IMG/VR virus record: IMGVR_UViG_3300030059_001343
Coordinates: 1-37,510 of that record
DNA from: a virus
Lineage: Duplodnaviria; Caudoviricetes
Length of the DNA stretch: 37,510 nt
Strand: one strand, 5' to 3'
A program made the translations under genes and the position numbers. Under the pieces are notes generated by a model, which was not told the origin of the DNA, searched no databases, and saw only the letters and a program-made list of their open reading frames with translations. Positions within the stretch are counted from its first letter, which is position 1; every line of letters starts with the position of its first letter. Shown here piece by piece: positions 1 to 37,510 of the stretch.

Positions 1-98
1 TGGAACATTAAAGATTTGCACAAAGTTCGCAAAAAAGTATCTAGAAACAACTATTCAGCTAAAAAAATATTAGGCAATAAACTTTATGATTTCTATCA
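1..98. repeat. Terminal direct repeat, left copy (assembly circularity overlap)
   Basis: 1-98 is identical to 37412-37509. The next base differs (g99 vs a37510; CAG/CAA, both Gln). Confidence 0.95.
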
Positions 99-900
99 GG
101 GTGGAGAGTTTTGGAATGATAAACCAGAACCTAAAAAAATAGGTTTATCAACTATAAAACAAAAAGAACAGATAATGCTGCCTCCTAAATCTTTTAATTC
201 GTCAAGACCTTTTGGGCCAATATTTTCATCTATAGAATCACCTGATGAAATAACTGATGCACTAATTAAAATGACAGATAATTTAATAGAAGATAAAAAC
301 ACACAATCTATGGGAAATGGGTTAGCAGGGGTAATTGACAAAGAATTACAAATAAATAAAAAAGATATGTATGAAGCAGGATGCGATAATTTTTTTGAGA
401 GCTGCGTATTAAATTACATTCACGAATGTGCTAGATTAAAAAAATTTGATTTAACAAATTGTAAGATTACAAACAATATAAATGCGTGTTGGTTGGTTTC
501 TCAATATGAAAACGAATATAATCCTGTGCACAATCACGGAATATCCGACATTAGTGGAGTGTTATACCTAAAAGTTCCAGATTATAAAAATCGTAGAAAT
601 ATTGAAAGCAAATCACTTAGATATGACAATGATGGTGATATAAATTTTGTTTATAGTTCTGCTGCAAAAAATCCATTTGATTTTGCAGAAACAGGAATGT
701 TACAAATTTCTGCTAAAGCAGGTTTACTTTTATTGTTTCCGTCTAATTTGCTTCATACTGTTTATCCTTTTATCGGAGAAGGAGAAAGAAGATCAATTTC
801 TTTTAATGCTGTTTATAACGTTGTAGATCCTATTAACAATATAATTATCGGAAATCATATAAAACCAAAAAACAATTCTTATACAGACTCAAAAGAGTGA
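1..900 (+). CDS. C-terminal part of the junction-spanning sulfotransferase/2OG-Fe(II) oxygenase fusion (begins at 36809)
   Basis: Frame 1 is open from base 1 (WNIKDLHKVRKK...) and in frame with ATG 36809 through the repeat. Oxygenase motifs: WLVSQYENEYNPVHNH, ISGVLYLKVP, LLLFPSNLLHTVYPF, ERRSISFN. Confidence 0.85.
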   Translation, partial: WNIKDLHKVRKKVSRNNYSAKKILGNKLYDFYQGGEFWNDKPEPKKIGLSTIKQKEQIMLPPKSFNSSRPFGPIFSSIESPDEITDALIKMTDNLIEDKNTQSMGNGLAGVIDKELQINKKDMYEAGCDNFFESCVLNYIHECARLKKFDLTNCKITNNINACWLVSQYENEYNPVHNHGISDISGVLYLKVPDYKNRRNIESKSLRYDNDGDINFVYSSAAKNPFDFAETGMLQISAKAGLLLLFPSNLLHTVYPFIGEGERRSISFNAVYNVVDPINNIIIGNHIKPKNNSYTDSKE

Positions 901-916
901 AAAGGTGAGCGATTAG

Positions 917-1270
917 ATGAATGGTAGTATCGATATAAAAATGCTGCTCTCTCTGGCAGCCATATTAGTAAGTATAGTTTCTGCAAGCGTTTTAGTAAAA
1001 GCTAAACTTAGCGTAGTAATAGAACAACTGTCCGCATTGACTAAAGACTACGAAGCTAGATTGAGAATACTTGATCAACGTAGCGACCAACTAATGAATG
1101 CTGTGGAATTGAATGCACAAAAGACGACAGTCTTATCTGGTATACTATCACCCTCAGTTTTAGAAAAACAACATCGAATGTCTGAGCGCAATTTAATTTT
1201 AGCAGAAACAAACGAAGCCAGAATTATGAAACTTGAAGGATTGCATAATGGTAAACACAACCCTGTTTAA
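917..1270 (+). CDS. Membrane-anchored coiled-coil protein, candidate i-spanin/lysis accessory
   Basis: N-terminal hydrophobic helix (LLSLAAILVSIVSASVLV) followed by a helical domain. Overlaps a downstream lipoprotein gene and lies next to the endolysin. Confidence 0.5.
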   Translation: MNGSIDIKMLLSLAAILVSIVSASVLVKAKLSVVIEQLSALTKDYEARLRILDQRSDQLMNAVELNAQKTTVLSGILSPSVLEKQHRMSERNLILAETNEARIMKLEGLHNGKHNPV

Positions 1271-1409
1271 AATTATTATAGTCACTTCACTTATTGTTTT
1301 AGGGGGCTGCAAAAAACTTCCAAATTTTCCTAATGTCTTTTACTTCTATAGTCATGCAGACCTTTTAAAAGAAGCTAAAGAAATTAAAACATCGTTGAGC
1401 ATTGATTGA
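1248..1409 (+). CDS. Small lipoprotein (53 aa), candidate o-spanin; not in ORF track
   Basis: Hand translation MVNTTLFKIIIVTSLIVLGGCKKLPNFPNVF...SID*. Lipobox LGGC, SD gaagga at 1235-1240, TGA overlapping endolysin ATG 1409. Confidence 0.7.
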   Translation: MVNTTLFKIIIVTSLIVLGGCKKLPNFPNVFYFYSHADLLKEAKEIKTSLSID

Positions 1410-1804
1410 TGCTATATGAGCATTGGAAAGAAGTACCTCGGAATGATTCGTCGTGGCCTTGGCGCTTCTTTAAACCGTCAGAACTGGCCTGTCGAGGCTC
1501 AGGCAGTCTTCTTGTGGTCCCTAGCTTTATTGACGCTTGCGAGCGCTTACGTTCTTTGTTTGCTAGTCCTCTTACCTGTAATTCTAGTTATAGAAGCCGC
1601 CGACACAATGCGCTTATTGGTGGTTCAAGTAATTCTGTCCATAAGCTGGGTTTGGCGGCTGATTTTAGCACTCGCAATATTGATCGCGATTTGCTTTTAC
1701 GCTTGGCCCTTGAACAAGGGTGGACAGGCATTGGCAAGTACAACACTTTTTTACATTTAGATAGACGACCACAAAAAAGGATTAGCACATGGGGTTCTTG
1801 GTAA
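1409..1804 (+). CDS. Endolysin, peptidase M15 family (Zn peptidase)
   Basis: FKPSELAC, SSYRS..HN..IGG, NSVHKLGLAADF and FLHLD motifs; TGATG coupling at 1407-1411. Confidence 0.9.
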   Translation: MLYEHWKEVPRNDSSWPWRFFKPSELACRGSGSLLVVPSFIDACERLRSLFASPLTCNSSYRSRRHNALIGGSSNSVHKLGLAADFSTRNIDRDLLLRLALEQGWTGIGKYNTFLHLDRRPQKRISTWGSW

Positions 1805-2271
1805 GTTTGTTGGGCGGTCCAATCGTCGGAGTTTTAGGCTCCGCAATATCAGCGGGTATGTCATTTCTTGAACGCAAACAAAAAATTGAAGAAAAAAAGC
1901 TAGAGTTTGCTCAAGAGATTAAACTTCAAGAGATGAACATTCGTGCGCGATCTGAAGAGATGGAGAGCGAATTATTGATTGCTCAAACAGAAGCTGTGAC
2001 ACAACAATTGTCTGCAAGCTACCAGCATGATGCGAGCTATGGTCAAGTAGGTCAGGGAGCGGCAACTGTGCTGAGATTCGTCAGACCAGCACTTACGTTT
2101 GGATTGCTGGCTCTCGTTGCAATCGTATATTTCACGATGCCCGAAGCACAAATTGTTGATGAGAACGGTGTCGCCAGTTCGCTGGGTGAGCTTGTCGTAT
2201 TAAAGATTTTGTTCTTAACTGAAGTTGCGTTAACTTGGTGGTTTATTGATCGCCGCAAAACCAACAAATAG
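1789..2271 (+). CDS. Holin-like protein (GTA 3TM holin-like)
   Basis: N-terminal Gly-rich hydrophobic segment, charged helix, VRPALTF-led TM segment and terminal WWFIDR; adjacent to endolysin. Confidence 0.7.
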   Translation: MGFLVSLLGGPIVGVLGSAISAGMSFLERKQKIEEKKLEFAQEIKLQEMNIRARSEEMESELLIAQTEAVTQQLSASYQHDASYGQVGQGAATVLRFVRPALTFGLLALVAIVYFTMPEAQIVDENGVASSLGELVVLKILFLTEVALTWWFIDRRKTNK

Positions 2272-2282
2272 TTAAATTTTCA

Positions 2283-2486
2283 TTAATGCCGGGTATCTTT
2301 ATCAACACATGGATAACCATTTTCCATATTTGATCTGACGCCGTAAACCCCGCGGGCAACGTTAACTGTCCAAACGTGAATTACATAACCTTTCTTTGCC
2401 CAATAGGCTTGTATTTCAGCAGCGGTTTCTTCAGCCATTGCCTTTGTAATGTGCTTGTTCTTTTGAATTTTTTTTGGTTTAAGCAA
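2283..2486 (-). CDS. Small hypothetical phage protein
   Basis: IQAYWAKKGY...VRSNMENGYP pattern recalled from alphaproteobacterial phage proteins; last gene of the leftward operon; start uncertain. Confidence 0.6.
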   Translation of the reverse strand: MLKPKKIQKNKHITKAMAEETAAEIQAYWAKKGYVIHVWTVNVARGVYGVRSNMENGYPCVDKDTRH

Positions 2487-2634
2487 TTGTTTTAGTCCAA
2501 TAAATTTTAAGTTTTTTAAATGCGTTTGAAATCCAATTAAAATTTAAATTAATAACTGACACGGAATCGACGACTTCAATTGTATGGTCTGAATATTTAT
2601 AAAACACTTTAACCACATGTCGTTTACTCCCCAT
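2479..2634 (-). CDS. Small hypothetical protein (51 aa); not in ORF track
   Basis: Hand translation MGSKRHVVKVFYKYSDH...KTIA*; SD agagga; overlaps both neighbours. Confidence 0.5.
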   Translation of the reverse strand: MGSKRHVVKVFYKYSDHTIEVVDSVSVINLNFNWISNAFKKLKIYWTKTIA

Positions 2635-2797
2635 AATTTGATCCTCTTTTTTCAATTAGTTTTGCAGATAAACCGACCAACGAAGAATCAAAAATATCAA
2701 TATTTTTTAGCACTAAACGTGCATTTCTCAATTCTCTTTTTACCATCCTATGAAAGTTTGTTTCAAAAGAACTTACTACTATTTTCCGATTTCCCAT
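2624..2797 (-). CDS. Small hypothetical protein (57 aa); not in ORF track
   Basis: Hand translation MGNRKIVVSSFETNFHR...NYGE*; SD aaagga; fills the gap in the leftward operon. Confidence 0.5.
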   Translation of the reverse strand: MGNRKIVVSSFETNFHRMVKRELRNARLVLKNIDIFDSSLVGLSAKLIEKRGSNYGE

Positions 2798-2819
2798 TAT
2801 ATTTTCCTTTTATAAAAAT

Positions 2820-3221
2820 CTAATTAATTAACCCTTTTAGCATATCAAGTGCTTTAGCAACCATTGGTGCGCGTTCAGCCGTGTTTTTAGGATCGGCTGG
2901 GTTTTCATCGTAAGCCTGCCGAAAGTTCTCTTGTACTTGCACAAACGAAGCTGCAGCGGCTTTGACTGCACGTAGGTCGTTAATCTCTTCTTTGCCGTCA
3001 GGGACAAGCGAAATGCTCCGGGCTTTGTTCTTTAGTCGCGTAACATAGCCCCGTTCTTCTAGAATTTTAACGAAGGCGGCAATGCCCCCCCGGCCTTGCT
3101 TACCTTTGCCGTACATATATTCTGACATATGCGTAAACGTTGGAGCCAAACCAGCTTCTTTAATGTTTGCTCGGATGAAATCGTACAACTTGCGTTGACG
3201 TTTGCTTAGTGGATACTTCAT
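2820..3221 (-). CDS. LexA-type winged-helix DNA-binding protein lacking the S24 peptidase domain
   Basis: LSKRQRKLYDFI...APTF..MS...LEERGYVTRLKNKARSI matches the LexA N-terminal domain; the C-terminus is short and helical. Confidence 0.8.
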   Translation of the reverse strand: MKYPLSKRQRKLYDFIRANIKEAGLAPTFTHMSEYMYGKGKQGRGGIAAFVKILEERGYVTRLKNKARSISLVPDGKEEINDLRAVKAAAASFVQVQENFRQAYDENPADPKNTAERAPMVAKALDMLKGLIN

Positions 3222-4117
3222 TCGCCGCTCTCCTTTGCTTTGGCCGACAATCGTTTAATAAGCTTAGTGTAAAAGCTTTTAATTTGTTTATGTTCATCCA
3301 AATGTTCAATTTCAATCCGGCTAATCGTGTCATCATTTGCCTTTTTATATTCAGCGCAATCATGTCGCCGGGCGGTAAAAGTTTTTGCACCGTTTGCATC
3401 AATTGAATTTAATGCCATTTGAAAGTTAGTTTTCCAGCCTGATACAGTTGGAAAACTTTGAACGCCTTGTTCGCTCACCAATTCCCAATTGCGTGTCTCT
3501 TCGTCTTCTGCTTCTGGGGGCTTAATCGCTTCAACCTCTGGCGCGAAGGTCGCGTCTAATGGATTTGCCGGGGTAACATCTTTTATGCTGTTGTCTGTCG
3601 GCATGTCAGCGGCTTCCTCATAAGTGATGACCCCTTTGAGGGCATCGGGAAATGCATCGCGTATAGCAAATCCTCTCGCCCTCATAGCTAACATTCTTTT
3701 GGGATATTGGGTCCACGGGCCCGGCTTCGACATCAAGTTCGCTTTTTTTGCGTCCGTGACAGAAAAAGTGCGGACGGTAGGCACTTCTTTGCCATTTACA
3801 ATCCGCACGATTGTGCAACTTGCTTCCTCGCCTTCAAGCTTTTCCTCATGCCCACCATAAGCCGGGTGACCAACTACCAGCGACATAGCGGCGTCACCGT
3901 ACAAGCTGGGCTTCCCGTTGATCACAGCAATACCGTTAAGGGCGGCCAGAGGCGGCAATCCAACTTCTGATCCCCATTGAACCGCAACCAAAATGTCGGC
4001 GGGTTTACCTTGGAAATTCTTTGGGACCATATTTGATGATGCAAGCATCTCAGAGAATTGGATTGCTTCCGTCATATTTGTTGGAGCCAATGCTCCCGAT
4101 TTAATTGGCAATGTCAT
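3218..4117 (-). CDS. recT: RecT-family single-strand annealing recombinase
   Basis: VPKNFQGKPADILVAVQWGSEVGL, IAVINGKPSLYGD, GPWTQYPKRML..RA..FAIRDAFPD; follows a YqaJ exonuclease. Confidence 0.9.
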   Translation of the reverse strand: MTLPIKSGALAPTNMTEAIQFSEMLASSNMVPKNFQGKPADILVAVQWGSEVGLPPLAALNGIAVINGKPSLYGDAAMSLVVGHPAYGGHEEKLEGEEASCTIVRIVNGKEVPTVRTFSVTDAKKANLMSKPGPWTQYPKRMLAMRARGFAIRDAFPDALKGVITYEEAADMPTDNSIKDVTPANPLDATFAPEVEAIKPPEAEDEETRNWELVSEQGVQSFPTVSGWKTNFQMALNSIDANGAKTFTARRHDCAEYKKANDDTISRIEIEHLDEHKQIKSFYTKLIKRLSAKAKESGE

Positions 4118-5061
4118 TTTGTTTCCTTTACTAAAATTGTTTTTTGTCTAACGCTGTAAGCATCTTTCGGAGCTACAACTTTTTCGGGCTGTGCTTTATA
4201 TGATTTCATCGGCCATTTGACTGTGAAGCCGCCAACGGTCGCTATGCCGTGGTTGCCCATGTCCTTTTGGACCTCCGCATTAATGACGTCCAAAGCAAGG
4301 TTCGCGTTTTTGATCTGAGCTTTAAGCCTTACATATTCTAACAATACTTTTGAGTAAGATTGATCTAGCTCAATTGGCGTTTCAGTCTCTTTGACTTGGC
4401 TGTAGACAAGGCAAGCATCATTACTATCACCAATTTCATACCAGTCTAATGGCGTTGAATGGACGCGCCTGTCGAAGTCTGTAACAGCCTCTGTGATCGC
4501 TTTAACTGTCTGCTCATGGACCTCAAACAAAAAGATACGAAGGCAGATGCCTTGATATAGAACGCCGATTGCCCCCCATTTATACCCGGCACACATCATC
4601 TGACCCTGTAGCTGGAGCGGTCCCCTTGCTAGGTCTGGCTGATCTTCTGGCCGCACGGATGTAACTTTACACTCCAACGCACCTTTCCCATCAAGCACGA
4701 TTGCCCCAGTGTCGTTCATTACAAAAATGCCTTTGCCTGCATCACTAGTAACAACTTGACCGCTGGCAAGGCCTATGGCGTCTAAGCTTGCTTCAAGTGG
4801 GATGTCAGGATGAGCCATAGCGTAGTCAATATTCGGGTCATGCGCGATCCCAAGCCTATCAGCCATCTGCTTTAAGACGACAGGCTCAAGAGTATTGCCC
4901 CACGCGGTCGCCTCATTTCCTTCCCAGTTATCTTCTTCGCCAAGGTTCGCCTTGCAGACCTTTTCCAAAATACTGTTGGGGCTGTCATATTTTGAGTGCC
5001 CCATGATTGCTGGCAGAATTGATGCGCTTGCCTTTTTGTTTGATGTAACTTTACCTACCAT
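4114..5061 (-). CDS. YqaJ/lambda-exonuclease-like recombination nuclease
   Basis: SASILPAIMG.SKY, WGNTLEP, ASLDA, LECK, QLQGQM motifs. Confidence 0.88.
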   Translation of the reverse strand: MVGKVTSNKKASASILPAIMGHSKYDSPNSILEKVCKANLGEEDNWEGNEATAWGNTLEPVVLKQMADRLGIAHDPNIDYAMAHPDIPLEASLDAIGLASGQVVTSDAGKGIFVMNDTGAIVLDGKGALECKVTSVRPEDQPDLARGPLQLQGQMMCAGYKWGAIGVLYQGICLRIFLFEVHEQTVKAITEAVTDFDRRVHSTPLDWYEIGDSNDACLVYSQVKETETPIELDQSYSKVLLEYVRLKAQIKNANLALDVINAEVQKDMGNHGIATVGGFTVKWPMKSYKAQPEKVVAPKDAYSVRQKTILVKETK

Positions 5062-5187
5062 TTAAAGCACCCCCATCAAAGCGGCAATCATAATAACGCC
5101 GACGTACAAGCTAACCGCAAAAGCGGCAACGGCTAAACTTTCTAAAACAAATATAGATAAATTAATTTTTTTAAATTCGCGTAACAT
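5062..5187 (-). CDS. Small membrane protein (41 aa)
   Basis: ATG 5187 with SD aaagg; hydrophobic LAVAAFAVSLYVGVIMIAALMGVL. Confidence 0.55.
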   Translation of the reverse strand: MLREFKKINLSIFVLESLAVAAFAVSLYVGVIMIAALMGVL

Positions 5188-5219
5188 TTTATAACCTTTC
5201 TCTATTTTTAAAAACAATT

Positions 5220-5933
5220 TTAGACATAAACTGTAGATTTTTCTACCCGACAAATTACAGCTTTCACTTGCTCTGGGCTCCACTTTTTTTTGTTAAGCGA
5301 AGTTACAACTTTGCGCTCTTGCAACTCTTGCCCAATCCCCCGGAGTGTAGTCACTCCAAGCTTGCGGATTCGTTCTATCACCGCGTAAACTTCTTCAGCC
5401 TTTTCATCAGCCTGTGCAGTGCGTACAGCCCTGCCAAGCCTCATAGCCGCGTCAGGGTTAGGGTTGCCAAGCTTGACGCCACGGCCCTTTACAACAGCCA
5501 GTGCGTCCTTTGTGCGTTTGCTTATTTGATCGCTCTCATATTCAGCCATCGCCGCGATAATATGTATCGTCAGCTTGTTTGCCATCGGCATATCAGCCGC
5601 GACAAAATCAATTTTGCTTTCCAGAAGTTTTGAAACGAAAGCGACGTTACGTGCCAAACGATCTATCTTTGCGACGAGTAACGTTGCGCCTGTCTCCTCG
5701 CATAGCTCCAAAGCTTTCATTAATTGGGGGCGTTTCTTTTTATTTGTCCCGGTTTCAACTTCTTCGAAGCTTTTAATGATTTTCCAGTCGCCGCCATTTA
5801 AATAGTCGTCAATGGCTTTGGTCTGAGCCTCAAGGCCAAGGCCCGATTGCCCCTGCCTATTTGTCGAGACGCGAATATAGGTGACGTATTTCCCCCTATG
5901 CTCGGCCCCGGCAGTGTATTTTTTATCCATCAC
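5220..5933 (-). CDS. Short serine recombinase (resolvase-type catalytic domain plus short C-terminal DNA-binding region)
   Basis: YIRVST..QG.SGLGLEAQ, RPQL..AL, LLVAKIDRLARN, AEYE...ISKRTKDAL...K.RG..LGNP. Confidence 0.92.
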   Translation of the reverse strand: MMDKKYTAGAEHRGKYVTYIRVSTNRQGQSGLGLEAQTKAIDDYLNGGDWKIIKSFEEVETGTNKKKRPQLMKALELCEETGATLLVAKIDRLARNVAFVSKLLESKIDFVAADMPMANKLTIHIIAAMAEYESDQISKRTKDALAVVKGRGVKLGNPNPDAAMRLGRAVRTAQADEKAEEVYAVIERIRKLGVTTLRGIGQELQERKVVTSLNKKKWSPEQVKAVICRVEKSTVYV

Positions 5934-5950
5934 TTATCTCCCAATTAATA

Positions 5951-5962
5951 GGGCCGTAGCCC
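5951..5962 (-). promoter_or_regulatory. GGGC-UACG-GCCC tetraloop hairpin just upstream of the recombinase SD
   Basis: Minus strand reads gggctacggccc-tattaatt-gggag...gtgatg; UNCG-class loop closed by C-G. Confidence 0.5.
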
Positions 5963-5971
5963 CGTTGGTTG

Positions 5972-6127
5972 TTATGCAGTAGTGACGGCTAAATGTTTAA
6001 TTAATGCATGATAAGCGTCATCAGCTTTAATCATGTTTTCAGAGTTGCGTTTAATTTGCTGGTGAGCCGCGCCATGTTCAAATTCTTTGTAAAGTTTATG
6101 GAACTCAATTTTCTGTGCATATGTCAT
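5972..6127 (-). CDS. Small hypothetical protein (51 aa), first gene of the leftward operon
   Basis: ATG 6127 (MTYAQKIEF...) with SD agagga. Confidence 0.6.
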   Translation of the reverse strand: MTYAQKIEFHKLYKEFEHGAAHQQIKRNSENMIKADDAYHALIKHLAVTTA

Positions 6128-6165
6128 TTTATTTCCTCTGTTCGTTAAAAATACCTTATTCACAG

Positions 6166-6195
6166 TATATACCTTTGATGCTATAAGTTTGTCAA
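6166..6195 (-). promoter_or_regulatory. Leftward sigma70-type promoter
   Basis: Minus strand TTGACA (6195-6190), 18-nt spacer, TATATA (6171-6166), in the gap between the divergent operons. Confidence 0.55.
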
Positions 6196-6221
6196 CTTCT
6201 TAAATAATTAGGGTTGACCGC

Positions 6222-6389
6222 GTGACGTATTTTGAAAGACCCCCCAGAAAACTGCCGTTTTTTATAAAGTTAAAGCCTTCACTCATGTCCGATTTGAGAG
6301 AAGTGGCAACCCTTGGCAGTGTGACGATGACATCGATCATTGAGAAGGCGTTAACCGAGTACCTTAAAAAAAATAAGGGGGGAAAGTGA
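6222..6389 (+). CDS. Ribbon-helix-helix (Arc/CopG-like) regulator, 55 aa; not in ORF track
   Basis: Hand translation MTYFERPPRKLPFFIKLKPSLMSDLREVATLGSVTMTSIIEKALTEYLKKNKGGK*: beta-strand then two helices; TGA overlaps the next start (GTGATG). Confidence 0.75.
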   Translation: MTYFERPPRKLPFFIKLKPSLMSDLREVATLGSVTMTSIIEKALTEYLKKNKGGK

Positions 6390-6400
6390 TGCGATTTAAC
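6386..6400 (+). repeat. 15-bp direct repeat GTGATGCGATTTAAC, copy 1
   Basis: Identical to 7739-7753; both ORFs start MMRFN. Confidence 0.9.
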
Positions 6401-7732
6401 CCGTATAAGATTGATGGCCCTACAATGGTGAGCTTCTCTGGGGGCAGAACCAGCGCCTATATGTTACATAAAATTTTAGAAGCTTTTCATGGCAAACTTC
6501 CAAAAGACTATGTTGTTGTTTTTGCAAATACTGGCAAGGAAATGCCCGAAACGCTCGATTTTGTCCATGAATGTCAAGTTCAATGGGGTGTCCCAATAAC
6601 GTGGGTTGAGTGGGAGAAAACAGAAAAGTTTGTACAGGTAACGAATAGAACATCAAGGAGCGGATGCACCGGGGCTATTGGCAAAAATGCTATTGTGCCA
6701 AAACGTGTCGCGGAGATTGCTACGTCTACTGATGAAATCTTAGATTTTGGATCAGGCCCGAAATCAAACCATGTCGAAACTATGACGGGGCAAGGTTTCA
6801 ACGTAACTGGTTATGAGTTTGGCGCTAATTTTAATAATTTGAATCACACATTTAACGCACTGCACCGACAATATGACATTGTTTATGCGTCTAATGTCCT
6901 TAATACGATGGACAGTGATGAAGGGCTTTGCCTCGCTTTAGATCAAATTGCTGGATGCACTAAAAATTTAGCTGTTGTGAACTTGCCAAAAGAGCCAAGG
7001 AAAAACGCTTGGACAGGCAAGGTTGTGGATGTTGATAAGCTCACGACCTATTTGTCAGAGCGGTTTGATGAGGTCCAGATAGAAAATGGACGATCAGCCC
7101 CTATATTTCTATGTAAAAAATCCAAGGTTAAAGAAGCTCCCAATTATCACGTTGGATTTAACATCGTAAGCCATAACAGTGCGTCAAGAAATGGGGAGCC
7201 ATTTGCCCAGCTTATAGAAAAGAAGAACTATCTCCCTAACTCATTGGCTCGGTTTTGCACAACTGAATTAAAGATCAATCCTATGGTCGCGCTCATGCGG
7301 ACTATTCACGGCGTTGAAAAATGGGCCAACGTCATAGGTATTCGCGCTGATGAGCAAAGGCGATTTGAAAACATCAAAAGCAAAACTACCGTTTGGCAAA
7401 CAAAAATGCCTTTGGTTTACGACAACGTAACCTCAAGAGATGTTGCTAATTTTTGGTATAATCAGCCGTTTGACCTTCGATTGGGGGGCGTTAACGGACG
7501 AACACCTATGGGTAATTGCGACCTGTGCTTCCTAAAAGGTGCGGGAACCCTTCAAGGCATTATGCGCGACAAGCCGGGCATCGCAGATTGGTGGATTAAA
7601 CAAGAGGCCAAAATAGATGCAACTTTTGCAAAAGATCGGCCAAATTATTCAAGCTTATTAGATGTCGTTAAAAGGCAGGGTGATTTGTTTTCTGATGGCT
7701 CAGTAGAGGCCGACTGTATGTGTTTGGATTAA
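6386..7732 (+). CDS. PAPS-reductase/PP-loop family protein with nested class I SAM methyltransferase domain
   Basis: VSFSGGRTS, FANTGKE..ETLDF, SRNGEPF, RFCT.ELK, IGIRADE, GNCDLCFLK, terminal CMCLD; insert has ILDFGSG, VTGYE, YDIVYASNVLN. Confidence 0.85.
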   Translation: MMRFNPYKIDGPTMVSFSGGRTSAYMLHKILEAFHGKLPKDYVVVFANTGKEMPETLDFVHECQVQWGVPITWVEWEKTEKFVQVTNRTSRSGCTGAIGKNAIVPKRVAEIATSTDEILDFGSGPKSNHVETMTGQGFNVTGYEFGANFNNLNHTFNALHRQYDIVYASNVLNTMDSDEGLCLALDQIAGCTKNLAVVNLPKEPRKNAWTGKVVDVDKLTTYLSERFDEVQIENGRSAPIFLCKKSKVKEAPNYHVGFNIVSHNSASRNGEPFAQLIEKKNYLPNSLARFCTTELKINPMVALMRTIHGVEKWANVIGIRADEQRRFENIKSKTTVWQTKMPLVYDNVTSRDVANFWYNQPFDLRLGGVNGRTPMGNCDLCFLKGAGTLQGIMRDKPGIADWWIKQEAKIDATFAKDRPNYSSLLDVVKRQGDLFSDGSVEADCMCLD

Positions 7733-7738
7733 AGGTAC

Positions 7739-7753
7739 GTGATGCGATTTAAC
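7739..7753 (+). repeat. 15-bp direct repeat GTGATGCGATTTAAC, copy 2
   Basis: Identical to 6386-6400. Confidence 0.9.
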
Positions 7754-8059
7754 AAATACGGCAACATTAAAACGGTGGTCGATAATATCAAGTTTGATTC
7801 AAAAGCCGAGGCTCGGCGGTATTTAGAGCTAAAGCTTTTAGAGAAGGCCGGGAAAATATCAAACCTTGAGCTACAGCCCCGGTACGACATTAAAATTGGC
7901 GGCAAATACATAGCCCATTACAAGGCTGACTTTCGATATTTCACCGCCAAAGAGACCGTAGTCGAAGATGTGAAGGGTGTGAAGACCCCAATTTACAGGC
8001 TGAAAAAGAAACTAGTCGAGGCTTTGTATCCCGGCGTCAAAATTATAGAGGTTAAATGA
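7739..8059 (+). CDS. DUF1064-like PD-(D/E)XK endonuclease
   Basis: NKYGNIKTVVDNIKFDSKAEA.RY, LELQP.Y, Y.ADF.Y, VVEDVKG..T..Y.LKKKL. Confidence 0.88.
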   Translation: MMRFNKYGNIKTVVDNIKFDSKAEARRYLELKLLEKAGKISNLELQPRYDIKIGGKYIAHYKADFRYFTAKETVVEDVKGVKTPIYRLKKKLVEALYPGVKIIEVK

Positions 8060-8238
8060 TGGACATATTTCATAAAGCCCCAGACACCCGGCAAAAGCGT
8101 TGGTGGCGAATACCAGTTCCAGATCAGCAATACAAAGATAACTACAACGATATATTTCGGAGGGATAAAGAAAAATGTGCCGAAAATGCGGTGGAACAAA
8201 AACAATCTACAGAGAAAAAAAAGAGGCGTTTAAAATGA
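8056..8238 (+). CDS. Small hypothetical protein
   Basis: ATGA-coupled to the upstream gene; YKDNYNDIF motif. Confidence 0.55.
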   Translation: MMDIFHKAPDTRQKRWWRIPVPDQQYKDNYNDIFRRDKEKCAENAVEQKQSTEKKKRRLK

Positions 8239-8531
8239 GTGATGGCGAACAGTTAAGGGTCATTGTGCCGGGTGGCATTGACGCATGCTCGGATTGTACA
8301 ACGGCGGCTGAAGATGAATATCAGGTGAGCAAAATTTTAATTAAAGAGAACAAGCAACGTATTAAGGAACTTTCAAATCAATTAAAGCGGCAAATACTAA
8401 TGATGGAAATGGACGACACGGTTGGTCACACAGATAATGGGCCATACTTTTCCCAGCTACAAGCATTAAAAACTGAGCTATATGACCTAGCTGACCTATA
8501 TGACCTTCAAAGAAAAGTGGGGGGCAAATAG
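8175..8531 (+). CDS. Hypothetical protein with CxxC...CxxC zinc-ribbon and coiled coil
   Basis: CRKC...CSDC; SD aggga upstream. Confidence 0.6.
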   Translation: MCRKCGGTKTIYREKKEAFKMSDGEQLRVIVPGGIDACSDCTTAAEDEYQVSKILIKENKQRIKELSNQLKRQILMMEMDDTVGHTDNGPYFSQLQALKTELYDLADLYDLQRKVGGK

Positions 8532-8532
8532 C

Positions 8533-9309
8533 ATGGCAACATACCCATCATTACCACTTTGGACCGACGCTTATTTGGGCGACACCATGCACTTAACGTT
8601 AGAAGAACATGGCGCTTATTTGAAGTTGTTAATGATCATGTGGCGGACACAATCTTGCTCAATTCCAGACGACGATAGACGTATCGCAACGATGCTAAAT
8701 GTGACCTATAAAAAGTGGATGTCGAAGCTAAAACCAAGCTTAAATTCGTTTTTTATGTTAGACGAAAACGGTCACTTAACGCAGAAAAAACTACTAAAAG
8801 TTCGAAAAAACGTTGAGGATTTCCGCTTGAAACAATCAACCAACGCTCAAGCTAGATGGTTGAAAACAAACAAAACTAGTAATGCCACGGCAATGCCAAA
8901 CGTATGCCAAACGCATGCTAACCATAACCATAACTATAGTAAGAAAGAAGAAGTAACCCCCTTAATCCCCCTTGTAGGGGGAGAGATCGAGGTTGTTAAA
9001 AAACGAAAAAAGAAATCCAATATGCCAGACAGCTGGACACCAAATCCCCACGCTAAAACAGTAGCGATGAATGAAGGATACGACGATGATGAAAGAAGAA
9101 CCATTTTGCTCCAATTTACCGACTACGCCAATTCAAGCGGCAAGCAATACGCCGACTGGGATAGTGCGTTCTACAACTGGATCAGATCAGGCATTACGCG
9201 AAATGACATTAGCCAACGGCGGCGAGCAAATGGGAAGGCGGGAAGTGGAAACGCATCTGGAAGCATCGTTGCCAGCGTCAATCGTTTCATCAATCAAGCC
9301 AATTCTTAA
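8533..9309 (+). CDS. DUF1376/YdaU-family replication initiator with DnaT-like C-terminal domain
   Basis: LPLWTDAYLGDTMHLTLEEHGAYLKLL..MW; C-terminal MPDSWTP...F.DY.....YADWDSAFYNWIR; internal iterons. Confidence 0.85.
   Translation: MATYPSLPLWTDAYLGDTMHLTLEEHGAYLKLLMIMWRTQSCSIPDDDRRIATMLNVTYKKWMSKLKPSLNSFFMLDENGHLTQKKLLKVRKNVEDFRLKQSTNAQARWLKTNKTSNATAMPNVCQTHANHNHNYSKKEEVTPLIPLVGGEIEVVKKRKKKSNMPDSWTPNPHAKTVAMNEGYDDDERRTILLQFTDYANSSGKQYADWDSAFYNWIRSGITRNDISQRRRANGKAGSGNASGSIVASVNRFINQANS
8881..8940. repeat. Iteron-like repeats, putative replication origin
   Basis: ATGCC/ATGCT at 8882, 8893, 8904 and 8915 (11-bp period), followed by (AACCAT)2-AACTAT. Confidence 0.7.
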
Positions 9310-9706
9310 TTCAGATTACGATGTTCTAGCGTTTACGGTCGAAGGTCCGGTTGCTGTTGATGACATCCAAGCCGCGATTGAAACCATCGAAGAGTTTAGC
9401 CAACCAGCATCAGCGCGAGAAATTGGCGAGCTGATTTCAATGGTCTACGCGATGACGGCACAGCGCAATCAGGATCAAATTACAATGGATTTGGCGATCA
9501 CCAGCTATGGCCGAAAGCTGATGGAATACCCAGCCGACGTTGTCAGGGAAACGATGACAAAGTGGCCGGACAGGTCAACATGGTTTCCATCATGGCACGA
9601 CCTAAAAGGCGAGTTAGATTGGCGAAACAACCGAGGGAAAATGAGGGAAGCCCTTGAAAAGAAATTAATGGACCTCAACAAATTTAACAGCATAAGGAAG
9701 TTTTAA
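9230..9706 (+). CDS. Putative replication accessory protein (helicase-loader position)
   Basis: Follows the initiator; Y...LMEYPADVV......W....WFPSWHDL pattern. Confidence 0.55.
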   Translation: MGRREVETHLEASLPASIVSSIKPILNSDYDVLAFTVEGPVAVDDIQAAIETIEEFSQPASAREIGELISMVYAMTAQRNQDQITMDLAITSYGRKLMEYPADVVRETMTKWPDRSTWFPSWHDLKGELDWRNNRGKMREALEKKLMDLNKFNSIRKF

Positions 9707-9967
9707 ATGGCAGACAGATACGACTTAAAGACAGCAAGATCAGGCACTGATGGCAAAACTTACTGGACTAAAATTGGGGTGATGTTCCCGAATAAATCGG
9801 GCAAAGACAGTTTTAATTTAATTTTTGAATCGTTGCCAATACCGTCAATGAGCGACAGCGGGCAATTGGAAGTCCGGGTCATGGCAATGGAGCCGTTCAA
9901 GGACGATGGTCAAGCCCGGCCAGTGCCTGCAAGCCCTGAGAAACTGGACGACGAAGTGCCATTCTAA
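9707..9967 (+). CDS. Small putative ssDNA-binding protein
   Basis: KTYWTKIGVMF beta-rich core and SSB-type acidic tail LDDEVPF. Confidence 0.65.
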   Translation: MADRYDLKTARSGTDGKTYWTKIGVMFPNKSGKDSFNLIFESLPIPSMSDSGQLEVRVMAMEPFKDDGQARPVPASPEKLDDEVPF

Positions 9968-9977
9968 GGCGGTAAAA

Positions 9978-10409
9978 ATGCGGCAAATCTATGAAACACG
10001 GATTGATTTAGACAACGAAAAATCTATTTGCAAAACGATTGAAGCCGCGTGTGGTATGCGCTTAAAGAAGTTGAGCATAAAATACAATTTAGATTTTATT
10101 GGGTTTAGAAATGGCAAGGCTGTAGCGGTTATCGAAGTCAAGAAAAGGCACAACAGCTACAGCCGATACCCAACATTGATCCTGTCTTTGGCTAAATATA
10201 ACCGCGGCGTCGAGTTCTACCGGGTCAATGATTTGAAGTTTATATTTTGTGTTCAATTTGAGGATGGTTATTTTTTTTATGAGTACCAAAACGAAGACAG
10301 ATTTGATGTACAAATTGGCGGGAGAACGGACAGAAACGACGCTGAAGACATTGAACCAGTAATTCATATTCCAATCGTTAGGATGAAGAAATTATGCGAC
10401 GTCAACTAG
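9978..10409 (+). CDS. PD-(D/E)XK-like nuclease
   Basis: YNLDF...VIEVKKR motif; R.DR.D..DIEP tail. Confidence 0.65.
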   Translation: MRQIYETRIDLDNEKSICKTIEAACGMRLKKLSIKYNLDFIGFRNGKAVAVIEVKKRHNSYSRYPTLILSLAKYNRGVEFYRVNDLKFIFCVQFEDGYFFYEYQNEDRFDVQIGGRTDRNDAEDIEPVIHIPIVRMKKLCDVN

Positions 10410-10909
10410 TTAAAAAACGCAAGCCTAAAGACAAAGCTCCGGGAGCAGATCACGGCACGATTGAAGCCCGGCAACACGGCACATTTGTCGAAGTGGACAC
10501 GCAAATTGCAGGCGTGAAAGCTTTGCGAAATGTGACCGCTGATCCCATGGCAACGTACTTTAAACGAGGGCAAATAACCCCGGATCAGTTCCAATCTGGC
10601 GACCTGTTTGCTCAACACTTTGACCGGGCTAAAATGGGCCCACGGTACGCATTGATGCAGTTAGGTCAGGACAATGCCGGGCAAGGATCGCTTGGCGCTC
10701 AAGAGGGCTTAGAACGGGCTCGGCAAGAGGTCAGGACAGCTATGGACTACGTCGGCATTCCGTTGGCGTACATTCTACAACATGTTATAGGACATGGGCA
10801 TTTGGCGTCAACTTGGAGCGGTGTTGGTGAGAGCAAGCGAAAGAGTGAAGATGGCATTGCAGCACTACGGTTAGCGTTAAATGGGTTGAAAAAGTACTAT
10901 AAATTGTAA
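10394..10909 (+). CDS. Putative late transcription regulator (DUF6456/Q-like)
   Basis: Y.KRGQIT..QF..G..F..HF.RA, C-terminal LRLALNGL..YY; last early gene, ahead of a terminator preceding terS. Confidence 0.6.
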   Translation: MRRQLVKKRKPKDKAPGADHGTIEARQHGTFVEVDTQIAGVKALRNVTADPMATYFKRGQITPDQFQSGDLFAQHFDRAKMGPRYALMQLGQDNAGQGSLGAQEGLERARQEVRTAMDYVGIPLAYILQHVIGHGHLASTWSGVGESKRKSEDGIAALRLALNGLKKYYKL

Positions 10910-11012
10910 TGTTCATTAAAGATACCTTCTATACATCGACCACGGATCGATGGTACTAAATGGCTAAGGTTGTATTTTTTGACCTTGTTTTTCTCCCGAA
11001 AACACAAACTAG

Positions 11013-11047
11013 CGACGCTTGGCTCACACCAAGCGTCGGTTTCTTTT
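11013..11047 (+). terminator. Intrinsic terminator directly ahead of the late operon
   Basis: cgacgcttgg-ctcaca-ccaagcgtcg (10-bp perfect stem) plus gtttctttt; the terS SD ggag follows at 11048. Confidence 0.8.
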
Positions 11048-11056
11048 GGAGTTTCA

Positions 11057-11509
11057 ATGGCAAAACGATTAGTTCAAACCAAAGAAATTGAAAACGAAGT
11101 TACCGACAGGCTGTCGAACGGTGAGACGATGGTTAGCATCTTTGAGAGCAAACATTTGCCAACAAAGGCAGCTTACAACAAATGGCGAAACTACGATAAA
11201 GATCTGGATGAGCGCACATTTGAAGCTATGAAGCGTGGTTATCATGCTCAAGCTGACGAGGCGGCACACATCCAGCTGATGATCATGAATGGCAAGTGGC
11301 AAGGTGACCCGAAGAGTGCACAAGCAGCTGTTACAGCGGCTAACAACCTAGGACATCAGTCGTTGGCTAAGTTGTCGAAGTTAGACAATCGATACAAGGA
11401 CAGGCAAGAGGTGACCCACACTGGGCCTATGGTTATTGGATGGGAAACTGATGAGGTAATCATCGGTGAAGGCATGCTGACGGCTACCAGTGAGGATGTG
11501 ATAAACTAA
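11057..11509 (+). CDS. terS: Terminase small subunit
   Basis: HTH-like EVTDRLSNGETMVSI....HLP......KW, C-terminal Y.DRQEVTHTGP; first late gene. Confidence 0.75.
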   Translation: MAKRLVQTKEIENEVTDRLSNGETMVSIFESKHLPTKAAYNKWRNYDKDLDERTFEAMKRGYHAQADEAAHIQLMIMNGKWQGDPKSAQAAVTAANNLGHQSLAKLSKLDNRYKDRQEVTHTGPMVIGWETDEVIIGEGMLTATSEDVIN

Positions 11510-11779
11510 AGGGATGATCGTTTTATAAGCGGTGTCCGTTGCCGCTGTCGCGCATGAAATCGACCGAACGTTGGTGTCATAGTGTTAGTCGAATGTTTAA
11601 GAACTTGACAGGGCCGTCAAAAGCCCAGCAATTCCGTGGCTCGGCGGCTAGTATCTCAACTAAATTATTTTCTCCGGGGTGGGGGTGGTTGACCGGGGGT
11701 ACCCCGCTTTTCTTGGGCGCTCAGAGGTATCGTAGGGTCCACGCTCCCTATCCGACACAAGTTTTACAGAGGCATTTTT

Positions 11780-12019
11780 ATGGCCCGTAACTACGCGAAA
11801 GAGTACGAGGGCTACCATTCAAAGCCAGATCAGATTAAGCGCCGTGCGGGCCGAAATAAGGCCCGTAGGACTCTTTTGAAGACGGGGCGGGTATCCAAGG
11901 GCGACGGCAAGGATGTTGACCATAAAGACCGCAATCCGGGTAATAACGATCAAAGCAATTTGAGGGTCCAGAGCAAGTCGAAAAACCGTTCTCGAAACTC
12001 TAGAAGTTTACTGAAGTAG
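11780..12019 (+). CDS. HNH endonuclease-like protein
   Basis: RNYAKEY...RAGRNKARR...KGDGKDVDHKD.N..NN..SNLRV.S.SKNRS. Confidence 0.85.
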   Translation: MARNYAKEYEGYHSKPDQIKRRAGRNKARRTLLKTGRVSKGDGKDVDHKDRNPGNNDQSNLRVQSKSKNRSRNSRSLLK

Positions 12020-12056
12020 GTCACTTGCTGACCCCTTATTTTAATTAGGATTATTC

Positions 12057-12134
12057 ATGGCAAATTATTCAAGCAAGCCAACTAAAGTTCGCAAGACGTT
12101 GTTAAAGCCTAAACGCAAAACGTATTTGAAATAG
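12057..12134 (+). CDS. 25-aa basic micropeptide; not in ORF track
   Basis: MANYSSKPTKVRKTLLKPKRKTYLK*; SD tagga; start context duplicated at the next gene. Confidence 0.55.
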   Translation: MANYSSKPTKVRKTLLKPKRKTYLK

Positions 12135-12143
12135 GAATTATTC

Positions 12144-12377
12144 ATGGCATTGAAGACAAAGAAGGCTGCGACTAAGGAGCCTGCCCGTCGTAGGGCTAGG
12201 GCTCACAATCAGGACGGTAGCTTTAAGGCTGACGACCCAACGACGCCTGATGTTAATGAAGCGTTTACGATTGAAGTGCCTGACATGGATGAGGCTCATC
12301 GGGAACAGCAACGCACGAAACCGCCCGGCGTTAAGTCGAGCTATCGGCGTTTAGGCGGGAAGCTTATTGAGGGTTGA
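12144..12377 (+). CDS. Hypothetical phage protein
   Basis: RARAHNQDGSFKADDPTTPDVNEAF motif; good SD. Confidence 0.7.
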   Translation: MALKTKKAATKEPARRRARAHNQDGSFKADDPTTPDVNEAFTIEVPDMDEAHREQQRTKPPGVKSSYRRLGGKLIEG

Positions 12378-12808
12378 GAGCATGCTTGCCGAGGGCGATT
12401 ACGGTTGCACAGGCAAATGCGTTATCTGCGAGTGTCGGATACTTAGATTTTGCAGACCCCAAGGTTTCTGGGTTAGTTAGGATTATTAGTGAGATTGCCC
12501 CCATATCGACGGTGTCTCCTGCGTACTGCCGGGTCGAGCATCGGCCAGAGGGTCATCCATGGCATCAGGATACTGGCACGATTGACCACATGGCTTGGTG
12601 CAAATATTCGGCGACTCTTTTGTTGACGGACCCCAAGGAATTTACGGGGGGCGGTTTTTATTTTAGGGATAACCCTGACAACCCAATTTTTCATTATTTA
12701 GATTTATTATTATTTTCTGGCGGTCGCGATAATGCTCATCAGGTGACGCGGAATAGTGGCGAGCGTAAGGCGCTAATCATGTTTTTTGGGGAGAAAGGCG
12801 ATAGCTAA
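12374..12808 (+). CDS. 2OG-Fe(II) oxygenase
   Basis: WHQD (HxD), YSATLLL....FTGG.F.F, H.V....GER.ALIMF. Confidence 0.85.
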   Translation: MRACLPRAITVAQANALSASVGYLDFADPKVSGLVRIISEIAPISTVSPAYCRVEHRPEGHPWHQDTGTIDHMAWCKYSATLLLTDPKEFTGGGFYFRDNPDNPIFHYLDLLLFSGGRDNAHQVTRNSGERKALIMFFGEKGDS

Positions 12809-14129
12809 AACCCAAAAAATTACGATCCCATATAAACCTCGGCCATTGCAGGCAAAATTTGATCGGAGCTATAAGCGTTTTTCGGTTGCAAGTTGTCACA
12901 GACGCTTTGGCAAAACTGTTATGGCGATTAACTGGCTTTTGAAGGAAATCCTTACTTGTACTCATCCAAGGGCACAGGGGGCGTATATTAGCCCGACTTA
13001 CGGGCAGAGTAAGCGTATTGCTTGGCAAATGCTTCGAGATTACGCCGGGGTCATTCCGGGCGTTAAGTTTAACGAAGCAGAGTTACGGTGCGACTTGCCG
13101 GACGGAAAGCGAATTTGGTTATTAGGGGCCGAAAATCCTGACAGCCTTCGTGGTTTGCGCTTAGATGCTTGTTGCCTAGACGAATTTGCCGACATGAACG
13201 CCCGGTTATATCCTGAGATTGTGAGGCCATCTCTTTCCGATTTTGGGACCGGAAAATGTTTGTGGATCGGCACCCCAAAAGGCGAGAATCAATTTAAGGA
13301 AATTTACGATTACGCCTTAGAGCGCATGGAAAAAGACGACGACGAATGGTTCGCCATGCGTTTCCCGGCGAGTGAGACTGGGGTTCTAGCTCAGAAAGAA
13401 CTCGATGCCGCCAAGGCGACAATGGATGAAAGCCAATATCAACAGGAATTTGAAGTTAGCTGGAGCGCCGCGAGGGTCGGGGCTTTCTTTGCCACGCAAT
13501 TAGATGCTATCGATACGAAAGGTCAAATAAATTCTGTGCCGTGGGAGCCAAATCTCCCTGTGACAACTAGCTTTGACTTGGGCATTGCCGACGCAACGGC
13601 CATTTGGTTTTACCAGCAATTGCCGCGTGAAAACGTTGTCAGAGTTATTGATTACTATGAAAATACGGGTGAAGGATTACATCACTACATTAAGGAATTA
13701 CAAGCGAGGCCGTATACCTATGATCGGCATCTGTTTCCCCACGACGTTATGGTTCGGGAGCTTGGATCGGGAAATAGCCGCTATGAAATTCTAATGAGCT
13801 TGGGGGTTCGCCCAACCGTTGTACCTAAACTAGCCGTCATGGACGGTATTGAAGCAATAAGAGCGTTAATCCCCAAGTGCCATTTCGACCGTGGCAATTG
13901 TGCCGAGGGCTTAAAGGCACTTAGACATTATCACCGACAGTTTAACGACCGGACTGGAGATTGGAAAGACAGGCCGAACCACGACTGGTCAAGTCATGCG
14001 GTCGATAGTTTTAGATACGGCGCTTTAGGGCTCCGCGATAATGACGATGATTTTAGACAGGTTGCAAGGACAGGGCGGCTTTCCAATGGGCAGCCTGTTA
14101 TGACAGCCCCGGATGTTGTCTTTGGCTGA
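12801..14129 (+). CDS. terL: Terminase large subunit (probable AUA start at 12801; TTG 12786 is the alternative)
   Basis: Walker A CHRRFGKT, Walker B CLDEFA, IGTPKG, nuclease FDLG..DAT and HDWSSHAVDSFRY. Confidence 0.95.
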   Translation: MAKTQKITIPYKPRPLQAKFDRSYKRFSVASCHRRFGKTVMAINWLLKEILTCTHPRAQGAYISPTYGQSKRIAWQMLRDYAGVIPGVKFNEAELRCDLPDGKRIWLLGAENPDSLRGLRLDACCLDEFADMNARLYPEIVRPSLSDFGTGKCLWIGTPKGENQFKEIYDYALERMEKDDDEWFAMRFPASETGVLAQKELDAAKATMDESQYQQEFEVSWSAARVGAFFATQLDAIDTKGQINSVPWEPNLPVTTSFDLGIADATAIWFYQQLPRENVVRVIDYYENTGEGLHHYIKELQARPYTYDRHLFPHDVMVRELGSGNSRYEILMSLGVRPTVVPKLAVMDGIEAIRALIPKCHFDRGNCAEGLKALRHYHRQFNDRTGDWKDRPNHDWSSHAVDSFRYGALGLRDNDDDFRQVARTGRLSNGQPVMTAPDVVFG

Positions 14130-14763
14130 GATTATCCCAGCCTGCTATGGCGACTTAGTTTACATCGCCCGGAATATGAGGGCGTTAGATGCTGAAGAGA
14201 TACTACCGCTGACATGGAGCGGAAAGCCGGAAGATTTAGCACAGCGGATATCTGTATCTGGCGGGTTGGCCCATGTTGCTCTCTCTGGGGTGATGCCTGT
14301 TGCTACTTGGGGAGCCAACATGACGCGCCCGGATTTCTGGAGTGTGTGGATGTTCACGACAGATCGATGGCCCAAAGTGGCGTTGACGGTGACCCGGCAC
14401 ATAAGGAATGAATTAATACCAGCCCTTGTTGCTGACGGTGCCGTTAGAGCCGATTGCTGGAGCATGGAAGGCCACGACGTTGCACATCGATGGCTTGAGG
14501 CGTTAGGTGCTACCAAAGAGGCGACGGCTGAAGACTACGGCCCTACCCGGAAAAAATTTTATTGTTATTCATGGACGCGATCCCGATTAGAACGCGATGG
14601 AGATTTTGATTATGTGCGTAGGACCACTAGCCCCAAAAATGCCAAAAATGCCGTCATTGCCAGTAATGCCGGAGCCTGCGGCTGTCGAAACAAAGCCAAC
14701 GCGAGACGATCCGCGAGTAAATCAAGCAGCAACAGCAACACGGCGCAAGCGGCTCTTGGCTAA
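14113..14763 (+). CDS. T7 gp13-like/GNAT-fold protein
   Basis: YIARNMRALDAEE, VWMFTTDRW, HDVAHRWLEALGA resembles the GNAT N..A..WL..LG motif. Confidence 0.7.
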   Translation: MLSLAEIIPACYGDLVYIARNMRALDAEEILPLTWSGKPEDLAQRISVSGGLAHVALSGVMPVATWGANMTRPDFWSVWMFTTDRWPKVALTVTRHIRNELIPALVADGAVRADCWSMEGHDVAHRWLEALGATKEATAEDYGPTRKKFYCYSWTRSRLERDGDFDYVRRTTSPKNAKNAVIASNAGACGCRNKANARRSASKSSSNSNTAQAALG

Positions 14764-14845
14764 AGGTCGTAAATCTACAATTCTATCTGGTGCTGGCGGC
14801 GATGTTAGTTCTGCAAATATTGGCAAAACACTGTTAGGTGGTTAA
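14612..14845 (+). CDS. Small virion-associated protein A (Met-Cys start, KTLLG tail; T7 gp6.7-like position)
   Basis: SD ggag then MCVGPLAPKMPKMP...GRKSTILSG...IGKTLLGG. Confidence 0.75.
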   Translation: MCVGPLAPKMPKMPSLPVMPEPAAVETKPTRDDPRVNQAATATRRKRLLAKGRKSTILSGAGGDVSSANIGKTLLGG

Positions 14846-14847
14846 AA

Positions 14848-15420
14848 ATGTGTGAATCTAATGACGGCGATGATGGCGGTGGTTCTGCCGGAGGCGTTCG
14901 CCAAAATCGCAACCATGATGGCAACGTTCCAAACGATTCTATGACTCCGAACAGGACAGGTCTTAGCGCTGATCAAGCAATTAGCATCGTTAACAATCCA
15001 TTTTCTCCTCATAATCAAGGCCAATATGGCGAAAAAGCTTTGGCGGCACTTGGTCCTATTATGCCGGGCGGCATTCCCTTAAATGCTGGACGAACTCTTG
15101 CTATGATGGGGGGGGTAAAAGCTGGAAAAGGTGGGAAAAATAATCTTGGCAATAAAAACGAAGACCGTGGCGATAACAACAGCCCTTCTGCAATGCTTAA
15201 AAAACAAGGCAGCAAGCGAGCCGTTGCTGGAAATGTTGCGGCTAAATCTAAAGAAAACGCGCCTTTAGCCAAAGACGATGACGATGAATTAGGTGGTGAT
15301 GCTATGGCGTTTGCTCCGTATACTCCTAGAAATCGTGTGACCCGGCAATCTACAATGCTTACAGGCTCAAGAGGAATACGAGCTCGCGCTAACATTGGCC
15401 GCACGTTGTTGGGCGCTTAA
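14848..15420 (+). CDS. Small virion-associated protein B (Met-Cys start, RTLLG tail)
   Basis: MCESNDG...RQSTMLTG...IGRTLLGA; low complexity. Confidence 0.7.
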   Translation: MCESNDGDDGGGSAGGVRQNRNHDGNVPNDSMTPNRTGLSADQAISIVNNPFSPHNQGQYGEKALAALGPIMPGGIPLNAGRTLAMMGGVKAGKGGKNNLGNKNEDRGDNNSPSAMLKKQGSKRAVAGNVAAKSKENAPLAKDDDDELGGDAMAFAPYTPRNRVTRQSTMLTGSRGIRARANIGRTLLGA

Positions 15421-15626
15421 TGTGTGTTCCCGGCGCTTATGGGAATCAAAAGCAATCAGGCGGCATGAAGATGGCGTCGTCATCGCCGGGCGGCAGGCTA
15501 GACCAAGCCCAACGCGCCAACGCTTCGGCCAGCGGCGGCGGAACAAACGGATCGACGATATTGTCAGGCACTCCGCGTAACAGCGGCGTAGATGCCTTAC
15601 GAAAAAATACCTATTTAGGGGTTTAG
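15420..15626 (+). CDS. Small virion-associated protein C (Met-Cys start, TYLG tail)
   Basis: TAATG coupling; MCVPGAYG...GSTILSG...RKNTYLGV. Confidence 0.7.
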   Translation: MCVPGAYGNQKQSGGMKMASSSPGGRLDQAQRANASASGGGTNGSTILSGTPRNSGVDALRKNTYLGV

Positions 15627-15630
15627 CTTT

Positions 15631-17256
15631 ATGGACAACGACGAAATTTTCAAACGTTTCGACTTATTACGAAATGGTCGAGGGACTTGGGAAGCTCATT
15701 GGGAAGAAATTGCCGAACGTGTCTTGCCTCGATCTGCCGAATTTACTGGTGAACGGACACAAGGCGACAAGCGGACCCACAAACTTTATGACGCAACCGC
15801 CGCTTTGGCGTTAGAGCGTTTCTCTGCCGCTGTCGAAAGCCTTTTAACCCCACGCGGTGCAACTTGGCATACGTTACGGTCAACCAACTCAGAATTAAAT
15901 AGAGACGACGATGTGCGACTGTGGTTTGACAAAGTTCAAAAGACTATGTTTGCTCACCGCTATTCTCCTAAAGCTAACTTTGCCGGGCAGACGCACGAGG
16001 GCTATATGAGCCTTGGCGCTTTTGGCACTGGCATTACTTTCGTCGATGAAGCTCCAACAAGAGGTGCTATTTACCGGGCAGTACACTTAGCTGACGCTTT
16101 TATTGCTGAGAACGAGCACGGTCAAATTGACACTGTCTTTAGGCGCTTTGAAGTTTCAGCCCGGCAAGCCATGCGGATGTTTCAAGACGGCGACCTATCT
16201 GACGATCTACGCAAGACGGCAACAGACAAGCCTGACGAAAAAGTAAAACTTTTACATGTCGTGATGCCTCGAACCGACCGCGACCCAACCCGGCGCGACC
16301 GAAAAAATACGCCGTGGTTCTCCGGCTATTATGAAATGAAGACAAAGAATTTGATCGAAGAAGGCGGTTTTGAAACCATGCCTTACATCGTGTCACGGTA
16401 TGTGACGGGCCCACGCGAGACGTATGGCCGCTCGCCCTGCATGACAATCTTGCCTGACATCAAAATGATTAACGAGATGTCAAAGACAGTCATCCGTGCC
16501 GCGCAAAAAGTGGTCGATCCACCCCTTTTGATCGCGGATGAAGGAGTTATGTTCCCTATAAACACGAACCCCGGCGCGGCAACCTTCGCCCGGATGGATG
16601 GCCGGAACCAACCGCCCGTTCAGCCTCTGCAAACGGGAGCGCGTGTAGACATTGGCTTTGAAATGATGGAGCAACGCCGCAAAGTAATAAATGACGCTTT
16701 TTTAGTGACTTTGTTCCAAATCTTGGTTGAAACACCATCTATGACCGCGACCGAAGTTTTGCAACGAGCTCAAGAAAAGGGCGCTTTGTTAGCTCCGACC
16801 ATTGGCAGGCAGCAAACCGAGATGTTAGGGCCGCTGATCGAGCGTGAGTTCGACATCCTCGACTCTCAAGGTTTAATCCCACCCTTGCCCCCGGCACTTA
16901 TCGAGGCTGGCGGCGAATACGAAATTGAATATGTCAGTCCTTTGTCTCGCGCCATGAAGGCTGAAGAAGGCGTTGGTATCTTGCGGACGCTTGAAATGGT
17001 CCAGCCTATCGCAGCTGTCGATCCGGGCGTCATGGATAATTTTGATACGGACGAAATCACGCGCATTTTGGCTGATACTAACGGAGCCCCTCAACGCATA
17101 TTGCGGAGCCAAGATGAAATAGCCGGAATGCGCGACCAACGAGGACAGCAAGAAGCCATGCAGGCTGGATTGTCAGCAGCGCCACAAGCAGCAGACGCCG
17201 CCCTTAAAGTCGCCCAAATATCTGAAATGGGCCAGCTAGGGCCGTCGCAGGGTTAA
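15631..17256 (+). CDS. Portal/head-tail connector (T7 gp8/BPP-1-like)
   Basis: WE.HWEEIA..VLP, YDATA..A, LGAFGTG, GF..MPY.V.R.....GE.YGRSP-like segment, MTATEV..R..EK...LAP. Confidence 0.93.
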   Translation: MDNDEIFKRFDLLRNGRGTWEAHWEEIAERVLPRSAEFTGERTQGDKRTHKLYDATAALALERFSAAVESLLTPRGATWHTLRSTNSELNRDDDVRLWFDKVQKTMFAHRYSPKANFAGQTHEGYMSLGAFGTGITFVDEAPTRGAIYRAVHLADAFIAENEHGQIDTVFRRFEVSARQAMRMFQDGDLSDDLRKTATDKPDEKVKLLHVVMPRTDRDPTRRDRKNTPWFSGYYEMKTKNLIEEGGFETMPYIVSRYVTGPRETYGRSPCMTILPDIKMINEMSKTVIRAAQKVVDPPLLIADEGVMFPINTNPGAATFARMDGRNQPPVQPLQTGARVDIGFEMMEQRRKVINDAFLVTLFQILVETPSMTATEVLQRAQEKGALLAPTIGRQQTEMLGPLIEREFDILDSQGLIPPLPPALIEAGGEYEIEYVSPLSRAMKAEEGVGILRTLEMVQPIAAVDPGVMDNFDTDEITRILADTNGAPQRILRSQDEIAGMRDQRGQQEAMQAGLSAAPQAADAALKVAQISEMGQLGPSQG

Positions 17257-17523
17257 ATGAGCAAACCACAACAGAACAAGGTTCAAGCTGAGATTATGCA
17301 GGCGTACCGGGACGTTTTTCTTTACACGCCACAAGGTCAAGTCATTTTTAAAGATATGCTTAAAGTGTCCGGCCTGTATCAAATGAGCGGAGTTAGAGAC
17401 AACGCCGAGCTTCAGCATATGGAAGGCGGCAGAGATATGGTGCGTCGGATTATTACGATCCTCGCATTGGATGAAAACCAAATAACAAAATTAGCAATAG
17501 GAGAGACAATTAATGCCGAATGA
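17257..17523 (+). CDS. Small conserved protein between portal and scaffold (Bbp19-like)
   Basis: YRDVF..PQGQ.IFKDM, EGGRDMV..I pattern; synteny. Confidence 0.7.
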   Translation: MSKPQQNKVQAEIMQAYRDVFLYTPQGQVIFKDMLKVSGLYQMSGVRDNAELQHMEGGRDMVRRIITILALDENQITKLAIGETINAE

Positions 17524-18328
17524 TCTTGACGGGTCCGTACTTGATGCGGGTAACCCAGAAGACGCAGGGGCAACCCCCGCCTCTTGGAACGATGACGGAT
17601 ATAATGAGCTTGTAACAGCCAAAGGTTGGAGCGGTCCAAATGACGTTTTAGAGAGCTACGTAAATTTAGAAAAAGCTGTTGGTGCAGACAAAGTTGTCTT
17701 GCCAAATGCTGACACTGATTTACGCGAGTGGGAAGGCTGGTCAAAGCTTGGCACTCCTGATGAGGCTTCGGCGTATGAGCTCAATGCTCCAGAAGGACAC
17801 GAAAGTTACGACCAAGGTCTATCTGATTGGTTCCGCGAAGTTGCTTACGAAAACAAAATGCCAGCATCGATGGCTCAAGCTATGCACGACAAGTTTGTTG
17901 AGCGCATGAGTGAAGGCCAAATGAACCAATCTGAGCAAATCGATCAGCAAAACGATTTGTGGCATACAGAAATGCAAACCAAATTTGGAACGGCTTTTGA
18001 TGAGCGCGTAGCCGCCGCCAACTCAGCAGTTCGAGAATTTGGCGGTGAAGAATTACGCGATGTATTAAATCAAGCAAACCTTGGCATGCACCCCGTCGTC
18101 ATCAACGCCTTATCGAAAATTGGCGTTGCGCTAGGCAAAGGGCCACAATTTAAAGACAGTGAAAGCTCTGGGCAGTTTGGCACGACACCAGAAATGGCGA
18201 AGGAACAAATTGCCGCAATTCGGACTAACCCCGGATTAATGGACGCTTCGCATCCAGAGCATAAAGTCCTCAACCAAAAGTTGACGCGACTAACAGAATT
18301 AGCTTACGGGACTGAAATCGCAAGCTAA
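17513..18328 (+). CDS. Capsid scaffolding protein
   Basis: SY.NLEK.VG, KLGTPD...YEL, acidic helical body, HPEHK tail; directly before the capsid gene. Confidence 0.85.
   Translation: MPNDLDGSVLDAGNPEDAGATPASWNDDGYNELVTAKGWSGPNDVLESYVNLEKAVGADKVVLPNADTDLREWEGWSKLGTPDEASAYELNAPEGHESYDQGLSDWFREVAYENKMPASMAQAMHDKFVERMSEGQMNQSEQIDQQNDLWHTEMQTKFGTAFDERVAAANSAVREFGGEELRDVLNQANLGMHPVVINALSKIGVALGKGPQFKDSESSGQFGTTPEMAKEQIAAIRTNPGLMDASHPEHKVLNQKLTRLTELAYGTEIAS
17531..17556 (+). promoter_or_regulatory. Bulged RNA hairpin motif, copy 1 (inside the 5' end of the scaffold CDS)
   Basis: gggt-ccgta-cttga-tgcgg-gta-accc. Confidence 0.6.
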
Positions 18329-18329
18329 A

Positions 18330-18398
18330 CCAGATAACCCTCACGGGTCTGGGACAGACGGCGGGATAGACCGCGCAGGGTCCGATACGGGCAACCCT
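18330..18398 (+). promoter_or_regulatory. Structured capsid mRNA leader: three hairpins, two carrying the bulged motif
   Basis: ccag-ata-accc-tcac-gggt-ctgg; gcgg-gataga-ccgc; agggt-ccg-ata-cgg-gca-accct. Confidence 0.65.
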
Positions 18399-18441
18399 TT
18401 AATCATCTTTATTTTTAACCAACGCAAAAGGAGAATTGACC

Positions 18442-19323
18442 ATGTCAGTTCAAATTACTACGGCGTTCGTTGAGCAGTATAAAGGTAACGTCGAACACCT
18501 TGTTCAGCAAAAGGGATCTCGCCTTCGTGATTGTGTCTCAATCGAGACAGTCACTGGTGAAAACGCTTTTTTTGAGCAGATCGGTTCGGTTGCCGCTGTG
18601 GAACGCCAATCTCGTCACGAAGACACAGTTAGGATTGATACCCCTCACTCCCGTCGGCGTGTTTCTCTCGCCGACTATGTCTTCGCTGACCTCATTGAAG
18701 ATGAAGACCGCATTCGGATGCTAATTGATCCGACTGGTCCATATTCGACAGCCTGCGCTAACGCGATGGGCCGTTCAATGGATGACGTTATAATTGCCGC
18801 TGCTGACGGTACTGCTCAAACGGGCAAAACTGGAAGCACAGCAACGGACTATTTGGCGGCAATGACTGTTGACGTTCAAGTTGGAATTAGCCCTGCGGCT
18901 GACACTGGCTTAAATGTTGGCAAACTTCGTGCAGCAAAAAAGAACCTTGACGCTAATGAAGCTGAAGATAATGACCGAGTTATGGTTATTAACGCTATGC
19001 AACTTCAGAACTTGTTAGCAGAAACTGAAATTACTTCATCTGACTTTAATACGGTCAAAGCGTTAGTAGCTGGCGAAGTAAATTCCTTCATGGGTTTCCA
19101 AATCAAGCGCACCGAGCGCATTGGCGTGGATTCAAATGCTGACGACAAAGTTTTATACTGGCAAAAATCAGGCATGAAACTAGCTGTAGGAAAAGAGCCT
19201 ACCGTCAAAATCACCGAGCGTGCAGATAAAAACTACGCGACTCAAGTTTACACATCGATGTCGATTGGTGCTACCCGCATGCAAGAAGAGCTTGTTGGGT
19301 ACATCGAATGTCATCCAAGTTAA
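18442..19323 (+). CDS. Major capsid protein (BPP-1-like, HK97 fold)
   Basis: AFVEQY..NV..L.QQKGSRLR, DTPHSRRRV, AMGRSMDDVII, SSDFNTVKALVAGEVNSFMGF, MSIGATRMQEE; SD aaggag. Confidence 0.93.
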   Translation: MSVQITTAFVEQYKGNVEHLVQQKGSRLRDCVSIETVTGENAFFEQIGSVAAVERQSRHEDTVRIDTPHSRRRVSLADYVFADLIEDEDRIRMLIDPTGPYSTACANAMGRSMDDVIIAAADGTAQTGKTGSTATDYLAAMTVDVQVGISPAADTGLNVGKLRAAKKNLDANEAEDNDRVMVINAMQLQNLLAETEITSSDFNTVKALVAGEVNSFMGFQIKRTERIGVDSNADDKVLYWQKSGMKLAVGKEPTVKITERADKNYATQVYTSMSIGATRMQEELVGYIECHPS

Positions 19324-19335
19324 GGAGGACTTGAA

Positions 19336-19830
19336 ATGGCTGTAACTGTACAAAAATCTGTTGAGCTTACCAACGCTGATGCAACACCAATTGTAAAAGC
19401 AAATACAACGGAAATGCACGGCGTTATAAGAATTGCTTTTTTTACTCACGCTCAAGCTGGCGTAGGTGACACGGGCAGTTCAATTGGTCTTTGCCGTCTT
19501 CCGGCAGGCCGGGTAAGGCTTCTGGCGTCAATGTCAAAGGCATATGTTAATTGGACGACAAGTTCAGCAACATTAGACCTTGGTTGGGACTCTTACACAA
19601 ACACGGCTGGGGCAACTGTCGCGGCTGACGCAGATGGGTTAGTAGACGGGCTGGCTGTAGACACAGTTGGTTTCCAAACATTTGAAGGAGCCATTGCGGC
19701 AAACCTTTTAATGGGCGGTGCTTACGTTTTTGACTCACAAGATGGCGTCGTCATTCGTGCGACGGCAACAGACAACGCTCAAGTGGCAGGCGACGATCTT
19801 GTCGGCTACTTAGCTTATGTCGTTGATTAA
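19336..19830 (+). CDS. Putative capsid decoration/cement protein
   Basis: Strong SD aggagg; co-transcribed with the capsid gene before a terminator; beta-rich, LPAG...ATLDLG. Confidence 0.65.
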   Translation: MAVTVQKSVELTNADATPIVKANTTEMHGVIRIAFFTHAQAGVGDTGSSIGLCRLPAGRVRLLASMSKAYVNWTTSSATLDLGWDSYTNTAGATVAADADGLVDGLAVDTVGFQTFEGAIAANLLMGGAYVFDSQDGVVIRATATDNAQVAGDDLVGYLAYVVD

Positions 19831-19837
19831 ATTGATC

Positions 19838-19866
19838 GGGGGGCTTCGGTCCCCCTTTCTTTTTTT
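19838..19866 (+). terminator. Intrinsic terminator after the head genes
   Basis: ggggggc-ttcg-gtccccc (cUUCGg loop) plus T tract. Confidence 0.92.
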
Positions 19867-19877
19867 AAGGAAATAAT

Positions 19878-20432
19878 ATGGCAACAACTTTTGTTGAAAT
19901 TGCAAATCGTGCGATTACGTTTTTAGGTGCAACTCCAATTACGTCTTTAAATGATGACACAAAAGAAGGCCGTGCTGTCAAAAGATTGTTCGAGCAAACA
20001 CGCGATCAGCTTTTACGAGATCATTCGTGGAACTTTGCAATTAAAAGAGTTAGCTTGGCGGCCAATACAACTGCACCAGTTTTCGAATATACGAATGCTT
20101 TTGATTTTCCAAACAACACTTTAAGAATTATTGATGTAAACACGACTGAACAATGGGCCGTCGAGGGTCAACAAATTGTTAGTGATGCTGCTGCACCTTT
20201 GCAAATTGTGTATGTGGAACGTGTTACAGATCCAAATTTATTTGATACAAAATTTATTGAAGCTTTCAGCCTTCGCCTTGCTGCTGACATCGCTTACGAC
20301 ATAACAGCATCACAAACCGTTGCGGCAACGGCTGAACAGAAATTTGCCGCAATGTTAAAAGAAGCTCGACTAGTTGATTCACAGGAATCACTCTCGGCTA
20401 GTGAACAATCATGGTTAAGTGTGAGAGTTTAA
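19878..20432 (+). CDS. Tail tubular protein A/adaptor (T7 gp11-like)
   Basis: VEIANRAITFLGA..ITSL, LLRDHSWNFA.KR..LA, FD..F.EA...RLAA.IA. Confidence 0.88.
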   Translation: MATTFVEIANRAITFLGATPITSLNDDTKEGRAVKRLFEQTRDQLLRDHSWNFAIKRVSLAANTTAPVFEYTNAFDFPNNTLRIIDVNTTEQWAVEGQQIVSDAAAPLQIVYVERVTDPNLFDTKFIEAFSLRLAADIAYDITASQTVAATAEQKFAAMLKEARLVDSQESLSASEQSWLSVRV

Positions 20433-20433
20433 C

Positions 20434-23205
20434 ATGTCTCGCGTTTCTGTAATAACAACAAATTTTACTGCTGGCGAATTATCACCACAACTTTTCGGGC
20501 GTGTTGATATTGCTAAATATAACAATGGCGCGGAGACATTAGAAAATTTTATGGTAATGCCTCACGGGGGCATATCACGGCGACCCGGCACTCGCTTTGT
20601 AAAAGAGGTAAAATCATCAGCGGCTAAAACGCGCCTGATACCATTTGAGTTTTCAACGACACAAGCTTACTGCATTGAGCTTGGAAATTACTATGCGCGA
20701 TTTTACAAAGAGCAAGGTGCAATCTTAGAAGATAACAAGACAATCTCTGGGGCAACTAAAGCTAATCCATGCGTCATAACTGCGACAAGTCACGGATATT
20801 CAAACGGCGACGAAGTATATATAGCAGCTGTAGTTGGTATGATTGAATTAAATGGAAAATATTATAAGATTAAAAACAAAGCAACCAACACATTTGAGCT
20901 AACTGATATTGATGACAATAATATAAATTCAAGTGGCTTTACAACTTATGATTCGGCTGGAACAGCGGCTCGCGTTTACACAATCGTCACAACTTATGAA
21001 ACGGCAGATTTGTTTAATATTCAATTTGCTCAATCTGCCGACGTTATTTATTTAGCGCATCCAGAGTACGCACCCAAAAAAATATCACGTACTGCACATA
21101 CAAATTGGACTATTACTGATGTTGTTTATACGGATGGGCCATATCAAACTGAAAATTTAACGACAACAACGCTAGAGCCTAATGCTGCGTCAGGTACAAG
21201 TAAAACGATTACCGCATCTTCCATTGCTGGCATAAACGGTGGTGCTGGCTTTGCGTCAACTGACGTAGGCAGACTAATCTCCATTGGTCACCAAGCAAGC
21301 GCTTGGGTGGCTGAGACTGCGTATGCGGTCGGCATTGTAAAGCGAGCTAATGGAAATGTTTACGAGGTAATTAGGGCTGGAACAACTGACGTTGCAGCAA
21401 CGCTTGGGCCATCTGGCGAAGGCGACGAAATTGTAGACGCTACAGTTACATGGAAATTTTTGCGCGATGGTGGTATCCAATGGGGGTACGCTACAGTTAC
21501 TGCTTTTACAAACACAACCGTAGTTGTGGTAACAATAAATGCAACTTTTGGTGGGACATCTGCTGAAACAAAATGGCGCTTAGGAGCATGGTCGGGAACT
21601 TCGGGTTATCCCGCCGCCGTCGCCTTTTACGAACAACGGTTATTCTGGGCTGGATCAACCGAGCAACCGCAAACATTGTGGGGATCGAAATCCGGCGACT
21701 ATGAGAACCATACGCCCGGCACACTAGACGACGACCCCGTCATTTATACTTTGGCAACAGATCAAGTCAACGCAATCCGCTGGTTGTCGCCCGGCAAGGT
21801 CATGGCTGTCGGCACTGTCGGCGGTGAGTTCGTCATATCGGGCTCAACAACGAGTGACCCGCTAACACCGACAAACGTCCGCGTCGTCAGAGAAGGCACA
21901 CGCGGTAGCCACACACACAAACCTATTCGTGTAGATAACACGGTTATCTTTATTCAGCGCCAAAAAAGAAAGTTACGCGAGTTTACTTACGCATTTGAAT
22001 CAGACAGTTATCAATCACCTGACTTAACAATTTTATCGCCACAAGTTGCCAAAGGCGGCATAACTGAGTTGGCTTATCAGCAAGAGCCAAATACGACGAT
22101 CTGGGGTGTAAAGGCTGATGGTCAGCTAGTTGGCCTTACTTATTTACGTGATCAGCAAGTTATCGCGTGGCATAGACATAAAATTGGCGGCGTTAGTGGC
22201 ACTTGCACCGTTACCGTTAGCGATTACGCTAACATTGCGGTTGGGACAACTTTAACATTTACTAAATCCAATAATAAAACGGTAACCTTTACCAGCGAAG
22301 CTGTTGGCGGTAGCGCTCCAGTAGACACTACGTTTGGTTTTCGACCCAACACAAGTAACAACACAACAGCTGACAATATATTTACCCGCATAAATGCACA
22401 CCCAGATTTTACAGTAGCTAATCCAGCGGCGGCTGTTGTTACAATCGAAGAAACTGTCCGCGCAGGAGCAGCCCCGCTCAAAGTTGTTTCAAACGATACC
22501 GTTCGTTTAACAACAACAGATCAAGCCATATCAATCGTAGAAAGTTTAAGCGTAATTCCATCGTCAAATAATGGCGAAGAGGAACTATGGATGATAGTAC
22601 AGAGAACCGTCGATGGAGTTACCCGGCGATACGTCGAATTTATGGAAGCAAGCTTTGACCTCGATGAAAATTCAACGAAAGAAAAAGCATTTTTTGTTGA
22701 TTGCGGCCTTAGCTATGACTCGTCAGCAACACAAACAATTAGTGGGTTAAATCATTTAGAAGGTCAAACAGTTAAAACTTTAGGCGATGGAAGCACCTAC
22801 GCAGGTCAAGCCGTCACCGATGGTGGAATTTCAGGAATATTGCCAGCAATTAAAAAGGCTCAAATTGGTTTATCATACGAGTCAATTGTAAAAACGTTGC
22901 GGCCAGAAGCAGGGGCTGACGATGGAACGGCTCAGGGAAAAACTAAGCGCGTCTTTGATTTAACTGTAAGATTTTTACAAACGCTTGGCGCGAAAGTTTC
23001 TGAAGATGGCGTAAATTACGATGAGATCCAATTCCGTGCTGGCAGTGACAGGATGGATAAAAGTCCACCATTATTTAATGGCGACAAACAAATACAATTT
23101 CGAGGCGGTTGGGAGACAGAAGGTCAAATCTTTATAAAACAAGACCAACCACTTCCTATTCACATCACTGCAATTTTAACGCGCTTAGTAACAAACGATG
23201 GATAA
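20434..23205 (+). CDS. Tail tubular protein B/nozzle (T7 gp12-like) with inserted domains
   Basis: NFTAGELSP.LFGR.D, PHGG..RRPGT, AQSADV, GYP..VAFYEQRL, AYQQEP, AWHRH, L.HLEGQTV. Confidence 0.92.
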   Translation: MSRVSVITTNFTAGELSPQLFGRVDIAKYNNGAETLENFMVMPHGGISRRPGTRFVKEVKSSAAKTRLIPFEFSTTQAYCIELGNYYARFYKEQGAILEDNKTISGATKANPCVITATSHGYSNGDEVYIAAVVGMIELNGKYYKIKNKATNTFELTDIDDNNINSSGFTTYDSAGTAARVYTIVTTYETADLFNIQFAQSADVIYLAHPEYAPKKISRTAHTNWTITDVVYTDGPYQTENLTTTTLEPNAASGTSKTITASSIAGINGGAGFASTDVGRLISIGHQASAWVAETAYAVGIVKRANGNVYEVIRAGTTDVAATLGPSGEGDEIVDATVTWKFLRDGGIQWGYATVTAFTNTTVVVVTINATFGGTSAETKWRLGAWSGTSGYPAAVAFYEQRLFWAGSTEQPQTLWGSKSGDYENHTPGTLDDDPVIYTLATDQVNAIRWLSPGKVMAVGTVGGEFVISGSTTSDPLTPTNVRVVREGTRGSHTHKPIRVDNTVIFIQRQKRKLREFTYAFESDSYQSPDLTILSPQVAKGGITELAYQQEPNTTIWGVKADGQLVGLTYLRDQQVIAWHRHKIGGVSGTCTVTVSDYANIAVGTTLTFTKSNNKTVTFTSEAVGGSAPVDTTFGFRPNTSNNTTADNIFTRINAHPDFTVANPAAAVVTIEETVRAGAAPLKVVSNDTVRLTTTDQAISIVESLSVIPSSNNGEEELWMIVQRTVDGVTRRYVEFMEASFDLDENSTKEKAFFVDCGLSYDSSATQTISGLNHLEGQTVKTLGDGSTYAGQAVTDGGISGILPAIKKAQIGLSYESIVKTLRPEAGADDGTAQGKTKRVFDLTVRFLQTLGAKVSEDGVNYDEIQFRAGSDRMDKSPPLFNGDKQIQFRGGWETEGQIFIKQDQPLPIHITAILTRLVTNDG

Positions 23206-23209
23206 TTAA

Positions 23210-23770
23210 ATGTGTATTGAAGCGATTATGTTTGGCACGAAGGCAGCGGCGTCATCTGGCTTGTTTGGATCGGCGGGGAATTACGGTTTAGGGCAAACGC
23301 TTTCATCCTTGGGCTCGGCCAGCGGAATATTTAGTAGTATTTACTCAAGCCAAACGCAACAGGTCAATTACGATTATCAAGCTCACATGGCAAATTACAA
23401 CGCAGCTATTGCTGACAATAATGCGGTCATGGCTAAACAAGCCTCTGAATACGAAGCCGACCTTTTTGACAGCAAGTTAAATAGAATGATGTCTACTCAA
23501 ACAACTAAATTTGCAAAGTCTGGCGTCGTGATTAACCAAGACACACCGCTAGATGTTTCGGCTGATACCAGTTCTGAAGGCGCGTTAGAACGTCTTGCCA
23601 TTTTGTACCGAGGCCAGACCGAGGCAGATGCCAGCCGGGCGTCGTCAACAAACCAACGCTTTGCGTCGGTTAATGCAAAGCAAAATGCGTCGAGAGCAAA
23701 ATATGGCGGCTATTTGAACGCGGCAGGAGCGGCGGCAACAGGCGCTAATAGATTAGGACTTCTTACATAA
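23210..23770 (+). CDS. Internal virion (ejection) protein, T7 gp14-like, Met-Cys start
   Basis: MCIEAIMFG, Gly/Ala-rich N-terminus, helical core, FAKSGV....TPLDV; synteny. Confidence 0.75.
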   Translation: MCIEAIMFGTKAAASSGLFGSAGNYGLGQTLSSLGSASGIFSSIYSSQTQQVNYDYQAHMANYNAAIADNNAVMAKQASEYEADLFDSKLNRMMSTQTTKFAKSGVVINQDTPLDVSADTSSEGALERLAILYRGQTEADASRASSTNQRFASVNAKQNASRAKYGGYLNAAGAAATGANRLGLLT

Positions 23771-25461
23771 TGGCTGTCATCCCAACTTTCCAAAGGCAAC
23801 AAGGGCTTCCCCGATCAACAGGGATGACCGGGCTCCCCGCCGTCAAGATCGACGACCACATTGGCAACGCTTTAGGTAATTTTGGACAATCTATATCCGC
23901 TGTTGGAAACACTCTTGTTCTGGCGCAAGCTGAAGCGGAAGTGTCAACGGCAACGACGACGGCTCAGATCCAATTTGCTCAATTAGAAGCAAACTCTGCA
24001 AAAGAAGACGGACTTGTCGCTAATCAGAAGTTTGGGGATCGCGCACTAAGTATATTTGAAAAAGCGTCTTCTATTATTGCAACCCCGCAAGGTAAAAAAG
24101 CGTTTCAATCAAAATTTAATATTTTGTCGGCATCGTCGCAAGTTAAAGTTAGTGCGGCTGGAACTGCAAGAAAGTTTGACCAACTTAAAGCAGGTTTAAT
24201 TACAGATCTCGATACTAAGGTTAATTTAATTAAACAAAATATGAGTCCCGGAGAAAGGCTACTTATCGAAACTAGTGGTCTTTCTAGTATTGATAAGATG
24301 GTAAAGTCTGGCGTTATTGATGCTACCTTTGGAGCAAAGCTAAAAATTAAATTTAAACAGGACTCATCTAAAAATGGAATTTTATCTTGGGTCAATTCAC
24401 AGGCGAAAGATAGCCTTGTTGAAGTTTATGACCAAATGGCAGAAGGCGTGTTTAAAGGTAACAATGCAAAACAAAATGCCGCTGACTGGAGCAACCTTAA
24501 TGAGAAAGAGCGCAACACCTTGCGTAATGGAGTAGCAACTGAGCTTAGAAGTTTGCAGGCACAACAAAATGCAAATGACAGAAAAAGCGATAAGGAAAAC
24601 AAGCTAGACCAAGAAGAGACGACATCAACAATAGCAAGTATGATTCAAATGGTGTCAATAGGAGAAGAACTTCCTAACAACCAAAAATTGCCAACATTAA
24701 GGGATATTGAATTATTTAAAACAAATCGTAAAATTACGGGACCTCAAGCAATGACACTTGGCAAAATGTTAGTTGCTATGGAAAACGCAAAAACTGATGA
24801 GCCTGTTTTGCTTAGATTGCAAAACGAAATCTATGACATAGCCGATTTATCGCCAGAAGATCAAACAGTAGAAATAGCCAATATAAAAAGACAAATGATG
24901 AGGCTGTCGGAAGATGGCCGACTTGAGGCGAGCCACGGCAGTTCTCTTACTGGATTAATAAATAAAGTTCTGACTGCCGGATATAAACACTCGCCAGAAG
25001 CACGGGCGCGAAAATCACTTGGGCATTTGTTAGGAGCGCAAGATCAAGAATTTACTCTTTCGGGTATAAATCCTGACCCCGGCGCGGCAAACAGAATACA
25101 AAATGCACTTAATGAGTATGACGCCCGTATGGATGAAGGCGAAGAAAAAGCTTGGGACGTTCACTCCGATTTACTTAAACGTGCAAGAATTGAACTTCCG
25201 GGGTTGAACTCATTTGTTAAACCACAATTTGGTTCGGCAAAGGATTTAGATGAATGGGCAAGTACGGATGTAACAGAAACATCTTTAAAATTAGCTACGG
25301 CTTTAAAAGAAAAAAAGATTACAAAAGCCGCTTTTAACGCAAGCGCACAGGCGCTTTCTCAAATTGGGGCTATAATTGCAAACAACAAAAGACTTGATAC
25401 TGAAGAAAAAAATAGAACTAAAGACGCAAAAACAGAAGCAGATAGAAGGAAAAAAGACTAA
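23770..25461 (+). CDS. Internal virion (ejection) protein, gp15-like
   Basis: MAVIPTF start, long helical protein, TAATG coupling, synteny. Confidence 0.7.
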   Translation: MAVIPTFQRQQGLPRSTGMTGLPAVKIDDHIGNALGNFGQSISAVGNTLVLAQAEAEVSTATTTAQIQFAQLEANSAKEDGLVANQKFGDRALSIFEKASSIIATPQGKKAFQSKFNILSASSQVKVSAAGTARKFDQLKAGLITDLDTKVNLIKQNMSPGERLLIETSGLSSIDKMVKSGVIDATFGAKLKIKFKQDSSKNGILSWVNSQAKDSLVEVYDQMAEGVFKGNNAKQNAADWSNLNEKERNTLRNGVATELRSLQAQQNANDRKSDKENKLDQEETTSTIASMIQMVSIGEELPNNQKLPTLRDIELFKTNRKITGPQAMTLGKMLVAMENAKTDEPVLLRLQNEIYDIADLSPEDQTVEIANIKRQMMRLSEDGRLEASHGSSLTGLINKVLTAGYKHSPEARARKSLGHLLGAQDQEFTLSGINPDPGAANRIQNALNEYDARMDEGEEKAWDVHSDLLKRARIELPGLNSFVKPQFGSAKDLDEWASTDVTETSLKLATALKEKKITKAAFNASAQALSQIGAIIANNKRLDTEEKNRTKDAKTEADRRKKD

Positions 25462-28061
25462 TGGCCGAAGTTGTCGTTGGCGACCTTATTAATAGCCCAA
25501 ACCTTCCTAAAATTAATCTGCCTACTCTTGACGCCCCTATGGCAATGCCAGAAAGAGAGCCTCTTAAAATAACTATTGGAGCCCCTTACGAACAAGACGA
25601 CGATGTTGAAGCGAGTTACTTAGCCGCTAGAAAAGATGCTAACGCACCATCAAGTTATGCATGGGAATTGGCGGCTGAAGCTGGCATGGACCCCGGCGAT
25701 GTTGTCCTTGATAAGCCTGTTTATGATTACATCGAAACGCGCACGGAGGGCGACCAACAATTTAAAGTGGGGATTGACCGAGATAACCCAGATAAATCGG
25801 TAATACTTGAAACCTTAGATTTTGCTGAAGATGTTGGAGCCGGGCTTGGCAAGGGCGCGGTCAAAGGCTTGCAAGATGCCGGGACTGAACTTGGCGACTT
25901 TATGACTAATGGATTTTGGTCATCAACAATAACTCCTTGGATGCAAGAAAACGTTCCATATCTTGATGAAGCAAATAAAGCGGCGGCTGAAGCGTTAAAG
26001 CCCGAAGGCACTGTCCAAGAGGTAACGGCGGCTTTTACGGCCCCTATGGCACAGGTTGTTGCCCCCGGCTCAATTTTCACCCGGACATTTCGAGCCGCTG
26101 GAATTTCTACTCGTATTTTAGCTGAAACGCTTGGCTATTCTGCCGCTGAAATAGCCGCTGTTGACCCAAAAGATGCAACGCTTATGGAGCTTGGCCTTCA
26201 GCTTATTGATGATGATCCAGAAATCAAAAACATAGTTGAACAAGCATTTGCCGCTCAAGAGTCCGAAAGCGACTTTATGCAACGAATTAAAAATATGCCT
26301 CGCAAAATTGTTGAGGGTGGAGTGACGGGCGTTATTGCCGAGCGGACATTTGATGCTATTGGCATGGCTTACCGTGCCATGAAAAACAGCCGTGTTGCAA
26401 AAGAAGCGGGACAAAGATTTGCTGAAGGCAAGTCGCCTATCCCTGTCGGCATGAGTATCGAAGATGTTGGTAAAGTCGCCATAGACGATTTTGATTCTTA
26501 CCTTAAAGAAGTTGATCCAAGTAACAAAGTTATCCCTTCTGAAAATCGGCCTAATCTACAAATGGGCGATATGTATGGAATGTTGCCTAAAAATTCTGAA
26601 ATTGTTCAAGAGCTTGATAATGGAGTTACTCTTTATAGAGCGAGCAATGGTGATTATTACGCAACTGCTTATAATCCAGATGTAGGTAGTGAAGATGTTG
26701 TCGGGTATATTCTAGGGCGTGAAAATGGAACTGAGCTTGCTGTTGTCGAAGAAATGCAAGGTAAAGGAATAGGTTCAGAGCTTCAATATATGTTTAGAAG
26801 TGAGAACCCATTTGCTCCTACAAGTGGACTGACAGATGCTGGCAAGCGTAGACTTGAGGAAACATATGACAGGTTGCGTGATGATGGCGTTTTTGAAGTT
26901 GATGAAATAACCGAAAAATTAACAGCAACTGAAAGCCCAATTATAACTGACTTGTCCTTCGGTGCTGTTCCTGCCAGCAACGGTTCGCCAGCAATTACGT
27001 TTAGGCAACAAGAGCTTCCAACTTATATACCATCGACAAGCGGCGGGAAAGTTGGTCCCGGCGACATTGGCCGTTATTGGGATGAAGATTATATTGCAAG
27101 ATATGGGCGGCAGGGCGACCCGACAAATCAAGCAGATATGGACGAAGCCATTGAAAAAGCTTTTTCTGAAGCGAATTTCCAATTAGAGACAATTGACACT
27201 GGGAAAGGTTGGTATGACCAAGATATAAAAGAAACGTGGGACGCGGCTGGAGAAATATTCCCTGAGTTAAACGATGGCCTTGTTATGCCGCCTAATAGGA
27301 ACTCTACAAACTATGCAAATGGGGAAGATGTCTCAGCACACGCTCTACGCATTTTGACGACAGCTATTGCCGCCCCATTAAGCTTTGGCAACCGTCCAAA
27401 ACCAAATTTTAATGCCGCATTAAAGGTGTTAGACGGGTGGATGGCTGACGGGGCTATACCTCATATGAACCCAGAGACTGGCAAGCTTTGGACAATGAGA
27501 AGCGTCTCTAGCGAAAGTTTGCGGTTTTTACAACACATGGTAAACAATTTGGGCGTAGAAGGAACAGCCGAATGGTTAATGTCACCTCACACAATTAAAG
27601 AAATAAGAAATGCGCGTCGTGACGCGGGGGTTTGGAAAGACAGTACAAGCATGAGCGTCCCCGGCAAAATGGACGAACAAAAATTAGGGGCTTTCAGTCT
27701 TGGCCGCAAAGGGGGTCCGTTCTTTTTAAACTTAAATGGGATCGAAGATACGACGGCAGACCTTTGGTTCACTAGAACATGGAATAGGCAGTTTGGCCGA
27801 ATGACATCTCCTAATCTTCCTGCAAATGAAGTCATTTTAAATCAACCTAGAGCTATAGAGCGAGGCATGATGAAAGAATGGAATCAAGAGGTTGCCGCTA
27901 AATTAGGTGAAACAGAGCAAGACAGCCAAGCAATTCTGTGGTACTTTGAACAACAGTTATTTAATTCAATGGGCCAAGCCAGTGCAAAACCAAGCAAATT
28001 TAGCGACGGGGCCAAAGAGTTTAGAGACAAAGGAGAGCGGGGCCGATATGGAAAACGTTGA
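25461..28061 (+). CDS. Multidomain internal virion protein with GNAT-like and HhH-glycosylase-like cargo domains
   Basis: LAVVEEMQGKGIGSEL...SGLTDAG; GKGWY, APLS...P..N, GRKGGPFFLNL.G, TADLWFTRTWNR, QAILWYFEQ. Confidence 0.65.
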   Translation: MAEVVVGDLINSPNLPKINLPTLDAPMAMPEREPLKITIGAPYEQDDDVEASYLAARKDANAPSSYAWELAAEAGMDPGDVVLDKPVYDYIETRTEGDQQFKVGIDRDNPDKSVILETLDFAEDVGAGLGKGAVKGLQDAGTELGDFMTNGFWSSTITPWMQENVPYLDEANKAAAEALKPEGTVQEVTAAFTAPMAQVVAPGSIFTRTFRAAGISTRILAETLGYSAAEIAAVDPKDATLMELGLQLIDDDPEIKNIVEQAFAAQESESDFMQRIKNMPRKIVEGGVTGVIAERTFDAIGMAYRAMKNSRVAKEAGQRFAEGKSPIPVGMSIEDVGKVAIDDFDSYLKEVDPSNKVIPSENRPNLQMGDMYGMLPKNSEIVQELDNGVTLYRASNGDYYATAYNPDVGSEDVVGYILGRENGTELAVVEEMQGKGIGSELQYMFRSENPFAPTSGLTDAGKRRLEETYDRLRDDGVFEVDEITEKLTATESPIITDLSFGAVPASNGSPAITFRQQELPTYIPSTSGGKVGPGDIGRYWDEDYIARYGRQGDPTNQADMDEAIEKAFSEANFQLETIDTGKGWYDQDIKETWDAAGEIFPELNDGLVMPPNRNSTNYANGEDVSAHALRILTTAIAAPLSFGNRPKPNFNAALKVLDGWMADGAIPHMNPETGKLWTMRSVSSESLRFLQHMVNNLGVEGTAEWLMSPHTIKEIRNARRDAGVWKDSTSMSVPGKMDEQKLGAFSLGRKGGPFFLNLNGIEDTTADLWFTRTWNRQFGRMTSPNLPANEVILNQPRAIERGMMKEWNQEVAAKLGETEQDSQAILWYFEQQLFNSMGQASAKPSKFSDGAKEFRDKGERGRYGKR

Positions 28062-28443
28062 AACGACTAATCCTTATTTAATGTTTGGGCGCGTAGAACT
28101 GTTACGCCTTCGGGCAAGCCGTGAGCAATATGCTTTAAAAAAAGCGGCAGATGCGTCTAAAGCACTGCCAATAAAAGTTTTAAATCAAGACGGCGAAGAA
28201 ACAGTAAGCAATTGGTTAGATACAAGGCGAATAAACCTTAATAACAAGATGGTTGGTTTAGCAAAAGACAACGAAGAAACATTCCTTGGCGAAGTCACTA
28301 ACCAAGCGATGCTCGGTGGCAGAACTATTGAGAAAGGTCTAGAATTTATTTCGGGATCGTCGTCTAGGAACAGCCCTAATCGTGGCTTAAAAAAAGCGAT
28401 TAATATAGGGATACAACAGGCTCTTGATGAGGAAAAAGAATAA
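28048..28443 (+). CDS. Hypothetical protein between the ejection genes
   Basis: SD aaggag then ATG 28048; overlaps the upstream stop and is TAATG-coupled downstream. Confidence 0.65.
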   Translation: MENVETTNPYLMFGRVELLRLRASREQYALKKAADASKALPIKVLNQDGEETVSNWLDTRRINLNNKMVGLAKDNEETFLGEVTNQAMLGGRTIEKGLEFISGSSSRNSPNRGLKKAINIGIQQALDEEKE

Positions 28444-31280
28444 TGGCAGTTGACCCACTAGCCCCAGTATCTGACCCAAACCCAACCCCGGCATTACAAC
28501 CGGGGTTTTTTGATGGGCAAATGGCATTAGAAAATGATCTTGTTCCGCAAGAACTAGCGCCCGGCGCTGGGCCTACCCCAGAGCAAGACTACCAAGTTGC
28601 TGGCTGGGGCAAAGCTATTAAGGGCATTAAAGACGCTCAAAAGATTTTAAAAGAGCATGAACGAACCAAAGAGAACCCAGACGATGCGTTTGACCTTGGA
28701 CGACCCCGTAAGCAAGGAAGCAACCCAAGGCTTATTGACGACACGCCCCCTGTAGAAGCTCCAACAGAACCAACCCCGATTAACGTTGATGAAGTTACTG
28801 TCGTTGAGACACCCGGAAAGCAAACGGCGGCGCGTGTCCCTGTAGACCAAGGCCAAGTTGAAGAGGTTGCAGAGGTTTATCAGAGGTTTATTAAAGACAC
28901 GCCTTTTGTCGCGCTAAAAGATTTTAACGTCAACAACCTAACGCAAGAGCAAGACGTTTTGGCTGTTATTGCGGCACAGTCCGAAGTCTATGCAAAGCAA
29001 ATTGACAATAAGACAGGCGGCAAAATCGCTCATCAAGTCACAGAGCAAATGGCTGACTTGGTTGGGTCGTCTCAAGGACGGTTAATGAAAAAATTGCTTG
29101 GGGGTGAAATCCTTTACGGCAAACAACCCGGCGAAGTCGCGGCAAATATGTTAGCGGCCCGTGATTTGTTGTTGGCGTCGTCACAAGAAGCCGACCGTTT
29201 AGCAAAAATAGTTATAACTGGTGACGCGCAAGGCCTTTTAAATGCTGGCTTTAAAAATGCAGACGAAGCCGAATTGGCAATGGAGCGCCAATTCGCTTTA
29301 AATGCGGCTATCCACGCGCAAGTAAAAGGCGCACAGACTGAAATAGCAAGAACACTATCATCATTTAACGTCGGGGCTAGAGGGGATGGTTTGCGTCAAC
29401 AGGCTATTTCAGACGTTTTGAAAAAAGCTGGGTCGGAAATTGGCGCAAGAGAACGAGCTGAAATATATTTAAATATCGAAGACCCAATTGCACGGGCTTA
29501 TTATTTGCGGAATGGAGCGGCGGCAAAAACCTTTGATGCTTTATACGAAGTTTGGATCAACGCTTTACTTTCAAGCCCTGTCACTCACACGGTCAATTTA
29601 TTAGGCAACCTTTTGTTTGCTGGAGGACAAATCCCGACACGGACTATAGCCGGGATGATGGGGCATATGCGACGCCAGCGTACTGGAGCAACGGACGGGG
29701 TTCAGCTAGGGGAAGACGCTGCAATGGCTCTTGGGTTTTATTACTCCGCTATTGATGCTGTTAAAATAGCTGGCAAGGTCTGGATGGACCCAACAAGCGA
29801 AATCGTTACAAAAATGGAGCCGGGTAAGAAATTTAGAGTAAATGCCGCATCTGCCGAAGCTTTCCAAAAAAGTGGCATTGTAGGGCAAGCAATCGATTTT
29901 GCCGGGCATGTAGCAACATTAGGAAGGTTTTCTACTCGCACTCTTGCCGCTGGAGATGTATTATTTAAAGTTGGGGCACAACGGGCTTCTATTTATGCAG
30001 ACGCTCTCCGCCGGGCAGAACGTGGCGGCGAGACTGACCCCACGTTATTCGCCGAGGATGTCGCTGACGGAATTGCAAACCCTTTAATTAAAGACCAAGA
30101 ACGATCCCAAGATTTTGGCCGCTTTATTACATTCCAATCAAAATTAGGAGAAAGTGGCAGACAATTGCAAGGTCTTGCCGCTCACCCTCTTATCCGTTGG
30201 TTCATCCCATTTTTAAAAACGCCAGTAAATATTATAAATCGTGCGTGGGAACACACGCCTTTTAAAATGATGAGTGATGATTACAAACGCGCTATCGCCG
30301 AAGGTGGTGAAGCCTCTGACCTTGCACAGGCAAGAGTAGCTTTAGGGACAACTACTATGGTTGCCGTCGCCGGGTTAGCTCATGCGGGTTATATTACTGG
30401 TGGTGGGCCATCTAATCCAAAGCTTAGAAGAAATTTAGAGCGGCAAGGATGGCAACCATACTCAATTCGGGTGGGGGACACTTACGTTTCATTTAAAAGG
30501 GTTGAACCCTTTGCAACCGTTATAGGGTTAGCCGCTGACTTGACTGAAATTGGTGGCAACGCCAAAGATCAAAAAAGTGTTCAAACTGCGCTTGCCGCAT
30601 TAGGCATGGCGTTTTCTAAAAATGTTACATCTAAAACGTGGATGACAGGCATGGCAAACTTGTTAGAGGCTGTCGAGAACCCCGATAGGTATGGGCCAAA
30701 AGCTGTAGAAGGGTTCATTCGATCTATGGTCCCGCGTATTGTGGCTCAAGGAGAAAAAGGTTACGACCCAGAAAAACGCTATGTGCGCGGACTTGTTGAT
30801 GCGCTTAAACAAGATGTTCCCGGCTGGAGTTCATCAATGCCAGCCGACCTTAATATTTGGGGAGAGCCAATAGTCTATCAATCTGGTGGATGGATTACTG
30901 GCATGATCAACCCATTTTATACAAAGGAATGGAAGCCTAACGATCTTGATGGGGAGCTTGACCGTCTAAAGATAGGCTTTAGTCGCCCACCTGAGACGAT
31001 CCCAAACACAGGCGGCAAACTTTTATTCGATCCTTGGGAGTATCACGACTACGCGGAGTATGCGGGACAAACGGCAAAAGCAAGTCTGGAAGATTTAATT
31101 AAAACGCCGCTTTATAAAAAAAGCAACGACGTAGTACAGCAGATGCGTATTGAGCAAATGTACAGCCAGTCCAAAGCCAAAGCATGGAATTATATGCTTA
31201 CTAAATCCAAATATGGGGAAACTCTACAGGATGTCGTTACTCAAGTTAATATGGAAAAGCTAAAGGAACTTAGAAAATGA
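28443..31280 (+). CDS. Large internal virion protein (gp16-like)
   Basis: INALLSSP.TH.VN, L.AGD..FK, IPFLKTPVNI, ITGGGP......GWQPYSI.VG..Y.SF.R.EP. Confidence 0.85.
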   Translation: MAVDPLAPVSDPNPTPALQPGFFDGQMALENDLVPQELAPGAGPTPEQDYQVAGWGKAIKGIKDAQKILKEHERTKENPDDAFDLGRPRKQGSNPRLIDDTPPVEAPTEPTPINVDEVTVVETPGKQTAARVPVDQGQVEEVAEVYQRFIKDTPFVALKDFNVNNLTQEQDVLAVIAAQSEVYAKQIDNKTGGKIAHQVTEQMADLVGSSQGRLMKKLLGGEILYGKQPGEVAANMLAARDLLLASSQEADRLAKIVITGDAQGLLNAGFKNADEAELAMERQFALNAAIHAQVKGAQTEIARTLSSFNVGARGDGLRQQAISDVLKKAGSEIGARERAEIYLNIEDPIARAYYLRNGAAAKTFDALYEVWINALLSSPVTHTVNLLGNLLFAGGQIPTRTIAGMMGHMRRQRTGATDGVQLGEDAAMALGFYYSAIDAVKIAGKVWMDPTSEIVTKMEPGKKFRVNAASAEAFQKSGIVGQAIDFAGHVATLGRFSTRTLAAGDVLFKVGAQRASIYADALRRAERGGETDPTLFAEDVADGIANPLIKDQERSQDFGRFITFQSKLGESGRQLQGLAAHPLIRWFIPFLKTPVNIINRAWEHTPFKMMSDDYKRAIAEGGEASDLAQARVALGTTTMVAVAGLAHAGYITGGGPSNPKLRRNLERQGWQPYSIRVGDTYVSFKRVEPFATVIGLAADLTEIGGNAKDQKSVQTALAALGMAFSKNVTSKTWMTGMANLLEAVENPDRYGPKAVEGFIRSMVPRIVAQGEKGYDPEKRYVRGLVDALKQDVPGWSSSMPADLNIWGEPIVYQSGGWITGMINPFYTKEWKPNDLDGELDRLKIGFSRPPETIPNTGGKLLFDPWEYHDYAEYAGQTAKASLEDLIKTPLYKKSNDVVQQMRIEQMYSQSKAKAWNYMLTKSKYGETLQDVVTQVNMEKLKELRK

Positions 31281-34138
31281 CCGTTTCATCCACCACGACA
31301 TCCGTCAGCTACACTGGCAACGGAAGCACAACAAATTTTGCGGTTACGTTTCCGTTCCAGAGTACTGGAACGACAGCCGAGCTAACCGTTGTTCAAAGAA
31401 CGATTGCGACGGGCGCTGAAACGACTTTGAGCTATACAACGCACTATACAGTCACAGGTGGCAACGGAACAACTGGAGTTGTAATTGCCGCTAGTGCACC
31501 TGCCAACACAGTTCAGTGGCACTTTAGAAGAAACACGACGACGACACAAACGGTAGATTATGTAACTAACGACCCTTTCCCTGCTGACACACATGAATTA
31601 GCTTTAGATCGTTTGGCAATGGCGGGACAAGAGCGGGACAGCGACATTGCTCAAGCCCTAAAATATTCAAACACATTTACTGGCAGTGCCTCTGTAATTG
31701 TTCCTGAACCTGTCGCAAGTTCTTTTCTTAAATGGAACGCCGCTGGCGATGCGTTAGAAAACTCAACAACAACTGCCGCGCAGTATCTTAGTGGCAATGG
31801 CACTGTAGCCGCTCCATTTTATAGTTATACTTCTGATCCAGACAGTGGGTCTTTTAGAATAGGCGCTAATAATTTGGGCGTTGCTGTAAATGGAGCTAAA
31901 GTTTTAGATGTTGCCACTTCAGGGCTCGGCGTTACGGGGACGTTAACGGCATCAAGCAATATTTCTGGAGTAAATGGCGCATTTTCTGGCGCAGTATCAG
32001 GCACGACTGGTACGTTCTCCGGCATATTAAAAACAGACGATGCGACAGACGCCACTAGTGGCACAGACGGCGCACTACAAACAGACGGTGGTTTGTCTGT
32101 AGTCAAAAAAGCCTTCATAGGCCAAACGTTAAAAGTTATTGGGGTAACAACTCACGGCGGCGATGTAGTTAGTGACACTGACAGCACTGACTCATTAGGG
32201 GCTACTGGGGCCAGATGGTTAAATGTTTGGGCCGATAAAATAAATAATATACTATCACCAACCGCGCAATACACATCGGCTGAAGCGACTAAATTAGCTG
32301 CTATTGAAGCATCTGCTGATGTCACTGATGCAACTAATGTAACGGCTGCTGGCGCGCTAATGGACAGCGAGCTGACTAATATTGCTGCTGTAAAAGCAAT
32401 AAATCAGAGCCTAGTGACAAGTGCTAATCCTACGTTTGGAAATTTAGCCGCGACAAATTTAGACGGTATTGTCGGAGCGTCAACGGCAAGGGCTGGTACG
32501 TTTGCTGGTCTAACTGGGACTGTAATAGAAGCCACGACATCATTAGAACTAGCATCAGGTGCAACAGTAACAGGTTTTGACGCAACCGCTTCATTAGGCT
32601 CAAGCAACACTTTAGTTCCAACTCAGGGAGCAGTTAAGACTTATGTAGACAATGCATTAGCCGCTAGTGCTGTCTGGCAAGATGTTATTTATCTTACAGT
32701 TAGCGATAGTGTCTACTCCCCATCAGCTAGTTTAAACGGTAGGTTTTACGCAGTTGACACAAGCGGAGGTGCGGTAACTATAAATCTACCGCAAATCTCA
32801 GCAGCTGGTAATGCGTGGGCGCTAGGCATTAAAAAGACTACATCTGACACTAACGCTATTACTGTTGTCAGATACAGCGGTGATGAGATAGATGAAATTG
32901 CTGGTAATATAACTATTGGCGTACACAACTCTGGGCGTATATTTTTAGCAGATACCGGAGCTTCTCCAGATAGCTGGACTACCCAACAATTTGGCGCTGT
33001 TGGCGGCAACATGACTGTACAAAACTATACAGTCTCTACTCATTTTACAGCTGGTAGTACAACGGCTCTTACAGTTTCATCCGCACCAGCGTCGGAACAA
33101 AACATCGTTGTCACATTCGATGGCGTGACCCAGCACCACGACACATATGCAATTTCAGGAACGACAGTTACATTCTCAAGTGCAATTCCTACAGGTACAG
33201 CTAACGTAGAAATAAGATGGGGTGGTATTCTAGCTATCAATAGTCCGGGTGATGGAACAGTAACAACAGCTAAATTTGCTGCTGGCCCAGCCAAAGATTT
33301 AAATGCATTGGCCGTAACTAACAGTATTATGTATGTCGGCGATGGCTCAAACATTGTAGCTGAAACAGGAGCAACGCTAAGAACGTCTATTGGTGTAGGC
33401 ACAGGCAATAGTCCACAACTTACAGGCATTGAGCTAGGACATGCTACTGACACAACACTAACAAGAGTAAGCGCAGGAGTTATTGCTGTTGAAGGAGCTA
33501 ATGTTGTTACGGGAGCATCTCCTCAACTTACAGGTATTGAGTTGGGACATGCTACTGACACAACTATAACAAGAATAAGTGCTGGAGTTGCTGCTGTAGA
33601 AGGAGCAGTTATAAAAACTGTTGGTAAGGAAAGCATATGGATACCAGCTGGAGCTATGTATCCAAGTACTACTAACCCTTGTGCTGATTTAGCACAAGTA
33701 GAAACAACTGCATTAAGACCTGATTTAAAAGTATTAGATTTTGCAGCAGCAGCGGATGATTTTGCTCAATTTTCTATAGCTTTTCCTAAATCATGGAACG
33801 AAGGCACAGTAACGTATCAAGCTTTTTGGACAGTAACAGGAACTAATACTGGAACGGTAGTATGGCAACTAGGTGGTATTGCCGTGTCAAGTGATGACAC
33901 TACTAATACAGCATTCGGAACATTAATTGCGAGTACCGCACTGGCTCATAGCGGCACATCAAACGATTTAATGGTTAGTGCGGAAAGCGGGGCCGTTACA
34001 ATAGCAGGAAGTCCGGCTGCAAACGATTTATGTTTTTTCCAGATAAATAACGATGTTTCAGCTTCGGGCCAAACTGGCGTAGTAAGACTATTAGGAATCA
34101 AAGTATTCTTTACTACTGATGCAACAAATGACGCATAA
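31277..34138 (+). CDS. Tail fibre protein (T7 gp17-like N-terminal anchor)
   Basis: MTVSSTT..VSYTGNGSTT.F..TF, Y..NDPFPA.THE.ALDRL; Thr/Gly/Ala-rich modular shaft. Confidence 0.88.
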   Translation: MTVSSTTTSVSYTGNGSTTNFAVTFPFQSTGTTAELTVVQRTIATGAETTLSYTTHYTVTGGNGTTGVVIAASAPANTVQWHFRRNTTTTQTVDYVTNDPFPADTHELALDRLAMAGQERDSDIAQALKYSNTFTGSASVIVPEPVASSFLKWNAAGDALENSTTTAAQYLSGNGTVAAPFYSYTSDPDSGSFRIGANNLGVAVNGAKVLDVATSGLGVTGTLTASSNISGVNGAFSGAVSGTTGTFSGILKTDDATDATSGTDGALQTDGGLSVVKKAFIGQTLKVIGVTTHGGDVVSDTDSTDSLGATGARWLNVWADKINNILSPTAQYTSAEATKLAAIEASADVTDATNVTAAGALMDSELTNIAAVKAINQSLVTSANPTFGNLAATNLDGIVGASTARAGTFAGLTGTVIEATTSLELASGATVTGFDATASLGSSNTLVPTQGAVKTYVDNALAASAVWQDVIYLTVSDSVYSPSASLNGRFYAVDTSGGAVTINLPQISAAGNAWALGIKKTTSDTNAITVVRYSGDEIDEIAGNITIGVHNSGRIFLADTGASPDSWTTQQFGAVGGNMTVQNYTVSTHFTAGSTTALTVSSAPASEQNIVVTFDGVTQHHDTYAISGTTVTFSSAIPTGTANVEIRWGGILAINSPGDGTVTTAKFAAGPAKDLNALAVTNSIMYVGDGSNIVAETGATLRTSIGVGTGNSPQLTGIELGHATDTTLTRVSAGVIAVEGANVVTGASPQLTGIELGHATDTTITRISAGVAAVEGAVIKTVGKESIWIPAGAMYPSTTNPCADLAQVETTALRPDLKVLDFAAAADDFAQFSIAFPKSWNEGTVTYQAFWTVTGTNTGTVVWQLGGIAVSSDDTTNTAFGTLIASTALAHSGTSNDLMVSAESGAVTIAGSPAANDLCFFQINNDVSASGQTGVVRLLGIKVFFTTDATNDA
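33410..33608 (+). repeat. Tandem 108-bp (36-aa) intragenic repeat in the tail fibre
   Basis: SPQLTGIELGHATDTT(L/I)TR(V/I)SAGV(I/A)AVEGA begins at 33410 and 33518. Confidence 0.9.
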
Positions 34139-34154
34139 ATTGTAGAGGTAGGTA

Positions 34155-34955
34155 ATGACAAATTTTGGTTATAACACTTTAGGATTTGGTTCTTTTCCAA
34201 ATCGTGCTGTCACATCTGGCGCAGTTCAATTTCCGGGTGAAACATGTCTTGAGCGGGGTGCGGATTTAACTAACTGTGCGGATAGTCAGTTTTTGACGTA
34301 TAGTTTTTGGTTTCGTTTGGACGCAGGTAATGATGGAGCTTTTCTTTACTCCGCTGGTGAAAATAGATTTTTTATTAAAAATACTGGTTCTGCTGGTTTT
34401 GGTATTGAGGGACGCCAAACGGGGGGTAACACTCGTATCTTGGATTTAAAACATGCATGGGCTACGTTAAACGCTAACAACGCGGATACGACAAACTGGC
34501 ATCATGCTTGCGGTTCGGTGGATACGAGAGCATCTGCTAATAATAACTTCTTTATAGATGATAACCTTGCAAATGGATACCGAAACGGCGCTTTAAATAG
34601 TGGTAATGTGGATTTTACAAACTCTGAACACACAATCGGAGCACTACCATCGTCTGAACCCGGTGGTGCGCGTGTTAACAAGTATCTGTTAATGTCTATC
34701 TATGAATTTTGGATAGGGCATGGTCAGAACTTTCCTTTGACAACTACTTCTAACAGAAGAAAATTTATTAATGCAGATTTAACACCTGTTGGTCTTGGTT
34801 CAGACGGTAGCACACCGACAGGAACCGCGCCTTTAATTTATATGACAGGAACACCTAGTGAATTTGTTAATAATTTAGGGTCAGGCGGTGACTTTTCTGT
34901 AACAGAAGGTGCTTTAGTTGACGTTGGCCCACCAACTAAAGCGAATGCGCCTTAA
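34155..34955 (+). CDS. LamG/concanavalin-like lectin-fold tail-associated protein
   Basis: FGYNTLGFG start, FLTYSFWFR, TNWHHACGSVD, PTGTAPLIY...NNLGSGGDF. Confidence 0.7.
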   Translation: MTNFGYNTLGFGSFPNRAVTSGAVQFPGETCLERGADLTNCADSQFLTYSFWFRLDAGNDGAFLYSAGENRFFIKNTGSAGFGIEGRQTGGNTRILDLKHAWATLNANNADTTNWHHACGSVDTRASANNNFFIDDNLANGYRNGALNSGNVDFTNSEHTIGALPSSEPGGARVNKYLLMSIYEFWIGHGQNFPLTTTSNRRKFINADLTPVGLGSDGSTPTGTAPLIYMTGTPSEFVNNLGSGGDFSVTEGALVDVGPPTKANAP

Positions 34956-34973
34956 AAACATATTTTATATAAT

Positions 34974-35078
34974 ATGAAAACAACAATAAATCGTCTGAAA
35001 CAATGGTACAAAATTAAGCTGGATGGGCCTCCTGCTCCCAAATATTTATCAGGTAAAAAGACATTAAAAGCTAATTAG
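34974..35078 (+). CDS. Possible 34-aa micro-ORF; not in ORF track
   Basis: MKTTINRLKQWYKIKLDGPPAPKYLSGKKTLKAN* fills the gap; no clear SD. Confidence 0.35.
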   Translation: MKTTINRLKQWYKIKLDGPPAPKYLSGKKTLKAN

Positions 35079-35088
35079 GAGAATTTAA

Positions 35089-35922
35089 ATGGCAACAACA
35101 GAAGTAACAGCAGGTGTTATAAAAGACGGTAATGTTACGACCGCAAAAATAGCAGATGATGCTGTTACGTATGCTAAAATGCAGCACACGGCTACAGCTA
35201 ACAGAGTGCTGGGTGCAACAGGTGCTGGAGTTATTGGCGAAACACAAGTTGTCGAAGCAATGATCGGGAACGATGCAGTCGGTTTAACGCAGATGAAAGC
35301 CGGGGTTGACGGAAATATCATTAGTTATGATGCGTCTGGGAATCCGGTAGCGATTGCCACTGGCAATGACGGGCAAGTATTAACTAGTGCTGGTGCTGGT
35401 GCTCCCCCTGCTTTTGAAGATGCTGGTGGTGGCGGGCTTTGGAAGTTTAGTTCAAGCGGTACTATTGATGCTAATTTTTTTCAAGTAATGGGTTTCTCAA
35501 CAGACATAAGAATTGAAGTTGATGCTACTACTACTACTGATGGGCTAAATCCAACCATACTTTTCTCAACAGATGGAACAAATTTTTTAACCAGCAATTA
35601 CGCATATCAAGTTATACATATGACTGGTGGAACTTTTGATAACACTTATAGTAACTCAGCAGCGGGTGGAGTTCTTACTGGTGGTGGAATTGGGTCTGCT
35701 TCAGGCGAAAGTTTTTGTTGGGTTTTTGAAACAATGGACGCACCAAACACTGCAACTTTTATAAAAACTAGAACTTGGATGAGTTTTGACCATCAAGGTG
35801 GTGCTGGTTCATGGACTACCGGAAATATTGGAAATAAAGCGGCAAATAATCTTAACGGTGTAAAAATTTCTGGTGCAGGGTTAGATGGCACTTACAAAAT
35901 TTGGACAAAAGTAACTTCTTAA
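35089..35922 (+). CDS. Second, short tail fibre/receptor-binding protein
   Basis: VTTAKIADDAVTYAKMQ repeats, GQVLTSAGAGAPPAFE.AGGG hinge, variable C-terminal domain. Confidence 0.75.
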   Translation: MATTEVTAGVIKDGNVTTAKIADDAVTYAKMQHTATANRVLGATGAGVIGETQVVEAMIGNDAVGLTQMKAGVDGNIISYDASGNPVAIATGNDGQVLTSAGAGAPPAFEDAGGGGLWKFSSSGTIDANFFQVMGFSTDIRIEVDATTTTDGLNPTILFSTDGTNFLTSNYAYQVIHMTGGTFDNTYSNSAAGGVLTGGGIGSASGESFCWVFETMDAPNTATFIKTRTWMSFDHQGGAGSWTTGNIGNKAANNLNGVKISGAGLDGTYKIWTKVTS

Positions 35923-35935
35923 AAGGATTTTAAAA

Positions 35936-36238
35936 ATGGCAAGAAAAGGTCAAACTGTTAGGTTTGAGTCGGATGGAATTATTTCAGACAAAACTGTTGC
36001 TTATACAGCAGAAGAAGAGTCAGCGGCTGACATTGTAGACAAAGAATGGGCAGATGGCGCAAGTGCCAGAACAATGATTAAGATTAGAGAAAAACGCGAT
36101 GTTCTTTTATCTGAGACAGACTGGTGGGGTGCATCTGACAACACGATGAGCGATGCACAGACCGCTTATCGTTCTGCGTTAAGAGACGTCCCCGCTCAAG
36201 CCGACATGAACAACATTACATGGCCTACAAAGCCGTAA
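35936..36238 (+). CDS. Tail fibre assembly chaperone
   Basis: IREKRDVLLSETDWW...AYRSALRDVPAQ....ITWPTKP. Confidence 0.88.
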   Translation: MARKGQTVRFESDGIISDKTVAYTAEEESAADIVDKEWADGASARTMIKIREKRDVLLSETDWWGASDNTMSDAQTAYRSALRDVPAQADMNNITWPTKP

Positions 36239-36242
36239 AATT

Positions 36243-36809
36243 ATGATTGATCCAATTTCAGTTGGTATAGCTATAAGTGCGACAAAAGCGCTTTTAGATA
36301 AAGCTGTCGAAATTAAGGATATTGCTGGCGGCTTAGATAAACTATTTCATGCTGTAAATGAGAAGCCAAAACTTAAAAAGAAGCCTGTCGCGAAAACGCG
36401 CACTCAACAATTGTTAAGATTAAAATCGGGGGAGACTGAAGAAGAGGCATATGCGGAGGACAGCGATTCAATTTCTGCTGTTGCAAATGACGTTTTGGAG
36501 AAACAGAAACAAACTGCTGCCATTGCAAGTCTGGCTCGGGAAATTAATAAAAAATTTCCACAAACTCAGGGCGATCCATCAACTTGGGATCAAATCTTAG
36601 CGGAGCAAGCAAAAAGAGTTGCCGCTAAAGCTGAATTAAAGAAAAAAGCAAAAGAGAAAGCTCGGATTAAACAAGAGGAAGACGATAAATATTGGAACGG
36701 TATTATTGTAGTGCTGAAAAATATTGGCCTCTTGGTGTTAATTTCTATTATTTGCATAATTCTGGGGTATTTGATGACCACATACGGGTGCAAAGAGGCT
36801 GTATGCTAA
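36243..36809 (+). CDS. Membrane-anchored hypothetical protein
   Basis: MIDPISVGIA start, coiled coil, C-terminal TM (IGLLVLISIICIILGYL). Confidence 0.7.
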   Translation: MIDPISVGIAISATKALLDKAVEIKDIAGGLDKLFHAVNEKPKLKKKPVAKTRTQQLLRLKSGETEEEAYAEDSDSISAVANDVLEKQKQTAAIASLAREINKKFPQTQGDPSTWDQILAEQAKRVAAKAELKKKAKEKARIKQEEDDKYWNGIIVVLKNIGLLVLISIICIILGYLMTTYGCKEAVC

Positions 36810-37510
36810 TGATATTTTTATCTTCACTTCCGCGAAGCGGCACAACTCTCTTAACGTCTTTGTTAAATCAACGCGATGATGTATATGCCACTCCAACTTC
36901 AAATTTAACTTATATATTAGAAGAAACTGTTTTAAAATGGAATAGCAGAAAAGAAACACAAGCTCAAAGCGGCACAAACGAAGACCTTCACCGTCTTTTA
37001 AACGGAATAGTCGATAGTCGATATACAACAGATAAATTAATATTTGATAATGGGCGAGATTGGGCAGACCCTAAATTTATTAATACAATGCAACAAGTGG
37101 TAGGCGATGTTAAAATTGTTGCAACCGTTAGACCTGTTGCTGAGTGTGTTGCTTCATTTGTAAAAATAGCTAAACCAACTAATATTAATAATTTTCTAAG
37201 CTCAAGTAAGTTAATAGAACATCTTATGATTTCTTATCAACTCCTTAAAACTGGGTATGAAAAATATCCTGATTGTTTTTTATTGATTGAGTATAAAAAT
37301 CTTGTTACTCAGACACAAAAAGAACTTGACCGAATATCAAAGTTTGTTGGATTAGAAAAGTTTAAACATGATTTAAACAACGTGCCAGAAAGTAAAGAAG
37401 TTGATAATGCTTGGAACATTAAAGATTTGCACAAAGTTCGCAAAAAAGTATCTAGAAACAACTATTCAGCTAAAAAAATATTAGGCAATAAACTTTATGA
37501 TTTCTATCAA
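36809..37510 (+). CDS. Sulfotransferase domain; N-terminal part of a ~500-aa fusion continuing through the junction to 900; not in ORF track
   Basis: Hand translation MIFLSSLPRSGTTLLTSLLNQ...KIVATVRPVAECVASF...LLIEYKNLVTQ has no stop before the repeat. 5'-PSB motif PRSGTT and 3'-PB motif R.....AS. Confidence 0.88.
   Translation, partial: MIFLSSLPRSGTTLLTSLLNQRDDVYATPTSNLTYILEETVLKWNSRKETQAQSGTNEDLHRLLNGIVDSRYTTDKLIFDNGRDWADPKFINTMQQVVGDVKIVATVRPVAECVASFVKIAKPTNINNFLSSSKLIEHLMISYQLLKTGYEKYPDCFLLIEYKNLVTQTQKELDRISKFVGLEKFKHDLNNVPESKEVDNAWNIKDLHKVRKKVSRNNYSAKKILGNKLYDFYQ
37412..37509. repeat. Terminal direct repeat, right copy
   Basis: Identical to 1-98. Confidence 0.95.

Follow-up and report, generated by a model that had tools for sequence, protein, structure and literature searches.

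The closest described counterpart of the gene reported here is p0018 of Vibrio phage 44E38.1, a PAPS-Dam chimera whose genomic region gave escape from Dnd, as set out in the accessible text of Piel et al. (10.1101/2021.05.05.442762); because two genes were moved together in that work, the role of the PAPS domain itself was not isolated. Among the better known relatives of the PAPS-like half, DndC is described as having a 4Fe-4S site built on three cysteines and, apart from it, a cysteine dyad (PMC10853773, in the part available), and BrxP and SspD are covered in PMC12839542. Known phosphorothioate (PT) systems require an ATPase and a DNA-recognition subunit, according to the available portions of PMC12707154 and PMC12914056, the latter of which also reports that in the tdp cluster tdpC alone suffices for PT synthesis. 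Phage 'PAPS reductases' are commonly classed as genes of sulfur metabolism; they are discussed as likely anti-defence genes in PMC13551039, and their role is treated as open in PMC11437467, both in their accessible sections.

Like p0018 (479 aa), the phage protein described here joins a PAPS-reductase-like domain and a methyltransferase in one chain of similar size, encoded in an exchangeable anti-defence region. Compared by description, the two differ in that p0018 has a canonical Dam at its C-terminus, whereas here an unrelated, non-DPPY methyltransferase is nested within the PAPS-like domain. The terminal PAPS-Dam fusion, with its anti-Dnd effect, is already published; the nested arrangement is a new form of the phage PAPS-methylase chimera.

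The gene lies in a virus record of 37,510 bases (hereafter, the window, analysed in full) with a CheckV completeness of 97%. The record's sequence is present in marine metagenomes, and no RNA dataset carrying it was found among the matches listed. PHROG and Pfam scans place LexA-like, RecT, YqaJ and resolvase genes in the leftward direction, and a rightward operon from position 6222 that encodes DUF1064, a DUF1376 replication initiator, terminase, head-tail adaptor, capsid and tail proteins. The terminase is 44-47% identical to those of HTVC010P-type Pelagibacter phages, a likeness that does not fix the host. Promoter and terminator scans of the window performed no better than chance. In 4-mer counts GGCC is lowest (0.63), with GATC at 0.87 and GAAC/GTTC at 0.95, values from which we draw no conclusion.

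A single open frame at 6386-7732 (+ strand, as are all features given below) carries every motif of both domains; translation could begin at GTG 6386 or at ATG 6389, the latter giving 447 aa. The N-terminal part of the PP-loop domain (residues 1-77, 6389-6619; Pfam PAPS_reduct, E 1.3e-8) contains SGGRTS (6437-6454), ANTGKE (6524-6541) and ITWVEW (6596-6613). It is followed by the inserted methyltransferase with its linkers (residues 78-253, 6620-7147), in which we find NxTxR (6638-6658), motif I as ILDFGSG (6737-6757), VTGYE (6803-6817), the strand-4 motif YDIVYASNVLN (6872-6904) and NxPxxPR (6980-7000). The C-terminal part of the PP-loop domain (residues 254-447, 7148-7732; PHROG 424, E 3e-47; PADLOC SspD, E 4e-17) contains SHNSASRNGEPF (7169-7204), RFCTTELK (7250-7273, with C290 at 7256), GNCDLC (7511-7528, with C377 and C380) and a terminal CxC, read as CMC (7715-7723). 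The first-pass annotation had proposed that class I methyltransferase motifs are nested between the two PP-loop halves; the nesting is confirmed in one frame, and the insert folds as a methyltransferase. Of the extent that it gave, about 6620-7135, the start holds and the end lies nearer 7147.

A homologue search returned 7993 matches among 7999 scored candidates (245-783 aa). Within the best 120 of these 7993, 118 proteins are 270-296 aa long and lack the insert, and the two that are full length (446-447 aa) represent the window protein's own cluster (P0002) and one other (P0003), the only two 90% clusters of the nested form in this set, 70% identical to each other. All 80 viral loci of PAPS-like homologues that were retained (of 104) are likewise insert-less. 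In the alignment the extra block sits between W72/E74 and V260 and adds about 171 residues to one loop of the PP-loop enzyme, so that the spacer between the halves is 190 aa in the fused forms and 15-24 aa in 116 of the 118 insert-less proteins (the other two did not match the anchor patterns, and their spacers were not counted). The earlier statement that the halves are normally almost adjacent in the phage family is borne out, and the insert is a rarity rather than a family-wide feature. The site also takes other inserts, such as one of about 50 aa in P0324.

The nested insert is genuine as well as rare. Full-length records number 7 and 5 in the two fused clusters, 12 in all, and come from several sources; a 1401-bp contig belonging to an independent study covers 6371-7771 and shows 39 differences; and each insert junction is crossed by contigs of another, second study. 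When the window gene is compared with that of P0003 (locus L152), synonymous differences approach saturation, amino acid identity is 70.5% in the insert and 68-70% in the outer halves, and the insert has a pN of 0.20 against a pS of 0.71, values by which it is judged to be under purifying selection. In a tree from which the 12 near-duplicate fused rows were left out, the two fused inserts form one clade (SH-aLRT 100) on a long stem, its placement among relatives being weakly supported. The phage at L152 is dissimilar, with 2 of 29 other tested window genes matching within its 21-kb locus. Given one insert clade and so dissimilar a carrier, we infer that the nested fusion had a single origin and has since moved as a unit. 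The nested insertion is real, selected and mobile.

The outer halves belong to the PHROG 424/NinC-type family, with PP-loop, RFC, GxRxDE and GNCxxC motifs present; they are about 50-56% identical to insert-less members over both halves and, of 95 columns with at least 90% conservation in 70 insert-less relatives, they match 90. The window protein differs from these members by its 171-aa insertion. In a whole-protein model (pLDDT 78, pTM 0.64), both domains are visible, and residues 1 to about 385 align discontinuously as a single PP-loop domain. The outer halves match APS reductase 2goy (Z 12.9, rmsd 3.6, 171 aligned, residues 1-383) and, at Z 11.9-12.6, PAPS reductases 7rge and 6vpu (CysH, 12.4), CysD 1zun, LarE-[4Fe-4S] 8cnz and the tRNA thiolase NcsA 6scy; 1sur is also among the fold matches. 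Together with the AF2 model of the insert, which has the methyltransferase fold, this upholds the discontinuous domain suspected at first pass. Residues 79-99, 209-211, 362-372 and 432-447 have a pLDDT under 50, and the relative placement of the two domains in this model is not reliable. It was folded with one alignment (A5), in which 16-33 residues of each of 12 methyltransferase-only rows land on the C half; the mixed alignments A4, A6 and A7 were dropped because such rows were misplaced.

The PADLOC ranking is headed by SspD (E 4e-17), followed by BrxP (3e-8) and DndC (2e-4), and with NCBIfam it makes these, and not CysH, the nearest curated relatives of the PP-loop domain, in keeping with the earlier assignment. 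None of the NCBIfam curated cut-offs is reached by the window protein; the DndC model TIGR03183 does not match it, and the relative P0020 scores 19 of 290 bits. Like SspD, DndC and BrxP, the protein has a PP-loop fold, three conserved cysteines and a further cysteine pair: the PP-loop residues and C290, C377 and C380 are invariant in 71 aligned homologues, and C443/C445 are conserved at 90% at least. By analogy only, these residues fit the Fe-S site and cysteine dyad of DndC, and an Fe-S cluster is predicted. Unlike those three, the window protein is phage-borne, solitary, far below NCBIfam cut-offs and accompanied by a methyltransferase, and no SspC/DndD ATPase, SspB/DndE or desulfurase is seen among the 39 ORFs of the window; a comparison of the 39 with PHROGs, and of 21 with Pfam, revealed no PT-system ATPase (DndD/SspC/BrxC) or recognition subunit. 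A profile of the insert-less homologues found nothing under E 0.2 among PDB sequences. The link to PptA (PDB 21fy), for which we found no function in print, is weak: the window protein matches it at E 0.029 only, P0004, A3, L201 and P0348 do not match it, and the fold searches do not list it.

Members of this family are promiscuous fusion partners. GenBank phages contribute 176 records, named NinC-like or PAPS reductase, none of which covers 80% of the query. Thirty-six longer homologues span 519-2000 aa; intein-like inserts occur at the GNCxxC cysteine in 22 of the 35 examined, and among the 25 scanned for partners, one member each is fused to Dam, to MT-A70, to C5 plus D12 methylases, to radical SAM and to VapE, and two are fused to DndB (the Dam, MT-A70, C5 plus D12, DndB and radical SAM fusions together make up 6/25). 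A known-type DNA methylase is present in 42 of the 80 insert-less loci; the signal is modest, because only 6 of 20 clusters retain it after dereplication at 90%.

The insert by itself matches Pfam Methyltransf_23 at E 3e-5, under the curated cut-off. Modelled alone with AF2 from 37 sequences, it reaches a pLDDT of 87.4 and a pTM of 0.86, and the model matches 294 PDB chains at E 0.001 or better, class I methyltransferases, among which no match stands out (best Z 15.1, rmsd 2.9, 159 aligned). The top matches are mostly small-molecule O/N/C-methyltransferases, with tRNA and peptide methyltransferases too, and residues 76-249 of the whole-protein model align with methyltransferases. Class I features of the insert comprise a seven-strand Rossmann-like fold, motif I at D119-G121-G123 and the acidic motif II at E143. 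Of 46 columns with at least 80% conservation in 180 relatives, the insert matches 37, among them D119-G121-G123, S168-N169-V170-N172 and N198-P200-P203-R204. Model and conservation support an intact class I methyltransferase domain with putative SAM binding and methyl transfer.

The motif [DNSH]PP[YFW] after strand 4 defines amino-methylases in the accessible text of PMC4738411; it is absent from the insert and occurs in 0 of 182 family members, which have SNVLN in its place. The insert profile gave no alignment (probability under 1%) with single Dam, N6/N4, MT-A70, D12, NPPY or C5 methylase sequences, and two matches among PDB sequences at E 0.095 or worse. Detection of relatives required a profile: a viral scan with the single sequence yielded two candidates, none confirmed, and 50,697 GenBank phage records yielded no match.

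With the profile, 1195 representatives were recovered at 50% identity clustering, 882 of them at 1e-10. The family is nearly all viral (Atlas clusters 75-100% viral; 71 viral loci versus 8 in 185,579 prokaryote genomes). Standalone relatives of the insert are about 160-190 aa (39 of 51 candidates), and among 182 family proteins, 107 are no longer than 230 aa and 24 are over 1200 aa. Co-domains in the long members (65/75 scanned) include ART-PolyVal, InPase (a pyrophosphatase), LPD38, DarA_C, a zeta-toxin-like kinase, topoisomerase IB, SLT and NlpC/P60, with PRTase as a further effector-type co-domain in giant proteins; Pfam and the available part of PMC5512222 list several of these as domains of polyvalent proteins. 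The family resembles the DarB-type adenine methylase in placing a methyltransferase domain inside giant phage anti-defence proteins, and differs in that the DarB clade has NPP(Y/F) and accompanies an SF2 helicase and LPD36, whereas the SNVLN family lacks NPP(Y/F) (PMC5512222, accessible text). No PAPS domain is found in the 182 other family proteins, and no PAPS-like gene lies near any of the 71 viral loci.

The family also shares features with TIGR04096, the DNA phosphorothioation-associated putative methyltransferase, namely the class I fold, V[IL]N following strand 4 and the TIGR04096 accessory domain, which 17 of the 82 long members carry (not dereplicated). NCBIfam confirms this domain in 9 of 9 tested members (E 2e-27 to 0.004, all under cut-off), and none was found outside the family in 4239 sequences. 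The insert departs from TIGR04096 in lacking the accessory domain, in a catalytic likeness not above generic controls and in its viral family. The HRKE-type accessory domain is absent from the window's six frames; TIGR04096 itself (curated cut-off 150 bits) does not match the window protein and matches 2 of 37 relatives weakly, at best E 0.002. A specific kinship of the insert with the TIGR04096 catalytic domain was not borne out by the controls, its likeness being 93% versus 94-95% for UbiG and TehB-like sequences. The VLN motif had also suggested a kinship with the chlorophyte-type Dam clade, for which no support emerged, no VLN string being present in the main text or one supplement of PMC4738411. 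In the literature searched, in which journal and supplement coverage was incomplete, we found no account of the SNVLN family or of a nested methyltransferase; within that coverage the nesting and the SNVLN methyltransferase family are new.

The fused gene is a swappable accessory cassette. Its slot is bounded on the left by a small upstream gene of 55 aa (6222-6389), the end of which provides the ribosome-binding site for the cassette, and on the right by the DUF1064/PHROG 190 resolvase-like gene (7739-8059). A 15-nt direct repeat marks the two edges: the left copy (6386-6400) forms the first five codons of the fused ORF and duplicates those of the DUF1064 gene, at whose start the right copy lies (7739-7753). 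A contig from run X8 joins 6385 directly to 7739, and L156, at about 88% nucleotide identity, has an empty site with one repeat copy. Among 13 relatives having both flanking genes, 12 have nothing in the slot; in the thirteenth, L160, it holds an NPPY-type DNA methyltransferase (PHROG 799), and a separate PHROG 424 gene directly follows DUF1064. Another allele, in frame from 6386 and seen in four of four further runs from two studies, encodes a VLDLFS methyltransferase-like motif, which we take to be typical of C5 methylases; it rests on 30 letters, since an exact-pattern search of viral contigs did not find it. Across 80 DUF1064 loci (not dereplicated), a DNA methylase is the immediate upstream neighbour in 11 and the immediate downstream neighbour in 4. 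Contig depth is lower over the fused gene than over its flanks, and as depths sum relatives it gives no allele frequency. The first-pass annotation had put the enzyme in the replication operon; it does stand at the operon's head, as an accessory cassette and not as a fixed part.

Beyond the established nested anatomy, the conserved residues of both domains, the one origin in two dissimilar phages and the swappable slot, our best reading, which we hold about as apt to be right as wrong, is that the cassette product is likely an anti-restriction protein with two activities, each domain acting on the phage's own DNA independently of the other. Translation would rely on the ribosome-binding site already present where the replication operon begins, so that the protein would appear at the onset of DNA replication. 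Its PP-loop domain would spend ATP on adenylating the target, and sulfur supplied by a host cysteine desulfurase would be passed on through an iron-sulfur site of three cysteines (C290, C377 and C380) and the CxC at the C-terminus; the product would mimic the phosphorothioate self mark or otherwise blunt Dnd/Ssp restriction. In the weakest step, the insert would bind SAM and, through a mechanism not based on DPPY, methylate phage DNA, guarding it against a second barrier. Fusion by domain shuffling would let the two disguises travel as one gene. Independent activities are favored because either domain often occurs without the other and both fuse readily to a range of partners. The reading is further supported by the intact state of both domains, the constraint on the insert, the defence-library ranking of SspD, BrxP and DndC, the fusions of PAPS-family members to DNA methylases and DndB, the slot alleles with an NPPY DNA methyltransferase and a VLDLFS motif, the presence of the methyltransferase family in polyvalent proteins and of the accessory domain in 17/82, and the Vibrio chimera region as precedent for Dnd escape (10.1101/2021.05.05.442762, accessible text). 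Against it stand the missing [DNSH]PP[YFW] motif, the small-molecule character of the top structural matches, the failure of the insert profile to align with DNA methylases, a likeness to TIGR04096 not above controls in a window that has no accessory domain, the ATPase and recognition subunit that PT systems require and that are not among the 39 ORFs, the drop of the methylase neighbourhood from 42/80 loci to 6/20 clusters, and the joint transfer of two genes in the Vibrio work. One gene of 447 aa would be a reagent for whether phage PAPS-like enzymes write sulfur on DNA, a test for which the fused form is usable because each active site can be removed separately. It is also a handle on two unexplained viral enzyme families and could give a first function to the SNVLN family, with its 1195 clusters at 50% identity and no standard DNA-methylase motif.

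An assembly chimera or a decaying accident would suit the rarity of the nested form, found in two clusters among the best 120 of 7993; 12 full-length records from several sources, junctions spanned by independent contigs and purifying selection on the insert make that reading close to impossible. A true CysH/APS reductase auxiliary gene, its methyltransferase insertion incidental, is very unlikely. It would agree with the Pfam and PHROG labels and with the fold matches to 2goy, 1sur and 6vpu, a fold shared by CysD, LarE and NcsA, and a metabolic role is still proposed for other prophages in the available text of 10.64898/2026.02.18.706556; against it, the PAPS family's partners are DNA methylases and DndB, CysH/APS-reductase models do not match at E 0.01, NCBIfam cut-offs are not reached and there are no sulfur-assimilation genes among the 39 ORFs. 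ECG[LI]H is the C-terminal catalytic motif of CysH/APS reductase, and this tail is absent here. DNA disguise is suggested instead by the allele, by a slot that exchanges methylases and by the family's fusions to Dam, MT-A70, C5 and DndB, and the earlier view that this is no sulfur-metabolism auxiliary gene stands in a context of DNA modification and anti-defence. We give little credence to a decoy, in which the PP-loop domain would inhibit or distract the host Dnd/Ssp complex while leaving DNA unmodified, with the methyltransferase as passenger. Neither an ATPase nor a recognition subunit turned up among the 39 ORFs of the window, and the published anti-Dnd effect came without a PT test on phage DNA in the accessible text (10.1101/2021.05.05.442762), as a decoy would allow; however, the PP-loop residues and C290, C377 and C380 are invariant in 71 homologues and inteins target those cysteines, a pattern that suits a catalytic site.

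The nested arrangement, by holding both active sites on one chain, also invites a coupled chemistry, in which the PP-loop/Fe-S domain would sulfurate DNA on backbone or base and the insert would methylate that sulfur, or in which the insert would deliver SAM to the Fe-S site. The insert is more like the heteroatom methyltransferases of small molecules than like amino-methyltransferases, its family has an accessory domain in common with the Dnd-associated TIGR04096, and DndC has been claimed to carry out a SAM-dependent step, described as without precedent in this fold (PMC10853773, in the part available). Such coupling would mean a new DNA modification; that the nested protein writes a two-step mark of this kind (S-methyl phosphorothioate or a methylthio base), with the SNVLN family (~1,200 viral clusters at 50% identity) then being non-DPPY nucleic-acid methyltransferases that read or mask phosphorothioate, is, like the coupling, improbable. 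Thousands of PAPS-like homologues do without the insert, the methyltransferase family is fused to many unrelated partners, the insertion site tolerates other inserts, and the linker is of low confidence in the model (residues 79-99); one coupled pathway is also argued against by the domains never being neighbours elsewhere (0/71 loci) and not being fused in the 182 other proteins. Of the two-activity modification enzyme conceived at first pass, the nested intact methyltransferase and the DNA modification and anti-defence context have held, and the coupling is weakened. Set beside independent action on phage DNA, an appreciable minority possibility is that the PP-loop domain serves anti-defence and the insert acts on a host protein, RNA, a nucleotide signal or SAM, in the manner of a polyvalent-protein effector. 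This would accord with the missing DPPY motif, with structural neighbours that are small-molecule, tRNA and peptide methyltransferases, and with the ART, zeta-toxin-like kinase, pyrophosphatase and PRTase co-domains of the giant proteins. However, the slot is otherwise occupied by a DNA methyltransferase, the other methyltransferase fusions of the PAPS family are all to DNA methylases, and one member of the SNVLN family (L146) is itself fused to an N6/N4 DNA methylase.

The SNVLN methyltransferase, which in the window is nested in a loop of the PAPS-reductase-like enzyme, has other partners among viral homologues. The accessory domain of TIGR04096, a putative methyltransferase associated with DNA phosphorothioation, has a viral version with HHKW in place of HRKE, which is fused N- or C-terminal of the SNVLN methyltransferase in proteins P0179 (L242/L248:769–1986), P0186, P0255, P0259 and P0265, and at viral loci L109 and L110. 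At L120:4729–5274 the HHKW domain seems to stand alone, adjoining the methyltransferase, and at L146:5479–6378 the methyltransferase forms one chain with half of an N6/N4 DNA methylase, the N-terminal one.

The PAPS-like domain of the phage family to which the window enzyme belongs is joined to DndB (DGQHR) in P0345 and P0347, and P0349 (1042 aa) is a triple fusion of a C5 methylase, the PAPS-like domain and a D12 adenine methylase. In 22 of the 35 long PAPS-like homologues (P0318–P0346), a LAGLIDADG intein-like insert is placed at one or other cysteine of the GNCxxC motif, at sites corresponding to window 7511–7528; there are two distinct intein alleles, with insertion points three residues apart. 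PDB 21fy ‘PptA’ gives a weak, two-segment match with a similar layout of NCxxC and terminal cysteine, and may provide a structure for this phage family in its broader sense.

In related phages (runs X7, X9, X11 and X13; 30 letters read), the slot of the fused gene, at window 6386–6390, holds a different gene, with a VLDLFS motif at its start. In X7 the contig with this allele is much deeper than that of the fused gene, depths that sum relatives and are not allele frequencies. A second variable slot lies between the resolvase and the 5062–5283 gene, where relatives have roughly 2 kb of extra sequence (L156:1090–3240 and L160:370–2490, versus window 5062–5220).

The window also encodes two 2OG-Fe(II) oxygenases (16–900 and 12374–12808), one directly ahead of the terminase, and its most under-represented 4-mer is GGCC, at 0.63 of expected.

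Follow-up and report, generated by a model that had tools for sequence, protein, structure and literature searches.

A recurrent bulged RNA hairpin at the scaffold and capsid genes of podophages, with the N-terminus of the scaffold as its probable reader

Why does the same small bulged hairpin recur three times around the scaffold and capsid genes of a podophage? The question is raised by a 37,510-nucleotide stretch of viral DNA, analysed here at its full length and referred to as the window, which is a podophage genome with terminase, portal (PF12236), Bbp19-like, 271-aa scaffold-like and PF19821 capsid genes. An initial annotation, made from the sequence alone, proposed that the hairpins are an RNA operator bound by the scaffold, the capsid or the Bbp19-like protein.

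The three copies read on the + strand exactly as that annotation had them (Table 1), and each is present in the minimum-free-energy fold of its own fragment. Folding z-scores of the single hairpins are unremarkable (-1.05 to -1.63 for the three window copies), and folding energy alone is therefore no proof. A strict pattern, derived post hoc from the copies themselves, has three matches on the + strand and none on the - strand. In 300 dinucleotide shuffles the mean was 0.04: a single match turned up in 12 of them and two matches in none. With a relaxed descriptor, nine + strand matches were found in the window (shuffle mean 2.3). The further matches to this descriptor (20318-20354, 29270-29295, 31301-31324, 31773-31800, 34721-34746, 37382-37410 and 17503-17527) are probably mostly chance; that at 20318-20354 has a 7-bp outer stem and lies close to the end of the tail tubular gene.

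Table 1. Positions of the hairpin copies and neighbouring features in the window, and of group I introns in related loci
Feature	Position	Strand	Remarks
Bbp19-like gene	17257..17523	+	PF25181, E 1.8e-8; overlaps scaffold start
Scaffold-like (capsid assembly) gene, 271 aa	17513..18328	+	phrog_3742, E 2e-30; phrog_458, E 4e-18
Copy 1	17531..17556	+	18 nt after scaffold AUG; predicted repressive operator
Copy 1, anatomy			C17535-G17549 pair; U17534·G17550 wobble; bulge UAA 17551-17553; G17533-C17554
Scaffold N-terminal two-helix mini-domain, residues 25-64	17585..17704	+	putative RNA reader
Mini-domain key residues	W39 at 17627; S48 at 17654; Y49 at 17657	+	
Copy 2	18330..18352	+	arms swapped, bulge on 5' arm
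Copy 2, anatomy			G18333-C18349; A18334-U18348; bulge UAA 18335-18337
Middle module	18357..18374	+	GAC, then 4-bp stem closing GANAGA hexaloop (loop 18365-18370)
Copy 3	18377..18398	+	ends 43 nt 5' of capsid AUG
Copy 3, anatomy			C18382-G18390; U18381·G18391 wobble; bulge CAA 18392-18394
G-poor spacer and capsid Shine-Dalgarno	18399..18441	+	AGGAG 18429-18433
Major capsid protein gene, 293 aa	18442..19323	+	PF19821, E 7.8e-88; phrog_3437
Group I introns, L038	1770-1959, 2091-2310		
Group I intron, L049	2543-2736		
Group I intron, L050	3022-3245		
Group I intron, L052	148-371		
Group I intron, L053	3605-3831		
Group I intron, L055	3613-3825		
Group I intron, L059	3235-3454		
Group I intron, L171	4680-4890		

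Gene position, the PHROG matches and a mainly helical AlphaFold2 model (residues 1-26 predicted disordered) point to a scaffold, as do matches of an HMM, built from the relatives of the window protein, to proteins annotated 'capsid assembly protein' in the cultured phages HTVC203P and HTVC100P. The window capsid and that of pelagiphage HTVC010P share 53% identity. Eight related loci carry group I introns (RF00028, 59-89 bits) within or at their major capsid gene, and not always in the same place; the window capsid gene carries none. Before the portal gene, at 14597-15626, stand three short low-complexity ORFs, the first matching phrog_831 and two of the three ending in a similar G-x-x-L-L-G motif.

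The possibility that this is an undescribed RNA family holds against Rfam: the window gave 0 matches (best E 3.5 for 17400-18500), and a search of 46 related loci against Rfam 15, with both gathering and E-value thresholds, returned nothing but group I introns or chance matches. No description of the element was found in the non-subscription literature searched.

If the hairpins are functional, relatives should retain them. Loci found by capsid (79) or scaffold (15), together with HTVC010P, were reduced to 56 distinct leaders by removing duplicates and truncated leaders. In this protein-selected set a general descriptor detects a copy with the bulge on the 3' arm in 50/56 leaders and one with the bulge on the 5' arm in 50/56, compared to 4% and 11% of shuffled sequences and to 19/56 and 17/56 on the reverse strand. 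Leader copies persist down to approximately 27% capsid identity. The relatives are an independent confirmation of the element. A blind DNA pattern recovered 131 loci in 118 distinct contexts which, classified with HMMs partly built from those same matches, comprise 64 scaffold starts, 30 sites before capsid genes, one after scaffold and 23 others; the last, by eye, are mostly GC-rich chance matches, with two truncated scaffold starts.

The copy at the scaffold start occurs as type B in 31 of 55 protein-selected starts, and as type A in HTVC010P; equivalents of copy 1 begin 12-21 nt after the AUG (median 17, n=31). Fifteen named phage records were compared. In HTVC010P, HTVC203P and HTVC100P the scaffold copy has its arms swapped, at +11; ZP6 and MEP301 have variant loops, and SI2 gave no match. 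Ralstonia phage DU_RP_II possesses all three copies. Neither the element nor the scaffold mini-domain (mini-domain E 0.42-1.4) is present in three cultured phages that have no leader gap. Marine T7-like phages, whose capsid leaders carry the element, also have the mini-domain. Judged by sequence comparison, the element spans HTVC010P-like podophages, related prophage-like elements and T7-like marine phages. Stored viral stretches matching four patterns are estimated at ~460, 130, 2100 and 2000, of which true sites are only part.

The initial annotation also noted a middle hairpin between copies 2 and 3. It is present, but it is a separate and less universal module, found in 19/56 protein-selected leaders; its stem pairs covary, and it occurs in 26/114 leaders with 11 different stems. 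Many leaders hold an extra insert between this module and the downstream copy. The spacer is 9% G across the protein-selected leaders. In pelagiphage-type genomes a small gene lies between scaffold and capsid leader (L081 4727-4903, L453 1426-1605, L454 1416-1601, L457 1377-1562).

The argument that the repeats reflect RNA structure held in all its parts: structure, conservation in relatives and covariation. Codon usage in the coding copies (31/55 scaffold starts) is nearly invariant: Gly is GGG in 31/31 (background 14%), Ser is TCC in 29/31 (17%) and Asn is AAC in 26/26 (48%), and both TCT cases are paired with a compensating ACA. In 8/62 pattern-found starts with an assignable AUG (two more, with no assignable AUG, were left out) the 3' arm lies in another reading frame. 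A 13-sequence leader alignment has 7/17 consensus pairs changing on both sides. That a DNA site or a peptide constraint (G-S-x-x-x-G-N-P) lies behind the repeats is very improbable and largely refuted: copy 1 does encode a recognisable peptide in 31/55 starts, but the synonymous codons are fixed, arms shift frame, loop length varies and the encoded region is predicted to be disordered, while arms swapped on the same strand, the G·U/A·C exchange described below and a fixed orientation to the genes count against it too. Arm swapping on one strand, with variable loops, does not fit double-stranded DNA.

The same comparisons correct the anatomy. The C-G pair of the first description stands; its RYA bulge with a U-A pair does not, covariation favouring a U·G or C·A wobble with a Y-A-(A/C) bulge. 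The pairing register needs to be shifted by one. In the 183 copies that no search pattern had forced, the first loop base and the base across from it form G·U 88 times and A·C 70 times (158/183), two pairs that are near-isosteric, and the exchange holds across all copies in 23/25 genomes whose copies differ there. Since the first loop base tracks its opposite base and the fourth is independent of it, the core is a C-G pair, a wobble, a Y-A-(A/C) bulge and a short stem. Of the coding copies, 28/29 keep the third and fourth C-side pairs; the descriptor imposes the first two pairs per side and leaves these free, though its score cut-off favours them. The element is not a kink-turn, in which tandem G·A and A·G pairs come after a three-base bulge; here the bulge is flanked by the G·U/A·C wobble and Watson-Crick pairs. 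A variant in L021, L025 and L055 was considered as a shorter bulge and rejected: it is an A-to-C change at loop position 4. By eye, further loop states are common to both leader copies, GUAG in ZP6 (L460 1590-1703; scaffold Q48-F49) and CAUA in phage MEP301 (L462 leader; scaffold W49).

Which protein, then, reads the element? Bulge position 4 is informative. It is the same in both leader copies in 97/98 phages, and in all three copies in 48/48 (42 A, 6 C). The C state is scattered over a quick capsid tree, from which 26 leaders with short capsid ORFs were left out, and for 66 shared rows 7 changes of state are counted with the scaffold tree and 9 with the capsid tree (overall range 7-11). Such concerted change of the copies suggests a single reader.

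Across 98 scaffolds, Ser48 is present in 66 of 77 A-state but 1 of 21 C-state proteins, and His49 in 16 of 21 C-state and 0 of 77 A-state proteins. When branch co-change is tested on a tree restricted to scaffold columns beyond residue 66, Y49, W39, S48 and V50 rank highest of 253 scaffold columns (log10p -4.55 to -3.54); N14, the codon of which lies inside the RNA copy, comes next and acts as a positive control. The best of 281 capsid columns reaches log10p -1.95, and the best of 78 Bbp19-like columns -2.14, a single marginal column. The test is a home-made parsimony approximation in which only Y49 passes Bonferroni over 612 columns. Of the three binders originally proposed, the scaffold therefore gains support, through co-change at residues 39, 48, 49 and 50, and the capsid and Bbp19-like proteins are not supported. 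Shared linkage is disfavoured as an explanation, because the co-change signal lies ~700 nt from the leader and not in the adjoining scaffold C-terminus or capsid N-terminus.

In the first data set alone, 6 independent pairs gave no significant result (p 0.25-0.63). New loci were then drawn with matched C and A patterns, which gave 116 and 115 distinct matches, 36 and 27 of them before a capsid gene and 14 and 11 with an alignable mini-domain (two loci with no capsid match were dropped, one fitting and one not). In this out-of-sample set residue 48 is Ala or Gly in 14/14 C-state and Ser or Thr in 10/11 A-state scaffolds (Fisher p 2.7e-5 for Ser, uncorrected for the tree). On a capsid tree of 99 rows, old and new combined, 12 independent pairs divide into 6.8 changing the same way, 0.0 the opposite way and 5.2 unchanged (median p 0.016, range 0.016-0.063). 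A compound rule, 'Y39 or H49', fits 20/21 C-state and 0/77 A-state scaffolds; it was discarded as it performs worse out of sample than residue 48.

The residues concerned fall in a mini-domain with helices predicted at residues 28-37 and 42-56 (pLDDT 88-95) and conserved W25, K37, G38, Y49, L52, E53, G57 and P64. In the window it is not strongly basic, with E47 where relatives often have K. No solved structure resembling the scaffold or the mini-domain was found (best Z 2.0), which is not proof of a new fold; in a structure atlas the nearest named cluster has PF05396 on 22% of its members (score 0.84), a lead only. From these sequence patterns we consider with some confidence that the scaffold is the reader, and that its N-terminal mini-domain is the likely site of recognition.

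The element, its nucleotide-level constraint, its placement, its concerted copies and the co-change of bulge position 4 with residues 39, 48, 49 and 50 come from sequence comparison. On this basis we propose, as the account that we think somewhat probable, that the three hairpins are one conserved mRNA element bound by the mini-domain of unassembled scaffold, repressing scaffold and favouring capsid; direct binding, repression at +18 and activation of capsid translation would be its components. The mini-domain of unassembled scaffold would bind the copy at +18 and lower scaffold translation. A copy 12-21 nt past the AUG lies at the downstream edge of the initiating ribosome, where the protein-stabilised hairpin would sit. 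Copy 1 alone does not occlude the scaffold ribosome-binding site (RBS), and repression there would consequently need bound protein. Given scaffold as reader, self-repression is very probable. Binding of scaffold to the two leader copies would favour capsid expression; were capsid protein limiting, free scaffold would rise and the circuit would rebalance both. The scaffold:capsid stoichiometry control that was first envisaged may be exercised in this way.

A positive effect on capsid output, by a switch or another route, is the weakest step. In approximately half of the family, the bound downstream hairpin would stay shut, such that its 3' arm could not pair with the capsid Shine-Dalgarno region. 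The predicted duplex of this arm with its own Shine-Dalgarno partner has an energy of -10.2 kcal/mol versus -8.0 for mismatched partners (permutation p 5e-5); the own partner beats GC-matched ones in 32/55 leaders and is in the top 10% for 10/55, the 55 leaders being non-redundant yet not fully independent. Fixing the downstream hairpin lowers the cost of opening the RBS by at least 1 kcal/mol in 26/55 leaders and raises it in 1/55; in 29/55 the gain is below 1 kcal/mol. The mean gain is 2.15 kcal/mol; it drops to 0.49 when a GC-matched foreign RBS is substituted, and for the upstream copy it is -0.11. Gains of at least 3 kcal/mol occur in 19/55 leaders versus 2/55 controls. The effect rises with GC content. 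In the window itself, fixing copy 3 changes RBS opening by 0.0 kcal/mol and the arm-Shine-Dalgarno duplex ranks below most foreign partners. Because this pairing is not predicted there, the window leader copies would act otherwise, by transcript stabilisation or by recruiting scaffold to nascent capsid. The fullest version of the proposal, a two-output assembly sensor with a new RNA-binding domain, a Ser48-A/Ala-Gly48-C code, scaffold off, capsid on via a freed Shine-Dalgarno sequence and an analogous site at +62..+96 in P22, is possible but tentative.

It may instead be that scaffold binds and the leader copies tether it to capsid mRNA, for capture of new capsid protein during translation, or protect a processed capsid transcript, with no switch at initiation. 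The window's clade, where no anti-Shine-Dalgarno effect is predicted, the placement of two copies plus middle module 44-112 nt from the AUG and, weakly, the start of a relative's RNA contig at 18312 are all compatible with this; yet phage-specific complementarity of arm and Shine-Dalgarno in part of the family (10/55 in the top 10%; 19/55 versus 2/55) would then be superfluous, and we regard the explanation as unlikely but not negligible. This metatranscriptome contig, of a relative ~92% identical, starts 18 nt before copy 2 and holds leader and capsid but no scaffold. It is a weak hint: the RNA evidence comes from one study and one RNA run (share 0.13), and contigs show neither transcription nor RNA ends. 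A promoter scan gave nothing above chance at the window leader. In some clades (leaders L057-L063, L019, L024, L458 and L460) sigma-70-like -35/-10 boxes, identified by eye, lie directly 5' of the element, which suggests a capsid-specific transcript. Downstream of capsid comes a 164-aa gene, and behind it, at 19838-19855, lies the only clear intrinsic terminator of the scan; a reading of the leader as an attenuator was dropped on account of this position.

Less probable is a reader other than scaffold (capsid, Bbp19-like or a host factor), the scaffold residues covarying by shared history or contact. The residue rule has exceptions in Yersinia phage YeP5 (C state, S48), L354, L730 and L207, with mixed copies in L694; the C-state mini-domains are partly alike and recombination could share them, leaving fewer independent events; and the co-change comparison covered three genes, scaffold, capsid and Bbp19-like. 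Against these points, no capsid column falls below log10p -2 and only one Bbp19-like column reaches -2.1, the out-of-sample and capsid-tree tests hold across distant lineages, T7-like included, and a host factor would not account for repeated concerted switches between sister phages. Slighter still is the chance that free scaffold represses both genes and so ties total head-protein output to assembly. The spacer is G-poor, and a protein bound 44-65 nt 5' of the AUG can block ribosome standby on an A/U-rich spacer; but the fixed downstream hairpin opens the RBS in 26/55 leaders and closes it in 1/55, and shutting off capsid under scaffold excess would presumably deepen the imbalance.

The favoured account, repression of scaffold and support of capsid by one reader, has counterparts among known systems. 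The coat-protein operators of MS2 and PP7 and the autogenous operators of T4 gp32 and gp43 are likewise small bulged hairpins close to a start codon, to which a structural or replication protein of the phage binds; as expected of an autogenous operator, a conserved RNA structure with codon-level constraint lies near the initiation region of the scaffold gene (31/55 starts). The present element differs in having a wobble and a three-base bulge, a variable apical loop and either polarity, in serving two target genes with predicted opposite outputs, and in a candidate reader domain for which no solved relative was found. It also resembles riboswitch-type anti-Shine-Dalgarno ON switches and protein-activated leaders such as Mu Com/mom, in that a ligand-stabilised hairpin would free the RBS (predicted in 26/55 leaders); here, however, an assembly chaperone would serve as ligand and sense the state of assembly, and the switch is not predicted in the window. 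Autogenous regulation by gp32 is mentioned in passages of PMC10690425, where Fremin et al. (2023) describe GP20-a and GP20-b (RF02991, RF03003) and candidate RNAs before GP20 and capsid genes, five of which precede PHA00201 (T7-like capsid) genes. According to these passages they too are structured, conserved RNAs 5' of phage head genes with a proposed cis-regulatory role; the passages name no reader, coding copy or mechanism. The T7-like capsid candidates might overlap with T7-like members of the element.

The inferred circuit works like the autoregulation of P22, homology apart: there is no detectable homology between the proteins (hhalign probability 0.22%; mini-domain HMM E at least 0.9), and the P22 scaffold and capsid genes overlap and have no leader, whereas window-type phages carry the element twice before capsid. 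The P22 scaffolding protein (gene 8) is reportedly subject to translational autoregulation (Wyckoff and Casjens, 1985). In P22-like gene 8, 5/5 four-fold sites of codons 4-32 are fixed compared to 6/68 elsewhere (20/24 records, near-duplicates and a broken gene being left out). The start of the gene (L080 3893-3990, L308-L330) holds an invariant 5-bp hairpin at about +20..+33 with a loop of varying length (17/17), another helix of 5 bp and, at +62, a look-alike core. The last occurs in 13/24 P22-like records, against a relaxed-pattern background of 0.05 per 100 nt; it has a mismatch at the second pair, lies ~45 nt further from the AUG and competes with the other invariant stems. These stems are a lead, as candidates for the autoregulatory site; the pairs are invariant and so lend no covariation support. 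The arginine-rich stretch of gp8, residues 64-74, could be the reader. One P22-like prophage has an in-frame stop at codon 13 of its scaffold gene (L312 1537-1539). A search of viral contigs with P22 gp8 returned 80 near-identical loci, of no use for covariation, and no structural account of the P22 site was found in the literature searched. The N-terminal part of the P22 scaffold is reported to be implicated in control of its own translation (10.1101/2022.12.13.520362), a likeness to the mini-domain proposed above. T7 itself has no core at its gene 9 or gene 10 starts and no mini-domain match (hhalign probability 0.4%).

How the amounts of scaffold and capsid are matched in tailed phages has long been asked, and P22 offers the one genetic precedent. 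Sequence comparison supports as real a widespread cis-regulatory RNA, unmatched in Rfam, for which the structure is now corrected and a specific candidate reader named; it is present in cultured marine phages (HTVC010P-type pelagiphages, a Vibrio breoganii phage and Alteromonas phage ZP6). It offers an RNA delimited to 26 nt, a candidate reader of 40 residues and a rule linking residue to nucleotide, and, as a by-product, conserved stems at the P22 gene 8 coding start as concrete candidates for an autoregulatory site. The natural A, C and G loop variants, with their matching putative readers, would be raw material for orthogonal RNA-protein pairs.
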